In this document: piece by piece, positions 1-64,000 of the stretch
Position numbering within the stretch: the first letter of the stretch is position 1
How the letters are laid out: each line of letters opens with the position of its first letter
Assembly (NCBI RefSeq): GCF_913775315.1
Contig: NZ_CAJYIX010000002.1
DNA from: an uncultured Sphingomonas sp.
Lineage (GTDB): Bacteria > Pseudomonadota > Alphaproteobacteria > Sphingomonadales > Sphingomonadaceae
Strand: one strand, 5' to 3'
Length of the DNA: 64,000 nucleotides
Notes under the pieces: model-generated
Seen by the model: the letters and a program-made list of their open reading frames with translations, nothing else
What the model was told of the DNA's origin: nothing
Database searches by the model: none
Translations under genes and position numbers: made by a program

Positions 1-857
1 AGGACGCAAAGACGATCGGCGTGGTGATCGTCCGCGACGGGCAGATGGTGAGCGAACGCTATGCCGAAGGCTGGGGGCCGTTCGTTGCCAACCGCACCTG
101 GTCGGTCGCCAAGAGCATCGCCGGTACGCTGATCGGCATGGCCGGGGTGGATCCCGCCAGGCCGGCAACGATCGCCGCGTGGCAGACGCCCGGCGACCCG
201 CGCCGCGCGATCACCCTCGACCAGCTCATGCGCATGGCGAGCGGCCTGCACAGCGACACCGCCGGCAACCGCACCGATGCACTCTATTTCGGCGGGACCG
301 CGGTCGAGGAACAGGCGACCGGCTGGCCGCTGGAGGCCGCGCCCGGCACCCGCTTCCGATACGCCAACAACGACATCCTGCTTGCGGTCCGTTCGGTCCG
401 CGAGGCGCAGGGGGAGCGCGCCTATCAGGCGCTGCCGCAGCGATTGTTCGCGGCGCTCGGCATGGCGCACACCGTCGCCGAGCAGGACTGGCGCGGCAAT
501 CACATTCTGTCGTCCCAGGTCTGGTCGACCGCGCGCGACCTCGCCCGGCTCGGCCAGTTCTGGCTCGACGACGGGGTGTGGCAGGGTCGGCGGCTGCTCC
601 CCGCCGGCTGGATGCAGCGAATGACGACGCCCGCCGGGCCGCAGCCGGCCAAGGGGCCGGGCTACGGCGCGACGCTGTGGCTGTTCGGGCCGGCGCAGGG
701 CCTGCCCGCGGGCAGCTACGCCGCGCAGGGCAATCGCGGGCAATATGTCATGGTGGTCCCCTCGGCCCGCCTCGTTGTCGTCCGCCGCGGCGAGGACGGG
801 ACGGGCAACACGTTCGACATTGCCGCCTTTACCAAGGCCGTGCTGGAGGCCCGGTGA
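1..857 (+). CDS. Serine hydrolase, beta-lactamase/AmpC-like family (5' truncated by window edge)
   Basis: SxxK motif (WSVAKS), YxN-like FRYANND; frame open to the left edge. Confidence 0.85.
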   Translation, partial: DAKTIGVVIVRDGQMVSERYAEGWGPFVANRTWSVAKSIAGTLIGMAGVDPARPATIAAWQTPGDPRRAITLDQLMRMASGLHSDTAGNRTDALYFGGTAVEEQATGWPLEAAPGTRFRYANNDILLAVRSVREAQGERAYQALPQRLFAALGMAHTVAEQDWRGNHILSSQVWSTARDLARLGQFWLDDGVWQGRRLLPAGWMQRMTTPAGPQPAKGPGYGATLWLFGPAQGLPAGSYAAQGNRGQYVMVVPSARLVVVRRGEDGTGNTFDIAAFTKAVLEAR

Positions 858-1198
858 TGGAGGATTGGGACGCCGTCGTCGCTTATGCCCTGACGCTCCC
901 CGGCGTCGTTATGGACAGCTACTACGGCTCGCCCGTCCCCAAGCACAACGGCAAGGCGCTGGTCGCGCCGGGGCGCGAGCCGGACAGCTTCGTGCTGATG
1001 ACCGGTGTCGAGGAAAAGGCGGTGCTGATCGACACCGACGCCGCCACCTTCTGGGAGACCGACCATTATCGCGGCTGGCCCGCCGTCCTCGTCCGCTTTA
1101 GCAGCGGCGAGCGCGAGCGGATCGAGGCGCTGATCGCGCGCCGCTGGTGGGATGTCGCCAAGCGCGCGGAGCGAGCGGACTTTGGCCCCCGCCCCTGA
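857..1198 (+). CDS. MmcQ/YjbR family protein
   Basis: MEDWDAVVAYALTLPGV...DHYRGWPAVLVRF; ATG overlaps upstream TGA (TGATG). Confidence 0.75.
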   Translation: MEDWDAVVAYALTLPGVVMDSYYGSPVPKHNGKALVAPGREPDSFVLMTGVEEKAVLIDTDAATFWETDHYRGWPAVLVRFSSGERERIEALIARRWWDVAKRAERADFGPRP

Positions 1199-2057
1199 CC
1201 GGTTCGGCCATTTCGTCGGCATCGACTGGTCGGGCGCGGCGGGCGAGCGGCAGCGCGGGATCGCGGTGGCGATCTGTGCGGCGGGCGATGCCGCGCCGAC
1301 GCTCGTCCGCCCCGGTCATATCTGGTCGCGGGCCGAGGTGCTGCACTGGCTGACGCACGACCTGCCCCATGATGCGATCGTCGGCCTCGACCTAGGCGCG
1401 TCGCTGCCCTTTGCCGACGAAGGCGCCTTCTTCCCCGGCTGGGCCGACAGCCCGCCCAACGCGCGCGCGCTCTGGGCGACGATCGAGCGAATCGCAGCCG
1501 CTGACCCGCATCTGTCGGCGGGCAGCTTCGTCGACCAGCCGGAGATCGCCCGCCATCTTCGCCGTCATGGCGGCCGCAAGGGCGAATATTTCACCGGCCG
1601 CGGCCGGCTGCGCGTGACGGAAGTGGCGCAGCGCGAGCAGGGTCTCAATCCCTATAGCAACCTGAACCTCGTCGGCCCGGCGCAGGTGGGCAAGTCGAGC
1701 CTGACGGGGATGCGCGTCCTCCATCGGCTGGCGGGACGGATCGCGATCTGGCCGTTCGATCCACTGCCGGCGACGGGGCCCGTCGCGCTGGAGATCTATA
1801 CCAGCCTCGCCGCCCTCGCCGCCGGCCGGCCGAAGGGCCGCGCCAAGATGCGCGACCACGCTGCACTCGACGAGGCGTTGAGGATGCTGGGCAGCGAACC
1901 GACCCACGGGCGCGGACCGATCGACGATCACCGCAGCGACGCGATCCTCTCCGCCGCGTGGCTCCGCCGCGACGCGCACCGGCCCGAGCTCTGGCAGCCG
2001 AGGGGCATGACGCCAAAAATCGCCGCGACCGAAGGCTGGACCTTCGGCATTGCCTGA
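1182..2057 (+). CDS. DUF429-like RNase H-fold hypothetical protein
   Basis: N-terminal FVGIDWSGA motif, later LEIYT and DAILSA; TTG start inferred. Confidence 0.55.
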   Translation: MAPAPDRFGHFVGIDWSGAAGERQRGIAVAICAAGDAAPTLVRPGHIWSRAEVLHWLTHDLPHDAIVGLDLGASLPFADEGAFFPGWADSPPNARALWATIERIAAADPHLSAGSFVDQPEIARHLRRHGGRKGEYFTGRGRLRVTEVAQREQGLNPYSNLNLVGPAQVGKSSLTGMRVLHRLAGRIAIWPFDPLPATGPVALEIYTSLAALAAGRPKGRAKMRDHAALDEALRMLGSEPTHGRGPIDDHRSDAILSAAWLRRDAHRPELWQPRGMTPKIAATEGWTFGIA

Positions 2058-2074
2058 CGCAAAGGAGGGTCAAC

Positions 2075-2150
<76 letters not shown>

Positions 2151-2339
2151 TCACCCTTATTGCTGGCCCTTGGCCTTGTCGGGATAGGCGTCGGGCGTGG
2201 TCGTGCCGACGACGGGCCGGTCCTCGACCTTTTCCTGCGGCCTTCCGCCCTCGGGCTTGCGATCGTCGGGCTGCGCTTTGTCGTCGGCCATGGCCATTCT
2301 CCTTGGCCGATCAACGCGTTGGGCGCCGCTAAGGGTCCT

Positions 2340-2981
2340 TCAGCCGATCGCCTCGAGCACCGCGGCACGCAGTTCGGCCAGTCCCATGCCCCGCTCGCTG
2401 GACGTCGAGAGGATGTCGGGATGCGCCGCCGGGCGCTTCCTCGCTTCCTCCTCGGTGCGGGCGCGCACGTCGGCGAGTTCGGTCGCCTTCACCTTGTCCG
2501 CCTTGGTCAGGACGATGCGATAGCTGACCGCGGCGTCGTCCAGCATCTTCAGGATGTCGCGATCGACCTCCTTGATCCCGTGGCGGCTGTCGATCAGCAC
2601 CAGCGCGCGCTTCAGCACCATCCGCCCGCGCAGATAGTCGTTCACGAGGTAGCGCCACTTGCGCACCATGTCCTTGGGTGCCTTGGCAAAGCCGTAGCCC
2701 GGCATGTCGACGAGGCGGAGCGCCAGCGGCTCGCCCACGTCGAAGAAATTGAGCTCCTGCGTCCGCCCCGGCGTGTTCGACGTGCGGGCGAGCGCGTTGC
2801 GGTTGGTAAGCGCATTGAGCAGCGACGACTTGCCGACGTTCGACCGGCCCGCGAACGCCACCTCGGGCACCTCGGCATCGGGCAGGAAGCGCAGCTCGGG
2901 CGCCGATTTCAGGAACGAAACTGGCCCTGCGAACAGTTTGCGCGCGTTTTCCGTCAGATCCTCGTCGAAGGTCGGGTTCAC
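2340..2981 (-). CDS. engB: Ribosome biogenesis GTPase YihA/YsxC
   Basis: [19 protein letters not shown] motifs; GTG start overlaps yidC stop. Confidence 0.95.
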
Positions 2982-4678
2982 TTTGCGGTCGCCACCTTCA
3001 TGCCCGGATGCTGGCGGTACAGCCACCATTGCTGCGCCATCGTCAGGCAGTTTGACGTGATCCAGTAGACCTGGAGCCCGACCGCGAACGGCGCCATCAC
3101 GAACATCAGCATCCACGGCATGATCGAGAAGACCTGCTTCTGCATCTCGTCCATCGGTGCGGGATTGAGCTTGAACTGCGCCCACATCGAGATGCCGAGC
3201 AGAATCGGGATCACGCCGATCGCGATGAAATGCGGCGGGGTGAAGGGGAGCAGGCCGAACAGGTTGACCGGCGTCAGCGGGTCGGGTGCCGACAGGTCGC
3301 GGATCCAGCCGACGAACGGCTGGTGCCGCATCTCGATCGTCAGGATCAACACCTTGTAGAGCGCGAACATGATCGGGATCTGAAGCAGCATCGGCAGGCA
3401 TCCGGCCAGCGGATTGACCTTTTCGGTCTTGTAGAGCTGCATCATCTCCTGCTGCAGGCGCGGCTTGTCATCCTTGTACTTCTCCTGCAGCGCCTTCATC
3501 TTGGGCTGTAGCGCGCGCATCCCCGCCATCGACGCGAACTGCTTCTGCGCGATCGGGAACAGGAGCAGGCGGATCGTCAGCGTCAGCAGCATGATCGCCA
3601 CGCCGAAATTACCAATCAGTTTGAACAGCCAGTCGAGATAGTAGAAGATCGGCTTCTCGACGATCTTGAACCAGCCCCAGTAGATCGCGTTGTCGAAATT
3701 GCGGATGCCGAGGTCGGCGGCATAGCCGTCAAGGACCTTCACTTCCTTGGCGCCGGCGAACAGACGGACGGTCTGCGTCACCGCCTTGCCCGGCTGGACC
3801 ACGGTCGGGTTCTGCGCCAGCGCCTCCGCGCCGAAGCGGCCCGCGGCGCTCTTGCGGATCGTCAGGTCGACGGGCGCGCGCTGGTCGGGAATGATCGCGG
3901 TCAGCCAGTAATGGTCGGTAAAGCCCGCCCAGCCCTTGGTCGTCTGGAAGCGGCTGCCCGCGGGCGTCACCTCATCCCACTTCAGGTTGGTCTCGTCATT
4001 GTCGACGACGGCGATCGGGCCGATGCGCGCGGTCCACTGGTCAGGATCGGGCGATTTGTCGGCGCGCTGGACATAGGTATAGGGGCGCACCGCGACCGCC
4101 GCGGCGCCGACGTTCGCCACCGTCTGCTCGGCGGTGAACATGTAGTTCTCGTCGACCGACAGCTTGATCTGGAAGCGCTGGCCGGCGGCGTTGGCGGTCT
4201 GGAGCGTCACCGGGCGGCCGACGCCAAGCACGTCGCCGCTGGCGGTCCAGACGGTGTTCGCATCGGGTGCGCCCGCGCCCTGCCAGCCAAAGCCGCCGAA
4301 ATAGGCGCCGGCCGCGCCCGCGGGCGAGAGCAGGTGGATCGGCGGCGAGTTCTTCGCCACCGTCTCGTCGTACCGCTTGAGCACCAGGTCGTCGAGGCGC
4401 GCGCCCTTGAGGTTGATCGAGCCCGACAGCGCGGGCGTGTCGATCCGCACGCGCGGCGTCTCGGCCAGCACGACGCGGCGATCGCGCAGCGCGCCGGCGG
4501 TATCGGCGGTCGGATCGGCGCCGGGGTTCGGCACGACCTTGGTCTTGCCGCCCTCGATCTTCGTCACCGGCGGGTTGGCGGCGGGAAAGACGTATCGCGA
4601 GATCACCGGCCAGCCGAACAGGATCAGCGCCGCGAGCACCGCGAACAGGACGAAATTCTTGCTGTCTTCCTTCACCAA
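2978..4678 (-). CDS. yidC: Membrane protein insertase YidC
   Basis: [31 protein letters not shown]; operon context. Confidence 0.97.
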
Positions 4679-4720
4679 CCGACTTCTCCGTCTGGGTTGG
4701 CCGCCGCCTCGTCCCGTGCC

Positions 4721-4933
4721 TCAGGGCACCGGATCATGGCCGCAACCGCCCCATGGATGACAACGGGCGATGCGCTTGAGCGCAAGCCAGCCGCCTTTGA
4801 GCGCGCCATAGCGGGCAAGCGCCGTGATTGCATAGGCCGAACAGGAGGGCGCGTATCGGCACGACGGCGGCAGGATGCGCGACGGGCCAACCTGCCACGC
4901 GCGCGCGACGAGAATCAGCGCCCGCGCGATCAA
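4721..4933 (-). CDS. yidD: Membrane protein insertion efficiency factor
   Basis: [11 protein letters not shown]...[14 protein letters not shown]. Confidence 0.95.
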
Positions 4934-5397
4934 GGGCGCGAGACCTTTCGCAGCGCCTTTTCGAGTTCGCGGACGAGGTCGGCATGCGGCCGCTCGATCC
5001 CGCCCGCCCGGCCGATCAGCACATGATCGTGCCCGGCCAGCCCGTGCGCGGGCAGCACCTGACGCGCCAATGCGCGAAAACGCCGCTTCATCCGGTTGCG
5101 GATGACGGCGTTTCCGACTTTCTTCGACACGGTGATGCCGATTCGCATGGCGTCGTCGCCATCGCGGCGATCGCGCGCCTGCAGGACGAATCCCGGCATG
5201 GCCGCGCGCTTGCCGCCGTTCGCCGCGAGATAGTCGCGGCGCTCGGTCAGTCGAATCAGGCGCTCAGCTTCTTGCGACCGCGGGCACGACGCGCGCGGAT
5301 CACCTTGCGGCCCGCCGCCGTCGCCATCCGCGCGAAGAAGCCGTGCCGGCGCGCACGCACCAGATTGCTCGGCTGAAAAGTCCGCTTCATCGCTCAT
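4930..5397 (-). CDS. rnpA: Ribonuclease P protein; start either ATG 5397 (overlapping all of rpmH) or CTG 5259
   Basis: [27 protein letters not shown] motif; no ATG/GTG/TTG in frame at the usual start position. Confidence 0.93.
5256..5390 (-). CDS. rpmH: 50S ribosomal protein L34 (44 aa, not in ORF track)
   Basis: Translated by hand: [44 protein letters not shown]. Confidence 0.98.
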
Positions 5398-5411
5398 TCC
5401 CTGGCATAACG

Positions 5412-5435
5412 AAAAAGGGCCGCCCGAAGACGGCC
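5412..5435 (-). other. UUCG-tetraloop hairpin plus U-tract in rpmH leader
   Basis: Minus strand GGCCGTC-TTCG-GGCGGCC-C-TTTTT. Confidence 0.6.
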
Positions 5436-5449
5436 GTCACAAGCCCGCG

Positions 5450-5478
5450 CCCTTACGCATGGGGAAGCCGCGAGTCAA
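5450..5478 (-). promoter_or_regulatory. Putative sigma70 promoter of rpmH operon
   Basis: Minus strand TTGACT-N17-TAAGGG. Confidence 0.6.
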
Positions 5479-5554
5479 TCGCGCGATGCCCCGTTCCAAT
5501 CGCTGCGCGGCCCGTTAAGCCTGTAACCGACGGGCAAAATGGGGGGAAGCGGCA

Positions 5555-7063
5555 TTGGTCGCGATCGTATCGACGGTAGCGTATCTGGGGCTGGAGGCCC
5601 GCGGGGTCGAGGTGCAGTGCAACCTCGTCGCGGGCGTCCCCGCCTTCGTCATGGTGGGCCTTGCCGACAAGGCGGTGGGCGAAAGTCGGGAGCGGGTGCG
5701 GGGCGCGGTCGCCGCGATCGGCCTTGCGCTTCCCCCCAAGCGGATCACCGTCAACCTGTCGCCCGCCGACCTGCCCAAGGAAGGCTCTCACTACGACCTG
5801 CCCGTCGCGCTGGCGCTGCTGGGCGCGATGGGCGTCGTCGATGTCGAGACGCTGGCCGATTACGTCGTCGTCGGCGAACTCGGCCTCGACGGGCGAATCG
5901 CCCCCTCGCCCGGCGTGCTGCTCGCGGCGATGCACGCCAGCGCCATCGGCAAAGGCCTGATCTGTCCGGCCGCACAGGGGCCTGAAGCGGCATGGGCGGG
6001 CGGGATCGAGGTGATTGCCGCCGACGACCTCATCGGCCTCATCAACCATCTGAAGGGCTCCGCGCTCCTCGCCACACCCGCGCCGGGTGAGGTCGAGGAG
6101 AGCGTGCATGGCCCCGACCTTCGCCAGGTGAAGGGACAGGAAACCGCCAAGCGCGCGCTGGAGATCGCGGCGGCGGGCGGCCACAACCTCCTGTTCGTCG
6201 GGCCGCCGGGCGCGGGCAAGTCGCTGATGGCCGCCTGCCTGCCCGGCATCCTGCCACCATTGGGCGCGGCGGAGGCGCTTGAGGTGTCGATGGTGCAGTC
6301 GGTCGCGGGCACGCTGTCCGGCGGACGCCTGACGCGCACGCGGCCGTTCCGCTCGCCGCACCACTCCGCCTCGATGGCCGCGCTCACTGGCGGCGGGCTT
6401 CGCGTGAAGCCGGGCGAGGTCAGCCTCGCGCATCTGGGCGTCCTGTTCCTCGACGAACTACCCGAATTCCAGCGCGCGGTTCTCGATTCGCTGCGCCAGC
6501 CGCTGGAGAGCGGCGTGGTCAGCGTCGCACGTGCCAATGCGCACGTCACTTTCCCGGCGCGCGTCCAGCTGGTCGCCGCAATGAACCCTTGCCGCTGCGG
6601 GCACCTCGGCGATCCGGCGCTCGCCTGCGCCCGCGCGCCCAAGTGCGCGGCGGACTATCAGGCCAAGGTTTCGGGCCCGCTGCTCGACCGCATCGACCTG
6701 CATGTCGAAGTGTCGCCCGTGACCGCCGCCGACCTCGTCCTGCCTCCCCCTGCCGAGGGATCGGCGGAGGTCGCGGCGCGCGTCTCGGCGGCCCGCACAA
6801 TCCAGACCGACCGATACGACGGCCACCCCGCGCGCACCAATTCTGAGGCGGAGGGTGCGCTGCTCGACGCTCACTCGACGCCGGACGAGGCGGGGCGGGC
6901 GCTACTGGCTCAGGCGGCGGAAGCGACGCGGATGTCGGCGCGCGGCTATACCCGCGTGCTGCGCGTCGCGCGGACGATCGCCGATCTTGGCGGGGCGGAG
7001 CGGGTCGGGCGGCTGCACGTGGCCGAGGCGCTTTCCTATCGCCGCACGGCGCCGCGCGCCTGA
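5555..7063 (+). CDS. comM: YifB/ComM family Mg-chelatase-like AAA+ ATPase
   Basis: LPKEGSHYDLP, GPPGAGKS, FLDELPEF, SGPLLDRID. Confidence 0.93.
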   Translation: MVAIVSTVAYLGLEARGVEVQCNLVAGVPAFVMVGLADKAVGESRERVRGAVAAIGLALPPKRITVNLSPADLPKEGSHYDLPVALALLGAMGVVDVETLADYVVVGELGLDGRIAPSPGVLLAAMHASAIGKGLICPAAQGPEAAWAGGIEVIAADDLIGLINHLKGSALLATPAPGEVEESVHGPDLRQVKGQETAKRALEIAAAGGHNLLFVGPPGAGKSLMAACLPGILPPLGAAEALEVSMVQSVAGTLSGGRLTRTRPFRSPHHSASMAALTGGGLRVKPGEVSLAHLGVLFLDELPEFQRAVLDSLRQPLESGVVSVARANAHVTFPARVQLVAAMNPCRCGHLGDPALACARAPKCAADYQAKVSGPLLDRIDLHVEVSPVTAADLVLPPPAEGSAEVAARVSAARTIQTDRYDGHPARTNSEAEGALLDAHSTPDEAGRALLAQAAEATRMSARGYTRVLRVARTIADLGGAERVGRLHVAEALSYRRTAPRA

Positions 7064-7070
7064 CGCTGCG

Positions 7071-7514
7071 TCAGCCCTTCAATGCCATCTGCCCGCTCGC
7101 CAGCGCGGCGGGATATAGAAGGTCGTCTTCCTCGCGGATGCGCGCATGGAGCCGATCGATCAGCGCAGCCGATTCGGCGGCGAAGCCGTCGCGGTCGGCG
7201 GCGATGCGCGCGGTCGGCCAGTCGCTGATCAGCGCGATCCAGTCGGTCGCCAGCGTTTCGTAGCGGACGCGCGCTTCCTGCGCACTGATCCGCACGCCGC
7301 CGTCGCGCGCCGCCATCAGCCGGGGGTGGATCTCCCGATCCTCGTTGGCGAGATGTTCGATCAGCGCATCGGCCAGCTCGTCGAGCGCCTCTCGCACCGC
7401 TGCCGCCTCACCGCGCGCGTTCGCGGTCGTCAGCCGTGCCGCACGGCTCGCGATCTCGGCATGTTCGCCGATCAGCCGCGCATAGGACGCGATCGGGGGC
7501 AGCAACGAGGACAT
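7071..7514 (-). CDS. Hemerythrin/HHE cation-binding domain protein
   Basis: EH...HLANEDREIHP...HARIREEDDLLYP pattern. Confidence 0.7.
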   Translation of the reverse strand: MSSLLPPIASYARLIGEHAEIASRAARLTTANARGEAAAVREALDELADALIEHLANEDREIHPRLMAARDGGVRISAQEARVRYETLATDWIALISDWPTARIAADRDGFAAESAALIDRLHARIREEDDLLYPAALASGQMALKG

Positions 7515-7638
7515 CGGTACGCTTATGCACCGATCCCGGTTAACGATGCGTGTGGGCAGCCACCGCTCTCGACGGGTTGACGCCGGCCCGGACGGCTCCC
7601 CATCCTCGCGCGTACACGTAAGGGACCCGTTCGCCTCC

Positions 7639-10194
7639 ATGCAGCTCGTCATCGTCGAATCGCCCGCCAAGGCGAAAACCATCGAGAAATATCTGGGCGG
7701 CGATTACCGCGTCCTCGCCTCCTACGGCCATGTCCGCGACCTGCCGCCCAAGGACGGGTCGGTGAATCCCGACGACGGCTTCGCGATGGAGTGGGAGACG
7801 TACGCCGACAAGGCGAAGCAGCTAAAGGCGATCACCGACGAGGCCAAGAAGGCCGACCGCCTGATCCTCGCCACCGACCCCGATCGCGAGGGAGAGGCGA
7901 TCAGCTGGCACGTGCAGGAGGTGCTCGCCAAGAAAAAGGCGCTGCCGAAGGAGGTCGAGCGCGTCACCTTCAACGCGATCACCAAGCCCGCGATCCTAGC
8001 GGCGATGAAGGCCCCGCGCGAGCTCGATACCGACCTCATCGACGCATACCGGGCGCGCCGCGCGCTCGATTACCTCGTGGGGTTCACGCTGTCGCCGGTC
8101 CTGTGGCGCAAGCTGCCCGGCGCCAAGTCGGCGGGCCGCGTCCAGTCGGTGGCGCTGCGCCTGATCGTCGAGCGCGAGCGCGAGATCGAAGGGTTCACGC
8201 CGCAGGAATACTGGTCCGTTCTGGCCGAGATGGAGGCCGACGGCACCCGCTTCACCGCCCGCCTCGCCCGCTTCGACGGCAACAAGCTCGACCGCCTGTC
8301 GATCGGCGACGAGGGCACAGCGATGCGTGCCAAGGCGGCGGTCGAGGAAGGCCGCTTCACCGTGACCGCGGTCGAGACCAAGCCCGCGACCCGCAACCCG
8401 CCGCCGCCCTTCACGACGTCGACCTTGCAGCAGGAGGCGGCGCGGAAACTCGGCTTCTCTGCCAGCCACACGATGCGGATCGCGCAGAACCTCTACGAGG
8501 ATGGCGCGATCACCTATATGCGGACCGACGGCGTGCAGATGGACGGCTCCGCCATCCAGGCGGCGCGTGCGGCGATCGCGAACCGCTATGACGCCGGCTA
8601 CGTCCCCGACAAGCCGCGCCAGTACCAGACCAAGGCCAAGAACGCGCAGGAAGCGCATGAGGCGATCCGCCCGACCGATTTCGGCCGGGACCGCGCGGGG
8701 TCGGGCGATCATGCCCGCCTCTACGACCTCATCTGGAAGCGCGCGCTTGCCAGCCAGATGGCATCCGCGCGGATGGAACGCACCGCGGTCGAGATGGAGG
8801 ACGGCACCGGCCGCCACATGCTGCGCGCCACCGGCCAGGTGGTGCTCTTCCCCGGCTATCTCGCGCTCTATGAAGAGGGCCGCGACGACGAGGGCGACGA
8901 GGATTCGCGCCGCCTGCCGCTGATGCGCACCGGCGATGCGCCCGCGAAGCACGGCGTCAATGCCGAGCAGCATTTTACCCAGCCGCCGCCGCGCTTCTCC
9001 GAGGCCTCGCTGGTCAAGCGGCTGGAGGAACTCGGCATCGGTCGCCCGTCGACCTACGCCTCGATCATTCAGGTGCTGAAGGACCGCGCGTACGTCCGCG
9101 TCGAGAAGAACCGTTTCTTCGCCGAGGAGAGCGGCCGGCTGCTGACCGCGTTCCTCGAGCGGTTCTTCGAGAAGTACGTCAGCTACGACTTCACCGCCGG
9201 GCTGGAGGAGGAGCTTGACGACGTGTCTGGCGGGCGCGCCGAATGGCAGTCGGTGCTCGCCGATTTCTGGCGCGACTTCCGCCCGCGCACCGACGAGGTG
9301 ATGGAACAGAAGCCAAGCGACATCACCGTCGAGCTCGACAAGTTCCTCGAGCCCTATCTCTTCCCCAAGCAGGCGGATGGGTCCGATCCGCGCCTCTGCC
9401 CCAACTGTGGCAACGGGCGCCTCGCGCTGCGCGGCGGGCGATTCGGCGCGTTCGTCGCCTGCTCCAACTATCCCGAGTGCAAATATACCCGCCGCTTCGC
9501 GCAGCCGGGCGGCGAGGCCGGCGAGGACACCGGGCCGGAAACGCTAGGCAACGACCCCGAGACGGGCCTGCCGGTCGAGCGCAAGTCGGGTCGCTTCGGC
9601 CCCTATATCCAGCTCGGCGAGGGCAAGGAGGCCAAGCGCGCGTCGATCCCCAAGGACGTGCCCGAGCTCGACCTCGAATGGGCTGTGAAGCTGCTCAGCC
9701 TGCCGCGCACCATCGGCACGCATCCGGAAAGCGGCGAGCCGATCACCGCGTCGATCGGGCGCTACGGCCCGTACCTCGCCCATGCGGGCAAGTACGCGCG
9801 CCTGACCTCGACCGCCGAGGTGTTCGAGACGGGCATGAACGCCGCCGTCGTCAAGCTGGCCGAAGCGGCGGCGGGCGGCGGACGCCCCGCGCGCGGCGCG
9901 GCGCAGGCGCCGCTCAAGGTGCTGGGCACGCATCCCACCAGCGGCGGCGAGGTGAAGCTGATGGAGGGTCGCTACGGCCCCTACGTCACCGACGGAACCA
10001 CCAACGCGACGCTGCCGAAGACCGCCGACAAGGACGCGCTGACGCTGGAGGAAGCGACCGCGCTAATCGACGCCCGCGCCGCCGCGGCCCCGGCCAAGAA
10101 GGGCGCGAAGAAGAAGGCACCGGCGAAGAAGGCGGCGGCGAAAGCGCCTGCCAAGAAGGCGGCGGCAAAAAAACCGGTGGCGAAGAAAGCCTGA
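7639..10194 (+). CDS. topA: DNA topoisomerase I with Lys/Ala/Pro-rich C-terminal tail
   Basis: LVIVESPAKAK, DPDREGEAI, ITYMRTD, SAGRVQS. Confidence 0.98.
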   Translation: MQLVIVESPAKAKTIEKYLGGDYRVLASYGHVRDLPPKDGSVNPDDGFAMEWETYADKAKQLKAITDEAKKADRLILATDPDREGEAISWHVQEVLAKKKALPKEVERVTFNAITKPAILAAMKAPRELDTDLIDAYRARRALDYLVGFTLSPVLWRKLPGAKSAGRVQSVALRLIVEREREIEGFTPQEYWSVLAEMEADGTRFTARLARFDGNKLDRLSIGDEGTAMRAKAAVEEGRFTVTAVETKPATRNPPPPFTTSTLQQEAARKLGFSASHTMRIAQNLYEDGAITYMRTDGVQMDGSAIQAARAAIANRYDAGYVPDKPRQYQTKAKNAQEAHEAIRPTDFGRDRAGSGDHARLYDLIWKRALASQMASARMERTAVEMEDGTGRHMLRATGQVVLFPGYLALYEEGRDDEGDEDSRRLPLMRTGDAPAKHGVNAEQHFTQPPPRFSEASLVKRLEELGIGRPSTYASIIQVLKDRAYVRVEKNRFFAEESGRLLTAFLERFFEKYVSYDFTAGLEEELDDVSGGRAEWQSVLADFWRDFRPRTDEVMEQKPSDITVELDKFLEPYLFPKQADGSDPRLCPNCGNGRLALRGGRFGAFVACSNYPECKYTRRFAQPGGEAGEDTGPETLGNDPETGLPVERKSGRFGPYIQLGEGKEAKRASIPKDVPELDLEWAVKLLSLPRTIGTHPESGEPITASIGRYGPYLAHAGKYARLTSTAEVFETGMNAAVVKLAEAAAGGGRPARGAAQAPLKVLGTHPTSGGEVKLMEGRYGPYVTDGTTNATLPKTADKDALTLEEATALIDARAAAAPAKKGAKKKAPAKKAAAKAPAKKAAAKKPVAKKA

Positions 10195-10205
10195 TCCTCA
10201 CTACC

Positions 10206-10238
10206 GTCACCCCGGACCCGATCCGGGGCTGGGGTGAC
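10206..10238. repeat. REP-like palindrome (GTCACCCCGGA family)
   Basis: GTCACCCCGGA-CCCGA-TCCGGGG plus GGGGTGAC; near-identical copy at 22573. Confidence 0.7.
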
Positions 10239-10370
10239 CGTGGAGAGAGGACGTCGCTCCCCCTCCAGCCGTACGCCGGCGAAGGGCTGGGTACGACCGC
10301 GCAGGGATCCGGCACTCGCCCCGCCCCGCCCCTATTCGCTTTGTTAAGCATGCCGCGCTAGGCCAGCCGC

Positions 10371-12116
10371 ATGGCCGGCCTGTACCTGACCCGCACGGAC
10401 GATCCCGAGCGCACGCGAACGCGGATCGACGCCGCCGCGCGGCAATATGCCGATCACGGCTTCGCTCAGCCGACGCCGATCGCGATTCCCGGCTGGACAG
10501 GGATGCACTTCGGCTATGTCCAGGGCGGCCCCGCAACCTGGCACCGCGTCGGCGAGGACCTCATCGCGGTCGCGGGCACACTCACCTATGCCGGACGGAT
10601 CGGCACCGCGGCGCTGGCGGCGCTGCTCGACGACTATCGGGGCGGCGATCCCGACTGGTCGCGGCTCGGCGGGCAATTCAGCGCGCTCGTCGTCAAGGAC
10701 GGCCGGGCGTGGGCGTTCTGCGACTGGTTCGCCGCGCATCAGTTGCACCACGACACCGGCGATACGCTTTTCTCGACCTCGCTCACCGCCGCGCTCGTCT
10801 CGCTGCCGCGCGTGTCGTTCGACGCGCAGGGCGTGTACGAATATGCCTTCAACGTCGTCCCCATCGGCGACGACACGGTCTTCGCCGAATTGAAGACGCT
10901 CGGCCCCGGCATGGTGGTCGAACTGACGCACGAGGGCGTGGTCCGCCACCGCCACGACCGCCCGCTCCCCGACCTTGCCCGTGAAGAGCCACTCCCCGAG
11001 CGCATCGAGCGCCACCGCGGCGCGCTGTCGAACACGCTACGCGCGCATCTCGGCCATTTCCGCACCGTCCATGCACCGCTGTCGGGCGGGCTCGATTCGC
11101 GCCTGCTCCTTGCCGCACTGCGCGCCGAGGGGGTGGACCCGGCGCTCTACGTCTACGGCACCCGCGACGACGAGGACGTGGTCATCGCCGAGGCGATGGC
11201 CGCCGCGCTCGGCTTCGGCGTCGAATGGGTGGACAAGGATGGCGTCTTCTCGCCCACGCCGGAGGCATTCCCGGCGGTGGTCGAGGCCAACTTTAAGGCG
11301 TGGGACGCGCTGCCCACCTTCGGCAACATCTTCGACAATGGCGGCGCGGTGTGGGCGCGGAACAAGCGGCACGCGGGCGGCGGGCTCGCCGCCTCGGGCG
11401 GGTGCGGCGAGGTGTGGCGCGACTTCTTCTTCCTGCCCGACCGGCCGCTGTCGGCGCGGACGGTGGCGCGCAGTTTCTTCGCGCGGTTCGACCCGCGTGA
11501 CGCGACCGCGTTGTTCGATCCGCGCGCGTTCCTTGAGGCGATCGAGGGCAAGATCGCAGACGCGCTCGGCGCGCCCGCCCCCACCACGCGGCTGTCGCGC
11601 CAGTGGATCGAGCAGGCTTATCCGCGGGTGCGCTGCCGCTCGCTGTTCGGGCGCGAGATCAGCCTCGAATCGCGGCAGGGTGCCTATGCGATGCCGTTCC
11701 TCGACCAGCATGTGGTGGCGGAGGCGATGAAGCTGCCGATGGCGCTGAAGCAGGCCGGCGACTTCGAATCGCGCCTGCTGAACGCGATCGACCCGGTCTT
11801 GGCGGCTCAACCCTCGGCCTATGGCCATGATTTCGCCAGCGGGCCAGACAGGCGTCATCGCCGGTCCGAATGGTCGTCGCGCGTGCGACCGACCTGGCTG
11901 CGCCAGCGCAGCTATGCGCTCCAGCGGCGGCTGAGGCCCATGGGCGACGAGCATGGCGGGCTGCTGGAGGCCGATTACATGCGCCGCGTCATCGACCTGA
12001 AGATGCCGCTGATGGCCCGCTTCTTTTGCGTGGAGCGCGTGACCGACAGCGCCGTGTGGCGGCGGCTCGCCGCGCTCGAATATCTGGGGACGTGGCTGGG
12101 CGGACGACTGGCCTAG
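10371..12116 (+). CDS. Asparagine synthetase-related protein (degenerate Ntn domain)
   Basis: PP-loop PLSGGLDSR, SGGCGE, MPFLD; N-terminus MAGLYL lacks the catalytic Cys. Confidence 0.75.
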   Translation: MAGLYLTRTDDPERTRTRIDAAARQYADHGFAQPTPIAIPGWTGMHFGYVQGGPATWHRVGEDLIAVAGTLTYAGRIGTAALAALLDDYRGGDPDWSRLGGQFSALVVKDGRAWAFCDWFAAHQLHHDTGDTLFSTSLTAALVSLPRVSFDAQGVYEYAFNVVPIGDDTVFAELKTLGPGMVVELTHEGVVRHRHDRPLPDLAREEPLPERIERHRGALSNTLRAHLGHFRTVHAPLSGGLDSRLLLAALRAEGVDPALYVYGTRDDEDVVIAEAMAAALGFGVEWVDKDGVFSPTPEAFPAVVEANFKAWDALPTFGNIFDNGGAVWARNKRHAGGGLAASGGCGEVWRDFFFLPDRPLSARTVARSFFARFDPRDATALFDPRAFLEAIEGKIADALGAPAPTTRLSRQWIEQAYPRVRCRSLFGREISLESRQGAYAMPFLDQHVVAEAMKLPMALKQAGDFESRLLNAIDPVLAAQPSAYGHDFASGPDRRHRRSEWSSRVRPTWLRQRSYALQRRLRPMGDEHGGLLEADYMRRVIDLKMPLMARFFCVERVTDSAVWRRLAALEYLGTWLGGRLA

Positions 12117-13036
12117 CGGGTCGCATATTCCTTGATCCGCGGCGCGAGGATGTTGCCGCGCACCGTCACCCCGTCCTTGGCCCAGTCGCCGACCAGCGTT
12201 GTCGATTCCTTGAACGTCGGCGCCAGGGTCGCGCGATTATTCTCGATCACCAGCCCGCGCGACGGGCGGCGCGCGCCCTCGGCCGCGACCGCGATCATCG
12301 TCGAGTAATTCTCCTTGTCCGGTCCCTGGACGAAGCTGTTGTCGACGATGCGGCCCACCGCGCCGTTGGGCAGGTCGATCATGTAGTTGGTCGTGTGCCC
12401 GCGGCTGTCGTCGAAGCTGTTGTCGACGACCTCGACCCGCGGCGCGCGGCTCTTGATGTAATGGCCGCCGGTGCCCTGCTCGAACCGGCTGCGCGTCACG
12501 CGAAGCGCGCCGTAATTGCCGATATAGAGCGCGTGGGCGCCCGTCCCGTCGGGATGCTTGCCCAGCCGCGCGAACGTCGTTTTGTCGACGCTGATCGTCG
12601 AGGACGGGTCCTCGGCCGACAGGATGCCGCACTGTCCGTCGACGAACATCGTGTTCACGACTTCGAGATTGCCCGTCTCGATGCGGATGCCCGCGCCGTT
12701 GCCATCGGGGACGAACGTGCGGGTGAAGACGATGCCGTCCACCTTAGCGCCCTTGCCCCGCAGCACCAACGTCGCCTTGCCCTCACAGATCGCGCCGTCG
12801 AACACGACCTTGCCGGGCTCTGCGACGAAGGCGATGCGGCCGGCTTCCTGCACCGCGCAGTCCCGGTAGCGGCCGGGGGCGATGCGGATCGTGCCGATGC
12901 CGCCGCCGATCGCATTCACCGCGTCCTGAAGGCTGGAATAGGCTCGCCCGCCCTCGACCTGATAAGGCCCACCACCCTGGCTCATGGCAGGCGCGGCGAG
13001 GAGCGTGGCGGCGAGCAGCGCGGCGAAGTGGCGCAT
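12113..13036 (-). CDS. Secreted right-handed parallel beta-helix protein
   Basis: Signal peptide MRHFAALLAATLLAAPAMS; DGNGAGIRIE, GHYIKSRA, repeated N-x-F strands. Confidence 0.75.
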   Translation of the reverse strand: MRHFAALLAATLLAAPAMSQGGGPYQVEGGRAYSSLQDAVNAIGGGIGTIRIAPGRYRDCAVQEAGRIAFVAEPGKVVFDGAICEGKATLVLRGKGAKVDGIVFTRTFVPDGNGAGIRIETGNLEVVNTMFVDGQCGILSAEDPSSTISVDKTTFARLGKHPDGTGAHALYIGNYGALRVTRSRFEQGTGGHYIKSRAPRVEVVDNSFDDSRGHTTNYMIDLPNGAVGRIVDNSFVQGPDKENYSTMIAVAAEGARRPSRGLVIENNRATLAPTFKESTTLVGDWAKDGVTVRGNILAPRIKEYATR

Positions 13037-13099
13037 GGGGACATCCTTTTCGATTCCCCTCACCATCTATCACCCGCGCGCGCGCGCCGCGGCGGTTAA

Positions 13100-15610
13100 T
13101 CAGAGACGCCGGAGTACCGCTGCGGGACGCGCGGACAGGACGGGCCAGCTTCCGGCAAGGCCGATGCCGAGCGTCAGGAATGCCCCCGCGCCCAGCGTCC
13201 CCAGCACCACGCCCCAGTCGGGCGCCCAGCCAAAGTCGAACACGCGCACGATGACGAACCACGCCGCCCCGCCGCCCAGCCCCAGCGCCAGCACCGCCAG
13301 CACGCCGGCGAGCAGCGCGTACTCGATTCCCTGCGCCCCCAGCACCTGCCCGCGCGTGGCACCCAGCGTCTTGAGGATTGTGCTGTCATAGGTCCGCGCC
13401 GCCCGGCTCGCGGCGATCGCGCCGACCAGCACCGCGATGCCCGCTAGGATCGCGACCGAGGCGGAGAGCAGGATCGCCGCCGCCATCTGGTCGAGGATCG
13501 TGCGTACCTGCCCAATGATCTCGCGCGTCGCGATGATCGAGGCGGAGGGGAAGGCGGCGAGCAGCGCGCGCGTCACCGCGCCCTGATGGGCGTCGTCCAT
13601 CTCGATCGTCGCGGTCAGGCTGTGCGGTGCGGCGGCGAGCGTGTTGGGCGAGAAAACCATGATGTAGTTGAAGCCCAACGTCTCCCAATGGATCTCGCGC
13701 AAATTGGCGATCCGTGCCTCGATCTCGCGGCCGAGCACGCTGACGGTCATCGTGTCGCCGACCTTCAGTCCCAGCGTCTTCGCCGCCTCGCGGTCGAGCG
13801 AGACGAGCGGCGGGCCGGCGTAATCGGCGGGCCACCACTTGCCCGCGCTCAGCACGCTCCCCTGCGGCAGGCTCGCCGAATAGGTGACGCCGCGCTCGCC
13901 GCGCAGGAACCAGGCGTCGTCGGGGATGGCCTTCAGATCGGCGACGCGCGTGCCGGCATAGGCGACGATCGTGCCGCGCAGCGACGGGACTATATTGAGC
14001 TTCGCCTCGGGCGCGTCGGCCTTCACCAGCGCCTCGAAGCGAGCGCGCTGGTCGCTCGGCACGTCGAGCACGAACTGGTCGGGCGCGCGGGCCGGCACCG
14101 CGCGGGCGATCTCGGCATCGAGGCTGGTCTGGATCGCCGCAAGCGTCACGAACAGCGTGAGCGCAAGGCCGAGCGCGACGACCAGCGCGCCGGTCTGCGC
14201 GCCCGGCCGGTGGAGATTGGCGACGGCGAGGCGGACGAGCGGCGCCTTGGGCCGCGGCACCCGCGCCGCCAGCCGCCGGATCGCCCAGCCGAGCCCCGCG
14301 AGCAGCAGCAGCACGCCCGCGACACTGCCCAGCACCACCGCGGCGAACAGCGGATCGCGCGCCGTGCCGACCGCCAACGCGACGATCGCCGCGGCGGCCA
14401 CGCCTACGCGAAGCGCCGTGCGCCATTCGATCCCGCCGCGCCGCTCCACCCCTTCGCGGAACAGCGCCGCCGCAGGCATCGACCGCGCGCGCGCCAGCGG
14501 CGGCAGCGCGAAGGCGTAGGCGATCAGCAGCCCGAACGCGGCGCTGGTCGCGAGCGGCAGCAGGTGCAGGCCCACCGCAGGCTTCACCGGCAGCAGGTCG
14601 CCGACGAGTGCCACGATCACCGCGGGCAGCGCCGCTCCCACCACCAGCCCGCTGACGACCGCCGCCAGCGACACCGCGCCGATCTGCATCAGATACAACC
14701 GTTCGATATCGCGGCTGGTGGCGCCCAGCACCTTCAGCGTCGCGATCCCGCCGCGCTTGGCGATCAGATAGGCGCCCACCCCGTTGCCGACGCCGATCCC
14801 GGCGATGACGAGCGCCGCCAGCCCGATCAGGCCGAGGAACTGGCCCAGCCGCTGGAAGAAGCGATCCGCCCCCGGCGCCGCGCGGTCGCGCGTCTTGATC
14901 TCCAGCGCCTCCGCCGGGAAGCCCGCCTTCAGCCGATCGACCACCGCCGCTGGCGATACGGCGGCCGGCAGCGTCAGTCGGTACTTCGCCTCGTACATCG
15001 CCCCCGGCTGCACCAGTCCCGTGCGCCTGAGCCCGTCGAGCGACACGATCGCGACGGGGCCTAACGTGAAGCCCTCGCTCACCCGGTCGGGCTCCTCGGC
15101 GATGATCCCCGCCACCCGGAATGTCGCGGTGCCGTAGCGAAGCGGATCGCCAACGCGCAGCAGCAGCCGCTCGGCCAGCGCACGATCGACGACCACCGTA
15201 TCGGGCGCGAGCGGCGCGTATCGCCCGCTCGCCAGCCGCAGCGTGCCGGTCAGCGGATAGGCGCCATCGACACCCTTCAGCTCGGTCAGCACCGCCCCCG
15301 GCGTGCCCGCCCGCGCCGGCCCGTTCGCCATCGCGCGCAGCCGGATCGTGGACGAGAAGCCCATCGCCCCCTCCCGCATCGCCGCCACCACCGCCGGCGG
15401 CGCCTGTCGCTGCGTCATCGCCACCTCGACATCGCCGCCCAGGATCACGCGCCCGCGCGCAGTCAGCTCGCTCGAGATCGAGACGGTGAGGCTGCCGATC
15501 GTCGCCAGCGTCACGACGCCGAGGAACAGGCAGACGAACAGGAGGCGCAGCCCGCGGAACCCGGCGTTGAGGTCGCGGCGGGCGATCCGCCAGAGCGCGG
15601 CGGGACTCAA
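13100..15610 (-). CDS. ABC transporter permease, FtsX-like YbbP family
   Basis: Two FtsX-type halves (IATLKVLGAT / STILKTLGAT). Confidence 0.88.
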   Translation of the reverse strand: MSPAALWRIARRDLNAGFRGLRLLFVCLFLGVVTLATIGSLTVSISSELTARGRVILGGDVEVAMTQRQAPPAVVAAMREGAMGFSSTIRLRAMANGPARAGTPGAVLTELKGVDGAYPLTGTLRLASGRYAPLAPDTVVVDRALAERLLLRVGDPLRYGTATFRVAGIIAEEPDRVSEGFTLGPVAIVSLDGLRRTGLVQPGAMYEAKYRLTLPAAVSPAAVVDRLKAGFPAEALEIKTRDRAAPGADRFFQRLGQFLGLIGLAALVIAGIGVGNGVGAYLIAKRGGIATLKVLGATSRDIERLYLMQIGAVSLAAVVSGLVVGAALPAVIVALVGDLLPVKPAVGLHLLPLATSAAFGLLIAYAFALPPLARARSMPAAALFREGVERRGGIEWRTALRVGVAAAAIVALAVGTARDPLFAAVVLGSVAGVLLLLAGLGWAIRRLAARVPRPKAPLVRLAVANLHRPGAQTGALVVALGLALTLFVTLAAIQTSLDAEIARAVPARAPDQFVLDVPSDQRARFEALVKADAPEAKLNIVPSLRGTIVAYAGTRVADLKAIPDDAWFLRGERGVTYSASLPQGSVLSAGKWWPADYAGPPLVSLDREAAKTLGLKVGDTMTVSVLGREIEARIANLREIHWETLGFNYIMVFSPNTLAAAPHSLTATIEMDDAHQGAVTRALLAAFPSASIIATREIIGQVRTILDQMAAAILLSASVAILAGIAVLVGAIAASRAARTYDSTILKTLGATRGQVLGAQGIEYALLAGVLAVLALGLGGGAAWFVIVRVFDFGWAPDWGVVLGTLGAGAFLTLGIGLAGSWPVLSARPAAVLRRL

Positions 15611-16308
15611 GCGGCGCTATCCTCGACAATGCGACCGTCGCGCATGCGGATCACCCGGTCGCACCGCTCGGCCAGCGACGGGTCGTGGGTAATCATGACC
15701 AGCGTCGCCCGCGCCGCTCGCTGGCGGTCGAACAACAGGTCGACGATCGCGCCGCTGGTCGCCTCGTCCAGATTGCCGGTGGGCTCGTCGGCGAACAGGA
15801 TCGCCGGGGCGGGCGCGACCGCGCGGGCGATCGCCACGCGCTGCTGCTCCCCGCCCGACAATTGCGCGGGATAATGGGTAATCCGATGGCCGAGCCCGAC
15901 CGCGCCCAACTCCGCCTCCGCCCGCGCAAACGCATCGCCCGCGCCGGCGAGCTCGAGCGGTACCGCAACATTTTCGAGCGCGGTCATCGTGGGCAGGAGG
16001 TGAAAGGCCTGAAGCACGATGCCGATCCGTCCCCGCCGCGCGCGCGACAGCCCGTCCTCGTCCAGCAACGTGAAATCGACCCCCGCCACCTCGACGCTGC
16101 CCCCGCTCGCGCGTTCGAGGCCCGACAGGATCGCCATCAGCGACGACTTGCCCGACCCCGACGGGCCGAGGATCGCGACCGAGCTGCCCGCAGCGATATC
16201 GAGGTCGATGCCCTTCAGGATGTCGGTCGGTGCCTGACGGCTGCCGAGCGAGAGCGTGACATTGCGCGCGCGGATCGCGATATCGGCCGTCAACGGTCCG
16301 GCTAGCAT
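15607..16308 (-). CDS. ABC transporter ATP-binding protein, YbbA-like
   Basis: GPSGSGKS, LSGGEQQRVAIARA, ADEPTGNLD. Confidence 0.93.
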   Translation of the reverse strand: MLAGPLTADIAIRARNVTLSLGSRQAPTDILKGIDLDIAAGSSVAILGPSGSGKSSLMAILSGLERASGGSVEVAGVDFTLLDEDGLSRARRGRIGIVLQAFHLLPTMTALENVAVPLELAGAGDAFARAEAELGAVGLGHRITHYPAQLSGGEQQRVAIARAVAPAPAILFADEPTGNLDEATSGAIVDLLFDRQRAARATLVMITHDPSLAERCDRVIRMRDGRIVEDSAA

Positions 16309-17005
16309 GGGTGGCAATGTGCGTCCTTTGATAATGCTCGGTGCTTCATATGTGGTGGCGGCGCTGCTTCTCCAGTCCTGTTCGGGCGAAGCGCCGAAGC
16401 CCGCGCCCACGCCGACCGCCAGCGCGACCGCGGAGGCGGCGGACGCGCGCCTCGTCCTCGCGTTCGGGGACAGCCTCTATGCCGGCTACGGCGTGCTGCC
16501 GCAGCAGGCGTTCCCCTATGTGCTGGAACAGAAGCTGCGCGCCGCCGGAGTCGCGGCCAGCGTGCGAAACGCTGGCGTCTCGGGCGACACCAGCGCGGCG
16601 GGGCTCAGGCGGCTCGCCTTCACGCTGGACGGCCTGCCTCGGAAGCCCGACCTCGCGATCGTCGGGCTGGGCGGCAACGACATGCTGCGCGGGATCGACC
16701 CGAAGGAAACGCGCGCCAATCTCGACGCGATCTGCGCCGAACTCAAGAAGCGCGGCATCCCGATCGTGCTGACGGGGATGCGCGCGGCGCCCAATCTGGG
16801 GCCGGATTACGTGCGCGCGTTCGAGGGGATCTATCCCGACCTCGCGAAGAAATACGACGCCGCGCTCGACCCGTTTTTCCTCGAGGGCGTCGTCACCAAC
16901 CCGGCGCTGATGCTTCCCGACCGGATCCACCCGAAGCCCGAGGGGATCGTGCGGATCGTCGATCGCGTGACGCCGTTGATTGAAAAGGCGTTGGCTAAGC
17001 GCTGA
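16307..17005 (+). CDS. tesA: Arylesterase/SGNH hydrolase lipoprotein, TesA-like
   Basis: FGDSL, NAGVSGDT, GGND, DRIHP; lipobox-like LLQSC. Confidence 0.9.
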   Translation: MGGNVRPLIMLGASYVVAALLLQSCSGEAPKPAPTPTASATAEAADARLVLAFGDSLYAGYGVLPQQAFPYVLEQKLRAAGVAASVRNAGVSGDTSAAGLRRLAFTLDGLPRKPDLAIVGLGGNDMLRGIDPKETRANLDAICAELKKRGIPIVLTGMRAAPNLGPDYVRAFEGIYPDLAKKYDAALDPFFLEGVVTNPALMLPDRIHPKPEGIVRIVDRVTPLIEKALAKR

Positions 17006-17009
17006 CGGT

Positions 17010-17366
17010 TCAGACCCGTTCGCGGTCGAACAATTCCTCGGCGCTGAGACCCAGCAGCGCGATATGGTCACGCACACGCGGCCAGTAGCTTTTGAGGAAG
17101 CGGTCGCGCTCGGCGACGCGCAGCGCCTCGGCCGCGCCGGGCAGCACGAACATGCCCACGCCGCGGCGCACCTCGACATAGCCGTCGTCCTGGAACGTCT
17201 GGTACGCCTTGGCGACGGTCAGGGGGTTGGCGCCGACTTCGGCCGCGAGCGCGCGGACCGAGGGAAGCTGGTCGCCCGCGCGATACTCGCCGCGCAGGAT
17301 CGCCGCGGCGATCGTGGCGCGAAGCCGCATGTACACGGGCGAATCGTCATGCTCGATCGCTGTCAT
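17010..17366 (-). CDS. GntR family regulator (short, YtrA-like)
   Basis: LPSVRALAAEVGANPLTVAKAY HTH. Confidence 0.9.
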   Translation of the reverse strand: MTAIEHDDSPVYMRLRATIAAAILRGEYRAGDQLPSVRALAAEVGANPLTVAKAYQTFQDDGYVEVRRGVGMFVLPGAAEALRVAERDRFLKSYWPRVRDHIALLGLSAEELFDRERV

Positions 17367-17406
17367 GCCGACTTAATACGGCAAGTGGGTGCGTTTGGAA
17401 ACCGCC

Positions 17407-17985
17407 TCAGCCGGACCAATCTGAAAGGATGAGATCAAGCGGCGGGCGCGGCCGCTCGTCGAGTGCGCGCGAGGGGCTTCCAACGAACACGAACCCGGCG
17501 ATCTTCTCGCCCGCACGCCCGCCCAGCCCCGCCAGCACCGCAGGCGAAAACGCCGCCCAGGTGGTCAGCCAGCCGCCGACGAAGCCGTGCGCGTTGGCGG
17601 CATGGAGCAGGTTCATCACTGCCGCGCCCGCCGACAATTCCTGTTCCCACAAGGGGATGTGGCTGTCGCGCGGGCTCGACAGCACGGTAATCAGCGTCGG
17701 CGCCTGAAGCGCGAACTGGCGCACTGCCTCGATCTCCAGCCGCTTGGCCTCGGGCCGTTCGGCGAGATACGCCGCCTCCAGCATCGCCGCGAACGCTTCG
17801 CGCCGGTCTGGCGGGATCACGACGAAGCGCCAGGGGGCGAGCTTACCATGATCGGGCGTGCGCGCGGCCATCTCGACCATCGCCGCGATCTGCGCGCGGT
17901 CGGGGCCGGGGGCGATCATGTCGCGCGGCTTGCCCGACCGGCGGCTGGCAAGATAGGCGGCGAGGCTGGTGGGATCGTTGAACAT
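17407..17985 (-). CDS. Nitroreductase (YdjA-like)
   Basis: SRRSGK, RTPDHGKLAPWRF, GGWLT. Confidence 0.88.
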   Translation of the reverse strand: MFNDPTSLAAYLASRRSGKPRDMIAPGPDRAQIAAMVEMAARTPDHGKLAPWRFVVIPPDRREAFAAMLEAAYLAERPEAKRLEIEAVRQFALQAPTLITVLSSPRDSHIPLWEQELSAGAAVMNLLHAANAHGFVGGWLTTWAAFSPAVLAGLGGRAGEKIAGFVFVGSPSRALDERPRPPLDLILSDWSG

Positions 17986-18111
17986 GCGACCCAGCTAGCG
18001 AGCGACTTGGCCGCCGCCAAGGTTTACAGGCGCGACAATCGCGCTAGTCTCCGCCGCAACCACTCGCGCGGGCGCTGTCCGCTGCGCATCCTTCAGGAGC
18101 CTTCCCCCCAC

Positions 18112-19905
18112 ATGGTAGAAACGCCGACCGCGGACAGCCCGGCCGAACCCGATATCACCCGCGTCGATCCGTCATCGGAAAAGACGTGGTTCGGCCATCC
18201 CGCCCAGCTCGCCCGCCTGTTCACGACCGAGATGTGGGAGCGGTTCGGCTTCTACGGCATGCGCGCGCTGCTGACGCTGTACCTGACGCAGCATTTCCTG
18301 TTCGGCGACCGGCAGGCGACGGGACTTTATGGTGGGTTCACCGCGCTCGTCTATCTCACCCCGCTGATCGGCGGATACCTCGCCGACCAATTCCTGGGTT
18401 CGAAGCGCGCGGTGAAGTTCGGCGCGATCCTGATGGCGTTCGGGTACCTGACGCTCTGCTTCGGCGGCGAGACGGCCAAGCCCTTCGCGACGATCGACGG
18501 CCAGCGCTACGAGGTGCAGATCGAGGCCAATAACGGCACCGAGACGCGCTACGTCCTCGACGGCGAGCGGCGCCTGGCGATCAAGGGCAATGACGACGGG
18601 ACCGTGTCGCTGCTCAATGACGCCGGCGCGGTCGATCGCACCGTCGCCAAGGGCGGCTTCGTGTCGGACGGCGAGCGCAGCCCGTTCTTCGTCACCGTGA
18701 TGCTGATCGCGCTGTGCATGGTCTCGGTCGGCAACGGCTTCTTCAAGCCCAACATCTCGACGATGGTGGGCGAGCTTTACGCCCCCGGCGACCGGCGGCG
18801 CGATACCGGCTTCACCATCTTCTACATGGGCATCAATCTGGGCTCGCTGGGGTCGCAGTTGCTGTGTCCGCTGCTCGCGACGACGATCGGCTGGTGGGCG
18901 GGCTTCGGCCTCGCCGCGATCGGCATGTTCTTCTCGTGGTTCCTGATCCAGTTCGACGGCGGCCGCCTGTCCGGCTATGGCGAGCCGCCCGCGGGCCAGG
19001 GGCCGCAGCGCGCGCTCGGGATCTATGCCGCCGCGCTGCTCGGCGTGCCGCTCTTCTACCTCCTCTTCTCCAACCTAATGAATGCCGAGCCGCCGGCGCC
19101 GGGCGCAGGCATCCTCGGCTACGTCCTGTCGCTGCCGTTGATGGGCAAGCTGCTGTTCGGCACCTTCCTCGTCGCCGTACCCGGCATCCTGGTCTGGTCC
19201 TACGCGAACGGCGATCGCCGCGAGTTCCAGATGATGGTCGCCGCAATGGTGCTCATCATCTTCAACGTCGTGTTCTGGACGCTGTTCGAGCAGGCGGGGT
19301 CCAGCCTGACGCTGTTCGCCGACCGCAATACCGAATTGAGCGTCTTTGGCCTGTTCAACATCTCGGCGGGTCAGACGCAGTTCTTCAACGCCTTCTTCAT
19401 CGTCGCCTTCGCCCCGATCATGGCGGCGCTCTGGACCACGCTCGCCAAGCGGGGGATTGAGCCGTCGATCCCGGTGAAGTTCGGCATCGCGCTGATGGGC
19501 GTGGGCGCCGGCTTCCTGTTCCTCGTCTGGGGCGGGCAGTTTGCTGGGCCGGACTACAAGGTGGCACTGTGGTGGCTCGCGGGCCTCTACCTCATCCACA
19601 GCCTGGCGGAGCTCTGCATCTCGCCGGTCGGCCTGTCGATGGTGACCAAGCTGTCGATCGTGCGCATCGTCGGGCTGATGATGGGCGTGTGGTTCCTGTC
19701 GATCTCGGTCGCGCAGTACGTCGCGGGCATCGTCGCCCAAGTGGCGAGCGTCGAGACGGTGGGCGGTCAGGTGACCAACCTGAAGGTCAGCCTCGACACC
19801 TATAACGGCGTGTTCTGGACGATCGGCATCGCCTCGGCGGTGATCGGCCTCGTCCTTCTCGCGCTGTCGCCGATCATCAAGAAGTGGATGCACGGCGTCC
19901 AGTAA
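18112..19905 (+). CDS. POT/PTR family peptide MFS transporter
   Basis: TEMWERFGFYGMR (ExxERFxYY-like), GNGFFKPNIS, FYMGINLG. Confidence 0.93.
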   Translation: MVETPTADSPAEPDITRVDPSSEKTWFGHPAQLARLFTTEMWERFGFYGMRALLTLYLTQHFLFGDRQATGLYGGFTALVYLTPLIGGYLADQFLGSKRAVKFGAILMAFGYLTLCFGGETAKPFATIDGQRYEVQIEANNGTETRYVLDGERRLAIKGNDDGTVSLLNDAGAVDRTVAKGGFVSDGERSPFFVTVMLIALCMVSVGNGFFKPNISTMVGELYAPGDRRRDTGFTIFYMGINLGSLGSQLLCPLLATTIGWWAGFGLAAIGMFFSWFLIQFDGGRLSGYGEPPAGQGPQRALGIYAAALLGVPLFYLLFSNLMNAEPPAPGAGILGYVLSLPLMGKLLFGTFLVAVPGILVWSYANGDRREFQMMVAAMVLIIFNVVFWTLFEQAGSSLTLFADRNTELSVFGLFNISAGQTQFFNAFFIVAFAPIMAALWTTLAKRGIEPSIPVKFGIALMGVGAGFLFLVWGGQFAGPDYKVALWWLAGLYLIHSLAELCISPVGLSMVTKLSIVRIVGLMMGVWFLSISVAQYVAGIVAQVASVETVGGQVTNLKVSLDTYNGVFWTIGIASAVIGLVLLALSPIIKKWMHGVQ

Positions 19906-19912
19906 CGGGCAA

Positions 19913-19942
19913 GGGGCGGGTGACCCGCTGGGTCCCCGCCCC
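19913..19942. terminator. Hairpin between convergent genes
   Basis: GGGGCGGG-T-GACCC/GGGTC-CCCGCCCC. Confidence 0.55.
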
Positions 19943-19951
19943 AAAAGCCGC

Positions 19952-21706
19952 CTACCGCCCCGGTTCGACCGGCGCCGCCGCCACGGGCGCGGGGGCGGTC
20001 CCGCCCTCTGGCACGGGCAGCGCGCGCTGGCCCTCGACCCACACCTTCTCGCCATTGACCCAGGTTTCGAGCACGCGCGTCGCGCGCAGCTCCGCGGGCG
20101 CCGCCATCGTCGGATCGCGATCGACGACGATGAAGTCCGCGCGCATCCCCGGCGCGATCCGGCCGAGCCTCTTCTCCGCGAACCCGGCATAGGCCGCATC
20201 GATGGTGAAGGCGCGCCACGCCGCCTCGCGCGTCAGCGCCTCCTCCGGGCGCCACCCGCCGAAGGGCTGGCCGTCGGCATCCTGCCGCGTGAAGCCCGCC
20301 GCCCAGCCCGCGAACGGATTGGGGCTCTCGACCGGATAGTCCGAACCGAAGGCGACGCGCGCGCCGGTCGCGGCGATCGACTTCCAGGCATACGCGCCCG
20401 CCAGCCGCTGCGCCCCCAGCCGCGTCTCCGCCATCACCCGGTCGCTGGTCTGGTGAACGGGCTGCATCGAGGCGACGACGCCGTTGCGGCCGAAGCGCGG
20501 CAGGTCGGCGGGATCGACGATCTGCGCATGCTCGATCCGCCAGCGCCGGTCGCCGGTATAGCTGCCGGACAGTTCGTCGATCGCGTTCAGCACCTCGGCA
20601 TTGGCGCGGTCGCCGATCGCGTGGACGGCGAGCTGAAACCCGTCCATCGCCCCGCGGCTCATCTGGTTCAGAAGCTGCGTGTCGTTCTGGAGCGGCAGGC
20701 CGGTCTGGCCCGGCGCATCGGCATAGGGCGCCTTCAGCCACGCCCCGCGGCTGCCCAGCGCGCCGTCGAGATAGAGCTTGATCCCGCCCATGCGCAGGCG
20801 GTCGTTGTACAGCCACGGCGTCGGCCCGCTCACGCCCACGCGCACCGCGGTCTCGACCGAATTGGCATAGCTCATGATGTGGATGCGCAGGAGGTTGCGG
20901 TCGCCCATGTAGCGATAGGTCAGCCAGTCATCGAGGCTGGTGCCCATGTCCGCGGTCGCGGTGATGCCGTTGGACAGGAGGATGCGCTGCGCCTCGAGGA
21001 ACGCGGCATTGCGCTCGCGCGGGGGCGCGGCGGGCACCGCCTTGGCCACCAAGGCCTTTGCCGCGTCGACGAACACGCCGGCGGGTGCGCCGTTCGGCAG
21101 CTTCTCGATCCGGCCGCCCGTGGGGGCGGCGGTCTTCGCCGTCACGCCCGCGGCCTTCATCGCCGCCGTGTTCGCCCAGGCGGCGTGGCTGTCGACGCGG
21201 TCGAGCCAGACGGGCTTGCCCGGCACGATCGCGTCGAGCTCGGCGGCAGTCGGGAAGCGGCCCAGCCCCCATTTCTCTTGGTTCCAGCCGCCGCCGGTGA
21301 TCCACGGCCGGTTGGGGTTGGCGGCGGCATAGGCGGCGATCTTCGCCTTCGCCTCCTCGAAGCTCTTGGTGTCGGAGAGGTCGAGCGACAGCGCCTTGAA
21401 CCCCAGTTCCATGAAATGGCCATGGCCGTCGATCATGCCGGGCATGACGACGCGGCCCTTCATGTCGGTGCGCCAGTCGAGCCTTTCGGGCCGCTTGTCC
21501 TTGCGCCCCAGGACGCGGGTGATCGTGCCGTCCTTGTCGATCAGGATGCCGGTGAACCGCTCGGGACGGCCTTTCTCATCCAGCGTCACGCCGTCGACAT
21601 TGTCGATGAGGCCATCGGCCAGCGCCGGCGCCGACAGCGCGGTGGCGGCAAGCAGCAGGGCGACGCGAAGGGGCGTCCGGGCGAGGAAGCGGTTGAGCAG
21701 CATCAT
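19952..21706 (-). CDS. Amidohydrolase 3 family (YtcJ-like), secreted
   Basis: PGMIDGHGH, KLYLDGALGSR, HAIGD, IEHAQ, GSDYPV. Confidence 0.9.
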   Translation of the reverse strand: MMLLNRFLARTPLRVALLLAATALSAPALADGLIDNVDGVTLDEKGRPERFTGILIDKDGTITRVLGRKDKRPERLDWRTDMKGRVVMPGMIDGHGHFMELGFKALSLDLSDTKSFEEAKAKIAAYAAANPNRPWITGGGWNQEKWGLGRFPTAAELDAIVPGKPVWLDRVDSHAAWANTAAMKAAGVTAKTAAPTGGRIEKLPNGAPAGVFVDAAKALVAKAVPAAPPRERNAAFLEAQRILLSNGITATADMGTSLDDWLTYRYMGDRNLLRIHIMSYANSVETAVRVGVSGPTPWLYNDRLRMGGIKLYLDGALGSRGAWLKAPYADAPGQTGLPLQNDTQLLNQMSRGAMDGFQLAVHAIGDRANAEVLNAIDELSGSYTGDRRWRIEHAQIVDPADLPRFGRNGVVASMQPVHQTSDRVMAETRLGAQRLAGAYAWKSIAATGARVAFGSDYPVESPNPFAGWAAGFTRQDADGQPFGGWRPEEALTREAAWRAFTIDAAYAGFAEKRLGRIAPGMRADFIVVDRDPTMAAPAELRATRVLETWVNGEKVWVEGQRALPVPEGGTAPAPVAAAPVEPGR

Positions 21707-21749
21707 GGCCATGCCATATGGCTTGGCCCGGATTTTGGCGAGGGTATCG

Positions 21750-22568
21750 ATGCGGACGATTGCGATCCTGGGGCTGGCCGGCCTTCTTTCGGCTTGCGGC
21801 GGCGTGGCCGAACAGCCGGCAACGCCGACGGGCGAGGCGAATGCCGTCGCCCTGACGCCCGTCGCCACGCCATCCCCTGCACCGTCGCCGGTTCCGGCGG
21901 CCAAGCCCAGCAAAACCGCGGTCAAGAACGCCAATTACAGCTTCGAGTTCGCCTATCCCGCACAGGCGGCGGCGATCCCCGCGCTCGCCAAATGGTTCGA
22001 GGGCCACCGCGCCGCGCTGATCGCCGAACTCGACAAGGACACCGCCGCCTTCCGCAAGGAGGCCGCGGACGGCGATTTCGAGTTCCGCCCATACGAATCG
22101 ACGCACGAATGGAAGGTGGTCACCGACACGCCGCGGTTCCTGAGCCTCTCGGCCGAAACCTGGGTCTATACCGGCGGCGCGCACGGCAGCCCGGGCTACG
22201 ACGCGCTCGTCTGGGACAAGGCGGCGGGCCAGCGGCTGAAGCCTACCGACGTCTTCGCCTCGGCCGATGCGATCCAGCGGGCGATCGGCGCCCCCTTCTG
22301 CGCCGCGATCGACAAGGAGCGCGAGAAGCGTCGCGGCGCGCCGGTGGTGCGATCCGACGACAGTTTCGACGCCTGCCCAAAGGCCGCCGACGCGACACTA
22401 ATTCTCGGGTCCACCGACCGGCAGAAGATTAATCGCATCGGCTTGCTCGTCGGGCCGTACGTCGCTGGCCCCTATGCCGAGGGGACGTTCGAGGTGACGC
22501 TGCCCGTCACCGATGCGCTGCTGGCGGCGGTGAAGCCGGCTTACCAAGACGCGTTCGGCACGAAGTGA
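21750..22568 (+). CDS. DUF3298/DUF4163 (RsiV/PdaC-like) lipoprotein
   Basis: Lipobox LSAC; YTGGAHG; PYVAGPYAEG. Confidence 0.8.
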   Translation: MRTIAILGLAGLLSACGGVAEQPATPTGEANAVALTPVATPSPAPSPVPAAKPSKTAVKNANYSFEFAYPAQAAAIPALAKWFEGHRAALIAELDKDTAAFRKEAADGDFEFRPYESTHEWKVVTDTPRFLSLSAETWVYTGGAHGSPGYDALVWDKAAGQRLKPTDVFASADAIQRAIGAPFCAAIDKEREKRRGAPVVRSDDSFDACPKAADATLILGSTDRQKINRIGLLVGPYVAGPYAEGTFEVTLPVTDALLAAVKPAYQDAFGTK

Positions 22569-22572
22569 GCTC

Positions 22573-22599
22573 GTCACCCCGGACTTGATCCGGGGTCAC
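22573..22599. repeat. REP-like palindrome (GTCACCCCGGA family)
   Basis: GTCACCCCGGA-CTTGA-TCCGGGGTCAC between convergent genes. Confidence 0.75.
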
Positions 22600-22608
22600 G
22601 CTTCCTCT

Positions 22609-23466
22609 TCAACCCTTCGGCAGTCGCGTCACCAGCGCGCTGGTATCCTTGCGCCCGCCCCCGGCCTGCTGCACCTCGGCATAGAATTGGTCGACCAGCG
22701 CGGTCATCGGGAGGAGCGCGCCGTTCCGCTTCGCCTCGTCGAGCGTCAGGCCCAGGTCCTTGCGCATCCAGTCGATCGCGAAGCCGAAGTCGAACTCGTC
22801 CTTCGCCATCGTCGGCCAGCGATTGACCAACTGCCAGCTCTGCGCCGCGCCGCCGGAGATCGCCTCCAGCACCTTGCCGAGATCGAGGTCTGACGCCTGT
22901 GCGAACCGCAGCGCCTCGCTCACCCCCTGAAGCACGCCGGCGATGCAGATCTGGTTGACCATCTTGGTGGTCTGGCCAGCGCCCGCCTCGCCCACATGGA
23001 CGATCCGCGCCGAATAGGCCTCCATGAACGGCCGCGCCGCCGCGACCGCCGCCGCGCTGCCGCCGCACATGACGGAGAGCTTGCCCGCCTCGGCCCCCGC
23101 CTGTCCGCCCGATACCGGCGCATCGACGACGAGCGCACGCTCACCCGCCAGTTCGCGCGCGATCGCGGCGGAGACGGTGGTGTGATCGACGAACACCGCA
23201 TCATCGGCCATCGCCGCGAAGCAGCCCTGCTCGCCCAGCGTCACTTGGCGCAGGTCGTCGTCGTTGCCGACACACACGAACACCGCCGCCGCTCCCTCGG
23301 CCGCCTCGGCCGGACTTGCCGCTGCACGCCCCCCGTTCGCCGCGACCCAGGCATCGGCCTTGGCCCGTGTGCGGTTGAAGACGGTGACGTCGTGCCCGGC
23401 CTTTGCCAGATGCCCCGCCATCGGCGCGCCCATGACGCCCAGACCCAGAAATGCGACTTTTGCCAT
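22609..23466 (-). CDS. NAD(P)-dependent oxidoreductase, 3-hydroxyisobutyrate dehydrogenase family
   Basis: FLGLGVMG, DAPVSGG, TKMVNQ. Confidence 0.92.
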   Translation of the reverse strand: MAKVAFLGLGVMGAPMAGHLAKAGHDVTVFNRTRAKADAWVAANGGRAAASPAEAAEGAAAVFVCVGNDDDLRQVTLGEQGCFAAMADDAVFVDHTTVSAAIARELAGERALVVDAPVSGGQAGAEAGKLSVMCGGSAAAVAAARPFMEAYSARIVHVGEAGAGQTTKMVNQICIAGVLQGVSEALRFAQASDLDLGKVLEAISGGAAQSWQLVNRWPTMAKDEFDFGFAIDWMRKDLGLTLDEAKRNGALLPMTALVDQFYAEVQQAGGGRKDTSALVTRLPKG

Positions 23467-23557
23467 GCCCCGCTATCGCCGCGCACCCGCGGCCGCGCAA
23501 GGGTGGCTTTTCTCCACCCTGTTTCCCCCGCGCGCCCGATCCGCTACGGGGGCGGCC

Positions 23558-24805
23558 ATGGCCAGCCTTCCCGCATCGCCCGCCCCGACCGACACGCCGG
23601 TCACGCTCGACGACGTTTTCGCGGCGCGTGCGCGGATCGCGGGATCGGTGGTGCGGACGCCGACGCTGGTCAGCAAGACGCTTTCCCAGTTCGTCGGCGC
23701 GACCGTCTATCTGAAGTTCGAGAACCTCCAGTTCACCGCCGCCTACAAGGAGCGGGGCGCGCTCAACACGCTCCTTCAGCTTTCGACTGAGCAGCGGGCG
23801 AAGGGCGTCATCGCCGCCTCCGCGGGCAATCATGCACAGGGCCTCGCCTATCACGGCATCCGCCTCGGCATCCCCGTCACCATCGTCATGCCGCGCCCGA
23901 CGCCGACGGTGAAGGTGACGCAGACCGAGGGCCACGGCGCGACCGTGATCCTCGAGGGCGAGACCTTCGACGAGGCGTACGCCCATGCCCGCAAGCTTGA
24001 GGCGTCGAACGGCTATACCTTCGTCCACCCGTTCGATGATCCGCGCATCGTCGCGGGCCAGGGGACGATCGCGCTGGAGATGCTGGAGGATGCGCCGGGC
24101 ATCGACAGCTTCGTCGTGCCGATCGGCGGCGGCGGGCTGATCTCGGGCATCGCCACCGTCGCCAAGGCGCAGTCGCGTGCCATCGAGGTGATCGGCGTGC
24201 AGGCCGAACTCTACCCCTCGATGTACAACCGGCTGTCGGGCGAGAGCCTGCCGATCGGCGGCGACACGCTGGCCGAGGGGATCGCGGTCAAGGAGCCGGG
24301 CGGCCTGACCGCACAGATCGTCAAGGCACTGGTCGACGACATCGTGCTGGTAAGCGAGCGCAGCCTGGAGGAATCGGTCAGCCTCCTCCTCCAGATCGAA
24401 AAGACCGTGGTCGAGGGGGCGGGCGCCGCCGGCCTTGCCGCGCTGCTCACGCACAAGGAGCGGTTCGCCGGGCGACACATCGGCATCGTCCTGTGCGGCG
24501 GTAATATCGACACGCGGCTGCTCGCCAATGTGCTCTTGCGCGATCTGGCCCGCTCCGGCCGGCTCGCGCGGCTGCGCGTGCGGTTGCAGGACCGGCCCGG
24601 CGCGCTGTTCGGTGTCGCCAAGATCTTTCACGAACAGGCCGTCAACATCATCGAGATCTATCACCAGCGTGTCTTCACCACGCTGCCGGCCAAGGGCCTC
24701 ATCACCGATATCGAGTGCGAGACGCGCGACCGCCCGCATCTCGACCGGCTGATCGACGCGCTGCGTGCCGCGCAGTACGAGGTGTCGCTGGTGGAGCTTG
24801 CCTGA
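23558..24805 (+). CDS. ilvA: Threonine ammonia-lyase with C-terminal ACT domain
   Basis: ENLQFTAAYKERGA, SAGNHAQG, PIGGGGL, QDRPG. Confidence 0.9.
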   Translation: MASLPASPAPTDTPVTLDDVFAARARIAGSVVRTPTLVSKTLSQFVGATVYLKFENLQFTAAYKERGALNTLLQLSTEQRAKGVIAASAGNHAQGLAYHGIRLGIPVTIVMPRPTPTVKVTQTEGHGATVILEGETFDEAYAHARKLEASNGYTFVHPFDDPRIVAGQGTIALEMLEDAPGIDSFVVPIGGGGLISGIATVAKAQSRAIEVIGVQAELYPSMYNRLSGESLPIGGDTLAEGIAVKEPGGLTAQIVKALVDDIVLVSERSLEESVSLLLQIEKTVVEGAGAAGLAALLTHKERFAGRHIGIVLCGGNIDTRLLANVLLRDLARSGRLARLRVRLQDRPGALFGVAKIFHEQAVNIIEIYHQRVFTTLPAKGLITDIECETRDRPHLDRLIDALRAAQYEVSLVELA

Positions 24806-24977
24806 TCGCCGAATCGTATGATTTCGGCACGATCGGGCGGGCGGTTCATGACGATCGCCGCATCCCCCGAATCGGCTACCCGCATTTCATGGTAAACCGC
24901 CTTTTCAGAAACGGGGGCGGCCTGCATATTGGTGCCGGGCCGTATGTCGCGGCCCTGTTTCAGGGGCTTTGCGAAGC

Positions 24978-25751
24978 GTGACCGCGCCGTTCCGTTTTCC
25001 ACGCTTCTTCGTCACTAGCCCCGCGCCCTGCCCCTATCTACCGGGCCGGCAGGAGCGGAAGGTGTTCACCGAACTGACCGGCAATCACGCCGGCGAGCTC
25101 AACGACGCGCTCGGCCGGATCGGCTTTCGCCGCAGCCAGTCGGTCGCCTATCGCCCGTCCTGCCCCAGCTGCAACGCGTGCCAGTCGGTGCGCGTCGTCG
25201 CCGACCGCTTCGTGCCGGGCTCGACGCAGCGGAAGCTCCAGCGGCGCATGGCCGACCTAGAGGTCAGCGCCTGCCGCCCCTGGGCCACGGACGAGCAGTT
25301 CGATTTGCTCCAGCGCTATCTCGCCACCCGGCACCCCGGCGGCGGCATGGCGGGCATGGACGAGCAGGACTATGCCGACATGGTCGAGCACAGCCCCGTC
25401 CGCTCCTTCGTCATCGAGTATCGCGAGCCGTCGGTGAACGGCCGGCCGGGCAAGCTGGTCGGCGCGTGCATCACCGACCAGCAGGCCGACGGCCTGTCGA
25501 TGATCTACAGCTTCTACGATTCGGGGCCGGATGCGCGGCCGGGCCTCGGCACGTTCATCATCCTCGACCACATCGCCCGCGCGACCGCGGTCGGCCTGCC
25601 TTACGTCTATCTCGGCTATTGGGTGAAGGGTTCGGCGCGGATGGCGTACAAAGCGCGCTTCCAGCCGCTCGAGGTGCTGGGCGCCGGCGGCTGGCGCGAA
25701 CTGGCGGCGGAGCCGGCCGCCGCGCGGGACCGGGTCGCCGAGCCGGCCTAG
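24978..25751 (+). CDS. Arginyltransferase / Asp-Glu leucyltransferase (Ate/Bpt)
   Basis: [26 protein letters not shown]. Confidence 0.9.
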
Positions 25752-25757
25752 CGCCGC

Positions 25758-26243
25758 CTATTTCTGCGGCCAGGTCACCTTGTCGCCCTCGGCCATGCCG
25801 GTCGCCGCGGCGACGCCGGCCTTGACCTCCAGCACCGCGCCTACGGGCTCGCCCGAGGGGATCGGCGTCTCGTCGAACGGTTCGCCGCGGGCGATGCGGG
25901 CGATGGTGCCGTCGGGGCGGATGAAGATGAGGTCGAGCGCGGTCGGCGTGTTCTGCATCCAGAAGCTAGCCTCCTTCGGCGCGCCGCCGCCCGCCGGATA
26001 TGGCCAGAACAGCATCGCCGAAGTGTCGGTGAGGTCGGTGCGGAACATCAGGCCGCGCTGCTGCTCGGCGGGCGTGACCGCCGGTTCGGCCTTGAAGACG
26101 TGGCGACCGCGCTTCGTCGTGACCGTGACGGGGACGATGCCCTTGGCCTGCTCCTCCGCCGTCAGCGACGTGGCGCCGCCAGTGCAGGCGGCAAGCGGTG
26201 AAAGCCCGGCGACAAGCGCCAGGGCGAGGAAGCGCGTCAACAT
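25758..26243 (-). CDS. DUF192 domain lipoprotein
   Basis: QQRGLMFR, FWMQNT, LDLIFI, VLEVKAG. Confidence 0.9.
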   Translation of the reverse strand: MLTRFLALALVAGLSPLAACTGGATSLTAEEQAKGIVPVTVTTKRGRHVFKAEPAVTPAEQQRGLMFRTDLTDTSAMLFWPYPAGGGAPKEASFWMQNTPTALDLIFIRPDGTIARIARGEPFDETPIPSGEPVGAVLEVKAGVAAATGMAEGDKVTWPQK

Positions 26244-26251
26244 GGCCGCGA

Positions 26252-26815
26252 TTATTCGGGCTTTTCGACCGCCACCGCAAGCGGGCCCTTCTCGCCCTCG
26301 ACGATGCGCGCGCGCAGCCGTTGGTCGGGCTCGACCTCCTCGACGCCGGCACGCCGCAGCGTTTCCATGTGGACGAACACGTCGCCCGGCACCGAATCGC
26401 GAATCACGAAGCCATAGCCCTTCAGACGATTGAACCACTTCACCGTCACCGCCTCGAACGGGCCGGCGGTGTCGATCAGCTTGGTGCGATCGACGCGGTC
26501 GGGGTTGCGCGCCGGCGGCATCTCAACCGCGGTCGACAGGTCGATCGACACGATCTCTCGCGCCTGGAGCCCGCGCGGGCGCTGAAGCGTGCGGCATTCG
26601 ATCCGCGCGCCTTCGGGCAGGCTGCGACGCCCATGTTCCTGAAGCACCGAGAAGTGGACGAGGATGTCGCCGATCGCCGGATCGTCGGCGACCAAAAAGC
26701 CGAACCCGCGCGTCACGTCGAACCATTTGACCGTTCCGGCATAGATACGATCTTCGGCATCGTGATCGGTCATGCTGCCCCCCGACAGAAAGGCCGGCGC
26801 CTCGTAATCCTCCAT
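26252..26815 (-). CDS. Tandem two-domain cold-shock protein
   Basis: [14 protein letters not shown] and [12 protein letters not shown]; start 26815 or 26773. Confidence 0.9.
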
Positions 26816-26878
26816 CCGTCTTTGCGGATCGCTACGCATGATTGATGTACCCCCGAAAGCAGAACCTATCACAGCATT

Positions 26879-27454
26879 TCACGAAAGCGAACGAATGAGT
26901 CGCAATGCAACATCGTCGGCATCCTCGAAACGGGACGCCGGTTCGAGCGATTCCAACGCGGTGGTCGCGATCCGGCGCGCGAGCATCGGCGAATGGCCCG
27001 CGCGGACCATTTGTCCCACCTGTCGCTCGATCGCCGCGCGGTCGTCGACGGGGGTCCCGAACGGACCGATTCGCTTGCGCCGGGCAAAGGCGACCGCGCT
27101 CTCAATCGCGCCCTCCGCCACCGCGTCGGCGATCGCGGCCATGTCCTCGCCTGCAATTCCCGCTGCGCCCAGCGTCTGGCGCACCCGCCGCGCGCCGAGC
27201 CCCCGGCGCGCCATCGACGCCGCTTTCGCCTCGCCCCAGGCGCGGTCGTCTATATAGCCGAGGTCGGCGAACCGCTCGACCAGCGCCTCCACCGGCGGTG
27301 GCGTCTCCTCCGCCCAGCCGCGCTCGCGCAGCTTTCGCGTCAGATAGTCGGCCAGTTTGCCACGCGTCGTCGCGAATCGCTCGACATAGCGCAGCGCCGA
27401 CCGCTCGAGCGTCTTGACGTCATACGGTCGTAATGAAGGCTTGCGTCCGGGCAT
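26879..27454 (-). CDS. recX: RecX family regulatory protein
   Basis: ALRYVERFATT...GYIDDRAW...RRGLGARRVRQ. Confidence 0.85.
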   Translation of the reverse strand: MPGRKPSLRPYDVKTLERSALRYVERFATTRGKLADYLTRKLRERGWAEETPPPVEALVERFADLGYIDDRAWGEAKAASMARRGLGARRVRQTLGAAGIAGEDMAAIADAVAEGAIESAVAFARRKRIGPFGTPVDDRAAIERQVGQMVRAGHSPMLARRIATTALESLEPASRFEDADDVALRLIRSLS

Positions 27455-27598
27455 CGGCCATGTTTGTGCCATAGTGACGGTCGATTTTGAACGCGAGGCC
27501 GTGCGACCGGTGTCAGCCTGCGCTCATCTTGCGCCGGTTAGAGACCGGCGACTGGGAGGATAAGCGCCGAAAATGACAACAATCCAGGATCGCCATTC

Positions 27599-29341
27599 GT
27601 GACCAGTGCCGCCGCCGGAACCCTGAACGCCACGCCGAGCGCCTGTACGCTCGCGCGCCGCTTCTCCGATTTCGAGACGCTGGGCGCGGCGCTGGACTTC
27701 GCAGCCACGGGCGCGCGGGGCCTCAACTTCCACGACGCGCGCGGCACGCTCACACGCGCCTATCCCTATAGCGAGCTTCGCGCCGATGCGCTCGAACAGG
27801 CATACCGCCTGATCGCGATGGGCGTGAAGCCGGGCGAGCGCATCGCCCTCGTCGCCGAAACCGGCCCGGAGTTCGCGTCGCTCTTCTTCGGCACCGTCTA
27901 TGCCGGCGCGTGGCCGGTGCCGCTGCCGCTGCCCACCAGCTTCGGCGGGCGCGACAGCTATATCGATCAGCTTGCGGTCCAGCTCGAAAGCTGCGACCCG
28001 CGCCTCCTCCTCTACCCCGCCGAGCTCGAGGCGATGGCCGGTGCCGCCGCCGAGCGCATCGGGGTCGAGGGGATCGCGTGGGAGACCTTCGCCGCCGCCC
28101 CCGCGAACGAGGTGGCGCTGCCCGAGGCAAACGGCGACGACATTGCCTATCTGCAATATTCGAGCGGCTCGACGCGCTTCCCGCACGGCGTAGCGGTCAC
28201 GCACCATGCCCTTCTCAACAACCTCGCCGCGCATGCGCACGGCATGGCGCTGATCGACAGCGACCGCTGCGTCTCGTGGCTGCCTTGGTATCACGACATG
28301 GGGCTGGTCGGCTGCTTCCTGTCGCCGATCGCAAACCAGGTGTCGGTCGATTATCTCAAGACCGAGGACTTCGCCCGCCGTCCGCTCGCCTGGCTCGACC
28401 TCATCAGCCGCAATCCGGGCACGACGCTCAGCTATTCGCCGACCTTCGGCTACGACATCTGCGCGCGCCGCATGTCGAGCCAGACCAAGGCAAGCGACCG
28501 GTTCGACCTGTCGCGCTGGCGCGTGGCGGGCAACGGCGCCGACATGATCCGCCCCGACGTGATGCAGAAGTTCGTCGACGCGTTTGCCGATGCGGGCTTC
28601 AAGGCGTCGGCTTTCCTGCCGAGCTATGGCCTGGCCGAAGCGACGCTTGCCGTCTCGATCATGCCGCCGGGCGAGGGCATCGTCGTCGAGCTGGTTGAGG
28701 AGACGCAGCTCTCCGGCATCTCGGCCGATGGCGGACGCCCGCAGCGTTACCGCGCGATCGTCAATTGCGGCCGCCCGGTAAAGGACATGCTGGTCGAAAT
28801 CCGCGAGGAGGACGGCACGCCGCTTCCCGACAAGGCGATCGGCAAGGTCTGGTGCCGCGGCCCCAGCGTCATGGCCGGCTATTTCCGTGATGAAGCCTCG
28901 ACCGAGGCGTGCATGAAGGACGGCTGGCTCGACACCGGCGACATGGGCTATCTGTCGGACGGCTATGTCTATATCGTCGGCCGGGCCAAGGACATGATCA
29001 TCGTCAACGGCCGCAACCACTGGCCGCAGGACATCGAATGGGCGGTAGAGCAGCTGCCCGGCTTCAAGGCGGGCGACATCGCCGCCTTCGCGATCACGAC
29101 GCCGGGCGGCGAAGAGACGCCGGCCGTCCTCGTCCAGTGCCGCACCAGCGACGATGCCGAACGCAGCCGCCTGCGCGACGAGATCCGTGAGCGGGTACGG
29201 TCGGTGACGGGGATGAACTGCGTGGTGGAGCTGGTCCCACCAAGGACGCTGCCGCGCACGAGTTCGGGGAAGCTGAGCCGGGCGAAGGCGCGCAACCTCT
29301 ATCTGGCCGGCGAGATCAAGCCGTACGACATCGCCGCCTGA
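27599..29341 (+). CDS. Fatty acyl-AMP ligase (FAAL)
   Basis: YLQYSSGSTRFPHGV, SWLPWYHDMGL, PSYGLAE, GRNHWPQDIE. Confidence 0.9.
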   Translation: MTSAAAGTLNATPSACTLARRFSDFETLGAALDFAATGARGLNFHDARGTLTRAYPYSELRADALEQAYRLIAMGVKPGERIALVAETGPEFASLFFGTVYAGAWPVPLPLPTSFGGRDSYIDQLAVQLESCDPRLLLYPAELEAMAGAAAERIGVEGIAWETFAAAPANEVALPEANGDDIAYLQYSSGSTRFPHGVAVTHHALLNNLAAHAHGMALIDSDRCVSWLPWYHDMGLVGCFLSPIANQVSVDYLKTEDFARRPLAWLDLISRNPGTTLSYSPTFGYDICARRMSSQTKASDRFDLSRWRVAGNGADMIRPDVMQKFVDAFADAGFKASAFLPSYGLAEATLAVSIMPPGEGIVVELVEETQLSGISADGGRPQRYRAIVNCGRPVKDMLVEIREEDGTPLPDKAIGKVWCRGPSVMAGYFRDEASTEACMKDGWLDTGDMGYLSDGYVYIVGRAKDMIIVNGRNHWPQDIEWAVEQLPGFKAGDIAAFAITTPGGEETPAVLVQCRTSDDAERSRLRDEIRERVRSVTGMNCVVELVPPRTLPRTSSGKLSRAKARNLYLAGEIKPYDIAA

Positions 29342-29343
29342 TT

Positions 29344-29521
29344 TCCTCCCTCCTGGAGGGGGAGGATACGAAGACTTGGCGGCTTGCCGCTTAGTCGCAG
29401 TCGGAGAGGGGGAGCGACCGCGTCGCGGTCGCGCGGCGCATAGGCGCCGCTCCCCCTCTCCAAACTCCGCTAGCTGCTGAAGCAGCAAGCTGCGCTATCC
29501 TCCCCCTCCAGAGGGGAGGAT
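29344..29521. repeat. About 178-bp nested inverted-repeat element (RPE/MITE-like)
   Basis: Terminal TCCTCCCTCCTGGAGGGGGAGGATA vs TATCCTCCCCCTCCAGAGGGGGAGGA; inner GGAGAGGGGGAGCG/CGCTCCCCCTCTCC. Confidence 0.8.
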
Positions 29522-29525
29522 TCCA

Positions 29526-31376
29526 TCAACGCTCCACCTGCCCCACGTCGCGCACCGCACCCCGCGAAGCATTCGTCGTCAACGCCGCATACGCCCGGAG
29601 CGCCGCCGATACCTCGCGTTTGCGCCCCAGCGGCTTCCACGCCTTTGCGCCCTTCGCCTCCATCGCCGCGCGGCGCTCGGCCAGCACGTTCTCCGGCAGG
29701 TCGATCGCGATCAGGCGGTTGGGAATGTCGATGACTACGGGATCGCCCTGCTCGACCAGCGCGATGAGCCCGCCCTCCGCCGCCTCGGGCGAGACATGGC
29801 CGATCGAGAGCCCCGAGCTGCCGCCCGAGAAGCGGCCATCGGTGACGAGCGCGCACGCCTTGCCCAGGCCCTTCGACTTCAGATAGCTGGTCGGATACAG
29901 CATTTCCTGCATCCCCGGCCCGCCCTTCGGCCCCTCATAGCGGATCAGCACGACCTCTCCGGGCTTGACCATGTTGCCGAGGATGCCGGCGACCGCGGCG
30001 TCCTGGCTCTCGAACACATGCGCGGTCCCGCGGAAGGTAAGGATCGATTCGTCCACCCCCGCGGTCTTCACGATGCACCCCTCGGGCGCGAGATTGCCGA
30101 ACAGCACGGCAAGCCCGCCGTCCTTCGAGAAGGCGTTCTCGACCGATCGGATGACGCCGCCCGCGCGATCGGTGTCCAATTCGTCCCAGCGTTCCGACTG
30201 GCTGAACGCCACCTGCGTCGGCACGCCGCCGGGGGCCGCGCGATAGAATTGGCGCACCTCGTCCGAGTTCGTCCGCGACACGTCCCAGCGATCGAGCGCG
30301 TCGCCGAACGTCGCCGAATGGACGGTCGGCAACGAGGCGTCGAACAGCCCCCCGCGCTCCAGCTGGCCGAGGATCGCCATGATCCCGCCCGCGCGGTGGA
30401 CGTCCTCCATATGCACGTCGGCGACCGCGGGCGCGACCTTGCACAGCACCGGTACGCGGCGGCTCAGCCGGTCGATATCGGCAATGCCGAAATCGACGCC
30501 GCCCTCCTGCGCCGCGGCCAGCAGGTGGAGCACGGTGTTGGTCGACCCGCCCATCGCGATGTCGAGGCTCATCGCATTCTCGAACGCCTTCCGGCTTGCG
30601 ATCGTGCGCGGCAGCGCGGTCTCGTCGTCCTGCTCGTAATAGCGCTTGGCGAGGTCGACGATCAGGTGCCCCGCCTCCCGAAACAGCTTCTCGCGGTCGG
30701 CGTGCGTCGCCAGCACCGACCCGTTGCCGGGGAGCGCCAGCCCCAGCGCCTCGGTCAGGCAGTTCATCGAGTTGGCGGTGAACATGCCCGAGCACGAGCC
30801 GCAGGTCGGGCAGGCCGATCGTTCGATCGCGGCGACTTCCTCGTCCGAATAGCTGTCGTCGGCGGCGACGACCATCGCATCGACAAGGTCGAGCGCGCGT
30901 TCCTTGCCCTTCACCACCACCTTGCCCGCTTCCATCGGGCCGCCCGAGACGAACACGACAGGGACGTTGAGGCGCATCGCGGCCATCAGCATCCCCGGCG
31001 TGATCTTGTCGCAGTTGGAGATGCAGACGATCGCGTCGGCGCAGTGGGCGTTCACCATATACTCGACCGCATCGGCGATCAGCTCGCGGCTGGGCAGCGA
31101 ATAGAGCATCCCGCCATGGCCCATCGCGATGCCGTCGTCGACGGCGATGGTATTGAACTCCTTGGCGACACCGCCCGCCGCCTCGATCTCGCGCGCGACG
31201 AGCTGGCCGAGGTCCTTCAGATGGACATGGCCGGGCACGAATTGCGTGAAGCTGTTGGCGATGGCGATGATCGGCTTGCCGAAATCCTCGTCCTTCATCC
31301 CCGTCGCGCGCCAGAGGCCACGCGCGCCCGCCATGTTGCGGCCATGGGTGGTGGTACGGGAACGATAGGCGGGCAT
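29526..31376 (-). CDS. ilvD: Dihydroxy-acid dehydratase
   Basis: [41 protein letters not shown]. Confidence 0.98.
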
Positions 31377-31443
31377 GACGGATATCCTGACAGGGCGGTG
31401 AGGCGCGCCCTATGCAGCTTTCGTGCGCGAAAGGCCAGCCCGG

Positions 31444-32589
31444 CTATAGCTTTGTTGCGATCTCGCCAAACCTCTCGACGTCGCGCGCATCGTGATAGAG
31501 GCCAAGGCCGATGCGCAGCACATCGCCGCGCACGTCGGTCACCACATCCTCGGCCAGCAGCTTCGCCTGCCATTCGGCCGCATGCGGACTGCGCAGCGCG
31601 AGGAAGCGCGCCTGTACCGACCCCGGCGGATTGACGATCTCCGCATCGCCGAGCGGCGACCGGTCGAGCGAGCCGATCAGCTGGTCGCGCAGGTCGGCGA
31701 CATGGGCGGAGACGACGCGCGTCGACAGCCCCTCCCGCGCCAGCATGTCGCGCACCGCGACGAAGCGGTAGAGCCCGGATGGGTCGAACGTCGCGCCGAG
31801 GAACCGGCGACCGTCGGGCGCATAGCCCACCCCGCCCGGCGGCGCGCTGAGGTCGTCGAATGCAGCGTACCAACCGGTGATCGCGGGGCGCGACGCATAG
31901 CCAGCGGGCGCGTGGAGGAACCCCACACCCTCCCCCGCCATCGCATATTTGTATCCGCCGGAAGTGTAGAACAGGCACCCGGCATAGGCGGAAAAGTCGG
32001 TCTCGACCGCCATGAAGCCGTGATAGCCGTCGACCAGCACCCACGGCCCCTCCGGCGCGGCGACGGCGGCGAGGTCGCTTAGCGCGCCGAACACGCGGCC
32101 GGTGCCGAACGCGACATGGCTGACGACGATCAGGTCGTGGTCGCCGCTCCGTGCGCGCTCCACCAGTCGCTCCTCCAGCGCATCGTCGACCTCGACGGTT
32201 TCGAGCACCACCTCCCCGCTCTCGACCCAGCGCGTCACCTGCCGCGTGAAGCTGTGGAACTCGCCCGCGGTGGCGAGAATGCGGACCGGGCGGCGTGGGA
32301 TCGCCGAGACGATGCGCACGAGGAAGTCGTGCGTGTTGCCCGCGAAGCAGACGGTCGAGGGATCGGGCAGCCCTAGCTCGCGAGCGACATGGCCCTGCCC
32401 CGCCGGCCACATCTCCTCCATCACCCGCTTCCACTTGGTGTCCGCGAGCCGGGCGGCATCCTCCCACGCCGCCTGATGGCCGAGCCAGCTGGCGTCGGGC
32501 CACAGGTGATGGCTGTGCGCGGCCATGTGCAGCCGATCGGCACTCGCGGCGATAGAGCGCTGGAACAGATGCTTGTAGCTCGTCGTCAC
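31444..32589 (-). CDS. PLP-dependent class V aminotransferase, kynureninase-like
   Basis: VDGYH, TSGGYKY (PLP Lys), ITGWYA; GTG overlaps upstream TGA. Confidence 0.7.
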   Translation of the reverse strand: MTTSYKHLFQRSIAASADRLHMAAHSHHLWPDASWLGHQAAWEDAARLADTKWKRVMEEMWPAGQGHVARELGLPDPSTVCFAGNTHDFLVRIVSAIPRRPVRILATAGEFHSFTRQVTRWVESGEVVLETVEVDDALEERLVERARSGDHDLIVVSHVAFGTGRVFGALSDLAAVAAPEGPWVLVDGYHGFMAVETDFSAYAGCLFYTSGGYKYAMAGEGVGFLHAPAGYASRPAITGWYAAFDDLSAPPGGVGYAPDGRRFLGATFDPSGLYRFVAVRDMLAREGLSTRVVSAHVADLRDQLIGSLDRSPLGDAEIVNPPGSVQARFLALRSPHAAEWQAKLLAEDVVTDVRGDVLRIGLGLYHDARDVERFGEIATKL

Positions 32590-33341
32590 AGACTCGTTCT
32601 CAGCGACCAGAGTTCGGGAAAGGCGCGGCGGGGCAGCGTCGATTCGAGGTAATGGACGCCGGTGCCGCCGGTCCCGCGCTTGTGGCCGATGATGCGGCTG
32701 ACGGTCAGCACGTGCTTGTGCCGCCACGTCGCGAACGCCTCGTCCAGGTCGACGAGCTTCTCGGCGAGCTGATAGAGCGGCCACCAGCGCTGCTCCTCGC
32801 GATAGACGGTCGCCCACGCCGCCTCGACCGCCGGATCGGGGGTGTAGGGCGCGGACCAGTCGCGGGCGAGCGCCGCCTCAGGCATCGGCAGGCCCGCGCG
32901 CGCGGCGGCCATGTTCGCCTCGTCCCACAGGCCCGGCTGCGCGGCAGCGGCGCGCGTCTGCGGCCCGTGACGGGGGCCATCGCGAAAGCCCATCATCACC
33001 TCGACCGTGCGGAACTGGTCCGACTGGAAACCCGACGAGCTCCCGAGGACGCCGCGGAACCGCATGTAATCGGTGGTCGTCATCGTCGTCAGCACGTCCC
33101 ACGACAGCGTCATCACCGCCTGGATCCGGCTGACGCGGGCGAGCACCTTGTACACCTCGGGCAGGCGGTCGGCGCGGAGCAGCGCGAGTGCTTGGCCCAG
33201 CTCGTGGATGCCCTGCTTCATCCACAATTCCTGCGTCTGGTGCATCGCGATGAACAGCGGTTCGTCGGGATGGTCCGAAATCGGCCGCTGCGCATCGAAC
33301 AGCGTCGGCAGCGCGAGATAATCGCCATAGGTCATTGCCAT
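32586..33341 (-). CDS. kynA: Tryptophan 2,3-dioxygenase family protein
   Basis: TYGDYL, FIAMHQTQELW, SSGFQS, HKRGTGG. Confidence 0.88.
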   Translation of the reverse strand: MAMTYGDYLALPTLFDAQRPISDHPDEPLFIAMHQTQELWMKQGIHELGQALALLRADRLPEVYKVLARVSRIQAVMTLSWDVLTTMTTTDYMRFRGVLGSSSGFQSDQFRTVEVMMGFRDGPRHGPQTRAAAAQPGLWDEANMAAARAGLPMPEAALARDWSAPYTPDPAVEAAWATVYREEQRWWPLYQLAEKLVDLDEAFATWRHKHVLTVSRIIGHKRGTGGTGVHYLESTLPRRAFPELWSLRTSL

Positions 33342-33359
33342 GACGAGAGGCCTAGCGCG

Positions 33360-34241
33360 TCATTTGGCCGCCGGAAAGTCCGGCACGTCGGGCGGGATCG
33401 CCGCGCCGCGCCACCGCTCGACCACGACAGTCTCTCGCGTCCCGTCCTCGCGCTTGCGGCGCTCGATCAACGCCGCGCCCTGCTGGCTCGTCGAGCCGAC
33501 GCTTGCGCGCGTGCGGACCCAGAAATGGTCAGAGGCAAGGCGCGTCCCCGGCGGCATCGTCAGATTCTCTCGGGACAGATCCTCCGGCGTCAGGAAGCCC
33601 TGCCGGTCGCGCACCGCCAGCAGCCGCTCGACCGCGACGGGATCGCGCAGCATCAGCAGAAGGAGCGGGCGATCCGCGGCATTGAGGTTGATCTGCGTGG
33701 GCGTCGGCAGCGCCGTCACCATCCCCGCCAGCCGGTCGGCGGCGGCGGGATCGAGCCCGGCGAGGCGGATGGGGCGAAGGTCGGTGACGGGGCCGGCTGC
33801 GCGGATATAGCCGATTGCCTGGATGATCTGCTCGGGCGTCAGTCCCGCGTCGCGCGCGATCGCCTCGAACAGGATCGCCGCCGACGCTTCGCCGGTGCGC
33901 AGGTTGTTGACGTTGAACCGCCCCTCGGCATCGGCAACGGCGAGGTCGAAGGTGCCGCCCCCCTCGATCGGGATCGCGCGCTCGGCCACCTTCGCCCAGG
34001 GTTCGCCGCGGTGATCGACCTCGGGCGCGTCCACGGCATCGCGGCGAAGCGCCGTCAGCGCCGACAGTTCGCCCCCGCGCACGATCGCCGCGGCCCGCGA
34101 CGCCTCCCGCATCCTGAGCGCGCCGTCGAGCGCCAGTTCCTCGCGATTGACCATCAGCAGCACGAGCCCGCTGGCGATCGCGACGAAGAGGAGGACGTTG
34201 ACGAGGATCAGCCCCTCCTCGCCCTGTGCCGGCCCCCTCAC
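33360..34241 (-). CDS. gspK: Type II secretion minor pseudopilin K
   Basis: G/LILVNVL prepilin-like signal, DAEGRFNVNNL, INLNAA. Confidence 0.85.
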   Translation of the reverse strand: MRGPAQGEEGLILVNVLLFVAIASGLVLLMVNREELALDGALRMREASRAAAIVRGGELSALTALRRDAVDAPEVDHRGEPWAKVAERAIPIEGGGTFDLAVADAEGRFNVNNLRTGEASAAILFEAIARDAGLTPEQIIQAIGYIRAAGPVTDLRPIRLAGLDPAAADRLAGMVTALPTPTQINLNAADRPLLLLMLRDPVAVERLLAVRDRQGFLTPEDLSRENLTMPPGTRLASDHFWVRTRASVGSTSQQGAALIERRKREDGTRETVVVERWRGAAIPPDVPDFPAAK

Positions 34242-34771
34242 GGCCCGCTCGCCGGGCGCGCGGGAAAGGCGACGACGCGGCGGAGCGTCCCACGCGTGCC
34301 GAGGCCGACCGTCATTTCGACCGCGCGCGGCCAGTCCTCTCCGCGGTCCGCGCTCGGTGGCCAGCCCGCCCGCCACGCGCCGCCGTCGAGGAACCGCGCG
34401 TCGAGCCCGGTGACCCCCGCCATCACCGGCTGCGGCGCCCCGCCGACCAACCGGGTGAGCGTATCGCCGGTGCGGATCCACCGGACCTCGACCGGCGCAC
34501 CGCCAAGGCCGGGGGCGGCGCGGGTGAAGATGAGTTCGTGCCCGTTCGACACGATCCGCCCGCGCGCGATCTGGTCGATGTCGCTGGTGAGCACATAGAC
34601 GGCCCGCGCCATCGCCCCCTGATCGTCGAGCCGCGCGGCGGTGCGCCCCTGCACGCCGAGGATCGAGTCCACCAGCCCGATCCCCGCGACCGCGATCAGT
34701 GCGAACAGCGCAAGCGAGATCATCAGCTCGATCAGGGTGAAGCCGGCTTCCTCCGCCGGCTCAACCCGCAC
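34238..34771 (-). CDS. gspJ: Type II secretion minor pseudopilin J-like
   Basis: G/FTLIELMISLALFAL class III signal; WPRAVE near C-terminus. Confidence 0.8.
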   Translation of the reverse strand: MRVEPAEEAGFTLIELMISLALFALIAVAGIGLVDSILGVQGRTAARLDDQGAMARAVYVLTSDIDQIARGRIVSNGHELIFTRAAPGLGGAPVEVRWIRTGDTLTRLVGGAPQPVMAGVTGLDARFLDGGAWRAGWPPSADRGEDWPRAVEMTVGLGTRGTLRRVVAFPARPASGP

Positions 34772-34854
34772 CCCGGCGGAGGCCGGGGTCCAGTTGGGAA
34801 AGGCCGAGATTCTACCGATGCCGCTCCCAACTGTACCCCGGCCTCCGCCAGGGT
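34770..34854. repeat. REPIN-like doublet (two inverted 30-bp REP units)
   Basis: ACCCCGGCGGAGGCCGGGGTCCAGTTGGGA vs TCCCAACTGTACCCCGGCCTCCGCCAGGGT, 28/30 complementary. Confidence 0.85.
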
Positions 34855-34913
34855 ACCGCGAAAGTGGGGGAAACGTCCCGCGCCGCGAACGGGGGATGGT
34901 TCGCCCCACTCCC

Positions 34914-35984
34914 TCAAGCCCCGCGGCTGGTCGCGACCTTGGCATAGCCCTCGGGTCCGGCGACGACGATCGCCATGTCGCGCGCGACACTGCCGTCCTC
35001 GCGGAAGCGCAGGGGGCCGGTCGCGGTGTCGAAGCTCGGTTCGGCGAGCAGACCCGCACGGTTCAGCGCGTTCTTGTCGCGCAGCATCTTTGAGATCGCC
35101 GCCGCGTCATAGGCGAGCGCGGCGATTACCCCCGCATCGCCGCCCATCCGCGCCTCGTACGCTTGCGAAAAGGCGGCAAACGCGGCCGGGTCGGGGCTCG
35201 CCAGCCATGCGCCGTCGAGCACCGCGAGGCTGGCGGGCCGATGGTCGAGCGCCTGGACGGTGCCGAGCAGCTGGATGCCGGTATCCTTCAGGTTGCGCGC
35301 CGCTGCCATGACGGGATCGCCGCCGCCGGGGATCAGCACCGCATCGGGCGCATCGCCCGCCGCGGGCAGCGGCTGGCCCGCCGACACGTCGATCCGCCGC
35401 ACGTCGAGGTTGAGCTCGCCCTGCAGCGCCGCCGCCGCTTCGGCCGCTGCCATGGCCCAGCGCGACCCGTCGGCGATCGCCGCCACCCGCCGCACGCCCC
35501 GCGAACGGGCGTAGCGCAGGATCGCGCCGGTCGATTGACGCGCGGTGATGCCCATCGTGAAGGCGCCGGGCGCCCGCGCGCCGGGATCGTTAGTGAAAGC
35601 GAGGACCGGGACACTCGCGCCCGCGACGCCCGCGACCGGGCCGACTTCCTCGGCCAGCAGCGGCCCGAGGATCATCGCCACCTTGCGCTTCATCGCCGCC
35701 ACCGCCGCCGCCTGCGCGCCTGCCGCCGTCCCGCCGGTGTCGAACACGATCAGGCGACCGGGCGTGTTTTCGGCGAGCATCGCCGCCCGCTCCATGCTAG
35801 TCCCCAGCGCCGCACGCGGGCCGGTGCGCGGAATCAGCAGCGCGACGGGCCGCTTGTCGACCTTTGCTGCCCAGACGGGGGACACGACGGATGCAGACGC
35901 TGCTGCGACGAGGGACGATCGCAGAAACGATAGCGCGGCCCGCCGATCCAGCGGCGTTGCTCCCGAAGGCGGATAGTGCGGCAC
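34914..35984 (-). CDS. Periplasmic binding protein type 1 fold, LppC/PBP-activator-like, possible Tat signal
   Basis: DRRAALSFL N-terminus; LLIPRTG, ILGPL, ALAYDAA, GPLRFREDG. Confidence 0.7.
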   Translation of the reverse strand: MPHYPPSGATPLDRRAALSFLRSSLVAAASASVVSPVWAAKVDKRPVALLIPRTGPRAALGTSMERAAMLAENTPGRLIVFDTGGTAAGAQAAAVAAMKRKVAMILGPLLAEEVGPVAGVAGASVPVLAFTNDPGARAPGAFTMGITARQSTGAILRYARSRGVRRVAAIADGSRWAMAAAEAAAALQGELNLDVRRIDVSAGQPLPAAGDAPDAVLIPGGGDPVMAAARNLKDTGIQLLGTVQALDHRPASLAVLDGAWLASPDPAAFAAFSQAYEARMGGDAGVIAALAYDAAAISKMLRDKNALNRAGLLAEPSFDTATGPLRFREDGSVARDMAIVVAGPEGYAKVATSRGA

Positions 35985-36667
35985 GCCGGCGTCTTATCCT
36001 GTTCGGCAGCATCGGCATAGCCGCCTATGCGATCGCGATGCTGGCAACGATGCCGGCCAGCGTCTTCATCAAGAACCGCCCGTGGCGCACCGGCGTCGCG
36101 GGCACCGTCTGGTCGGGCGAGGTCGGCGTGGCGGGGGGCAGCATCGTGCGCTGGACGTTCGCGCCGCTGCGCTCGCTCACATCGCTAGGCTTCGCGGTCG
36201 ACTGGCGCGCCAGCGGCGAGAATACCGATCTTGGCGGACAGGCGCTGCTGCGACCGAGCGGGGTACGGCTCGACAACGTCAGCGGGACGGCGGACGGCGC
36301 GCTCCTGTCCGCGCTGCTCCCCGATGTCGGCTTCGCCTGCGACCTCACCATGCAGGCCGAGTTTCCGCATCTGTCGTTCGGGCCGGGCCATGGCCTGGTC
36401 GAGGGGCAGGCGACGATCGATCCCGGCGCCTGCCGCAAGACGCCCGACGGTGCGCCCGTCCCCACCCCGGCAATGATCCTCACCGCCGAGCATCTGGGCA
36501 CCGAGAGCCGCATTCGGCTCGCCCCGATCGGACAGCGCCGACGGACGCTGATCGATGCGACGGTGGCAGAGGATGGCGATTACAAGGTGACGCTGAACCC
36601 CGACGGCGCGGCGATACTGCCCTTTACCGGCCTGCCGCCGGGCGTCGGCATCGAAAGCAGCTTCTGA
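35957..36667 (+). CDS. gspN: Type II secretion system protein N-like (start uncertain, TTG)
   Basis: N-terminal TM followed by GVAGTVWSG motif. Confidence 0.6.
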   Translation: MLPKADSAARRRLILFGSIGIAAYAIAMLATMPASVFIKNRPWRTGVAGTVWSGEVGVAGGSIVRWTFAPLRSLTSLGFAVDWRASGENTDLGGQALLRPSGVRLDNVSGTADGALLSALLPDVGFACDLTMQAEFPHLSFGPGHGLVEGQATIDPGACRKTPDGAPVPTPAMILTAEHLGTESRIRLAPIGQRRRTLIDATVAEDGDYKVTLNPDGAAILPFTGLPPGVGIESSF

Positions 36668-36710
36668 TCGCGGCACCGACCGCCCGATGGATCGTTACCG
36701 GGTCGAACCG

Positions 36711-38159
36711 ATGCGCTGCCTAGCCCCTTTCATCCTGCTCGCCGCGCTGGCCGGGTGCGATCGCCGGCCCGACGACGTGCCGGTGGTCGTGAGCGCGATC
36801 GGGCCGGGCATGCCGCGCCTGCCCGCACGGCCCGGCGACCCGCTCCCGCTGCCCGCCGCGCTGTTCACCGCCTCGACCGCGCAGGGCCTCGTCCGCTTCG
36901 ATGCGGCGGGACAGGTCGAGCCGGGGCTGGCCGAACGCTGGATCGTGATCGACGAGGGACGCAGCTATATCTTTCGCCTCGCCGATGCCGAATGGGCGAA
37001 CGGCGACCGCGTAACCGCGCGAGAGGTCGTGGCCGGGCTTCGCCGTGCGATCGCGAACCCGCGCAATCCGCTGCGCCCCCACCTCTCGGCGATTGACGAG
37101 GTGGTGGAGATGACGCCGCTGGTCATCGAAGTGCGCCTGTCGCGCCCACGCCCCGACCTCCTACCATTGTTCGCGCAACCCGAGCTTGCGATCCCCGGCC
37201 CGCGCGGCGGCGGCAGCGGGCCGTTCCGCATCGAGCGTGCGGGCAATGCCCCCCGCTTGCGCCCCGGCTACGACCCGACCGCCGCAGACGATGCGCCAGA
37301 GGCGCCCGATGCCGCCGAGTTCGTTCAGATTCGCGCCGAGCGGCCGGCCCATGCGATCCTGCGCTTTCGCGAGCGCCAGTCGGATTACGTGACCGGCGGC
37401 ACCTTTGCCGACTGGCCGCTGGTCGATGCCGCCGACGTGTCGCCGCCCAATCGCCGGCTCGACCCCGCGCGCGGGCTTTTCGGCCTGTCGGTGGCACGGC
37501 GTCAGGGGTTCCTCGCCGCTGCCGACCGGCGCGAGGCGGTGGCGATGGCGATCGACCGGAATGCGCTGACCCGCGACTTCGCTCCCGACTGGACCCCGAC
37601 CGAGACGCTGCTGCCCGATCCGCTCGATTCGGTGACCCAGCCGGCGCGCGCGCCATGGCTCGCCTTCGACCTCGACGCGCGGCGCGCGGCGGCACAGGTG
37701 CGGGTGGCCGAATGGCGCGCGGCGAATGGCGGGACCGCGCCCGAGCTGACGATCGCGATGCCGGCGGGGCCGGGCGCCAGCCGCCTCGCCGCGCGGCTGA
37801 CTGCCGATCTCGCCAGCATCGGCATCCTCGCGCGGCGCGCCCCGCCGGGCACACGAGCCGACCTGCGCCTGGTCGACCTCGTCGCCCCCTATGACAGCGC
37901 GCGCTGGTACCTGCGCATGGCGTGCCAGCCCTGTGCGCAACCGATCGCCGACACGCTGGAGCGGGCGCGGGAAAGCGGCAACCTGATCGAACGCAGCCGC
38001 CTGCTGGCCGAGGCGGACGTCGCGCTGGTGCAGGACGTCGCGTTCATCCCGCTCGCCCAACCGCTGCGCTGGTCATTGGTCGCGCTACGCCTGCGCGAAT
38101 GGCGGGCGAATGCGCGCGCGTGGCATCCATTGAATCACCTGCGCCGCGAGACCAATTAA
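36711..38159 (+). CDS. Family 5 extracellular solute-binding lipoprotein (orphan)
   Basis: Lipobox LAGC; GLVRFD...PGLAERW, YIFRL, GSGPFRI. Confidence 0.8.
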   Translation: MRCLAPFILLAALAGCDRRPDDVPVVVSAIGPGMPRLPARPGDPLPLPAALFTASTAQGLVRFDAAGQVEPGLAERWIVIDEGRSYIFRLADAEWANGDRVTAREVVAGLRRAIANPRNPLRPHLSAIDEVVEMTPLVIEVRLSRPRPDLLPLFAQPELAIPGPRGGGSGPFRIERAGNAPRLRPGYDPTAADDAPEAPDAAEFVQIRAERPAHAILRFRERQSDYVTGGTFADWPLVDAADVSPPNRRLDPARGLFGLSVARRQGFLAAADRREAVAMAIDRNALTRDFAPDWTPTETLLPDPLDSVTQPARAPWLAFDLDARRAAAQVRVAEWRAANGGTAPELTIAMPAGPGASRLAARLTADLASIGILARRAPPGTRADLRLVDLVAPYDSARWYLRMACQPCAQPIADTLERARESGNLIERSRLLAEADVALVQDVAFIPLAQPLRWSLVALRLREWRANARAWHPLNHLRRETN

Positions 38160-38164
38160 GGGTC

Positions 38165-38584
38165 ATGGCACAGACCCGCCGCATCGACCCCGCGATTTTC
38201 GATCGCCTCCCCTTCAAGCGCGACGCCCAGTCGTGCCGCACCCGTATCGAGGCGATCGAGCGGGTGATGGAACGCGCCGTCGTCATTCCCGGCATCAACC
38301 GCCCGGTCGGCCTCGACGTGATCCTCGACCTCGTTCCGATTGCCGGCAGCTTCGTCGGCGCGGCGGCGGGTGCGTACATGCTGTGGGAAGCGCGCAATCT
38401 CGGCATGTCAAAGCTCGCCATGGCGCGGATGGCGGGCAATGTCGGCGTCGACTGGGCGCTGGGGCTGATCCCCGGCGTCGGCATCATTCCCGACTTCTTC
38501 TTCCGGTCGAACACCCGCAACCTGCACATCATCCGCCGCCACCTCGACAAGCATCACCCCGCCACGGTGACCGTCCAGGGCTGA
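38165..38584 (+). CDS. DUF4112 domain protein
   Basis: VGLDVILDLVP, RMAGNVGVD, FRSNTRN. Confidence 0.85.
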   Translation: MAQTRRIDPAIFDRLPFKRDAQSCRTRIEAIERVMERAVVIPGINRPVGLDVILDLVPIAGSFVGAAAGAYMLWEARNLGMSKLAMARMAGNVGVDWALGLIPGVGIIPDFFFRSNTRNLHIIRRHLDKHHPATVTVQG

Positions 38585-38649
38585 TCCATTCGGTGTATTG
38601 CAAGGCTACGACACCAGTGTCATAGTCTGGCAATACAGGAGGGAAAGCC

Positions 38650-39672
38650 ATGTATAGCGAATCCGATCTCGACGCCGCGGTGACGGCCGGGGCGATCAGC
38701 CCCGCTGCCGCCGAATCGCTGCGCGCGCACGTCGCCGCGCAGCGCAACACCCCCGCCGTGGACGAGGAATCGTTCCGGCTGCTGACCGGGTTCAACGACA
38801 TCTTCGTCGCCGTCGCGCTCGCCCTGCTGCTCGCGGCGATCGGGCAGATCGGTGCGGCGATCACCCCGGCCATGGGCGGCGCGGGGGTCGCGGTCGCCGC
38901 GTGGCTATTGGCCGAATATTTCACCAAGCGGCGGCGGATGGCGCTGCCCAGCATCCTGCTGCTCGGCGCGTTCGTCGGCGGCGTGGTGGCGACGCCGATC
39001 GGCGCGCTGGTCGCGCTCGAGCCGAATTACGGCGACCGGGTGAATGCGCTGATCCTCGCCGGCGTCGGCCTGACCGGGGTCGCGGCGGCGTGGGCGCACT
39101 GGCGGCGGTTCATGGTGCCGATCACCGTGGCGGCGGGCGCGCTGGCGCTGACCGGGGCGGCGGTCGGTGTCGCCTTTGCGATCTGGCCGGATATGAAGGA
39201 CAGCGCGCTGCCGCTGGTGCTTGCCGCCGGCCTCGCGACCTTTGCCCTCGCGATGCGCTGGGACATGAGCGACCGCGCGCGCACGACGCGGGCGAGCGAC
39301 GTTGCCTTCTGGCTCCACCTCGCCGCCGCGCCGCTGATCGCGCACCCGATCTTCCACATGCTGGGCGTGTTCGAGGGGCCGGTCGGGCCGGCGATCGCCG
39401 CGCTGGTGCTGGCGCTCTATCTCGGCTTCGCGGTCGTGGCGCTGGCGGTGGACCGCCGCGCCTTGCTCGTCTCCAGCCTCGCCTACGTCCTGTTCGCGCT
39501 CTACGAACTGTTCCGCACCGCCGGCGCGGTCGAGCTGGGCACGGCGTTCACCGGGCTCATCATCGGTTCGGCACTGCTCACGCTCTCGGCCTTCTGGCAG
39601 CCGATGCGGCGGCGGGTCGTGACGATGCTGGGTGAACATATGGCGATGCGGTTGCCGCCCGCTGTCGCCTAA
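38650..39672 (+). CDS. Conserved multi-pass membrane protein
   Basis: About 10 hydrophobic segments; DEESFRLLTGFNDIF. Confidence 0.75.
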   Translation: MYSESDLDAAVTAGAISPAAAESLRAHVAAQRNTPAVDEESFRLLTGFNDIFVAVALALLLAAIGQIGAAITPAMGGAGVAVAAWLLAEYFTKRRRMALPSILLLGAFVGGVVATPIGALVALEPNYGDRVNALILAGVGLTGVAAAWAHWRRFMVPITVAAGALALTGAAVGVAFAIWPDMKDSALPLVLAAGLATFALAMRWDMSDRARTTRASDVAFWLHLAAAPLIAHPIFHMLGVFEGPVGPAIAALVLALYLGFAVVALAVDRRALLVSSLAYVLFALYELFRTAGAVELGTAFTGLIIGSALLTLSAFWQPMRRRVVTMLGEHMAMRLPPAVA

Positions 39673-40010
39673 TCCTCAACGATCTTCATCAGTCGGCGTT
39701 CGAGCGGGGCCAGGACGCCGGCCAGATCGTGTCCGCGCTTCAGGATCGCGCCGCCTTCGCTGACCAGCGCCCACATGCCCTGCTTCTGGCGGAGCGCCGG
39801 GCGCTTCTCGATCCGCACCTCGGGCCGTTCGGCCGCGCGGCGGAACGCGGCGAACACCGCCGCCTCGCGCCCCAACTCGATCGCATAGTCGCGCCAATGC
39901 CCCGCCGCGACCATCCGGCCGTAGAGGTCGAGGATGCGGTTGAGCTCCAGCCGCTCGAACCCGATCTGCGGCGTGCGGCGCGCGGCAAGGTTGACGACCT
40001 CGGCCGTCAC
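39669..40010 (-). CDS. DUF2794 domain protein
   Basis: FERLELNRILDLYGRMVAAGHWRDYAI. Confidence 0.85.
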   Translation of the reverse strand: MTAEVVNLAARRTPQIGFERLELNRILDLYGRMVAAGHWRDYAIELGREAAVFAAFRRAAERPEVRIEKRPALRQKQGMWALVSEGGAILKRGHDLAGVLAPLERRLMKIVED

Positions 40011-40687
40011 GCGCTGTCCCGGCGCCCTTCTTCCTCGGCGACGAGCGCATCGAGCCGCTTCCTCAGCGTCTCGATCTCGCAGCGCAGGATCTCGACCCGC
40101 TGCGTGGCGGGATCGAACATCTCCGCACACGGCGTGCCATAAGGGACGAAGGGCTTCTGGTACGTCTCGGCTTCGACCAGTGTCGACTTGGCGGGGATCC
40201 CTACCATCGTCGCGCCCTCGGGCACGTCCTTGGTCACCACGGCATTCGCACCCACGCGCGCGCGCGGGCCGACGGTGATGGGGCCGAGCACCTGCGCGCC
40301 CGATCCGATGATGACGCCGTCCATCAGCGTCGGATGCCGCTTGCCCGCGACGCCGTTGTCGGGGCTGGTGCCGCCCAGCGTCACGCACTGATAGATCGTC
40401 ACGTCGTCGCCGATCACCGCGGTCTCGCCGATGACGGTAAAGCCGTGGTCGATGAAGAAATTGCGTCCGATCGTCGCGCCGGGATGGATGTCGATCGCGG
40501 TCATCCAGCGCGACCAGTGATTGACGAGGCGCGCAGCAAAGAACCAGCCGCGCCGAAACAGCGCGTTGGCGATCCGGTGATAGCCGAGCGCCCAGACGCC
40601 CGGATAGAGCAGGATCTCGGCCCGCGACCGCGGCGCGGGATCGCGCGCGCGGATCGAATCAAGATAGACGCGAAGCGCCGCAAGCAT
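40007..40687 (-). CDS. cysE: Serine O-acetyltransferase
   Basis: RDPAPRS, YPGVWAL, IDIHPGATIG, KRHPT hexapeptide repeats. Confidence 0.93.
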   Translation of the reverse strand: MLAALRVYLDSIRARDPAPRSRAEILLYPGVWALGYHRIANALFRRGWFFAARLVNHWSRWMTAIDIHPGATIGRNFFIDHGFTVIGETAVIGDDVTIYQCVTLGGTSPDNGVAGKRHPTLMDGVIIGSGAQVLGPITVGPRARVGANAVVTKDVPEGATMVGIPAKSTLVEAETYQKPFVPYGTPCAEMFDPATQRVEILRCEIETLRKRLDALVAEEEGRRDSA

Positions 40688-40845
40688 GGCGTGTCCCCTA
40701 GCCACGAAGATCGGCATGTAGGACGCCGTTCAGGTCATTCCAAGCGCGGAACCGTTGCCGCTTGTCCGCGCTAAACCCGAACTGTCTTGTTTACCGGCGT
40801 TTGGGGCGGCAATCCCCATCATCGCACTCTACGATAAGGACGCGC

Positions 40846-41625
40846 ATGTTCGAGGGGCTCCAGGTTGCCGAATTGCTGCCGTACGTCGCGGTCGGCCTCG
40901 TTGCGCAGATCGTCGACGGTGCACTCGGCATGGCGTTCGGGGTGATCTCGAGCACGCTGCTGGTCAGCGTCATCGGCGTGCCGCCCGCCACCGCGTCGGC
41001 CGGCGTCCACCTCGTCGAATGCGCGACGACGGGCGTGTCGGGGATCAGCCACGCGCTGCATAAGAACGTCAACTGGCGGATGTTCTGGCGGCTGCTCGTC
41101 CCTGGCATCCTAGGCGGGGTGACGGGCGCGTATCTGCTCACATCGATCGATGCGTCGGTGACGCGGCCGATCGTCATGGCCTATCTGTCGGGCATCGGCC
41201 TCTACCTCCTCTGGCGCGGGCTTCGCTATCCGCCGCACCGGGAGCGGGAGCCGAAGATCATCGAGCCGCTGGGACTGGCCGGCGGGTTTCTCGACGCCGC
41301 GGGCGGTGGCGGCTGGGGGCCGGTCGTGACCTCCAACCTGCTCGTCCAGGGCGGCACGCCGCGCACCACCATCGGCACGGTCAATTCGGTCGAGTTCTTC
41401 CTGACCGTCTCGGTCTCGATCACCTTCCTGATCGGCATCGGCACCAAGGGGTTCGGCCCCGATTTCTGGCACCCGGTGATCGGCCTCTTGATCGGCGGCG
41501 TGATCGCCGCGCCCTTCGGCGCGATGATCGCCAAGCGCGTGCCGACCAAGACGCTGCTGGTGCTCGTCGGCATCGTCCTGACCGCGACCAGCCTGTTCAG
41601 CATCTATCGCTTCTTTTCGGCCTGA
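40846..41625 (+). CDS. TauE/SafE sulfite exporter family
   Basis: DGALGMAFG, GGGGWGPVVT. Confidence 0.88.
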   Translation: MFEGLQVAELLPYVAVGLVAQIVDGALGMAFGVISSTLLVSVIGVPPATASAGVHLVECATTGVSGISHALHKNVNWRMFWRLLVPGILGGVTGAYLLTSIDASVTRPIVMAYLSGIGLYLLWRGLRYPPHREREPKIIEPLGLAGGFLDAAGGGGWGPVVTSNLLVQGGTPRTTIGTVNSVEFFLTVSVSITFLIGIGTKGFGPDFWHPVIGLLIGGVIAAPFGAMIAKRVPTKTLLVLVGIVLTATSLFSIYRFFSA

Positions 41626-41637
41626 TTCGCGCCGCCT

Positions 41638-41660
41638 ATTGATCGACTGAACCGATCAAT
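41638..41660. promoter_or_regulatory. Perfect palindrome, putative LysR/OxyR binding site
   Basis: ATTGATCG-N7-CGATCAAT, 13 bp upstream of the ATG. Confidence 0.65.
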
Positions 41661-41673
41661 CCATCTGTCGGGG

Positions 41674-42597
41674 ATGACGACCTATCTGCCCACGCTGAAG
41701 CAGCTCCAGTATCTGGTGGCGCTGAACGACGCGGGGCATTTCGGGCGGGCGGCCGATGCCTGCTACGTCACGCAATCGACGCTGTCGGCGGGCATCCGCG
41801 AGCTCGAGACGCTGATCGGCGTCACGCTGGTCGAGCGGACGCGGCGGGTCGTGCGCTTCACCCCGCTAGGCGAGCGGATCGCCGACAAGGCGCGCCGCGT
41901 GCTGCGCGAGGCGGACGAACTGGGCGAGATCGCGCGTGCGGCGGGCCGCCCGCTGACCGGCGAGATGCGGATGAGCGTCATCCCCACCATCGCGCCGTTC
42001 CTGCTGCCGCAGATCCTGCCGCAGCTGCGGCGCGAATATCCCGACCTCAAGCTCTTCCTGCGCGAGGAGCCGACGGGGCCGGCGTGCGAGGCGCTGCATT
42101 CGGGCCGAACCGACTGCGTCCTCCTCGCGCTTCCCTATGCCTGCGGCGAGGTGGAGGTCGAGCCGCTGTTCGCCGACCGGCTGTTCGTCGCTTTCCCCCA
42201 GGCCGATACGCTGCCCGGGTCCGGCCCGGTGATGGCCGACGATATCGACGAAACGCGGCTCTTGCTGCTTGAGGACGGTCATTGCCTGCGCGATCATGCA
42301 CTGGCGGTCTGCGCCACGTCGGAGTTGCGCGGGCAGGCGGCGATGCTGGGCACGTCGCTGCATACGATCGTGCAGATGGTCGAGAACGGCCTCGGCGTCA
42401 CGATGCTGCCCGAAATGGCGATCGGCGCGGGCATCCTGCGCGGCACGCATATCGACGCGCGGCCGATTGATGCCGAGCGGGCGGAGCGGCGCATCGCGCT
42501 CGTTTGGCGCAAGGCGAGCCCGCGCGAGCGCGACTTCCGGCTGCTCGCCGACGTGCTGCGCACCGCCGCCGCCAAGCGTACGGACCAAGGTCGGTAA
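41674..42597 (+). CDS. oxyR: Hydrogen peroxide-inducible genes activator (LysR family)
   Basis: LysR HTH; GHCLRDHALAVC with both redox cysteines. Confidence 0.85.
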   Translation: MTTYLPTLKQLQYLVALNDAGHFGRAADACYVTQSTLSAGIRELETLIGVTLVERTRRVVRFTPLGERIADKARRVLREADELGEIARAAGRPLTGEMRMSVIPTIAPFLLPQILPQLRREYPDLKLFLREEPTGPACEALHSGRTDCVLLALPYACGEVEVEPLFADRLFVAFPQADTLPGSGPVMADDIDETRLLLLEDGHCLRDHALAVCATSELRGQAAMLGTSLHTIVQMVENGLGVTMLPEMAIGAGILRGTHIDARPIDAERAERRIALVWRKASPRERDFRLLADVLRTAAAKRTDQGR

Positions 42598-42708
42598 GGG
42601 AAACCATCGCAGCACTGAAACGTAGATCAATCGCGCGCCGTGTCGCTCCCCCCCTCCCCCCGCCGCGGCGCGCACCCCGTTTCACGTTCCAGTCGATGGA
42701 GACGCCCG

Positions 42709-43344
42709 ATGAACCGCTTTTCGATGATCGCCCTAGCCGGCCTCGCCGCCACCTCGACCCTCGCGATGGCCCAGACGACGCCTGGTACGACGCCGACCAC
42801 GACGCAGGCGCAGCCGATGGCCGGTCAGACCGCCACCACCACGACGGCGGCTACCCCCGCTGCCGCCACCGGCACGATCGCCGACGCCGCGATGGCGAAC
42901 CCCAAGCTGTCGACGCTGGTCAGCGCGGTGAAGGCCGCCGACCTCGCCACCACGCTGTCGGGTCCCGGCCCCTTCACCGTCTTCGCGCCCGAGAACGAGG
43001 CGTTCACGCGGCTCGCTCCCGGCACGCTCGACACGCTGCTCAAGCCCGAGAACAAGCCGACGCTGACCAAGGTGCTGACCTATCACGTCGTGCCGGGCAA
43101 GGTGACGCTTGAGCAGCTTCGCGCGCAGATGAAGGCCGGCGGCGGCAAGGCCACGCTGACCACGGTCGAGGGTAGCCCGCTGACCGTCACCGAGGAAGGC
43201 GCGGCAATCGCGCTGGTCGATGCCAGCGGCAACAAGAGCTATGTCGCGCAGCCCGACGTGATGGCCTCGAACGGCGTCGTCCACGTCGTCAATGGCGTCG
43301 TCGTGCCCAAGCTGGCGCCGGCGACCTCGACCTCGGGCTCGTAA
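42709..43344 (+). CDS. Fasciclin (FAS1) domain secreted protein
   Basis: Signal peptide; GPFTVFAPENEAF, LTYHVV, NGVVHVVN. Confidence 0.92.
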   Translation: MNRFSMIALAGLAATSTLAMAQTTPGTTPTTTQAQPMAGQTATTTTAATPAAATGTIADAAMANPKLSTLVSAVKAADLATTLSGPGPFTVFAPENEAFTRLAPGTLDTLLKPENKPTLTKVLTYHVVPGKVTLEQLRAQMKAGGGKATLTTVEGSPLTVTEEGAAIALVDASGNKSYVAQPDVMASNGVVHVVNGVVVPKLAPATSTSGS

Positions 43345-43366
43345 GCCCCCGGTCGCAACCCGAACG

Positions 43367-43397
43367 AAGGGGCGTCGCAGCGATGCGGCGCCCTTTT
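43367..43397 (+). terminator. Rho-independent terminator
   Basis: GGGCGTCGCA-GCGA-TGCGGCGCCC-TTTT. Confidence 0.75.
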
Positions 43398-43398
43398 G

Positions 43399-43836
43399 CT
43401 ATGCCCAGTCGGTGGCCCGTTGCGCATCCGCCGCCCGCGCCTCGACCCAGCGCGTACCTTCGGGTGTGACCTCCCGCTTCCAGAAAGGCGCGTCGGTCTT
43501 CAGCCGGTCGATGCAATAGGCGCAGGCATCGAGCGCCGGCTGCCGGTGCGCGGCCGCGGTCGCGACGAGGACGATGCGCTCGCCCGGCCCCATCGGGCCG
43601 ACGCGGTGGACGATCGTCACCGCTTCCAGCGACCAGCGCGCGGCGGCAGTCCGGGCCACCGCCTCCAGCGCCGCTTCGGTCATGCCGGGATAATGTTCGA
43701 GCTCGAGCGTACTGACCCCGTCGTCGGCGCGGACGCGGCCGATGAAGCTGGCGATCCCGCCCGCCCCCTCGACCTCGACGCGCGCCAGTTCGGTGGCGAC
43801 GTCGATCGGATCGGGGGTGACGAGGATGCGGATCAT
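43399..43836 (-). CDS. moaE: Molybdopterin synthase catalytic subunit
   Basis: LEHYPGM, HRVG, LKTDAPFWKRE. Confidence 0.95.
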   Translation of the reverse strand: MIRILVTPDPIDVATELARVEVEGAGGIASFIGRVRADDGVSTLELEHYPGMTEAALEAVARTAAARWSLEAVTIVHRVGPMGPGERIVLVATAAAHRQPALDACAYCIDRLKTDAPFWKREVTPEGTRWVEARAADAQRATDWA

Positions 43837-44090
43837 CCGCCCGTCACCGGCGGGAAGATCGCGATTTCCCTCGCCCCCGCGATGGCCGCGTCGAGCGGAA
43901 CGAAGGCCTGGTCGATCGCCGCGCGCAGCCGCTCGCGGTTCTCGAACGCGGCGGCATGCGCCTCGCTGGAGGACGCGAGCCAGTCGATCAGTGCGCCCAC
44001 CGTCTCGACCCCGGCGGGCGGATCGACGCGCTCCTGACCCACGCCGATCACCTCTCGCACCCAGGCGAAATAGAGCATCTCGATCGCCAT
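43833..44090 (-). CDS. moaD: Molybdopterin synthase sulfur carrier
   Basis: LYFAWVRE...AIFPPVTGG. Confidence 0.95.
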   Translation of the reverse strand: MAIEMLYFAWVREVIGVGQERVDPPAGVETVGALIDWLASSSEAHAAAFENRERLRAAIDQAFVPLDAAIAGAREIAIFPPVTGG

Positions 44091-44644
44091 CAGGTGTCCA
44101 TGTGCTTCAAGCCGACGCGCAGGTAATCCCAGCCCGTCACCAGCGTCAGCACCGCCGCGCCCCAGAGGCTGACGAGCCCGACGACGCGGACGAAGCCGTA
44201 ATCCGGCACCGCGCCCGCCAGGATCAGCGCGCCCAGTGCCACCAGTTGCAGCGTCGTCTTCCACTTGGCCAGCCGCGACACCGGCACGGACACGCGCAGG
44301 CTGCCGAGGAACTCGCGCAGCCCCGACACCATGATCTCGCGCAGCAGGATGACGAGGCCGGCGATCAGGTGCACCCCGCCGATGTCGCGAGTCGAGGCGA
44401 GCATCAGGATCACCGCGGCGACCATGATCTTGTCGGCGATGGGGTCGAGGAAGATGCCAAGCTTCGACACCGTCCCCTGCGACCGGGCGAGGTAGCCGTC
44501 GAGATAGTCGGTGAACCCGACGATGCAGTAGAGGACGAAGGCGATCGCATAGCCGGCCGCCCATTGCGGCCACCAGAGCAGGCCGACGAGCAGCGGCACC
44601 GCGAAGATCCGTGACAGGGTCAGGATGTTGGGCAGCGTCAGCAT
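44090..44644 (-). CDS. pgsA: CDP-diacylglycerol--glycerol-3-phosphate 3-phosphatidyltransferase
   Basis: TDYLDGYLAR...GIFLDPIADK. Confidence 0.95.
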   Translation of the reverse strand: MLTLPNILTLSRIFAVPLLVGLLWWPQWAAGYAIAFVLYCIVGFTDYLDGYLARSQGTVSKLGIFLDPIADKIMVAAVILMLASTRDIGGVHLIAGLVILLREIMVSGLREFLGSLRVSVPVSRLAKWKTTLQLVALGALILAGAVPDYGFVRVVGLVSLWGAAVLTLVTGWDYLRVGLKHMDT

Positions 44645-44781
44645 CAGCGTGCCCTAACACCCGATCGCCTGCCGCGCCACGCTTCCCATGCGTACCAGCG
44701 AGCGGGTTGAGCGCCCCTCCCCTAGCCGCTACACCCACCGCTTCCTGTCGCCACGCGTCTCAACAAGGCCGGTTGCCCCGC

Positions 44782-46071
44782 ATGATCAACGCGCTCGGAC
44801 TGCTCAAGGAGCGCCGATTCCTCCCCCTGTTCGTGACGCAGTTCCTCGGCGCCTATAACGACAACCTGTTCAAGACCGCGATGGTGCTGTTCGCGACGTA
44901 CCAGATCTTCAAGGATCCGGCGACCGAATCGAACTTCAACGCGCTCGCCACCGGCCTGTCGCTGATCCCGTTCTTCCTCCTCTCCGCGCTGTCGGGCCAG
45001 CTTGCCGACAGCTACGACAAGGCGCGGATCATCCGGTTGGTGAAGCTGGCCGAGATCGGCATCATGATCTTCGGCGCCGCGGGCCTCATCATCGCCAAGC
45101 ACGGCTATACGACGCCGGGGATCGCGATGATGCTGGGCGCGGTGCTGATGCTCGGCGTCCACTCGACCTTCTTCGGCCCGATCAAATACGCGATCCTGCC
45201 GCAGCATCTGGACGAGGATCAGGTGTTGGGCGGCACCGGGCTGGTCGAGGCGGGGACGTACCTCTCGATCCTGCTCGGCACCGTGACCGCCGGCTGGATC
45301 GGGGTCGAGGCGGCGGCAGTGACGGTGATCCTCGTCGCCTGCGTCGGCCTGCTGGCGGGGCGCCAGGTGCCGCCGGCACCGCGCGCGGGCGCGATGCTGA
45401 AGATCAACTGGAACCCCTTCACCGCCTCCTACGCATTGATCCGCCAGACGATGCACATCCGGCGGCTGTTCCTCGCCATCTGTGCGATCAGCTTCTTCTG
45501 GACGATCGGCGCGGTGCTGATCGTCATCTTCCCCCCGCTCGCCAAGAACGTGCTGACGGCGGACGAGAAGGTGGCGAGCCTGATGATCGCGATCTTCTCG
45601 ATCGGGGTGGCGATCGGGTCGGTCATCATCAACTCGATGCTGAAGTCGGAGATTTCGGCGAAATACTCGCCCATCTCGGTGATCGGCATGGCGGTGTTCG
45701 TCGTCGCCTTCTCGATCGAATCGCGGCTGTGGATTGCCGCGCCGCCGGGGCAGCTCTACGACGTGTGGGATTTCGTCAGCCATCCGCAGTCGCTGCTGGT
45801 ACTCGGCACGCTGATGGCGATCGCGACGACGGGGGGCATGTTCGTCGTGCCGCTCTATGCGTTCCTGACGACCACGGTGACGAAGGACCAGACCGCGCGC
45901 ACGGTGGCGGCGAACAACGTCGTCAATGCAGGGGCCATGGTGATCGGCGCGGCGGCGGTGATCGCGATCACGGCGCTCGGCGTCGGGCCGGCGGACATGC
46001 TGCTGGTGGTGGCGGGCATGTGCGTGGTGTCGGCGTGGATCGCCCGGCAGCTACACCGCGCCTGCGATTGA
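44782..46071 (+). CDS. MFS transporter, LplT/Aas-associated type
   Basis: FLGAYNDNLFK, FGPIKYAILP, GGTGLVEAGT. Confidence 0.85.
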   Translation: MINALGLLKERRFLPLFVTQFLGAYNDNLFKTAMVLFATYQIFKDPATESNFNALATGLSLIPFFLLSALSGQLADSYDKARIIRLVKLAEIGIMIFGAAGLIIAKHGYTTPGIAMMLGAVLMLGVHSTFFGPIKYAILPQHLDEDQVLGGTGLVEAGTYLSILLGTVTAGWIGVEAAAVTVILVACVGLLAGRQVPPAPRAGAMLKINWNPFTASYALIRQTMHIRRLFLAICAISFFWTIGAVLIVIFPPLAKNVLTADEKVASLMIAIFSIGVAIGSVIINSMLKSEISAKYSPISVIGMAVFVVAFSIESRLWIAAPPGQLYDVWDFVSHPQSLLVLGTLMAIATTGGMFVVPLYAFLTTTVTKDQTARTVAANNVVNAGAMVIGAAAVIAITALGVGPADMLLVVAGMCVVSAWIARQLHRACD

Positions 46072-46081
46072 ACCCGTAAAG

Positions 46082-46102
46082 CCCCTCCCTTTCAGGGAGG
46101 GG
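46082..46102. repeat. Short palindrome of the CCCCTCCC family
   Basis: CCCCTCCCT-TTC-AGGGAGGGG; resembles arms of the 29344-29521 element. Confidence 0.6.
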
Positions 46103-46108
46103 AGCAGG

Positions 46109-46273
46109 TCAGAGCAGAAACGTGTAAAAGCAGACGAAGAACGCGGTGAAGCTCAGGACGAACAGCTTCACGTCACCGTCCTCCGCACGCTTGGCATTCG
46201 CGGCGCGGTCGGTTCGCGTCAGCTTGAGCTGGCGGCGGAGCGGGTGGCTGGCGGGAACGGCACGGGTTCGCAT
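46109..46273 (-). CDS. 54-aa small protein, basic N-terminus and C-terminal TM helix (not in ORF track)
   Basis: MRTRAVPASHPLRRQLKLTRTDRAANAKRAEDGDVKLFVLSFTAFFVCFYTFLL. Confidence 0.65.
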   Translation of the reverse strand: MRTRAVPASHPLRRQLKLTRTDRAANAKRAEDGDVKLFVLSFTAFFVCFYTFLL

Positions 46274-46356
46274 GACAGCGTTAACGCGCCGTTTACGATT
46301 TGGCTCAAGCCCGATTGCGGGGGCGCCCGTCCCCTAGCGGGACGGACGCCGCCCGA

Positions 46357-49300
46357 TCACTCCCACCAATAGGGCAGGCGCTTCGCGGTCCCGGTCTCGA
46401 CCTCGTTCATCGTCCGCGCGTCATACAGCCGCCCGCCGAGCATCACCCGCGCCACCTTGTCCGAATTGCGGATGTCCTGTGTGGGATCGGCATCGAGCAC
46501 CACCAAGTCGGCGAGCTTGCCCGCCTCGAGGCTGCCGATATCGCGCGCCATGCCGAGCGAGCGGGCGGACTCGATCGTCCCCGCCGCCAGCGCCTCGACC
46601 GGGGTCATGCCGCCGCGCACGAAGGACCAGAGTTCCCAGTGCGAGCCGATGCCCGCCTGCTGCCCGTGCGCGCCGATCGAGACGTGGCGCCCGGCCTTCG
46701 CGATCCGCCGGGCCTCGCGCGCATTGTCGTCGTCGACGAAATTGCTCTCGGGCGCCTTCACCACCCGCGCGGTCGAGGCGAGCAGCTCGTCGCGCGGGGT
46801 GTGGATCAGCAGCGGGTTGTCGTAGACGTTGGTCGCCTGCCGCCAATAGGGCTCGCCCGCGAGGCCGCCATAGCTGACGATCAGCGTCGGCGTGTAGTTG
46901 GTGTCCGACTGGCCGAACATCTGCACCACGTCGCCATAGAACTTCTCCAGCGGGATGTTGTGCTCGAGCGTCGAGTTGCCGTCGGCGATCAGGTTCATGT
47001 CCATGCCGAACAGCGACCCGCCCTCGGCCACCACCTGCATCCCCTCGGCCCGCGCGGCGGCGACCACCATCTGGCGCTGTTCACGGCGCGGCTGGTTGTA
47101 GTTCTTCACCGAATGCGCGCCCTGCGCCTTCAGCCGGCGGACATGGTCCAGCGCGTCCTGATAACCGTCGATCCGCGCATACACGTCGGCCGCACGCGCG
47201 CCGTAGATGATCTCGCCGGTCGAATAGATGCGCGGGCCGGTCAGCAACCCGGCACGCTGCATCTCGCTGGCGACGAAGATCTCGCTCGCGGTGGAGGACG
47301 GGTCGTGGATCGTCGTCGTGCCGAGCGCGAGGTTCTGAATGAGCGACCAGTTCTGCTGCGGCACCACCTCGTCATCGCCCTCGGGCCCGTGCGCGTGCGC
47401 GTCGATCAGGCCGGGGATGATCGTCTTGCCCGCGACGTCGATCGTCTTCGCGCCCGCGGGGATCGGGGTGGAGGCGCGCGGACCCACGGCGACGATGCGG
47501 TCGCCGCGAATGACGACCACGCCGTCGTCGACGATCCCGCCCTCGGCATTCGCCATCGTGACCAGCCGTGCGCCGGTCAGCGCAACGGTGGCGGTCGGCT
47601 TCGCCGCCTCGACCGGCATCGACAGGTCGAGGCCGGTGGTCGGGGGAACGAACTTCGCCGCATTCTCGCCCGCGGGGGCGGAGGGGAACAGCCGCGACCG
47701 CTCGGCGGTGTAGAGCGTGGGCCCCGTCGACCAGTGGATGCGGTCGCCCTTCGCCGACCAGTTCACATAGGTCGCGCCATTGGCGCTGACGCGCGTCACC
47801 GGCAGCGCCTTCGAGTCGGGGTCGATCTCCAGCGCCTGGTTGCCCGGCACCAGCGGTACGACGAACGCCTCGTAATTCTGCACGAACGCCGCCGTCCGGC
47901 CATCGGGCGAGACCGAGAAGTTGGTGGCCAGCTCGCCGACGAAATGCGTCTGCTTCGCCCCGCCATTGAGGTCGGTCGAGACGAGCACCTGCTTCCCCTC
48001 GTCCTCGCCCACCATGAAAAGCCGGTCGCTGGCCGCGCCGAATTGCGGCAGGGCCATGTCCTTGGCGACCAGCACCGGCGCGCCGCCGCTCGCCGCCACG
48101 CGATAGACGCCGGTGTCGAGCGCATAGCCGGGCAGCGTCACGCTGCGATTGCCCTTGCCCTCGAACACGATCGTCCGGCCGTCGGGTGAGAAGCGTGGGC
48201 GGGCGTAGTGACCGGGCCGCGTCGTGATCGCCTTCGCCGCGCCGCCCGCGGCGGACACGGTCATCAGCCGCCCCGCCCCCGCATCGGTCCAGTCGACATA
48301 GGCGATGGTGCGACCATCGGGCGACCAGGTGGGGAACAGCTCGCGCCCATCACCGCCCCGCGTCAGCCGCTTCGCCGCGCCGCCCGCCATCGGCTTGACG
48401 TAGAGCTTGCTCAGGCTCTCGAACACCACCCGGCCACCATCGGGGGAGACGGTGGCGAAGCGCGGCATCTTCGTCGTGAAGCGTTCCTCGCCCACCGCGA
48501 TCTCAGGGTGCGGCGCCTGCGTCACGGTGCGCGTGTCGCTGACATGGAACGGGATCTGCCGTGCCTGTCCGGTCGCCACGTCGATGCGGTTGAGCTTGCC
48601 GCCGGCCCAGACGACGATCTCCTTGTCGCCGGGCATCCACGCCATGTTCGGATAGACACCGGTGACCGCCCAGGTTTCCTGCACGTCCTGGTCGAGCGAA
48701 TCGTAAACCTTGCGCTCCGCCCCGCTCTCCAGATCGCGGACATAAAGCTTCGACCGCGTCGCCTCGCGCCGGACGAAGGCGATCTTCTTGCCGTCGTGCG
48801 AGGGCTGCGGACGGACCGAGCCGCCATTGCCGGTGACGACCGCGCTCGTCTCGCCGGTCGCCAGATCGACCTTTTCGATATGGAACAGATCGGTGTTCGA
48901 GTTCTGCGCGTATTCGAAAATCGGGCCCGGCGTCACGTTGCGGGTGAAATAGACCGACTTGCCATCGGGTGCGAAGACCGGCTCGCCCAGTTCCTTCTGG
49001 TGCCGCTCGTTCGGCCGCTTCACCAGCCGAACACCCGCCCCGCCGGAGACGTGGTACATCCACACCTCCCCGGTGCCGAGGCTGCGGCCCGTCGTGAAAT
49101 GCTTCTTGGCGACGATATACTGCCCATCCGGCGACCAGCTCGGCTGGTTGAGCAGGCGGAAGTCCTCCTTCGTGACCTGTCGCTTGTCGCTGCCGTCTAC
49201 GTTCATGATCCAGATATTGTCGCCGCCGCCCCGGTCGGAGGCGAAGGCGATGCGGCGGCCGTCGGGCGAGAAGCGCGGCTGCACTTCCCATGCCAGCCCC

Positions 49301-49680
49301 TCGGCGATGCGACGCGGCGTGCCGCCCGCGATCGGCATGGTGTAGATGTCGCCCAGCAGCGTGAACGCGATCGTGCCGCCGTCGGGGCTGACGTCCACGT
49401 CCATCCAGCTCCCCTCGTCGGTGTCGATCTTCACCTGCCGAAGCTGCGCGCCCTGCGGCGCGTTGACGTCCCACTTCGCCTTCTTGTCCGCGGCCGCCGC
49501 CGGAGCCTGGACGGTCGCGAAATTTGGGGCGGCTTGCGACGCGGCGGCGGGTTGCGGCGATCGCGCCTCGTTCTCGGGCGCTTCGGTCGCGGCGACCGGT
49601 GGCTGGGCCTGCGGCGTCTGAGCCTGCGCGGTCCCGAGCGAAAGGCTGATCGCGAGCAGCGAAACGGCGGTGCGCGGCAT
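46357..49680 (-). CDS. Amidohydrolase with N-terminal TolB-like (PD40) beta-propellers
   Basis: Repeated P-x-F/W-S-P-D-G units; PGLIDAHAH; GKLADLVVL. Confidence 0.88.
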   Translation of the reverse strand: MPRTAVSLLAISLSLGTAQAQTPQAQPPVAATEAPENEARSPQPAAASQAAPNFATVQAPAAAADKKAKWDVNAPQGAQLRQVKIDTDEGSWMDVDVSPDGGTIAFTLLGDIYTMPIAGGTPRRIAEGLAWEVQPRFSPDGRRIAFASDRGGGDNIWIMNVDGSDKRQVTKEDFRLLNQPSWSPDGQYIVAKKHFTTGRSLGTGEVWMYHVSGGAGVRLVKRPNERHQKELGEPVFAPDGKSVYFTRNVTPGPIFEYAQNSNTDLFHIEKVDLATGETSAVVTGNGGSVRPQPSHDGKKIAFVRREATRSKLYVRDLESGAERKVYDSLDQDVQETWAVTGVYPNMAWMPGDKEIVVWAGGKLNRIDVATGQARQIPFHVSDTRTVTQAPHPEIAVGEERFTTKMPRFATVSPDGGRVVFESLSKLYVKPMAGGAAKRLTRGGDGRELFPTWSPDGRTIAYVDWTDAGAGRLMTVSAAGGAAKAITTRPGHYARPRFSPDGRTIVFEGKGNRSVTLPGYALDTGVYRVAASGGAPVLVAKDMALPQFGAASDRLFMVGEDEGKQVLVSTDLNGGAKQTHFVGELATNFSVSPDGRTAAFVQNYEAFVVPLVPGNQALEIDPDSKALPVTRVSANGATYVNWSAKGDRIHWSTGPTLYTAERSRLFPSAPAGENAAKFVPPTTGLDLSMPVEAAKPTATVALTGARLVTMANAEGGIVDDGVVVIRGDRIVAVGPRASTPIPAGAKTIDVAGKTIIPGLIDAHAHGPEGDDEVVPQQNWSLIQNLALGTTTIHDPSSTASEIFVASEMQRAGLLTGPRIYSTGEIIYGARAADVYARIDGYQDALDHVRRLKAQGAHSVKNYNQPRREQRQMVVAAARAEGMQVVAEGGSLFGMDMNLIADGNSTLEHNIPLEKFYGDVVQMFGQSDTNYTPTLIVSYGGLAGEPYWRQATNVYDNPLLIHTPRDELLASTARVVKAPESNFVDDDNAREARRIAKAGRHVSIGAHGQQAGIGSHWELWSFVRGGMTPVEALAAGTIESARSLGMARDIGSLEAGKLADLVVLDADPTQDIRNSDKVARVMLGGRLYDARTMNEVETGTAKRLPYWWE

Positions 49681-49748
49681 GATTGTCTCCCCGACTGGAT
49701 CGTTATTTGGTGCCGGGCGTAACCATCGGGGTGGCCAAGGGCAATGCC

Positions 49749-50165
49749 ATGACCGAACGCTTCGATCTCGAACGCTTCGTGACCGCGCAGGCGGGCGTCT
49801 ATCCCGCCGCGCTGGCCGAGCTTCGCGCGGGCGAGAAGCGGTCGCACTGGATGTGGTTCGTGTTCCCGCAGATCGCCGGGCTGGGGCGGAGCGCGATAGC
49901 CGCGGCCTATGCGATCGGGTCGCTCGAGGAAGCGCGGGCGTATCTCGCGCATCCGGTTTTGGGGCAGCGCTATCTTGAATGTGTCAAGGCGCTCCTGACG
50001 CATCGCGGGCGTTCCGCCGAGGCGATCATGGGCACCGTCGATGCGATGAAGCTGCGGTCCTCGCTGACGCTGTTCGCGGCGGCGGGCGGTGGGGCGCTGG
50101 TGGAAGAGGCGCTGCGAACGTTCTTCGGCGAACCGGATCGGGCGACGTTGGAGAGGATCGGGTAG
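49749..50165 (+). CDS. DUF1810 domain protein
   Basis: FDLERFVTAQ, KRSHWMWFVFPQ, KLRSSLTLF. Confidence 0.9.
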   Translation: MTERFDLERFVTAQAGVYPAALAELRAGEKRSHWMWFVFPQIAGLGRSAIAAAYAIGSLEEARAYLAHPVLGQRYLECVKALLTHRGRSAEAIMGTVDAMKLRSSLTLFAAAGGGALVEEALRTFFGEPDRATLERIG

Positions 50166-50261
50166 CGCCGCGGCGAAGCCGCGTCGTCGAACGGTGGCTT
50201 TGCCACCGCCGGCCGCGCATTCGCTTTTCGCTGATTAGCGCAGCTAATCAGCTGCGAATGC

Positions 50262-50336
50262 TGGAGCGGGCGAAGGGATTCGAACCCTCGACCCCAACCT
50301 TGGCAAGGTTGTGCTCTACCCCTGAGCTACGCCCGC
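50262..50336 (-). tRNA. tRNA-Gly(GCC)
   Basis: Reverse complement GCGGGCGTAGCTCAGGGGTAGAGCACAACCTTGCCAAGGTTGGGGTCGAGGGTTCGAATCCCTTCGCCCGCTCCA. Confidence 0.97.
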
Positions 50337-50510
50337 TCTGGCGTTCATCGACCGGCGTGCCGTGTCGAGGCGGGGCCACTAGCACCGGGTTTTCGGGGCC
50401 GCAACCCCTTTTTCTTGCCCAATCGCGCGTGACGAAGTGAGGGGTTGGCCTTGCCCGGCGAAAGGCCCACATGGGGACGACGTTCCGTTTCACCATCAAG
50501 GGGTGCCCTC

Positions 50511-51422
50511 TTGGCCACGCTGGGTCTTTCCGCCGCCGACAAGGAAGCCGTCGAGGCGTTCCGCCGCGACATCGTCGAACCGTCGATGACCGAATTGGTG
50601 ATCGTCTATTTCACCGCCGAATGGTGCGGCCCGTGCAAGGCGCTCGGCCCGGTGATCGACAAGGTCGCCGCCGAATATGCGTCGAAGGGGGTCCGCCTCG
50701 CCAAGCTCGATGTCGACAAGAGCCAGTTCATCGCCGCGCAGTTCCAGGTGCGGTCGGTGCCCACCGTCTATGCGATGTTTCAGGGGCAGCTCGTCGCCGA
50801 TCTGGGTCAGGCGCGGACCGAATCGGCGCTCAAGGCCAATCTCGACCAGATCCTGCGCCAGTTGCCCGTGGGCGGCGCCGACCAGCAGGCGGAGACCGAA
50901 CTAGAGCCGCTGATCGAAATGGCCGAGGGCGTGCTGGCCGAGGGCGATGCGAGACGCGCGCTGTCGGTCTATGATCAGCTCGCCGAGATGGCGCCCGAGC
51001 ATCCCGCCGTCGCCGGTGGCCGGGCGCGCGCGCTGATCGCGCTCGGCCGGGTGGACGAAGCCGAGGGCGCGCTCGCCGCGCTGCCCGAGGATGCGGCCAA
51101 GGCGCCCGAGGTCGCGCGCGCTCAGGCGGCACTGGCATTGGCGCGAGAAGCGGCGCCGGTCGACGATCTTGCCGGGCTGAAGGCGCAGGTTGCCGCCAAT
51201 CCCGACGATCCGGCGCTCGCATACGAACTAGCCGGCGGTCTGATGGCCGCGGGCGAGCGTGATGCCGCCGCCGACCTGCTCCTCAAGATGATCCAGGCCG
51301 ATCGCGACTGGAACGAGGGGGCGGCGCGCCAGCGGCTGCTCAAGCTGTTCGAGGTCGTCGGGCTCGAGGATCCGTGGGTGTCGCAGCAGCGTCGCCGTCT
51401 GTCGGCGATCCTCTTCGGATGA
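50511..51422 (+). CDS. cnoX: Thioredoxin-TPR chaperedoxin (YbbN/CnoX)
   Basis: WCGPC, TPR-like helices, RRRLSAILF C-terminus. Confidence 0.9.
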   Translation: MATLGLSAADKEAVEAFRRDIVEPSMTELVIVYFTAEWCGPCKALGPVIDKVAAEYASKGVRLAKLDVDKSQFIAAQFQVRSVPTVYAMFQGQLVADLGQARTESALKANLDQILRQLPVGGADQQAETELEPLIEMAEGVLAEGDARRALSVYDQLAEMAPEHPAVAGGRARALIALGRVDEAEGALAALPEDAAKAPEVARAQAALALAREAAPVDDLAGLKAQVAANPDDPALAYELAGGLMAAGERDAAADLLLKMIQADRDWNEGAARQRLLKLFEVVGLEDPWVSQQRRRLSAILFG

Positions 51423-52027
51423 GCGCGACGCGCCTCTCGGTCTTTCCCCTGGGGGGCGCCATCCTGTTTCCCGGGATGCACCTGCCGCTGCACATCTTCG
51501 AGCCGCGATACCGGGCGATGGTCAGCGACGCTCTGGCGCGGGACCGTCGGATCGGCATGGTCCAGCCACGCGGCCCGGGCGATCCGCCGCCGCTGTTCGA
51601 GACCGGCTGCGTCGGCCGCATCGTCGATGTCGAGGCGCATGACGATGGCCGGTTCGATATCGTGCTCGAAGGCGTGGCGCTGTTCCGCATCGTTCGCGAG
51701 CTCGAGGTAACGACGCTGTTCCGGCAGGTCGAGGCCGAACTGCTGCCCCGGGCCGAGGACGAGACGCTGAGCCTTGGCATGCGCGCGTCGATCGAGATGG
51801 AGTCGCGCCGCTTCGCCGAGGTGCACGGCTATGCCGTCGATTGGGAAGCGGTGACGCGGCTGGACGACGAAAGCCTGGTCAACGGCATCGCCCAGATCGC
51901 GCCGTTCGACGTCGCCTCGAAACAGGCGTTGCTCGAGACCGAAAGCCTCGACGATCGCGCCGAGCTGCTCGTCCAGCTCATCCAGTTCTTCGGCCGCCAC
52001 GGCCAGGACGACGCGACGCTGCAATGA
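51419..52027 (+). CDS. LON peptidase N-terminal substrate-binding domain protein
   Basis: [22 protein letters not shown]. Confidence 0.9.
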
Positions 52028-52200
52028 CGGCGCCGGTCGATCCCTGGCTGCTCGAACGGCTGGTCTGCCCGGCGACGCGCACCCCGCTGCGGCAGGACGG
52101 CGACCGGCTGGTTTCGGATACGGCGGGACTCGCCTATCCGATCCGCGACGGGGTGCCGGTGTTGCTGGTGGAAGCGGCTAGTCCGCTCAACGCCCGCTGA
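52024..52200 (+). CDS. Trm112/YcaR family protein
   Basis: [10 protein letters not shown]...[11 protein letters not shown]. Confidence 0.92.
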
Positions 52201-52378
52201 GCGGCAGTTCGATCTTGTCGGCGTGCGTCGGTATCGGGACCGAAAACAGCGTGATTGCAGCGGCGGCGCCACAGATGGCCCAACCATACCGCTTCGCTTT
52301 GAAATCCATGAACCCACGGACGGCACAATAAATCGCTGCGGCCAAAAGCGCTGCCATCCAGACGGCGCTCATTGTCAA
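52187..52378 (-). CDS. Small two-TM hypothetical protein
   Basis: Two hydrophobic stretches; TTG start overlaps coq4 TGA. Confidence 0.55.
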
Positions 52379-53163
52379 ATCCCGCTCAGCCCCTTGGCCT
52401 TTAGCGACACCTGCGCGCGGTGATACGCCACCGGCTCGGCGATCCGCAGTCGGCGCCGCGCCGCCTCCAACGGCTCAGCGAGCAGCGCCTCGTAATCCTC
52501 GCCGTGCAGCCACGCGGCGCGCCTGCCGTGGCGGTATCCTTCCCATACCGCCTTCGCGAACAGCGTGTCGCCGGTGATCTTCAGGCTCTTGAGCGCCGCG
52601 GCCACGCCGATCGCCGCCCAGCCCAGCCCCTTGGTCTGCGCATAGCTGAACGCGACGAGGCACGCCTCCCCCAGCGGCTCCTCCGCCGTATAACCGGTGA
52701 GCACGTGCCAGATGTCGTGCACGTCGCGTTCGCGGCGACCGAACCAGGCATAGGGATGATCGCTGGCGCGAAACTCGGCATTTTCGGCATAGCTGATCTC
52801 GGCCAGCCCCTGCGCCGAGAAACCGGTGCGATCGAGGAAGTCGCGATACGCCGCTCCGACCGATCCGGCGGGTAGTGCATCGACCCAGGCTCGGTCGCCG
52901 AACCGCTCGGCGAGCTCGACATGCGCAAAGGCAATGCGCCCGCCCTCCGCCGTGCGCAGCAGCCTGGTAAAATTCTTGTGGCTGGTGTCGGCGTTGAGGG
53001 CGCGCATGATGCGAAACACCTGCCCGGTGTCGTCGGCGTTCTGCAGCAGCTTGCGAACCGCCACGAAGGCACCGCGCCAGTCGCGCTTCAGCGGCCGACC
53101 GGGATTGAAATCGCTGTCGCGGTCATCGACATCGATGCCGATCGTATCGGGAAGAGTGGCCAC
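52375..53163 (-). CDS. Coq4 family protein
   Basis: LPAGSVGAAY, RERDVHDIWHVLTGY...GEA (HDxxH motif). Confidence 0.88.
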   Translation of the reverse strand: MATLPDTIGIDVDDRDSDFNPGRPLKRDWRGAFVAVRKLLQNADDTGQVFRIMRALNADTSHKNFTRLLRTAEGGRIAFAHVELAERFGDRAWVDALPAGSVGAAYRDFLDRTGFSAQGLAEISYAENAEFRASDHPYAWFGRRERDVHDIWHVLTGYTAEEPLGEACLVAFSYAQTKGLGWAAIGVAAALKSLKITGDTLFAKAVWEGYRHGRRAAWLHGEDYEALLAEPLEAARRRLRIAEPVAYHRAQVSLKAKGLSGI

Positions 53164-53175
53164 CGCTCGCTCCTT

Positions 53176-53193
53176 ACTGACAATCCTGTCAAT
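53176..53193. promoter_or_regulatory. Putative repressor operator upstream of coq4-like gene
   Basis: ACTGACA-ATCC-TGTCAAT imperfect palindrome. Confidence 0.5.
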
Positions 53194-53221
53194 ATCGCGT
53201 CGGCGACATCAAGGCAAGTCG

Positions 53222-53362
53222 TCAGAAGACGAGCAGCGCGACCGTGAGCCAGAACACCGCCAGAAACACCGCGATCGAAGAATAGACGGCCATGTTCGAA
53301 ACGTTGCCGGCGTCCGAGCGGCTGGATCCCATCACTTCGTCAAAGGGCTGCGACCGATTCAT
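53222..53362 (-). CDS. 46-aa small protein with C-terminal TM helix (not in ORF track)
   Basis: MNRSQPFDEVMGSSRSDAGNVSNMAVYSSIAVFLAVFWLTVALLVF; GGAGAGG RBS. Confidence 0.6.
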   Translation of the reverse strand: MNRSQPFDEVMGSSRSDAGNVSNMAVYSSIAVFLAVFWLTVALLVF

Positions 53363-53633
53363 ATCGTACCTCTCCGACCCCGGTTATAGTTTTACCGGGC
53401 TAACGAAGCATGAACGCGCAGCGTAACGATTTGGATGCGATGCGACACAAAGGAGGTAGTTGATTTTGCTGCATCTTGCAGCGCAGCAAGACCAGCCGGC
53501 AAGAGACGCGGCCATAGCGAGACTCGCCGGCCGTCCTTCAGCGCCTCACGTCCTTAAACGGCGGTCTGAGTGTAAACTGACAGTCCGACCGCCGGCTGCA
53601 TTTTCCCGTTAAATGAGTGGTTTGCCCTTAATT

Positions 53634-54266
53634 TTAAGCCCTTGGATCATGGCGGGTATCGTCAGCGTGTAAAGCAATGGAACCAATTTCGGTCTTTATG
53701 AGGTCGGTCATCGTACGGTGAGCTGCACGCATCTCCACGTAGTGTTGAAGGTAGGCGTCCGGTTGCGCTGCAACCGGCATGCCGTCCACGCCGCGTTCGA
53801 TCGGGCGGAAAATGCATTGCTTGCCTACGCGCAGAACCAGGTCCGCCCATGGCCCTATTCGACTAGGCAACCACGGGTCAGGCGATTGCCAAGACGGCGC
53901 GGCCCGTACGTGCCGGAAAAGCCTTCGAACAGGCGAGATCAGAGTGACAGGTACGGCGACCCACGCATGCGCAAACAGGGCGTTCAGTCCCTTAACGACG
54001 GCTTCGGGCGACCCTGTGATTACAGGGCGATGTCCATCCAGTCTTAAAAGCTGTAAGTCGTAGTTGTTCGCCGCGTATCGGTCCGGAGAGGCGAGCTCGA
54101 ACACTCCAGCCTTGACGCAATCATCGCCGTCCACATAGGCCCAGTGTACGCTGGTCGGGAGATCGGTGTCCTTTAGGCAACCTTCGCCGATCACGTACCC
54201 AAACCGCCCCGAGCGATCATTGCGGGAAAGAGGCCGAAGGATGTCGAGCGTCGTCGAATTCAGCAT
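53634..54266 (-). CDS. Hypothetical protein (210 aa)
   Basis: Open frame with GGAG RBS 7 nt upstream; no family recognised. Confidence 0.6.
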   Translation of the reverse strand: MLNSTTLDILRPLSRNDRSGRFGYVIGEGCLKDTDLPTSVHWAYVDGDDCVKAGVFELASPDRYAANNYDLQLLRLDGHRPVITGSPEAVVKGLNALFAHAWVAVPVTLISPVRRLFRHVRAAPSWQSPDPWLPSRIGPWADLVLRVGKQCIFRPIERGVDGMPVAAQPDAYLQHYVEMRAAHRTMTDLIKTEIGSIALHADDTRHDPRA

Positions 54267-54607
54267 GCGTCAGCTCCGTCCGAACAGAGGCACCGGCAGT
54301 GCGCCGGGTGTTAGGAACCTGGACAGATGAACAGGCGCCGTCGCCTTTGGGCGAGACGCCTTGGACATGCGCGACGGCCACCCGGACGAGAATGTCTCGG
54401 CCGGCCACCTGTCTTGAGAGGTTCCTACGCCCCGCGGCCGATTTTGCAGGCCGCGATCGGTCCTTAGCGGATCGCCATTGCTTGCGCCAATAGAAGCGAT
54501 TGACGCAAAATCGGCATCACACTGGCGCGAGCATCGCCTCTGGTCATAGCTATATGCGTATCTGCCATAAATTGGCGGCAATGATCCGGCTGAGGACCTT
54601 GCGAATC

Positions 54608-54622
54608 GTTCTCTTTTTGTTC
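54608..54622 (+). promoter_or_regulatory. Alphaproteobacterial LexA (SOS) box
   Basis: Exact GTTC-N7-GTTC (GTTC TCTTTTT GTTC) about 50 bp upstream of 54676. Confidence 0.75.
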
Positions 54623-54675
54623 TAGCTGCGGAGGCGCTGCTGCGGCGGCGACTCGAGAACGTTTGGGACATGGGA

Positions 54676-54879
54676 ATGCAGCATGATCTGCAACTGCGTG
54701 CGGCTGCACGCGTGATCTACGACGCCTGCTATCCGAGCGAGGATTGGTCACCGATCGGGTTCGATGAAGCCGAAAGGTTCGGGACGATCCATTATCGCCA
54801 AGCTGTCGATGCTGCGCTTCGAGCTCGCGCGGTAATGGCCGCGCGTGGCGAGCAGTTGCAACTGCCCGTCTTCGCCTGA
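54676..54879 (+). CDS. Small hypothetical protein (67 aa)
   Basis: MQHDLQLRAAARVIYDACYP...QLQLPVFA; first ORF after the LexA box. Confidence 0.7.
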   Translation: MQHDLQLRAAARVIYDACYPSEDWSPIGFDEAERFGTIHYRQAVDAALRARAVMAARGEQLQLPVFA

Positions 54880-54880
54880 T

Positions 54881-55399
54881 GTGGTCGGCGATCCCAAAAC
54901 GCTCGATGAGCTCGACAAGATCGAGGCGCAAGTCCGGGTCACTTGCCGAGGCTGCAAGGCAACTGAAATCTGGAAGCTGAACGCGCTGATCGCCGAGGTT
55001 CGCAGGAACGGCGGTAACACTGAATGGCGAGCGGCACGGCGATCGATCAAGTGCCCCAATCGATGCGCATCACCGCTGATCGATCTGCTGCCGCTGCCGT
55101 TCGGAAAGCGGCGGGCACGCCGCGAGGCGCATCGTCACGCACTGATCAATCTGTCGTTGCAAATCCTGCGAGAGGCAACGGCGCGGTCGGCGAACGAGGC
55201 AGTCGGGACGCTGGAAGTTCGGCTGGCGCTGCACGTCTTGCGGCCATTCGTTCGCGATCAGAATCTGCTGACCCAGTATTGGATGACCGCCACCGAAACG
55301 CCGCGGCATCCATGGTGCAGCTGCCACAAGCCGTATCGAGCGATCGTCGACCGGCTGATCGAACTGGAGGCGGACGTCGATCGAGAAAACTTGCCCTGA
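54881..55399 (+). CDS. Hypothetical protein with putative C4 zinc-binding motif
   Basis: CRGC...CPNRC, later WCSCH; GTG 1 nt after upstream stop. Confidence 0.65.
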   Translation: MVGDPKTLDELDKIEAQVRVTCRGCKATEIWKLNALIAEVRRNGGNTEWRAARRSIKCPNRCASPLIDLLPLPFGKRRARREAHRHALINLSLQILREATARSANEAVGTLEVRLALHVLRPFVRDQNLLTQYWMTATETPRHPWCSCHKPYRAIVDRLIELEADVDRENLP

Positions 55400-55407
55400 C
55401 GTATTCG

Positions 55408-55623
55408 CTAGGGCGGCCCGGCCTCGATCAAGGCGTTTTCTTTGATCTGCGACGAGGCAATGGCTGCGCCACACGCCAGCATCGAACCGACGACAGTGAC
55501 GAGCACCGGGGAGCCCTCGTCATTGACGATCACCCAGACGGCGAGAGCGATGAGGGCGAGCGACGCCCCGAGCAAAACGCCGATCAGGAACCGCGGCGAG
55601 ACTGCCGATGTCCTTGTTGTCAC
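55408..55623 (-). CDS. Small two-TM hypothetical protein
   Basis: Two hydrophobic helices in 71 aa. Confidence 0.55.
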   Translation of the reverse strand: MTTRTSAVSPRFLIGVLLGASLALIALAVWVIVNDEGSPVLVTVVGSMLACGAAIASSQIKENALIEAGPP

Positions 55624-55761
55624 TGCTAGTATCCCCCCTGTTGCTCGGGGGAGAATGAACGAATGGGCACAACTAGCAACGCGTCGACCTGCCGCTCGGC
55701 ATCAACAAAATGGCGATTTTGTGTGCGTTGACGTCTCGCCGGCAAATGCGAGGATAGCGCC

Positions 55762-56466
55762 ATGTGTAATCGCTATCGAATGACGGCAAAGCAGGCTGAA
55801 CTCGCGGCTCGATACGGCGTCGATGCGATCTATGCGGAAGACGCCACGTTCCCCCCGCCGGAGCTGTTCCCGGATCGCGAGGCCTGGGTGATTCGGCACG
55901 ACGATAATGGACGGCGGCTGGACACGATGTCGTGGGGCTTTCCGCGAAAGGTCCCGGGCAAACGGATCGACAAGGTCACGGGGAAGCCCGTGCTGCTCGA
56001 CACGAAGGTCACGAACGTGCGCAACTACACCTCGCCGTTCTGGAAGTCGGCGTTGGCCAATCCCGAGCGGCGTTGCCTGGTCCCGTTCACAAGCTTCAGC
56101 GAATATGGGCCGGGCCCGACGGGGAAACGCCCTCTGTTCTGGTTCGACGTCCCCAGCCGACCCATTGTCAGCTTTGCGGGGGTTTGGCGTCCAACCGAAG
56201 CCGGCGCCGTCTTTGCGTTCCTGACGACCGAACCGAACCCGCTCGTTGCCCCGGTTCACCCCAAAGCGATGCCGGTGCTGCTTGACGAAGAAGACGAGGA
56301 GCGATGGCTCACCTGCTCGTTCGATGACGCCATTGCCTTGGCGAAGCCGTTCCCATCGCAGCTCATGTCAGTGAAGCAGGCCGACGATACACGTACCGAA
56401 AAGGGCAGGGCCGAGAAGGAAGCCGACGAAGAGAAGCGTACCAAGCAGCCAAGCCTCGATCTCTAG
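55762..56466 (+). CDS. SOS response-associated peptidase (SRAP/YedK/HMCES)
   Basis: MCNRY N-terminal Cys2, RRCLVP...FSEY, FAFLTTEPN, VHPKAMPV. Confidence 0.92.
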   Translation: MCNRYRMTAKQAELAARYGVDAIYAEDATFPPPELFPDREAWVIRHDDNGRRLDTMSWGFPRKVPGKRIDKVTGKPVLLDTKVTNVRNYTSPFWKSALANPERRCLVPFTSFSEYGPGPTGKRPLFWFDVPSRPIVSFAGVWRPTEAGAVFAFLTTEPNPLVAPVHPKAMPVLLDEEDEERWLTCSFDDAIALAKPFPSQLMSVKQADDTRTEKGRAEKEADEEKRTKQPSLDL

Positions 56467-56491
56467 CTGGGTCGGACGCCTCATCGGGCGA

Positions 56492-56773
56492 TCACGTCGA
56501 TCGCTCGAGGCGCTGATCGATCGAAACCACCCGCGTCTCGATCTTGAGCCTCCGGGCCACCCTCGCGTTCTTCAGCGCGAGCGCGATTACGATGCGCTCG
56601 AACGGCCAATCGTTGCTGACGACGGGTGTCGCGGCCCTCGTGCCTACCAACGCGACCCAGCGCATCGCCTTCAGCCCTGTTTCGAATTTCGAGGCGGCGA
56701 GAGGGTGCTCGACCAACGCAGCCGAAAAGCCGACGCCCTTGTTGTAGACGACATAGGCGAACGGCTGCCCCCA
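56492..56773 (-). pseudogene. Possible gene remnant lacking its 5' part
   Basis: 94-codon frame with GC3-rich codons (WGQPFAYVVYNKGVG...) preceded directly by in-frame TAG. Confidence 0.3.
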
Positions 56774-56925
56774 CTATCCGATCGACCACAACCGACCGTC
56801 AAGATCATCTAGATGTCGTGCATCGCGTCACAATCAATCCAATCTTGGATACAAAGCCGATCAGCAAATTCTGCGTGGGTCAATCGGATCTTTGCAGCGT
56901 CATCCGCAGACGCTAATCATCAGGA

Positions 56926-57093
56926 ATGAGCGACAACGAACAAAATAGCACGTCTCTCACCATCGCGATCCAGCTTCATCTCAGGGAAGCAGCACGGCTC
57001 GCGAAGCTCGATCCCTCTGACAAGCGGATCAAAGAAATCATGTCCAAAGTCGGAGATCTGGCGATAGCTCGGATGAATCTGAAGGTCCCTTGA
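56926..57093 (+). CDS. 55-aa hypothetical protein (not in ORF track)
   Basis: MSDNEQNSTSLTIAIQLHLREAARLAKLDPSDKRIKEIMSKVGDLAIARMNLKVP. Confidence 0.45.
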   Translation: MSDNEQNSTSLTIAIQLHLREAARLAKLDPSDKRIKEIMSKVGDLAIARMNLKVP

Positions 57094-57413
57094 GTCGGAT
57101 ACGCTGCAACTGGTCGATCGCTATTCAGAACGAAAGAAAGCCGGGGTGCCGATCGATGCCGCGACGGACCTGTTCGCAATCGCGACCGCTGCACAATCTG
57201 ACCCACTTGCGGTCGTTCAGCGGCATCTTTGCCCTTCCCGGAAGCGGACGCTTGTTCATCTCGGCAGGTACGAACCGGGCGCGCGGTTGGTGGGTCCGCA
57301 CCGGATGGCCGCTCATTCCCCCGCAGACGATCTGACACAGAATTCTGACACGCCGAACCTCGCAGAAAACGCCCGGTAGCGCGGCGGTGTCACAACCGGA
57401 CGGTTCTGACACC

Positions 57414-57824
57414 TCAGGCGTTCGGTAAGGCCGCTGGTCCCAATGCCTCAATGATCCGGCATTCAGCGACTGTGCCGCCGTCGCAGGAGTCGATCACCGC
57501 CTTCAGTTCGCGGCGAAGGGCGATCAGATCGGCGAGCTTGCGATCCACCTCGCGCAGATGCTCGTTGGCGATACGGTCGATGCCGGCACAGTCGCACGTC
57601 CGATCGTCGGACAGACCCAGCAGAGCGCGTACCTGATCGAGCGAGAAGCCGAGGTCGCGCGCGCGTCGGATAAAGGACAGACGGCCCAACTCGGCCGCGC
57701 CATAGGTGCGGTAGTTGCCCGTGCTGCGGGATGGCTTCGGCAACAAGCCGATGCGCTCGTAATAGCGAACCGTTTCGACCTTGGTGTTGGTCGCCTTGCC
57801 CAGATCGCCGATCGTCAGCGCCAT
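57414..57824 (-). CDS. MerR family metal sensor, CadR/PbrR/ZntR type
   Basis: TIGDLGK...VETVRYYE HTH; Cys77/79, Cys114, Cys122. Confidence 0.92.
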   Translation of the reverse strand: MALTIGDLGKATNTKVETVRYYERIGLLPKPSRSTGNYRTYGAAELGRLSFIRRARDLGFSLDQVRALLGLSDDRTCDCAGIDRIANEHLREVDRKLADLIALRRELKAVIDSCDGGTVAECRIIEALGPAALPNA

Positions 57825-57828
57825 CACC

Positions 57829-57859
57829 TTGACCCTGTAGCTGCTACAGACACTAGATG
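57829..57859 (+). promoter_or_regulatory. MerR-type promoter/operator 1 (drives CDF gene)
   Basis: TTGACC-CTGTAG CTG CTACAG ACAC-TAGATG: 19-bp spacer containing a dyad. Confidence 0.88.
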
Positions 57860-57891
57860 GGGTGTCGCGCTCGGCTTCAAGAGGTGACGAC

Positions 57892-58623
57892 ATGGCAGGA
57901 GGATGCTGCGGCGGCTGTGCCGCTCCAACTGACAGGGACGACGACCGCGCATGGCGGCGCGTGCTGTGGATCGCGCTTGCCATCAACGCCGGCATGTTCG
58001 GCGTCGAGGTCGTCGCCGGCGTGGCCGCGCATTCCGCCTCGCTCAAGGCGGACGCGCTCGACTTTCTCGGTGATGCCGCGAACTACGCAATCAGCCTCGG
58101 CGTTGCGGGGATGGCGCTGCACTGGCGAGCGCGCGCCGCGCTCGCGAAGGGCGTCTCCCTGCTCCTGCTCGGCCTGTGGGTGCTGGGCTATACCGTCTGG
58201 GTGGCGGCGTCGGGCACGCTGCCGGGCGCGGAGACGATGGGGGTTGTGGGCGTGGCGGCGCTGATCGCCAACATGGTTTGCGCCGCGCTGCTCTGGCGGC
58301 ATCGAGGCGGCGACGCCAACCGGCAGTCGGTCTGGATATGCTCGCGCAACGACGCGATCGGCAACGTCGCCGTCGTCGCCGCGGCGTTCGGCGTATTCGG
58401 CACGGGCACCGGCTGGCCGGATATCGCGGTCGCCGCGATCCTCGCAGGCCTCGGCGTCTCCGGGGGCTGGCAGATCATCCGAAAGGCGCGTGTCGAGCTG
58501 GCTCAATCCCCGCCGAACCGGAAGCGGACGCCGCCGTTGATGGTGCGGCCGTCCAGCGGACCCCAGGCATCGACCGTCCACGCCCCGTCCGGCGCGCGCC
58601 GGGGCAGCAGCAGCGGATCGTAG
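57892..58623 (+). CDS. Cation diffusion facilitator-like efflux protein (short), N-terminal CCxxC
   Basis: MAGGCCGGC; SLKADALDFLGDAANY; WICSRNDAIGN; C-terminal ~40 aa run antisense into the TBDR gene. Confidence 0.88.
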   Translation: MAGGCCGGCAAPTDRDDDRAWRRVLWIALAINAGMFGVEVVAGVAAHSASLKADALDFLGDAANYAISLGVAGMALHWRARAALAKGVSLLLLGLWVLGYTVWVAASGTLPGAETMGVVGVAALIANMVCAALLWRHRGGDANRQSVWICSRNDAIGNVAVVAAAFGVFGTGTGWPDIAVAAILAGLGVSGGWQIIRKARVELAQSPPNRKRTPPLMVRPSSGPQASTVHAPSGARRGSSSGS

Positions 58624-60497
58624 CGGGTCTGGCGGAAGTTCAGCAGGTTCTCGGCGTTAAGGAACAGGCTGACCTTGCCCAGCTTCAGCTCGCCCATCGC
58701 GCCCAGCTCGACATAGGGACGGCTTCGGCTGCGATAGGGGTCGTCCTCAAGGCTCTGGCGGCCGGTATAATAGGCCTCCAGCCCGATCCGGCCGCGCTCG
58801 TGCTTCTCCCACACCGCTGTCAGCCCGGCGGTATTGCGCGGAGTGAGGGGAACGGCTCGCCGGCCGATGCCGTCCGGGTTCGGTTCGCGCGCGTCGGTGC
58901 GGACATAGCTTCCGGTGAAGGTGATGGCGTTTAGACGGCAGCGCAGCAGCAGCTCGGCCCCGCGCGAGCGCGTCACGCCATCGGCGTTGACCAGTTCGGC
59001 GCGGGTGGCGCTCACATCGCGGAGCTGGACGGCATGGTCGATGTTCGACCCGAACAGCGTCAGGCTCGCCTCGATCGGCCCGTGCGCATAACCGAAGTCG
59101 ATCGAGGCGGTGTCGGCCGTTTCGGCGCGCAAGCCCCGTAGCGGCTCGATCCGCGACAACCCTGCCGCCTCCACTTCCTCGATGAACGGGGTCGGCGCAT
59201 AGAAGCCGCGACCCAGCGACGCGCGCACGGTGAAAGGGCCGGGCCTGAACAGCGCCGACACGCGCGGACTGACGCGCGTACCGTATTCGCTATGGTCGTC
59301 GAGGCGCGCGCTGCCCGCAAGCGTCAGGTCCGCCGACACCTTCTGCTCGGCCTGCACGAACAGCGCGGGCACTCGATAGGTGTAGTCGAAAGCCGGGAAG
59401 GTCCGCGAGCGATAGCTGTCCACCTGGTAGGCGGCACCGGCGAGCCAGGTCGTGTCGCCGGTGCCGCCGCCCAGCGATGCCTCGGTCAGGACGGTGTTGT
59501 GGCGGTCATTCTCGATCACGTCGCCGAAGGTGTGCCGATGGGCCTGCGTTACGCCCGACGCGCGCAGATAGAGCGTACCGACGCCCTCGATCGGCGCCTG
59601 GGCGTTGAGGCCGGCGTCAAATCGCCGGCTGCGCTGATCCTGGGCGAAGGTCGAACCGTCCGGCACGACGCGGCCGGGCAGTGTGCCGCCGCGGCGCTGC
59701 TCGGCGAGCGCCCCGACCGTCAGATAGGCTTTCGCGCCGCCCGCACCGTCCCAGAACAGCCGCGGTCGGAACGTCCAGCGATCATAGCCGGGAATGTTCG
59801 CCCAACCGTCGCCGTCGATATCCTGGGCGGACTGCCGGTTGAACCCGCCGGTCAGCGAGTAGCCGATCGCCTCTGTCAGCGGACCGGAATTGTAGCCGGT
59901 CACGTCCTGCCCGCCCCGGCTGGTCGCGTTCACCAGCAACTCACCCAATTGTGCCGGCGAAGGTCGGCGCGACACGAGATTGATGACGCCGCCCAGCGCC
60001 GATGGGCCGTAGAGCGCGGATGCCGCACCCTTGATGATCTCGACCTGTCCAAGGTCGGTAGGCGGTATTTGTAGAAGGCCGATCGATGGCGTCTGCCCGC
60101 CGTAGAGCGGCAATTCATCGGCGAGGATTTGCGTGTAGCGACCTTTCAGGCCCTGCACCCGGACGTTCGCCGCCCCCAGCGCCGGCGACGTAACCTGGAC
60201 GCGCAGACCGGGCGTCTCGTTCACCAGCATGGAGATGTTACCGGGCTGCATGAGGATTTTCTCCTCGACCTCTTCCCGGTTCAACACCTCGACGCGGATC
60301 GGCTCGTCCTGCACCCGGCGACCGGTGCGGGTAGCCTGGACCACGATGTCCTCGCCCTCATCAGCTTCCTCGGTGGACGTCGGCGGCACAGCTACGGTTG
60401 GTCGATCCTGTGCCGCCGCAGCGTTCGCTGTCAGGCATAGGACCGCAAACACGATGGGCGACGCTATCAAAATCCTGTCGCCTGCTCTGTACGGCAA
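58503..60497 (-). CDS. TonB-dependent outer-membrane receptor
   Basis: Signal peptide, IVVQATRT TonB box, VEIIKGAASALYGPSALGGVINLVS plug, NAENLLN, terminal RFRF. Confidence 0.93.
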   Translation of the reverse strand: MPYRAGDRILIASPIVFAVLCLTANAAAAQDRPTVAVPPTSTEEADEGEDIVVQATRTGRRVQDEPIRVEVLNREEVEEKILMQPGNISMLVNETPGLRVQVTSPALGAANVRVQGLKGRYTQILADELPLYGGQTPSIGLLQIPPTDLGQVEIIKGAASALYGPSALGGVINLVSRRPSPAQLGELLVNATSRGGQDVTGYNSGPLTEAIGYSLTGGFNRQSAQDIDGDGWANIPGYDRWTFRPRLFWDGAGGAKAYLTVGALAEQRRGGTLPGRVVPDGSTFAQDQRSRRFDAGLNAQAPIEGVGTLYLRASGVTQAHRHTFGDVIENDRHNTVLTEASLGGGTGDTTWLAGAAYQVDSYRSRTFPAFDYTYRVPALFVQAEQKVSADLTLAGSARLDDHSEYGTRVSPRVSALFRPGPFTVRASLGRGFYAPTPFIEEVEAAGLSRIEPLRGLRAETADTASIDFGYAHGPIEASLTLFGSNIDHAVQLRDVSATRAELVNADGVTRSRGAELLLRCRLNAITFTGSYVRTDAREPNPDGIGRRAVPLTPRNTAGLTAVWEKHERGRIGLEAYYTGRQSLEDDPYRSRSRPYVELGAMGELKLGKVSLFLNAENLLNFRQTRYDPLLLPRRAPDGAWTVDAWGPLDGRTINGGVRFRFGGD

Positions 60498-60549
60498 AAC
60501 GCTACCCCTGCATGGGCGTCGCGATCATCGGGACGCTTGTGAGGGACGG

Positions 60550-60580
60550 CCCATAAGGGCTGTAGCCGCTACAGGGTCAA
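60550..60580 (-). promoter_or_regulatory. MerR-type promoter/operator 2 (drives TBDR gene)
   Basis: Minus strand TTGACC-CTGTAG CGG CTACAG CCCT-TATGGG; 20 of first 21 nt identical to operator 1. Confidence 0.85.
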
Positions 60581-60635
60581 CACTGTATTGGTCAGGACCG
60601 TTGTGCGCGGTCCCTGGTCGATCTACGACACCGCC

Positions 60636-60980
60636 ATGTCGCTCCGGGCCTTCCCGCTTTTCCGGCTCGTCCGCACCGCCACGATCGTCGTCCTGGCGGT
60701 GATGATGCTCGTGCGGCTTGGCCCGCTCTGCGAGACGATGGCGATGGCCGCGACGCCGATCGCGTCCGCGGCGATGGATTGCGCCAACACCCCAGGCCAC
60801 GTTCCGATCAAGAAAATCCCGCCCTCGGCCTGCGCCACGCCGTGCGCGGCGATGTCCGGCGAGACGGTTGCGCACGTCGAACCGATGCTGTTCGTGCCGC
60901 TGTCGCCTTGGGCGGTCGCCCATACCGGGCTGCTCGGACTTACCAGCGCACCGGCAACGCCCCCTCCGCAGACCGCGTGA
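60636..60980 (+). CDS. Cys-containing, Pro-tailed small protein (DUF2946/CutF-like)
   Basis: N-terminal hydrophobic helix, CATPC, C-terminal SAPATPPPQTA. Confidence 0.6.
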   Translation: MSLRAFPLFRLVRTATIVVLAVMMLVRLGPLCETMAMAATPIASAAMDCANTPGHVPIKKIPPSACATPCAAMSGETVAHVEPMLFVPLSPWAVAHTGLLGLTSAPATPPPQTA

Positions 60981-61020
60981 CGTCGAACCTGACCTCACAC
61001 GAATCTACACGGAGAATACC

Positions 61021-61203
61021 ATGACCAAGTTCAAGCTCATCAGCGCCGCTTTCGCCCTCACGCTCTCGACGGGCGCCTTCGCCGCGGTCGCGAATTGCTG
61101 CGCCGATATGGCGTGCTGCAAGGACGGTGCTGACTGCTGCGATCATGGCGACGAGGCGAAGGGCGGCGATCACGCCGGCCACGCCATGCCGAACATGAAG
61201 TAA
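61021..61203 (+). CDS. 60-aa secreted Cys/His/Met-rich peptide
   Basis: Signal peptide ending AFA; CC-X4-CC-X5-CC then HGD...HAGHAM; GGAG RBS. Confidence 0.8.
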   Translation: MTKFKLISAAFALTLSTGAFAAVANCCADMACCKDGADCCDHGDEAKGGDHAGHAMPNMK

Positions 61204-61212
61204 GACGAAGGG

Positions 61213-61241
61213 ACGGGGGGCGGGCGACCGCCCCCCGTTTT
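61213..61241 (+). terminator. Rho-independent terminator
   Basis: ACGGGGGGCGG-GCGA-CCGCCCCCCGT-TTT. Confidence 0.85.
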
Positions 61242-61286
61242 CATGGCGCGCCATATCGAGCGTGAAGCCACCACTAGACTACACTT

Positions 61287-61310
61287 ATATATCCACTATG
61301 CTAGATATAT
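61287..61310. promoter_or_regulatory. Putative ArsR operator
   Basis: ATATATC-N10-GATATAT overlapping the arsR start codon. Confidence 0.6.
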
Positions 61311-61641
61311 GGAAAATGAGTCAGCAATCGCTGCGCTAGGCGCGCTCGCCCAAGGGACGCGGCTCGACGTGTTCCGCCTGTTGGTGCGTCACGAACCGGA
61401 CGGCATGGCGGCGGGCAATATCGCGCGGGCGCTCGACGTGCCGCAGAACACCATGTCGGCGCATCTCGGCATCCTCGCGCGCGCCGGCCTGGTCCGCTCT
61501 GAACGGCATAGCCGCTCGATCATCTACCGTGCCGATCTGGACGGCCTGCGCGCGCTGACGCTGTTCCTCGTCAAGGATTGCTGCGCCGGCAATGCGGAGC
61601 TGTGCGCGCCGCTCGTCGCCGAACTCGCCCCCTGCTGCTGA
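61309..61641 (+). CDS. arsR: ArsR family As(III)-responsive repressor
   Basis: [21 protein letters not shown]; C-terminal DCC...C...CC. Confidence 0.92.
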
Positions 61642-61652
61642 AAGGACGCCCC

Positions 61653-62081
61653 GTGGCCGTCGATATCGTCATCTATCACAACCCCGAGTGCGGCACGTCG
61701 CGCAACGCGCTGGTGATGATCCGCAACGCCGGCATCGAGCCGCATGTCGTCGAGTATCTGAAAACTCCGCCCTCGCGCGCGCTGCTAGTCGAGTTGATCG
61801 ATCGCGCCGGCATGACACCCCGCGAGCTGCTACGCGAGAAGGGGACGCCCTATGCGGAGTTGGGCCTGGGCGACACGGCGCTGTTCGACGACGTGTTGGT
61901 GGATGCGATGATGGCGCATCCGATCCTCATCAACCGGCCGCTGGTCGTCTCGCCGCTCGGCGTGAAGTTGTGCCGGCCGTCCGAAGCCGTCCTCGATCTG
62001 CTGCCGAGCGGCCAGCTCGCCGCGTTCGCCAAGGAAGACGGCGAACAGGTGGTGGACGCTTCGGGCCAGCGCGTCGCCTGA
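61653..62081 (+). CDS. arsC: Arsenate reductase (glutaredoxin type)
   Basis: [24 protein letters not shown]. Confidence 0.95.
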
Positions 62082-63367
62082 TGCTCCTTGCCCTCCTGAT
62101 CTTCGTCGCGACGATCACGCTCGTCATCTGGCAACCGAAGGGCCTCGGCATCGGGTGGAGCGCGATGGGCGGGGCGATCGTGGCGCTGCTCGCGGGTGTC
62201 GTCACCCTGTCCGACGTGCCGGTAGTATGGGGCATCGTCTGGAACGCGACAGCCGCGTTCGTCGCGATCATCGTCATCAGCCTGCTGCTCGATGAGGCCG
62301 GGTTCTTCGAATGGGCGGCACTCCATGTCGCGCGCTGGGGCAGGGGGCATGGTCGCCGGCTATTCGTTCTGATCGTGCTGCTCGGCGCGGCGGTGTCCGC
62401 GCTGTTCGCCAACGACGGCGCGGCACTGATCCTGACGCCGATCGTCATCGCCATGCTGCGCGCGCTGGGGTTCAAGGACAAGGCGACGCTGGCCTTCGTC
62501 ATGGCGGCCGGGTTCATCGCCGACACCGCCAGCCTGCCGCTGGTCGTGTCGAACCTCGTCAACATCGTGTCGGCCGACTTCTTCAAGATCGGGTTCGGCG
62601 AATATGCGGCCGTGATGGTGCCGGTCGATCTAATGTCGATCGCGGCTACGCTGGGCGCGCTGCTCATATTCTTCCGACGTGATATCCCGCGAGATTACGA
62701 TGTGACCGCGCTGCGTGCGCCCGGTGCCGCTATCCGTGACGCCGCGACCTTCCGCGCCGGATGGATCGTCCTTGCCCTGCTGCTCGCCGGCTTCTTCCTG
62801 CTCGAACCGCTCGGCGTGCCGGTCAGCGCCGTCGCCGCTGCCGGCGCGATCCTGCTGCTGGTGATCGCTGGGCGGGGCCATGTCATCCAGACAGGCAAGG
62901 TGCTGCGCGGCGCGCCGTGGCAGGTCGTCATATTTTCGCTCGGCATGTACCTGGTCGTTTATGGCCTGCGGAACGCCGGCCTGACCGACCATCTGGCGGC
63001 GCTGCTCGACCGCACCGCACAAGGCGGCGTGTGGAGCGCAGCGCTAGGAACGGGCGTGATCGCGGCCGTCCTGTCGTCGGTAATGAACAACATGCCAACC
63101 GTGCTGGTAGGCGCGCTGTCGATCGACGCCACGCATGCGACAGGGGCGGTCAAGGAAGCGATGATCTACGCCAACGTCATCGGCTGCGATCTCGGCCCCA
63201 AGCTGACGCCGATCGGCTCACTCGCCACGCTGCTGTGGCTGCATGTCCTGGGGCAGAAGGGCGTTCGGATCGGGTGGGGCTATTATTTCCGGGTCGGGGT
63301 CACACTGACCGTGCCGGTTCTGCTCATCACGCTTGCGGCGCTGGCGTCGAGGATCACGATCGGATGA
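62081..63367 (+). CDS. arsB: Arsenite efflux pump ArsB
   Basis: [40 protein letters not shown]. Confidence 0.96.
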
Positions 63368-63687
63368 CGGCATTGATCTACATTGGCGCGGCGCTCGCGG
63401 AAATTGCTGGATGCTTTGCCTTCTGGGCCTGGCTCTGTATGGGAAAGTCGCCCGTGTGGCTGGCGCCCGGCATCGCTTCGCTGATCCTGTTCGCCTGGCT
63501 CCTGACTCGCGTAGACAGCGACGCGGCGGGCCGTGCCTATGCCGCCTATGGCGGCATCTACATCTGCGCCTCGCTACTCTGGCTATGGGGCGTCGAGGGC
63601 GTTCGGCCCGATCGATGGGACGTGGGCGGTGCGGTCCTGTGTCTTGTCGGAACCTGCGTCATCCTTCTTGGCCCGCGGGGGGCATGA
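63364..63687 (+). CDS. YnfA (UPF0060) SMR-type membrane protein
   Basis: [27 protein letters not shown]. Confidence 0.92.
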
Positions 63688-64000
63688 TGGAGCTGACTGC
63701 CACATCGCTTGGTCCCGATGAAATCGCCAAGCTGGCATCGTTCCTCGAAACCGCGAACCTGCCCAGCGCCGATCTCGCTGATCCCGGCCGCCTGTTCTTC
63801 CAGTTCGAGGCCGATAGCCTCGTGGGTTATGGCGGCCTGGAGGGTGGAGGGGCTGACCGCCTGCTTCGCTCGATCGTCGTACTCCCCGATCGCCGGGGGC
63901 ATGGCCTCGGGCGGGCATTGGTCGCCACCCTCGAAAGACAGGCGCGCAACCTCGGAGTGGAACGCCTGCATCTGCTGACGACGACGGCCGCGCCGTTTTT
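63684..64000 (+). CDS. arsN2: GNAT acetyltransferase, ArsN2-like (3' truncated; not in ORF track)
   Basis: Translated by hand: ...LPSADL...VGYGGLE...[21 protein letters not shown]...[11 protein letters not shown]. Confidence 0.8.

Follow-up and report, generated by a model that had tools for sequence, protein, structure and literature searches.

A Putative LexA-Controlled Mobile Cassette in Sphingomonas Encoding a Candidate Clamp-Docking Mini-Protein and a Zinc-Ribbon Fusion Protein

Introduction

The SOS box of Caulobacter crescentus is GTTCN7GTTC (da Rocha et al., 2008; listed in PMC9578287). SRAP genes have been found associated with genes under LexA control and with the ImuA-ImuB-DnaE2 system, and uncharacterized Zn-ribbon-like partners occur in SRAP-Ku operons (Aravind, Anand and Iyer, 2013; PMC3765255). 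The recruitment and coordination of SRAP/YedK and ImuA-ImuB-DnaE2 at damaged forks are incompletely understood, and both systems are actively studied. Binding to the β sliding clamp follows the published consensus QL[S/D]LF, and the Hda peptide QLSLPL binds tightly (PMC12309361). A clamp-cleft binder that blocks elongation is known in the Caulobacter toxin SocB (PMC9690074), while LexA-controlled antirepressors are exemplified by Tum and the Gifsy antirepressors (PMC3121763).

The locus described here comprises a LexA box followed by two adjacent genes, ORF1 and ORF2, and by a gene of the SRAP/YedK family. It shares with the C. crescentus LexA regulon a direct-repeat operator overlapping the core promoter. 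It departs from the alphaproteobacterial LexA regulon in containing two families that have no SOS description in the libraries and literature searched, and in being mobile rather than a core-genome locus. Compared with described SRAP/YedK neighborhoods, its partners are a mini-protein with a clamp motif, a Cys4 zinc ribbon and a helical domain, with no Ku or ligase gene near the cassette. The ImuA-ImuB-DnaE2 mutasome, which relies on the clamp-binding, non-catalytic ImuB (PMC10421592, PMC12926913), is SOS-controlled, as the cassette appears to be, but the cassette of the window (the whole 64-kb stretch of DNA that was analyzed) is separate from the imuAB-dnaE2 operon and encodes no polymerase or RecA-like domain. 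The tail of ORF1, QL(S/P/Q)LP(A/V)(L/F), closely resembles Hda QLSLPL (PMC12309361). As in Hda and SocB, a QLxL-type motif is placed terminally in a short protein, with no detectable homology to either. The clamp motif of Hda is N-terminal, whereas that of ORF1 is C-terminal and belongs to a putative clamp binder predicted to be under LexA control. With LexA-controlled prophage cargo and antirepressors (PMC3121763), the cassette has in common a self-contained operator with small genes, located at prophage ends and beside lysis genes; unlike prophage antirepressors, it has no repressor partner or antirepressor similarity, and its neighborhoods point to repair and translesion synthesis (TLS) proteins.

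Results and Discussion

A Predicted LexA Operator within a Conserved Core Promoter

An earlier note on this DNA, made from the letters alone, had described an exact GTTC-N7-GTTC ahead of a 67-aa ORF and an ORF of roughly 172 aa. The box, GTTCTCTTTTTGTTC, is indeed present, and both ORFs proved to be real, conserved genes (Table 1). The interpretation of the box as the alphaproteobacterial LexA site is in agreement with the Caulobacter motif and with the use of the same motif by lexA and recA of this genome.

Table 1. Coordinates of the features of the cassette and its surroundings in the window.
Feature	Position	Strand	Basis
-35-like hexamer TTGCGA	54599..54604	+	aligned promoters
LexA operator (SOS box) GTTC-N7-GTTC	54608..54622	+	exact match; between -35 and -10 region
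TA right behind second half-site	54623..54624	+	invariant columns 28-29, alignment A3
Short GC hairpin in 5' leader	54635..54650	+	single-sequence folds at most loci; weak evidence
ORF1, 67-aa acidic three-helix protein	54676..54879	+	homologues, AF2
ORF1 C-terminal β-clamp-binding-like motif Q60-L-Q-L-P-V-F66	54853..54873	+	conservation
ORF2, 172 aa, GTG start	54881..55399	+	
ORF2 N-terminal domain, basic Cys4 zinc ribbon and basic linker, GKRRARREAHRH	54881..55114	+	AF2, alignment
ORF2 C-terminal helical domain, signature EVRLALHVLRPF ... FW ... HPW.SC	55124..55396	+	stand-alone relatives
Antisense 71-aa one-TM ORF between ORF2 and SRAP	55408..55623	-	doubtful gene
SRAP/YedK-family gene (Cys2)	55762..56466	+	PF02586, E 1.7e-24

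The box is separated from the start of ORF1 by 53 nt. The window contains one box, where shuffled sequences would lead one to expect 1.47, and the 3.25-Mb genome contains 74 exact matches, 48 of them inside ORFs; with a single box at chance level, the case for an operator rests on comparison between loci. At a fixed offset ahead of the operon, the box was found in 22 of the 24 assessable ORF2 loci, the flanks being unrelated, and one more ORF2 locus carries it with one mismatch. Where ORF2 occurs without ORF1, the box lies 30-36 nt before ORF2. It is likewise found upstream in 14 of 16 ORF1 loci devoid of ORF2 and in the distant relatives L052 and L053, so that homologous loci have kept it, contrary to the refuting condition named in the earlier note. 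Exact boxes at other positions numbered only 12 in 26 related loci (∼262 kb), and it is the conserved position before the operon, set against these stray boxes, that raises the box above chance.

The promoter alignment showed both GTTC half-sites to be invariant and the 7-nt spacer to be variable. The TTGCGA hexamer, which may be read as a -35 element, keeps its TTG in all 16 promoters aligned and its C in nearly all, against upstream flanks that otherwise show no relationship to one another; the invariant TA behind the second half-site is probably part of the -10 element. A sigma-70 consensus scan of 54300-56700 returned no promoter. Judged from the aligned loci, the operator is located within the predicted core promoter, and this arrangement is conserved across relatives.

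The same genome uses the motif elsewhere. A box lies 17 nt upstream of lexA (TIGR00498, 169 bits), and boxes were also found at recA (TIGR02012), PA0069 rSAM and pdeM, these genes being HMM-confirmed. Boxes further precede ORFs read as uvrA and imuA(-imuB-dnaE2), where uvrA, imuA and imuB were assigned by eye or position only.

ORF1 Carries a Putative Clamp-Binding Motif

The start of ORF1 was placed at the second ATG, as in its homologues (a 69-aa version would begin at 54670). A total of 488 homologues were identified, with a mean column identity of 84%. The AF2 model of the protein (pI 5.5) has a pLDDT of 85.7 and contains helices at residues 5-18, 29-35 and 38-56, followed by a tail modeled as disordered (pLDDT 62). 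The clamp-like motif lies in this tail, one residue short of the C-terminus. Residues Q60 and L61 never vary, and L63 is conserved to 90% or more; QLxL is present among the last 12 residues in 110 of 116 close homologues. In divergent relatives the motif turns into a terminal QLxL[FLI], the endings observed being QLGLF, QPSLF, QLALL, QLELI, QLLLI or QLAML. The motif agrees with the consensus QL[S/D]LF as well as with Hda QLSLPL, suggesting that ORF1 docks in the β sliding clamp through a putative short linear motif. This tag is simple and mutable. A regex for the clamp motif applied to ImuA, ImuB and DnaE2 of this genome provided no usable yardstick, and ORF2 proteins from ORF1-less loci have gained no clamp motif of their own.

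ORF2 Joins a Zinc Ribbon to a Helical Domain

ORF2 begins one base after the stop codon of ORF1, and its length is that of nearly all homologues. The earlier note had recognized a putative zinc-finger protein from CxxC...CPxxC, and the alignment bears this out, all four cysteines of C22-x2-C25 and C58-P-x2-C62 being invariant in 18 sequences. The AF2 model (pLDDT 86.6) contains strands at 17-22, 28-32 and 67-72, and the N-terminal domain (pI 10.3) is predicted to form a Cys4 zinc ribbon with two CxxC-type knuckles on a β-hairpin scaffold and a putative metal site. This ribbon may bind nucleic acid. Among curated zinc-ribbon family models, ORF2 had no match and its divergent relatives had only sub-threshold ones (E 0.01 or worse). 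The ribbon is homologous to stand-alone LexA-boxed genes of 98-106 aa (hhalign probability 93.7%, E 1.9e-7). This probability came from broader profiles that contained no bridging members; when the narrow ORF2 alignment was set against one zr98 sequence, it was 9.7%.

The C-terminal domain (C-domain) was also detected as stand-alone proteins of 91-99 aa (profile E 1e-9 to 1e-17 in 1.8 billion proteins). Its relationship to the dnaE2-linked genes is one of remote homology, with 35-44% identity over 55-80 residues and profile E 1e-8 to 1e-17. Genes of 141-169 aa found behind ORF1 in other genomes, compared with this domain as candidate divergent versions of it, gave an hhalign probability of 2.7%. 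Homology and gene neighborhoods together identify ORF2, at the level of sequence, as a fusion of two SOS-linked domains.

Neither ORF1 nor ORF2 matched Pfam, NCBIfam, PHROGs, PADLOC or PDB profiles, nor did Foldseek find a fold match in PDB or BFVD with the AF2 models, a check that the earlier note had proposed; the stand-alone domain relatives and the neighbors likewise gave nothing above threshold in the family and fold libraries. No fold or family match thus offers a biochemical handle on either protein, and literature searches returned no description of the two families, which is in agreement with the unknown function assigned to them earlier.

Neighborhoods Connect the Cassette to SRAP and dnaE2

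Of 27 loci, 13 have an SRAP gene at a distance of at most 5 kb from ORF2, the only neighbor that recurs; in L006, L007 and L011 it is found 40 nt behind ORF2. The SRAP gene of the window, whose product ends in the tail QPSLDL, lacks a separate LexA box in the window, and a terminator consensus scan (54300-56700) revealed nothing between ORF2 and SRAP. SRAP is probably the third gene of the cassette. Some of the stand-alone LexA-boxed zinc-ribbon genes are placed directly upstream of SRAP, and at C37 of the same genome the order is box, zinc ribbon and a second SRAP.

The stand-alone C-domain gene directly follows dnaE2 in 11 of 11 loci (nine genomes), with a gap of at most 12 nt or an overlap, and in some Sphingomonadaceae makes up the fourth, translationally coupled member of the imuA-imuB-dnaE2 operon. 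In the present genome, the imuA-imuB-dnaE2 operon is on another contig (C13:171977-178193) and is devoid of the fourth gene. No fourth subunit of the C-domain kind was found in the portions of the mutasome literature covered (PMC10421592, PMC12926913) or in wider searches. The C-domain precedes SRAP in L043, L052 and L039; in L052 it is in frame with SRAP, and in L039 the order is dnaE2, C-domain, zinc ribbon and SRAP. In a phage contig, the order is box, ORF1, a 157-aa gene and C-domain. The neighborhood analysis with SRAP, ImuABC and integrases that had been suggested for this locus yielded recurring SRAP and DnaE2 links among the relatives, with no integrase in the window. Three functions had been offered for the module, and these neighborhoods favor the first of them, an accessory of mutagenesis or damage tolerance, over excision/anti-repressor and over stress toxin.

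Mobility and Distribution

The earlier placement of the module on a mobile region is supported. The GC content of the cassette is 0.59-0.62 against 0.685, with GC3 also low, and its flanks are unrelated in every genome, the cassette being non-syntenic. The distribution is patchy: full-length ORF2 was found in 4 of 301 genomes of the family but neither in the three congeners nor in a sample of 400 genomes from elsewhere in the class; ORF1 is present in 24 of the 301. Relatives adjoin endolysin and spanin genes, a serine recombinase or HTH_17 genes, and some are prophage-borne. ORF2 had no match in plasmid and phage collections. Around the low-GC islet in the window, no integrase and no convincing att-like repeats or bounding tRNA were found. 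A tRNA-Gly is located 3 kb from the islet.

Proposed Role of the Cassette and Alternatives

The explanation judged best, to which about even chances are given on the sequence evidence, is that the operator, ORF1 and ORF2, probably reading into SRAP, form a LexA-repressed mobile SOS cassette supplying damage-tolerance accessories that act on clamp-loaded damaged DNA. In undamaged cells LexA would block the promoter, and RecA-stimulated cleavage of LexA would free it. The flexible tail of ORF1 could then insert its QLxL(P)xF motif into the hydrophobic cleft of the β sliding clamp. Speculatively, ORF1 might provide the tether to the clamp and ORF2 might be an adaptor for DNA or a partner, the two aiding SRAP, which shields abasic sites, and/or the DnaE2 mutasome at stalled forks or ssDNA gaps. 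The cassette would travel as cargo of Sphingomonad prophages and genomic islands. The locus yields three uncharacterized candidate partners, each behind a conserved operator and joined by a recurring neighborhood network.

A broader proposal, put forward tentatively and with clearly less than even confidence, is that ORF1 represents an undescribed class of LexA-controlled clamp-docking mini-proteins which, together with the ORF2 domains, makes up a modular phage-spread toolkit accessory to the DnaE2 mutasome and SRAP. Such a toolkit possibly passes abasic-site or gap intermediates from SRAP shielding to translesion synthesis at the clamp, or back. Should the cassette act as proposed, the SOS response would gain a new small clamp regulator, and prophages and islands would shuttle damage-tolerance and mutagenesis accessories among Sphingomonads.

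Against the favored explanation stand the remoteness of the homology between the ORF2 C-domain and the dnaE2-linked genes, the missing fourth gene in the imuA-imuB-dnaE2 operon of this genome and the occurrence of ORF1 and ORF2 apart from each other. The frequent carriage by prophages would suit a selfish, host-manipulating role equally well. ORF1 might be a clamp-targeting replication brake, filling the β-clamp cleft upon SOS or prophage induction and slowing or stopping host replication, either as a cell checkpoint or as a phage takeover step in the manner of SocB, with ORF2 modulating it or acting independently. The conserved terminal clamp motif speaks for this, as do the position of ORF1 in phage contigs and immediately behind the lysis modules of prophages and the fact that its downstream partner differs widely between loci or appears to be missing, the varied or absent partners suggesting an autonomous activity. 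On the other hand, ORF1 recurs beside C-domain, zinc-ribbon and SRAP genes, which have DNA-repair neighborhoods, has no similarity to known toxins or defense proteins and has no evident cognate antidote; the brake is considered unlikely.

Control of a mobile element, by a LexA-controlled antirepressor or excision unit that couples prophage or island induction to DNA damage, is a good deal less probable. A LexA box with small genes in mobile, non-syntenic contexts would fit it, and zinc-ribbon relatives do occur beside integrase, Dam methylase, recombinase and HTH genes. It is opposed by the absence of repressor, integrase and phage genes around the cassette in the window, by the C-domain sitting in chromosomal imuAB-dnaE2 operons and by the lack of PHROG matches, and an antirepressor would not predict SRAP linkage or a clamp motif.

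LexA-controlled toxin-antitoxin pairs are known in Alphaproteobacteria, e.g., Caulobacter higBA. The two small genes are adjacent and nearly overlapping, and the acidic ORF1 and the basic ORF2 (pI 9.5) could be cast as antitoxin and toxin of an SOS-controlled toxin-antitoxin or abortive-infection pair. This is very improbable, as no toxin-antitoxin or defense model was matched (Pfam, PADLOC, PHROGs), the ORF2 domains exist as single genes within repair operons, and ORF1 and ORF2 each occur without the other: most ORF1-bearing genomes are devoid of ORF2, and ORF2 stands without ORF1 in L009, L010, L015, L022 and L023, so that the two do not form an obligate pair.

That the box arose by chance or has no function, leaving the genes outside damage control, as its chance-level count and the many intragenic matches might suggest, is scarcely credible against a position, orientation and half-sites conserved over dozens of loci whose spacers diverge and whose flanks share no relationship.

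Minor Features of the Locus

RNAalifold on a MAFFT alignment of the leaders returned no consensus pairs for the short GC hairpin, which appears in single-sequence folds of most loci. Apart from the window, only locus L001, which is 94% identical, has the antisense ORF between ORF2 and SRAP; the one match of this ORF was holin-like and sub-threshold.

Operon Layout

The earlier note had described an exact GTTC-N7-GTTC ahead of a 67-aa ORF (ORF1) and an adjacent ORF of roughly 172 aa (ORF2) with CxxC...CPxxC, and this description was found to be accurate at 54608-55399. One base separates the ORF1 stop from the ORF2 start. The downstream SRAP/YedK-family gene (SRAP) had no LexA box of its own, and a consensus scan revealed no terminator-like site in the ORF2-SRAP gap. 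The antisense ORF in this gap is a doubtful gene, conserved only in L001, a locus of 94% identity. Single-sequence folds gave a hairpin comparable to that in the 5' leader in most related loci; RNAalifold on a MAFFT alignment gave no consensus.

Features of the cassette and its surroundings in the window
Feature	Position	Strand	Remarks
210-aa ORF	53634-54266	-	in low-GC islet
LexA box GTTCTCTTTTTGTTC	54608-54622	+	exact motif match
Short GC hairpin	54635-54650		5' leader, ∼13 nt past box
ORF1, 67 aa	54676-54879	+	second ATG, the start used by homologues; 69-aa version from 54670
ORF2, 172 aa	54881 (GTG)-55399	+	C22-x2-C25 and C58-P-x2-C62
71-aa single-TM ORF	55408-55623	- (antisense)	between ORF2 and SRAP
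SRAP	55762-56466		362 nt after ORF2; PF02586
SRAP C-terminus	56446-56463		...KQPSLDL after Lys/Glu-rich tail
MerR/CDF metal module	57414-58623		counterpart at L003:2701-3910

The LexA Box in the Own Genome and in Related Loci

The exact box was observed once in the window against 1.47 in window shuffles, and 74 exact boxes were present in the own genome (3.25 Mb, 68.5% GC), 48 of them within ORFs; the motif, taken alone, is no proof of an operator. HMM-confirmed genes preceded by it in the own genome were lexA (TIGR00498; box at C21:38382, 17 nt upstream), recA (TIGR02012; 77 nt) and a PA0069-type radical-SAM gene (NF033668; 24 nt), and at pdeM (TIGR04123) it overlaps the called start. It also precedes a 974-aa ORF, which by eye we take to be uvrA, and stands 22 nt ahead of a run of three ORFs, the last of them dnaE2 (by tblastn), which from their position and this match are taken to be the error-prone mutasome operon imuA-imuB-dnaE2. 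The earlier assignment of the motif as the alphaproteobacterial LexA site is borne out by the boxes at lexA and recA and by its identity to the published Caulobacter SOS box, GTTCN7GTTC (PMC9578287).

A scan of species-representative genomes yielded 26 ORF2-relative loci, all from Sphingomonas and allies. Absence of the box from homologues had been named as evidence against LexA control; the relatives keep it, an exact box standing at a fixed place in 22 of the 24 assessable ORF2 loci. Its distance to ORF2 is 271-304 nt where ORF1 is present (which puts it ∼40-90 nt upstream of the ORF1 start) and 30-36 nt in the five loci without ORF1. Among the remaining loci, one had a box with one mismatch and one other was interrupted by unrelated DNA. 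Distant relatives are boxed as well (L053, 16 nt upstream; L052, 38 nt; L043). Aligning 16 promoters showed full conservation of TTG (part of a TTGC that precedes the box by 5-6 nt), of the two GTTC half-sites and of the TA right after the second, the 7-nt spacer and all upstream sequence being freely variable. Only 12 other exact boxes were found in ∼262 kb of the ORF2-relative loci, so that chance would place a box in a given 60-nt slot at ∼0.3% of loci. Use at the own SOS genes and retention in relatives are thus two lines indicating that the box is a real operator, conserved inside what reads by sequence as a textbook alphaproteobacterial SOS promoter. LexA control of the operon is very probable, and a fortuitous box is scarcely credible.

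An exact GTTC-N7-GTTC was also seen inside the ORF2 coding sequence (+354, same codon positions) in the related loci L002, L012 and L025, where it is probably a by-product of a conserved peptide and no operator.

ORF1 Is a Mini-Protein With a Putative Clamp-Binding Tail

ORF1 has 488 cluster representatives (column identity 84% on average), and its model (pLDDT 85.7) showed a three-helix bundle (residues 5-18, 29-35, and 38-56) followed by a low-confidence tail. Within it, Q60 and L61 never vary and L63 hardly does, with variable residues intervening. QLxL was present in the last 12 residues of 110 of 116 close homologues, mostly as QL(P/A/S/Q)LP(A/V)(L/F)A, and divergent ORF1 proteins from the 301 Sphingomonadaceae genomes searched terminate in QLGLF, QPSLF, QLALL, QLELI, QLALI, QLRLI, QLLLI, or QLAML. 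The bacterial β-clamp-binding motif has the consensus QL[S/D]LF or QxxLF, and the tight-binding hexapeptide of Hda is QLSLPL (PMC12309361). The conserved terminal QL(P/A/S/Q)LP(A/V)(L/F) of ORF1 resembles the Hda hexapeptide and is a predicted β-clamp-binding motif, placed on a flexible terminus as is usual for such motifs, and ORF1 would be expected to dock in the cleft of the β-clamp (DnaN). The ORF1 family is itself LexA-boxed, with an exact box within ∼85 nt upstream in 18 of 20 loci and in 14 of 16 loci without ORF2.

ORF2 Is a Fusion of Two Separable Domains

A search of 1.8 billion representative proteins resolved ORF2 (at least 180 cluster representatives, 63-95% identity, nearly all 172 aa; model pLDDT 86.6) into two domains, each of which recurs as a separate gene beside LexA boxes, SRAP, and dnaE2. 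The N-terminal domain (residues 1-78) is a Cys4 zinc ribbon, highly basic at pI 10.3 and predicted to bind nucleic acid, whose stand-alone relatives are ∼100-130 aa long. A 98-aa type (zr98) occurs in two copies in the own genome, each with a LexA box 22 nt upstream, and on contig C37 a second SRAP gene follows directly. Comparison of the ORF2-type and zr98-type profiles, with bridging sequences in neither, gave a probability of 93.7% (E 1.9e-7) spanning both Cys knuckles.

The C-terminal domain (residues 82-170) has a helical fold and carries the signature EVRLALHVLRPF...FW. As separate proteins of 91-99 aa, C-domains were located directly after the dnaE2 stop (overlapping or ≤12 nt away) in 11 of 11 loci from nine genomes. 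The gene order was dnaE2, C-domain, zinc ribbon, and SRAP in L039, and LexA box, C-domain, and SRAP in L043; in L052, the reading frame of the C-domain continues into SRAP. A 'Bacteriophage sp.' contig (L078; MT835603, 2601-4959) carries, after its holin, endolysin, and spanin genes, a LexA box with ORF1, then a 157-aa gene and finally a stand-alone C-domain that shares 65-69% identity with the dnaE2-linked type.

In the L052 product (L052:2395-3303, P0225) and in P0178, where the C-domain enters SRAP without a stop, the catalytic Cys2 would be internal; either SRAP starts at an internal Met or the fusion needs processing.

SRAP as the Recurrent Neighbor

When all ORFs of the 26 loci and the window were clustered, the only recurring neighbor besides ORF1 and ORF2 was SRAP, within 5 kb in 13 of the 27 loci. 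It was downstream on the same strand as ORF2 in 11 of those 13, starting 40 nt after ORF2 in three. In several genomes, the SRAP adjoining ORF2 has an acidic tail rich in lysine that closes with QPSLDL, QPTLDLG, or EPELF. These tails look similar to the clamp motif and may bind the β-clamp, a lead only; the eukaryotic HMCES has a PCNA-binding tail, to which the QPSLDL-type tails may be analogous. SRAP was defined through SOS neighborhoods, including uncharacterized Zn-ribbon-like partners (PMC3765255), and in Sphingopyxis granuli SRAP operons are induced along with lexA, recA, and imuAB-dnaE2 (PMC6472365).

The two zr98 genes (84% identical) belong to LexA-boxed units at C37:66200-67141 and C7:53329-53661, divergent from a YozE-SAM-like 90-aa gene and a 92-95-aa gene, and close to a Dam-like methylase; both units look like remnants of integrative elements.

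Novelty and Possible Role

ORF1, ORF2, and the domain relatives tried had no match in Pfam, NCBIfam, PHROGs, or PADLOC, among PDB sequences, or in the fold libraries of PDB and BFVD, although the ORF1 and ORF2 models were of good confidence. ORF1, the zinc ribbon, and the helical domain are described in no curated family, structure, or paper searched, nor is a fourth gene of Sphingomonad imuAB-dnaE2 operons in any paper searched. The two genes are real, conserved, and unannotated, in agreement with the earlier view of them as uncharacterized: the parts are new and the regulation is known, giving an SOS, SRAP, or mutasome cassette with new accessory parts.

The operon would be SOS-induced. Speculatively, ORF1 would tether to the clamp, and ORF2 (or its split domains) might provide a link to DNA or to partners, enabling SRAP, the DnaE2 mutasome, or both to work where forks stall or gaps remain. 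We give about an even chance to this overall reading, an SOS damage-tolerance accessory acting at the clamp. The same tail could instead make ORF1 a clamp plug that brakes replication for cell or phage, as modeled on SocB (PMC9690074), which is rather unlikely. Both the clamp-motif mini-protein and the dnaE2-coupled domain offer specific hypotheses open to inexpensive testing; the cassette is lineage-restricted and patchy, which limits its reach.

Mobility and Distribution

The proposal of a mobile region was supported. The 53-58 kb segment is a low-GC islet (0.59-0.62 vs. 0.685 in the genome); GC3 of ORF1, ORF2, and SRAP was 0.63-0.76 against 0.8-0.9 in typical genes here, and the flanks differ at every cassette locus. 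In a family-wide sample of 301 genomes, full-length ORF2 occurred in 4; it was absent from three same-genus genomes and from a sample of 400 genomes covering the remainder of the class. ORF1 was found in 24 of the 301 family genomes, four Sphingomonas or Sphingobium plasmid records, and two phage contigs, and relatives adjoin GH19 endolysins, a large serine recombinase, HTH_17 genes, a Dam methylase, and an integrase. However, no integrase, adjacent tRNA, or att-like repeats were found in the window. That the genes serve a mobile element as antirepressor or in control of its excision is improbable, and a toxin-antitoxin or defence pair decidedly more so.

The MerR/CDF metal module shares 99% protein identity with that of S. 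yantingensis, where the regulator and exporter are found at the other end of the SOS cassette, whereas ORF1, ORF2, and SRAP beside it are only 82-91% identical to those of the window; the pattern points to modules having been exchanged and reshuffled recently within islands.

The 210-aa ORF of the islet matched no family, and none of the related loci contained a counterpart. On an 853-kb replicon of S. parapaucimobilis (L077, 2795-6566), prophage lysis genes came first, and behind them a LexA box, ORF1, a 153-157-aa gene, and then KilA-N and SRAP genes. The 153-157-aa family is conserved after ORF1 in this locus and the phage contig L078, and holds the position after ORF1 in L063 and L068 as well.

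Follow-up and report, generated by a model that had tools for sequence, protein, structure and literature searches.

Metal-responsive regulators of the MerR family such as CadR of Pseudomonas putida and PbrR/PbrR691 of Cupriavidus metallidurans act on promoters which carry a CTNTAG-N3-CTANAG dyad within a 19-bp spacer and a TTGAC -35 box. The regulator genes are arranged divergently to the first structural gene, and the known targets are P-type ATPases (cadA, pbrA) and CDF exporters. Activation of promoters with a 19-bp spacer has been documented for PbrR/PpbrA and MerR, and MerR-type promoters typically have a weak -10 box (PMC3431237). The same promoter class switches on MerT and PbrT, two small inner-membrane proteins, which move the sensed toxic metal inwards. 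The C. metallidurans exporter CdfX (Rmet_2299), a CDF protein devoid of the cytoplasmic dimerisation domain, exports zinc, and zinc and cadmium induce it via the MerR-type regulator ZntR (PMC11580412).

At the outer membrane, Oar of Myxococcus xanthus is the sole export precedent, as this TonB-dependent transporter is required for outward transport (PMC6434023); its cargo, however, is the protein PopC, and metals are not involved. Some TonB-dependent receptors (TBDRs) of alphaproteobacteria rise with metals: those of the UzcRS regulon of Caulobacter crescentus are upregulated on metal exposure (PMC8963506), and nickel-induced TBDRs have been described in Sphingobium sp. ba1 (PMC5557971). They are under the control of two-component or unknown regulators, and a MerR-type promoter has been reported for none of them. 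In general, TBDRs are textbook starvation genes, which are shut off by metals via Fur, Zur and similar repressors. This also holds for the metal-devoted plug-and-barrel transporters ZnuD, OprC/NosA and CntO, which are induced by starvation and repressed by their own metal. We found no paper describing a MerR-activated TBDR.

The locus described here lies within 64,000 nucleotides of DNA from an uncultured Sphingomonas sp., hereafter referred to as the window, and encodes a MerR-family regulator, a short CDF exporter and a TBDR. Unlike in the CadR and PbrR systems, an outer-membrane TBDR is a core target here; a toxic-metal activator appears to be hard-wired to a member of a class that metals normally turn off. 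Judged from its sequence, the locus is likely (probability of about 0.6) to represent a MerR regulon of the CadR/PbrR type, the two structural promoters of which would serve a CDF exporter and a TBDR acting as importer. If induction holds true, MerR-type resistance regulons, which to date comprise inner-membrane pumps, uptake proteins and enzymes, would gain an energy-coupled outer-membrane component. With one regulator, two promoters and two transporters, the locus would provide a clean handle on the outer-membrane response to Cd/Zn/Pb in Gram-negative bacteria, and the promoter pair would lend itself to use as a compact native biosensor in these bacteria.

The MerR-type regulator and its two promoters

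The merR gene (57414-57824, minus strand) encodes a protein of 136 amino acids, which possesses an N-terminal winged helix-turn-helix and a dimerisation helix according to Pfam (MerR 50.9, MerR_1 61.6 and MerR-DNA-bind 74.2 bits, all above cut-off) and has the winged-helix and coiled-coil build of CadR and PbrR. CadR (6jgv, 103 bits) and PbrR691 (5gpe, 98 bits) are its best solved relatives in phmmer searches, and Cys80, Cys115 and Cys124 align with the CadR ligands C77, C112 and C119, which bears out the three-cysteine divalent-metal pattern noticed in the sequence-only reading. An additional cysteine, Cys78, is located beside Cys80. In contrast to CadR and PbrR, to either of which it is related by only ~100 bits, the regulator has no His-rich C-terminal tail. 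It scores below the cut-off of every NCBIfam equivalog (CueR, 120.3 bits, cut-off 147.4; MerR, 112.6, cut-off 150.85; CadR-PbrR TIGR02047, 110.8, cut-off 151.45) and, although it may function in the same way as CadR/PbrR, does not qualify for any of the named equivalogs. Since all cut-offs are missed and the top score belongs to CueR rather than CadR-PbrR, the sensed metal is uncertain, and we infer the inducing metal solely from the resemblance of the regulator to CadR/PbrR.

The sensor could also answer to another soft metal, e.g., Cu(I) or Hg(II), and the module would then serve the homeostasis of that metal. The NCBIfam order, the extra Cys78 and a cysteine in the TM5 transport motif of the CDF exporter would be in line with this explanation, as would the cysteine spacing of 35 and 9 residues, which equals that of Tn501 MerR and PbrR691. 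However, CueR lacks the N-terminal-domain cysteine that is present here, CadR and PbrR691 are the best full-length matches among solved structures, the operator belongs to the CadR/PbrR type, which elsewhere precedes CadA-like ATPases and CDFs, and neither merA nor copper genes were found linked to the locus. We consider a different soft metal to be rather unlikely.

Two near-identical MerR-type promoters, consisting of TTGACC and the dyad CTGTAGCNGCTACAG in a 19-bp spacer, are located at 57829-57859 (plus strand) and 60580-60550 (minus strand) and converge across the CDF gene (57892-58623, plus strand) and the TBDR gene (58503-60497, minus strand). The promoter of the CDF gene, which precedes the CDF gene in related loci as well, is composed of the -35 box TTGACC (57829-57834), the dyad CTGTAGCTGCTACAG (57835-57849), a 19-nt spacer (57835-57853) and the -10 box TAGATG (57854-57859). 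In the promoter of the TBDR gene, TTGACC (60580-60575) is followed by the dyad CTGTAGCGGCTACAG (60574-60560) within a 19-nt spacer (60574-60556) and by the -10 box TATGGG (60555-60550); transcription is predicted to start near 60543, which would result in a leader of ~46 nt. The exact positions of both sites could be verified, and the earlier claim of one CadR/PbrR-type MerR protein with two matching 19-bp-spacer promoters facing each other over the CDF and TBDR genes is supported by the sequence. The dyad CTGTAGCNGCTACAG occurs exactly twice in the window; three matches were found when up to two mismatches were allowed, compared to 0.06 expected, and this number was reached in none of 100 shuffles. 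A position matrix derived from related sites detected only these two promoters in the window (44.0 and 44.9 bits). Between 57000 and 61300, a strict consensus scan revealed no ordinary sigma-70 promoter with a 16-18-bp spacer, and terminator-like matches were found at chance level only. Contigs from public RNA runs that contain the locus are flat and undirected.

By analogy to the described systems, a dimer of the regulator would occupy the CTGTAG-N3-CTACAG dyad within the over-long 19-bp spacer. Once Cys80, Cys115 and Cys124 have bound a thiophilic, divalent metal ion, for which Cd(II), Pb(II) and Zn(II) are the most likely candidates, the dimer would untwist the spacer, thereby enabling the RNA polymerase to use the -35 and -10 boxes. 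The first promoter would drive production of a CdfX-like CDF protein moving metal from the cytoplasm to the periplasm, and the second that of a TonB-dependent outer-membrane transporter. The architecture of the promoters, the class of the regulator and the conserved connection of the TBDR to its promoter are established by sequence and comparison, whereas induction by metal, the nature of that metal and the job of the TBDR are inferred.

The short CDF exporter and the TonB-dependent receptor

The 243-aa open reading frame at 57892-58623 (plus strand) encodes a short CDF exporter, which matches the Pfam family Cation_efflux (PF01545) with 46.9 bits (cut-off 26.6); residues 25-203 cover positions 1-197 of the 198 profile positions, and the six-helix membrane domain is present. 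The score for NCBIfam TIGR01297 is 65.3 bits and lies below the cut-off of 82.35. Alignment with homologues revealed a conserved core of ~209 amino acids ending near 58518, and the last 121 nt form a non-conserved read-on tail over the 3' end of the TBDR gene. The protein has no C-terminal cytoplasmic domain and contains a Cys-rich N-terminus (GGCCGGC), the motif DFLGD in TM2 and the motif CSRND, which places a cysteine in the transport motif, in TM5. It resembles CdfX in the features described for the latter (PMC11580412), namely the truncation and the MerR-type promoter upstream. Both genes also adjoin a MerR-type regulator gene; however, CdfX is encoded in a cadR-cadA island without a TBDR, and the window protein differs from it by the CxxxD motif in TM5 and the Cys-rich N-terminus. 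Homologues of the short CDF annotated as 'cation transporter' are found in 194 plasmid records, but the TBDR never accompanies it on plasmids.

The TBDR gene (58503-60497, minus strand) has a TTG start and encodes a protein of 664 amino acids with a signal peptide, a TonB box, a plug and a 22-strand barrel; the plug and barrel were identified by Pfam (Plug, 69.2 bits; TonB_dep_Rec_b-barrel, 98.1 bits), and the 22 barrel strands are seen in an AlphaFold model (pLDDT 84.7, pTM 0.84). The best Foldseek matches are Cir, PfeA, BtuB and PirA with 16-19% identity, and TM-scores for Cir, PfeA and BtuB range from 0.72 to 0.76. ZnuD and CntO are also among the structural or sequence matches, but the likeness to the metal-devoted transporters ZnuD, OprC/NosA and CntO is of a generic kind (15-18% identity) and does not exceed that to Cir, BtuB or PfeA. 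None of the named TBDR subfamilies (BtuB, CirA, FepA, siderophore, haem, PqqU and others) reached its NCBIfam cut-off, the best scores being 95.8 bits for a siderophore subfamily (cut-off 223.5) and 93.1 for BtuB (cut-off 599.7). The TonB box EDIVVQATR (residues 49-57; 60327-60353, minus strand) was located by homologue alignments: I51, Q54, A55, T56 and R57 do not vary among 13 homologues with 68-88% identity, and in an alignment of 92 sequences from two phyla R57 is invariant and V53 and T56 are nearly so. The signal peptide is followed by the TonB box after only ~20 residues, and Pfam detects no domain of a FecA-type signalling (STN) extension.

Homologues of the TBDR are numerous (5111 at E<=1e-20). 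No residue was found that separates MerR-linked from unlinked TBDRs, and the 92-sequence alignment contains no Cys/His/Met cluster conserved across both phyla; a bare soft-metal site is therefore not evident. Within the alpha/gamma clade, His320, His333 and His402 show 92-100% conservation, and the strand map of the model places them close to where strands 7, 8 and 11 end on the extracellular side, but they are not conserved in the relatives from Bacteroidota. At ten loci with unlinked TBDR homologues, the upstream DNA yielded neither a cobalamin riboswitch nor one of another type. A small protein that is rich in His and Cys and contains an HHHCP motif is encoded ahead of unlinked homologues.

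Conserved promoter-TBDR-merR wiring in homologous loci

The comparison set comprised 80 loci of TBDR homologues, and 1.02 Mb of DNA from homologous loci was scanned for operator sites. A MerR-type promoter precedes the TBDR gene or its operon in 43 of the 44 loci with a linked merR gene and in seven loci without a nearby merR, and 29 of the 80 loci possess neither. The operator sought upstream of TBDR homologues is thus present in 50 of 80 loci and tracks merR linkage (Fisher p=4e-14), so that the sequence-only reading, which would have been refuted by its absence from homologous loci, withstands this check. All 62 strong sites in the homologous loci are promoters of a TBDR gene, a CDF gene or a CDF-DUF3703-TBDR operon. 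Among 39 TBDR-proximal sites, which share the consensus gCTTGACCCTGTAGc.GCTACAG.Ct.TAtgg and the 19-bp spacing, the 31-nt site shows 72.5% pairwise identity compared to 28-30% in the flanks. MerR-linked TBDRs are spread across the TBDR tree, on which linkage has changed at least 11 times, the architectures are interleaved among close relatives, and at least four differing gene arrangements place a TBDR behind a MerR-type promoter. The wiring, which recurs in dozens of related bacteria, has many times been retained or established anew in Sphingomonadales, Caulobacterales and Xanthomonadales, and these data support the view that the TBDR is a real, evolutionarily maintained target of the MerR-type promoter.

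The CDF exporter had been regarded as the partner of the TBDR, but the pairing is not obligate: most MerR-linked loci have no CDF gene, and an intact one is missing at about two thirds of the loci with a MerR-type promoter. The conserved core is promoter-TBDR-merR, to which the CDF gene is an optional addition. The CDF gene is fused into one operon with the TBDR gene at ~5 loci, CDF-DUF3703-TBDR single operons being found at L039, L048, L058 and L063, and on a Hymenobacter plasmid, i.e., in another phylum, a TBDR of 35% identity is directly followed by a homologous short CDF. This exporter is the sole recurrent transport partner of the TBDR; neither a periplasmic binding protein nor an inner-membrane importer is conserved beside the TBDR, and no linked gene encodes an enzyme that detoxifies, or a protein that sequesters, metal in the cytoplasm.

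The operator itself belongs to the generic CadR/PbrR class (CTNTAG-N3-CTANAG) and is not specific to the window regulator. A metagenome scan yielded 117 sites, most of which precede short CDFs (42), P-type ATPases (21) or MerT-like genes (15) and only 3 of which precede TBDRs. As the operator is shared with other gene contexts, cross-talk with other CadR-like proteins is possible, and the MerT-like CCxxP membrane proteins at 15 of the 117 sites indicate that uptake proteins are normal members of regulons with this operator.

Possible roles of the TBDR and expression of merR

According to the preferred reading, the TBDR would be an ordinary TonB-energised importer, which supplies the periplasm with a metal-related substrate under toxic-metal stress; an essential metal or a metal chelate able to compensate for displacement by Cd/Zn/Pb is the most plausible candidate. 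Import is favoured over export because of the canonical TonB box, plug and 22-strand barrel, and the absence of any residue telling MerR-linked from unlinked TBDRs fits this reading as well. Against import speak the lack of a conserved periplasmic binding protein or inner-membrane importer beside the TBDR and the fact that its sole recurrent transport partner is an exporter. Uptake of a beneficial substrate is the leading single role, albeit at somewhat less than even odds; a role in taking in the toxic metal itself or binding it at the surface and some different role each have a clearly smaller chance, and a function as export conduit is improbable. A metal-dependent rise like that of the TBDRs of the UzcRS regulon and Sphingobium sp. 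ba1 is assumed for the window TBDR, but the Sphingobium genes sit in PepSY-linked operons, unlike the window gene.

Following the logic of MerT and PbrT, in which a MerR-family switch controls uptake, the TBDR might instead take the toxic metal inwards or form a surface metal sink. MerT-like proteins behind an identical operator at 15 of the 117 metagenome sites, the presence of PbrT in the PbrR-controlled locus (PMC1526738), the three histidines that the model places near extracellular strand ends in the alpha/gamma clade and the HHHCP protein before unlinked homologues are all compatible with this possibility. However, MerT and PbrT are inner-membrane proteins and not outer-membrane barrels, the histidines are not kept in Bacteroidota, the loci offer no linked detoxifying enzyme or sequestering protein of the cytoplasm, and import of Cd/Pb followed by export through the CDF would bring no obvious benefit. 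We regard such a role as rather unlikely.

The sequence-only reading had proposed a two-membrane detoxification route, in which Cd/Zn/Pb delivered to the periplasm by the CDF, or a metal-ligand complex, would leave the cell through the TBDR as a TonB-gated outlet in place of an RND/TolC-type system. The CDF and the TBDR would indeed be co-regulated from matching promoters, they share single operons at some loci (L039, L048, L058, L063), the Hymenobacter plasmid carries a TBDR directly before the short CDF, an inner-membrane importer partner is not conserved, and Oar/PopC shows that export can require a TonB-dependent transporter (PMC6434023). However, this was the least supported part of the proposal: the conserved TonB box, plug and standard barrel match ordinary importers, intact CDFs are missing at about two thirds of the loci with the promoter, MerR and CDF are both absent at 29 of the 80 homologues, which nevertheless share all conserved residues, and plasmids frequently carry the short CDF (194 records) but never this TBDR along with it. 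With metal in excess outside, a gated channel would moreover be expected to admit rather than release it. The route is very unlikely, and hardly better odds apply to a broader version, in which the MerR-activated TBDR and the domain-less CDF, in physical or functional cooperation, jointly clear the envelope of toxic metal through a TonB-gated exit or the import of a periplasm-acting protective ligand; if such joint clearance were true, it would represent a new two-membrane metal-resistance route, in which the TonB system replaces an RND/TolC pump.

Finally, the site upstream of the TBDR gene could be a repressor-only or inert duplicate of the CDF promoter, with the TBDR expressed from elsewhere and not metal-induced, in keeping with its poor -10 box (TATGGG) and the two substitutions in the TBDR operator of L002, but this is most improbable, as the -35 box, dyad, 19-bp spacing and TA of the -10 box are conserved in 39 loci with randomised flanks, weak -10 boxes are usual at MerR-type promoters (PMC3431237), the intergenic region contains no alternative sigma-70 promoter, and merR lies downstream in the TBDR transcription unit at many loci, where the promoter must fire for the arrangement to make sense. 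At L002, which is 99% identical to the window locus, the CDF operator is unchanged.

The merR gene itself had been described as probably leaderless. Its ATG (57824-57822, minus strand) is indeed located 4 bp from the -35 box of the CDF promoter; however, a leaderless transcript is unnecessary in view of a candidate divergent promoter and an AGGG, which is provided by an operator arm ~10 nt upstream of the ATG. The candidate promoter (57852-57880, minus strand), composed of TTGAAG (57880-57875), 17 nt and TCTAGT (57857-57852), is a weak sequence-based prediction and was missed by the strict consensus scan of 57000-61300. It overlaps the -10 box of the CDF promoter, as in the divergent layout of mer/cad divergons, and would result in a merR leader of ~20 nt. 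In relatives without a CDF gene, merR would be co-transcribed downstream of the TBDR gene; at the window locus, it is probably expressed from the divergent promoter overlapping the CDF promoter. A TATATA-like -10 box on the merR strand, combined with a merR ATG 2-6 nt from the -35 box, is found at ~25 loci.

Two facing promoters and the genes they serve

The locus comprises a merR-family gene (57414-57824, minus strand; 136 aa; Pfam MerR/MerR-DNA-bind), a short cation diffusion facilitator gene (CDF; 57892-58623, plus strand; Pfam Cation_efflux) and a TonB-dependent receptor gene (TBDR; 58503-60497, minus strand; 664 aa, TTG start; Pfam Plug and TonB barrel). In Sphingomonas yantingensis DSM 27244 and Sphingomonas sp. 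BK345, the locus is present at 99% identity. The sequence-only reading had described two matching promoters with 19-bp spacers, and both could be located. The CDF promoter/operator, TTGACC-CTGTAGCTGCTACAG, starts at 57829 on the plus strand and is followed after four bases by the -10-like TAGATG; the TBDR promoter/operator, TTGACC-CTGTAGCGGCTACAG, starts at 60580 on the minus strand and is followed after four bases by the -10-like TATGGG, so that the spacer has 19 bp in both cases. The dyad within this spacer occurs in two exact copies in 64 kb, and three matches with at most two mismatches were found in the window versus 0.06 expected, a number reached in none of 100 shuffles. A two-mismatch match at 41695 was taken as chance, since its dyad is imperfect and it is absent among the position-matrix matches. 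A strict scan of 57000-61300 revealed no ordinary promoter with a 16-18-bp spacer, and the three terminator-like matches in this region correspond to chance level. Among public sequencing data, the locus turned up solely in contaminated or DNA-like RNA runs, where its contigs are flat and undirected.

Among solved structures, the MerR protein is most similar to that of P. putida CadR (103 bits), followed by PbrR691 (98 bits); its residues Cys80, Cys115 and Cys124 align with C77, C112 and C119 of CadR. It can be regarded as CadR/PbrR-like in working and not as a certified member of any named equivalog, because it stays under all NCBIfam equivalog cut-offs and its CueR, MerR and CadR-PbrR scores lie within 10 bits of each other; which metal it senses is something we infer. 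Activation via a 19-bp spacer has been documented for PbrR and MerR (PMC3431237). The first -35 box is located 4 bp from the merR ATG, and merR had been proposed to be leaderless; this assumption is not needed, given a candidate promoter on the merR strand (TTGAAG, 17 nt, TCTAGT; 57880-57852), which overlaps the -10 element of the CDF promoter, and an AGGG upstream of the ATG. In around 25 loci, the merR ATG lies 2-6 nt from the -35 box, a TATATA-like element is present on the merR strand, and an operator arm supplies the AGGG approximately 10 nt upstream of the ATG. Expression of merR is probably driven by a divergent promoter overlapping the CDF -10 element; such overlapping divergent arrangements are classical and have been reported for cadR/cadA (PMC11580412).

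The CDF lacks the cytoplasmic domain and carries the motifs DFLGD in TM2, CSRND in TM5 and GGCCGGC at the N-terminus. Among characterised proteins, it has its closest analogue in CdfX of C. metallidurans, a zinc exporter whose induction by Zn/Cd is mediated by the MerR-type regulator ZntR (PMC11580412); both proteins are devoid of the cytoplasmic domain, and they are likened by description rather than by alignment. The conserved CDF core ends near residue 209 and is followed by a read-on of 35 non-conserved codons, which overlaps the 3' end of the TBDR gene by 121 nt (58503-58623). Given this overlap and the lack of a terminator between the convergent CDF and TBDR genes, transcripts from the two MerR-activated promoters are expected to collide or to form antisense RNA to each other.

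Linkage of the operator to receptor genes

The comparison covered 80 genomic loci whose TBDR genes encode homologues with identities of 60-99%; the hosts are Sphingomonadales, Caulobacterales and Xanthomonadales, besides a small number of other taxa. The only conserved neighbours are merR and the short CDF gene; all others vary. A relaxed operator pattern yielded 62 sites in 1.02 Mb, every one of which (62/62) sits as the promoter of a TBDR gene, a CDF gene or a CDF-DUF3703-TBDR operon. With a position matrix, which was trained on these very sites but whose association with merR is independent of the training, the promoter was detected upstream of the TBDR gene or its operon in 43 of the 44 merR-linked loci (Fisher p=4e-14); in seven loci the promoter is present and the flank contains no merR, and both are absent from 29. 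Across 39 TBDR-proximal sites (consensus gCTTGACCCTGTAGc.GCTACAG.Ct.TAtgg), the 31-nt site shows a mean pairwise identity of 72.5% versus 27.6% and 29.5% in the 40-nt flanks, and the alignment shows a clear phylogenetic footprint that extends over -35 box, dyad and spacing and also includes the TA of the -10 element. Linkage to merR is dispersed over the TBDR tree and requires at least 11 parsimony changes. The TBDR gene lies behind a MerR-type promoter in several arrangements: promoter-TBDR-merR on a single strand; an inverted promoter-CDF cassette between TBDR and merR, as in the window; promoter-CDF-DUF3703-TBDR with merR divergent; and promoter-TBDR with merR divergent. The sequence-only reading held that the TBDR is metal-induced by MerR and named the absence of the operator from homologous loci as the observation that would speak against it. 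The operator is kept together with merR linkage, and the objection falls away because of the site association, the footprint and the repeated arrangements across loci; the predicted regulation is as strong as comparison alone allows.

In Sphingomonas sp. BK345 (L002 in the comparison; 99% identical), the TBDR operator at 5918-5938 is substituted at two positions (TTGACCTTGTAGTGGCTACAG), one of which lies in the left dyad arm, and the CDF operator is identical to that of the window; the TBDR operator changes may reflect relaxed or altered control in this very close relative.

An intact CDF gene was found in only about one third of the linked loci, and decay remnants are present in others (e.g., L004, L005). 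By this distribution it is no obligate partner of the TBDR, and the conserved core is the TBDR gene together with merR. Homologues of the short CDF occur in 194 plasmid records, mostly in a divergon with merR (e.g., pYGP1), which marks it as a common mobile gene; of the TBDR family, the plasmid collection contains a single member, a 35%-identical copy from Hymenobacter.

The operator itself is generic to the CadR/PbrR class. A metagenome scan with the exact pattern TTGACCCTGTAG-N3-CTACAG returned 124 sites on 120 contigs (L092-L211), 117 of which have a usable downstream ORF: a short CDF in 42, an HMA-domain P-type ATPase in 21, a MerT-like CCxxP membrane protein in 15, DUF3703 in four, a long CDF in three, a TBDR in three, a merR-like gene in two and an unclassified ORF in 27. 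By these counts, TBDRs form a lineage-specific minority among the genes recruited to this promoter class, and the presence of the same exact operator before MerT-like genes and ATPases implies that several types of metal-resistance genes are served in environmental Proteobacteria. Cross-talk with other CadR-like regulators is possible. The DUF3703 protein (Pfam E=9e-40) is encoded between CDF and TBDR in L039, L048, L058, L060 and L063, recurs behind the operator as an operon member in the metagenome loci L152, L154, L179 and L205, and may correspond to the small C. metallidurans protein Rmet_2300, whose gene is flanked by cadR and cdfX.

Metal-induced TBDRs of Alphaproteobacteria are known from the UzcRS regulon of Caulobacter (PMC8963506) and from Sphingobium, where nickel-induced TBDRs are linked to PepSY (PMC5557971); orthology to those of Sphingobium ba1 was rejected, as their PepSY/PiuB operons are a different module. 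A comparative study of MerR-family regulons from 2006 lists no TBDR (PMC1526738), and no report of a MerR-, CadR- or PbrR-activated TBDR was found in the full-text literature, subscription journals and regulon databases (e.g., RegPrecise) aside. While all parts belong to known families, the wiring of a toxic-metal activator to a TonB-dependent outer-membrane transporter appears to be undescribed, and the compared loci suggest that it is conserved and has been repeatedly re-formed.

Function of the receptor

The TBDR possesses a signal peptide and a conserved TonB box (EDIVVQATR). A first structural model from 13 close sequences was discarded (pLDDT 54); the model built from 92 sequences of two phyla consists of a plug and a 22-strand barrel (pLDDT 84.7, pTM 0.84). 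By structure, it comes closest to Cir, PfeA, BtuB and PirA, which share 16-19% identity with it, and no more specific match was found; the protein scores far under the cut-off of every named NCBIfam subfamily. Conserved residues were placed by the strand map of the model only, which puts His320, His333 and His402, conserved in the alpha/gamma clade, near the outer ends of strands 7, 8 and 11; these histidines are not conserved in the Bacteroidota relatives. No residue in the alignment distinguishes MerR-linked from unlinked homologues, so the TBDR should do the same job in both settings.

From the compared loci and the established MerR-family mechanism, the sensor would occupy both dyads and, when metal-loaded, activate both 19-bp-spacer promoters, and the CDF would lower cytoplasmic metal. 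The TBDR would be co-induced with the CDF and could act as an importer used under metal stress. We tentatively favour this importer reading, at a probability of roughly 40%, because the TBDR keeps all hallmarks of TonB-energised importers and in most genomes occurs without any exporter; the likeliest cargo would be an essential metal or chelate offsetting displacement by Cd, Zn or Pb. It is rather unlikely that the TBDR handles the toxic metal itself, according to the logic of MerT/PbrT, and a role of some other kind is likewise doubtful. Export, with the TBDR as the exit partner of the CDF in a two-membrane detoxification route, could draw on the CDF-DUF3703-TBDR operons, a TBDR-CDF pair in Hymenobacter, the lack of a conserved inner-membrane importer near the TBDR and the Oar/PopC precedent (PMC6434023), but is improbable given the importer hallmarks and the rarity of the exporter; the sequence-only reading is supported in part, in that the MerR-type wiring of the TBDR stands, a leaderless merR is unnecessary and the CDF is not part of the conserved core. 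The Hymenobacter pair is found on a plasmid of Hymenobacter sp. BRD67 (L082, 4262-7594), where, in a different phylum, three genes are arranged head to tail; they encode a small Cys-rich protein with the ending WQPPQGA, a TBDR sharing 35% identity with that of the window and a short CDF sharing 33%. Cross-phylum TBDR-CDF coupling as a rule was rejected, since the CDF is missing in five other Bacteroidota contexts, and the pair is an isolated parallel.

In 10 of the 29 unlinked loci, the TBDR gene is directly preceded on the same strand by a small His/Cys-rich ORF with a signal anchor and the pattern HHHCP...PPxQPP (including L024, L036, L037, L041, L042, L050, L051, L071 and L075), which hints at a metal-related substrate of the TBDR. 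The encoded protein of around 105 aa consists of a signal anchor (LWCGLH), a His-rich stretch leading to HHHCP and a C-terminal APPLQPPAA; its only family match is a faint one to Pfam DUF2946 (E=0.16), and NCBIfam gave none. No shared upstream motif was seen by eye in the loci led by this ORF, and ten unlinked loci scanned for riboswitches or other RNA control yielded tRNAs only. tRNA genes directly adjoin the TBDR gene in L046 (8168-8241) and L052 (7949-8021) and upstream of it in L009; their position in several loci without the MerR promoter is consistent with a TBDR unit at island integration sites.

Surroundings of the module

To the left of merR, the region at 54-57 kb is devoid of clear long genes and may represent the remains of mobile elements; an ORF at 55762-56466, starting with MCNRYRM, presumably resembles SOS-response-associated peptidases. 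On the right, the arsenic-resistance cluster at 61243-63687 directly follows the module and starts with a regulator that family search assigns to ArsR/SmtB and that ends in a C-terminal Cys pair; the frames after it, read from sequence alone, would encode an ArsC-like reductase, a membrane protein resembling arsenite pumps and another, small membrane protein. Taken as a whole, the right end of the window resembles a metal-resistance island. Between the TBDR gene and this cluster, divergent from the TBDR promoter, are two small Cys/His-rich ORFs, which code for a membrane-anchored protein of 114 aa (60636-60980; CE...C...CATPC, C-terminal TPPPQTA) and a secreted protein of 60 aa rich in CC and His (61021-61203), both without a match in Pfam or NCBIfam. 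Homology of the 114-aa protein to the HHHCP...PPxQPP proteins was rejected (hhalign probability 0.2), the resemblance being only general. The pair is also present in L007 and L064 and on Sphingomonas plasmids at 77-90% DNA identity, and the copy on the S. insulae plasmid adjoins a CDF/CzcA cluster.

Follow-up and report, generated by a model that had tools for sequence, protein, structure and literature searches.

A mobile two-gene cassette of Sphingomonadaceae that may place an exported Cys-pair peptide under a CutF-like leader

The window, namely the whole stretch of 64,000 nucleotides that was analyzed, belongs to an uncultured Sphingomonas sp. Towards its 3' end lies a short open reading frame (the micro-ORF) encoding a protein of 60 residues, termed here the micro-protein. 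It is preceded by a longer leader ORF, and the two genes lie between a promoter-like element and a terminator. The features are as follows:

60601..60629, + strand: putative promoter-like element of the cassette, TTGTGC, ~17 nt, TACGAC, ending ~6 nt 5' of the leader ATG
60636..60980, + strand: CutF/CruR-like leader ORF, 114 residues (110-118 in relatives), ending 40 nt 5' of the micro-ORF
60964..61014, + strand: mRNA hairpin predicted by MFE folding, in which CUCCG of the Pro codons, at 60964-60968, is base-paired with CGGAG at 61010-61014, the micro-ORF's Shine-Dalgarno (SD) motif
61021-61203, + strand: micro-protein ORF, 60 residues, translated as MTKFKLISAAFALTLSTGAFA followed by AVANCCADMACCKDGADCCDHGDEAKGGDHAGHAMPNMK
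61021..61083, + strand: predicted signal peptide of the micro-protein, 21 codons, ending ...GAFA ahead of A, from sequence pattern and family conservation
61084..61203, + strand: predicted mature peptide of 39 residues plus stop codon, CC-ADMA-CC-KDGAD-CC and then the His/Met tail GDHAGHAMPNMK
61210..61241, + strand: intrinsic terminator hairpin found by folding, followed by a T run and closing the two-gene unit

The N-terminal segment of the micro-protein (residues 1-21) consists of a K-rich n-region, a hydrophobic core and an A-F-A motif ahead of the presumed cleavage site, with A19 and A21 invariant or nearly so across the family. This pattern and its conservation suggest that the protein is exported via Sec and cleaved after AFA. 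The mature part carries six Cys arranged as CC-x4-CC-x5-CC, that is, three vicinal pairs, in addition to three His and three Met. The ORF translation agrees exactly with the original prediction of a 21-residue signal peptide and a 39-residue mature part with this composition. A lipoprotein reading was rejected, as there is no lipobox ahead of the first Cys, which is found in the contexts VAN-C, GS-C or AD-C. The SD sequence CGGAG is of the GGAG type and located 6 nt 5' of the ATG. Downstream, a G+C-rich stem of 11-14 bp (61213-61223/61228-61238) forms the terminator, with a dG of -29.6 kcal/mol and a z of -3.45, in line with the strong terminator proposed from the letters. A consensus promoter/terminator scan of 60400-61500 called no signal, although folding shows this strong terminator, and nothing in 60400-61400 matched Rfam. 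Among Logan contigs whose RNA library type is uncertain or guessed, one covers 60631-60982 and another stops at 61247; these limits are suggestive of transcript ends, and with the library type uncertain they do not count as evidence.

A word-indexed search revealed 79 homologues of the micro-protein, nearly all of 57-73 residues and all labelled “hypothetical”, and a scan of one genome per species yielded 121 micro-ORF loci. The latter are mostly from Sphingomonas, with some from Stakelama, Novosphingobium, Sphingobium and Sphingopyxis, in addition to two metagenome-assembled genomes (MAGs) labelled Devosia and Aurantimonas. The family is small, unannotated and nearly confined to Sphingomonadaceae. 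Its core MACCK[DE]GADCC is invariant and the first CC pair almost invariant, and many relatives have added a fourth Cys pair (…K-x-D-CC…). Most members end in a HAGHxMxxM-like tail, which is variable, unlike the invariant Cys core, and resembles the sites at which PcoE/SilE hold Cu(I)/Ag(I) in the periplasm. Over the first 39-40 codons the dN/dS is 0.06-0.17, and indels are in-frame. The micro-ORF is a genuine conserved gene under purifying selection. A decayed copy is present at three loci (L063-L065; a Sphingomonas MAG, Sphingomonas sp. ZB1N12 and S. faeni ALB2), where unrelated sequence stands in place of the start and signal peptide, and GC in place of the second Cys pair.

A profile search against 1.84 billion representative proteins gave 57 matches at E<=1e-3. 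Except for one eukaryotic repeat protein, they are all small, with a signal peptide, CC-x4-6-CC repeats and His-rich or His/Met-rich tails. Four proteins from other taxa (P0149, P0169, P0164 and P0170) are secreted, 99-147 residues long and carry many CC-x4-5-CC repeats, e.g. CCKPGAACC; they may make up a broader group of exported proteins built from Cys-pair repeats. No model was matched by the micro-protein in Pfam and NCBIfam scans, and PDB profile searches with both proteins of the cassette returned nothing, or noise at the level of the signal peptide. Structure prediction by AlphaFold2 from a 32-sequence alignment of the micro-protein gave a pLDDT of 51.6 and almost no helix or other secondary structure, hence no usable model. 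A disordered peptide of the apo-metallothionein or PcoE kind would likewise show no predicted fold, which in itself proves nothing. Our literature searches, on bacterial metallothioneins that are exported or periplasmic and on small copper proteins rich in Cys, did not bring up the family.

The micro-ORF is not autonomous: it is the second gene behind the leader. In the window leader, a hydrophobic segment at the N-terminus (TATIVVLAVMMLV) leads into RLGPLCE, another Cys and a CATPC motif (C66-x3-C70, at 60831-60845), and after a further 38 residues the leader ends in A-P-A-T-P-P-P-Q-T-A-stop. The triple proline (residues 109-111 of 114) is encoded by CCC CCT CCG at 60960-60968, three codons ahead of the stop. 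A scripted scan found a leader with CxxxC and the ending P-A-[TP]-P-P-P-[QR]-x-x-stop, 36-45 nt 5' of the micro-ORF, at ~90 of the 98 loci. Alignment of 18 diverse leaders showed that G29, P30, C32, C49, C66, C70 and P109-P111 are invariant. Even the distant micro-protein relative P0141 has a similar leader 37 nt upstream. The leader is absent at L008/L066, L067, L079, L082 and L084/85. At L001, L005 and L017 it was found where gene callers had nothing or an antisense ORF, as with the 77-residue antisense ORF at L001:7563-7796 (- strand). Because gene calls miss the leader or pick an antisense ORF, the family is under-annotated in databases.

Sequence searches did not place the leader in a known family. 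Pfam and NCBIfam scans of the window leader found nothing, with no Pfam match at E<=10. Within the leader family, the best score for DUF2946 (PF11162) is that of L080, a full-length match of 15.6 bits and E 0.027, below the gathering cutoff of 23.7 bits. An hhalign comparison of the leader profile with one bona fide DUF2946 protein, from an S. insulae plasmid, was not significant (probability 0.2%). UniRef labels two members (P0194 and P0213) “DUF2946 domain-containing”. As homology to DUF2946 is not demonstrable, we describe the leader as working like CutF, Pfam membership aside.

Alignment of the upstream regions revealed that homology between otherwise unrelated flanks starts ~45 nt 5' of the leader ATG. 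Within it, a conserved TTGnnn-N17-(C)TAnnn element ends 6-9 nt ahead of the leader start codon. Since no SD follows this promoter-like element, the leader mRNA is probably leaderless or nearly so, and the cassette appears to have its own leaderless-type promoter. In the window, the inverted repeat GGACCG-N7-CGGTCC (60595-60613) flanks the TTGTGC -35-like hexamer; at the same promoter site, other loci have GATCGC/GCGATC (L010, L025), CTCG/CGAG (L012) or no inverted repeat. Together, the upstream limit of homology and the terminator define a cassette of ~620 bp, about 60600-61241. This cassette occurs in at least 13 different arrangements, and near-identical micro-proteins (98%) are found in three different gene settings:

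Setting 1 (the window type): MerR-CDF-TBDR-cassette-arsRCB
Setting 2: resolvase-cassette-CDF-CzcABC
Setting 3: SoxA-type cytochrome-cassette-MerR-CDF-CzcCBA

The variants of 67-73 residues lie in units of the form MerR<->Grx-MauE/DoxX-leader-micro, which face DUF411-DUF305-CopB-CopA or a His-rich CDF. The cassette is also found on ten plasmids of sphingomonads in PLSDB, where its annotation is invariably “hypothetical protein”. The two-gene unit of ~620 bp is self-contained, mobile and enriched in Cu and Zn/Cd/As islands.

The supposed linkage to metal loci was borne out. When the loci were probed by tblastn with MerR, three CDFs, CzcCBA, CopA, CopB, DUF411, DUF305, ArsR and ArsC, ~82 of 98 (~84%) had at least one metal gene within 6 kb; the loci, like the sequences in the hairpin counts below, are related and phylogenetically non-independent. 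The remaining ~16 loci are without any probed metal gene, and some of them lie in purine-catabolism or housekeeping surroundings (L001-4, L008); at L001-4 the leader-micro pair is intact despite the non-metal surroundings. Three genomes have two cassettes each, namely Leaf20 (L044/L087), S. faeni ERG1.4 (L038/L091) and NFX23 (L040/L043). In Leaf20 and ERG1.4, one copy of 62 residues is located in a Czc island and one of 67 residues in a Cop island, which suggests sub-specialization.

In the window, a TonB-dependent receptor (TBDR) gene is divergent from the cassette, and it has been proposed that the micro-protein, or its metal complex, is a ligand imported or handled by this receptor. Upstream of the TBDR, on the minus strand, lies a MerR-type operator of its own, CTGTAG-N3-CTACAG (60566-60580), whose dyad matches that at 57841-57855 in the MerR/CDF divergent promoter, both within a TTGACC…-type promoter. 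This likeness favors the proposal, as does a second instance of TBDR and PepSY genes upstream of the cassette on a plasmid. However, only 9 of 98 loci, and in addition the S. insulae plasmid, have a TBDR-like gene within 6 kb; the cassette moves without a TBDR into many arrangements, and a peptide exported by Sec into the periplasm has no evident route to the surface. The ligand reading was rejected on this co-occurrence, and we attach hardly any probability to it. The TBDR operator dyad lies ~20 nt from the promoter-like element of the cassette. The S. insulae plasmid NZ_CP048423.1 (23969-31014; L102/L103) has a TBDR-hydrolase-TBDR-PepSY block just upstream of the cassette, headed by a bona fide DUF2946 protein that is His/Met-rich and ends in RGPPAYL; the plasmid thus carries two different leader-type regulators.

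In most Cop-type loci, a glutaredoxin-MauE/DoxX membrane fusion, divergent from MerR, is located directly 5' of the leader and the micro-ORF (L017:6828-7595 and the equivalent gene in L068-L101). It may act as a thiol-redox partner of the Cys pairs. At L079 the micro-ORF comes after this fusion with no leader between. Copper toxicity in the periplasm is well known, and from it one could derive a role for the peptide as a sacrificial thiol/redox buffer that reduces Cu(II) or serves as a decoy for copper-catalyzed mis-oxidation, cycling through disulfides. Such a role would suit vicinal Cys pairs in an oxidizing compartment and their linkage to Grx-MauE/DoxX and Cop genes in many loci. Nevertheless, we consider it quite improbable, given that the same family occurs in Czc/CDF (Zn/Cd) islands without Grx-MauE, the window included, and that the His/Met tail hints at metal being ligated directly.

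With its six to eight Cys, the short secreted peptide is also reminiscent of disulfide-rich toxins, and the lack of a predicted fold for the micro-protein would fit a disulfide-knotted peptide that serves some purpose unrelated to metals, as a signal, an antimicrobial or a structural element, or a precursor of a ribosomally synthesized and post-translationally modified peptide (RiPP) such as methanobactin MbnA. However, no modification enzymes such as MbnB/C, radical SAM or YcaO are found among the Pfam-annotated neighbors at 21 metagenome/genome loci, and there are no recurrent modification enzymes, transporters or immunity genes nearby. In addition, the signal is of the standard Sec type, whereas the enrichment in metal islands and the metal-sensor-type leader point to metals, which makes a disulfide-knotted or RiPP-type peptide very improbable. 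As for the metal sponge or metallochaperone of the original prediction, support comes from the context, namely the metal genes and the CutF-like metal-sensing leader, rather than from chemistry.

Folding of the region between the two genes suggested how they might be connected. Of 41 distinct sequences of leader 3' end plus intergenic region, folded one by one, 38 have an MFE fold that joins the SD to the PPP codons. In the window, the inner stem of the hairpin spans the leader stop codon (CGUGUGA/UCACACG), and in L001 it is formed by CGUGAUCG/CGAUCACG instead. Compared to dinucleotide shuffles, the hairpin segment has a median z of -3.0, with 79% of 39 sequences below -2; the window's own 121-nt fold reaches a z of only -1.58. 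An RNAalifold consensus, based on leader 3' ends and intergenic regions aligned with MAFFT, missed the long-range stem and gave only a 4-bp local stem, because the loop aligns poorly and the SD register shifts; per-sequence folds and shuffles were used in its place. The codon choice is consistent with the pairing. CCTCC is present within the last 24 nt of all 53 distinct leaders, compared to a CCT share among Pro codons of 3.7% in the other genes of the window and 21% elsewhere in leaders. Moreover, in lineages whose SD is GAGGA (L092, L093, L098), the Pro run reads CCT CCT C (UCCUC), a register-matched change. The micro-ORF was originally credited with its own ribosome-binding site (RBS). CGGAG is indeed present, but it is predicted to be masked by the polyproline codons of the upstream ORF and so would not act autonomously; the stall site and the anti-SD would be the same nucleotides.

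These features could also be read as ordinary translational coupling, in which case the 114-residue upstream protein would be a stable, membrane-anchored Cys partner of the micro-protein, engaged, for example, in thiol-disulfide exchange or metal hand-over. The four invariant Cys, the conserved GPxCE beside the transmembrane segment and the strict co-occurrence of leader and micro-ORF would fit such a partner, and the glutaredoxin-MauE/DoxX fusion that precedes both genes in Cop-type loci hints at a thiol-redox module. However, the PPP-x3-stop ending, the choice of CCUCC codons and the pairing with the SD are hard to explain without a regulatory role, and CutF, laid out in the same way, undergoes degradation once it has been exported (PMC9973294). 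We therefore regard a stable partner as unlikely.

By analogy with CutF-CutO, we propose that the leader is instead a metal-sensing nascent chain. The exported or membrane-inserted chain would expose its Cys motif to periplasmic metal while the ribosome is at PPP, and binding of metal would lengthen the pause there, as in CutF, or alternatively relieve it, as in CruR. The paused ribosome would cover the anti-SD and free the SD ~45 nt downstream, so that the micro-protein could be translated. By contrast, a ribosome that runs through would terminate three codons past PPP, and the hairpin would re-form. The micro-protein would then be exported by Sec and cleaved after AFA to give a disordered, acidic peptide of 39 residues in the periplasm, where three vicinal Cys pairs (four in some relatives), aided by the His/Met tail, might hold a soft metal. 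It would thus serve as a rapidly induced buffer or “sponge” alongside the efflux or oxidase system of the island (Czc, CDF, Cop).

On balance, we lean, by no great measure, towards a periplasmic soft-metal (Cu(I)/Cd/Zn) thiolate “sponge” peptide, with a metal-sensing nascent leader gating its translation, within a mobile two-gene cassette; export, metal binding, the identity of the metal and the direction of regulation are the parts that we infer. Cu(I) is favored for the Cop-type variants, since their leader has CxxxC, their tail is of the HxxHxMxxM type and their MerR, as we read it, has C-x7-C without an N-terminal Cys, and a broader Cd/Zn/Cu role seems likely for the window-type cassette. 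As the periplasm is oxidizing, the Cys pairs of the micro-protein may be disulfide-bonded. A stronger version, which we put forward only tentatively, is a minimal mobile “sense-and-sequester” cassette, in which the leader senses the metal and its PPP codons, as anti-SD, license a Sec-exported metallothionein-type peptide that holds Cu(I)/Cd(II)/Zn(II).

If true, the bacterial envelope would have its first thiolate-cluster micro-metallothionein, and CutF-like leaders a new class of cargo. A metal-binding peptide would represent a Cys-based, Sec-exported counterpart of the Met/His sponges PcoE/SilE and of Csp1, which is exported via Tat. One would then have to ask what keeps vicinal thiols metal-competent in an oxidizing compartment, a task for which the Grx-MauE/DoxX fusion of Cop-type loci is an obvious candidate. 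In addition, the cassette offers a compact test bed for the CutF model, with sensor, stall site, anti-SD and reporter-sized cargo within 620 bp, in which one synonymous substitution, CCU>CCG, could tell polyproline stalling and SD masking apart. It also bears on annotation, as the leader and the micro-ORF are labelled “hypothetical” or missed by gene callers.

Among known systems, those with DUF2946/CutF-like metal-sensing leader ORFs come closest. In the CutF-CutO system of Rhodobacter capsulatus, Cu bound to the exported Cys motif lengthens the stall at PPP, and a stem-loop in which the cutO SD is concealed is melted by the ribosome; CutF has four Cys, with C41xxxC45 and PPP ~40 residues further on, whereas CruR of B. 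pertussis has CxxC, 45 residues and RAPP three residues ahead of the stop (PMC9973294, bioRxiv 10.1101/2025.02.05.636593, PMC9426467). CutF-like proteins have been delimited by fewer than 150 residues, the presence of a signal peptide, PP among the final 15 residues and a gene downstream that shares the strand (PMC9973294), all of which apply to the window leader, its signal or transmembrane segment being judged from sequence. It has 114 residues and an N-terminal hydrophobic segment, an invariant C66-x3-C70 motif along with C32 and C49, an invariant PPP at 109-111, and a gap of 36-45 nt with predicted SD pairing in 38 of 41 folds. As in CutF, there are CxxxC, four Cys in all, and ~38 residues from this motif to a PPP three codons before the stop. 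Similar to CutF-CutO, CruR-BfrG (Bordetella pertussis) and CopL-CopA (Xanthomonas), the cassette combines a short exported Cys leader, a short intergenic region and an SD-hiding stem-loop. It differs from the CutF, CruR and CopL systems in its cargo, a 60-residue Cys-pair peptide without a Pfam domain rather than an oxidase, RND component, PCuAC or TBDR. It also differs in the anti-SD placed inside the polyproline codons, the putative leaderless-type promoter of its own, its mobility and the lack of a significant PF11162 match.

The cargo has partial likenesses of its own. Like PcoE/SilE, which are induced early under metal stress, the micro-protein is small, predicted to be exported and disordered, with a His/Met motif (HxxHxMxxM tail), and is found in mobile metal-resistance clusters. 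However, PcoE/SilE are without Cys and ~140 residues long, whereas the micro-protein has three invariant Cys pairs and a variable His/Met tail; with no sequence similarity to them, no Pfam match and a Cys-based core, it does not group with the PcoE/SilE family. PcoE/SilE act as periplasmic sponges, and copper storage proteins of the Csp1 type are exported via Tat (PMC7558416). The original premise that bacterial metallothioneins are cytoplasmic holds for SmtA/BmtA and MymT, which have no signal peptide, but is too strong in view of the exported Csp1 and PcoE/SilE (PMC7558416). The micro-protein shares with the bacterial metallothioneins (SmtA/BmtA, PmtA, MymT) and Csp1 a Cys-rich composition and, presumably, metal-thiolate chemistry. 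Compared to SmtA/BmtA and MymT, it carries a predicted Sec-type export signal, and it matches no Pfam or NCBIfam model that would make it a member of the SmtA/BmtA family. Csp1 is a Tat-exported four-helix bundle, whereas the micro-protein has no twin-arginine motif, almost no predicted helix (pLDDT 51.6) and no PDB profile match; nevertheless, Csp1 sets a precedent for thiolate storage of Cu(I) outside the cytoplasm. Altogether, periplasmic metal sponges and CutF-like leaders are kinds already known, and it is the Sec-exported vicinal-Cys cargo, the anti-SD within the stall codons and the portable two-gene packaging that appear to be undescribed.
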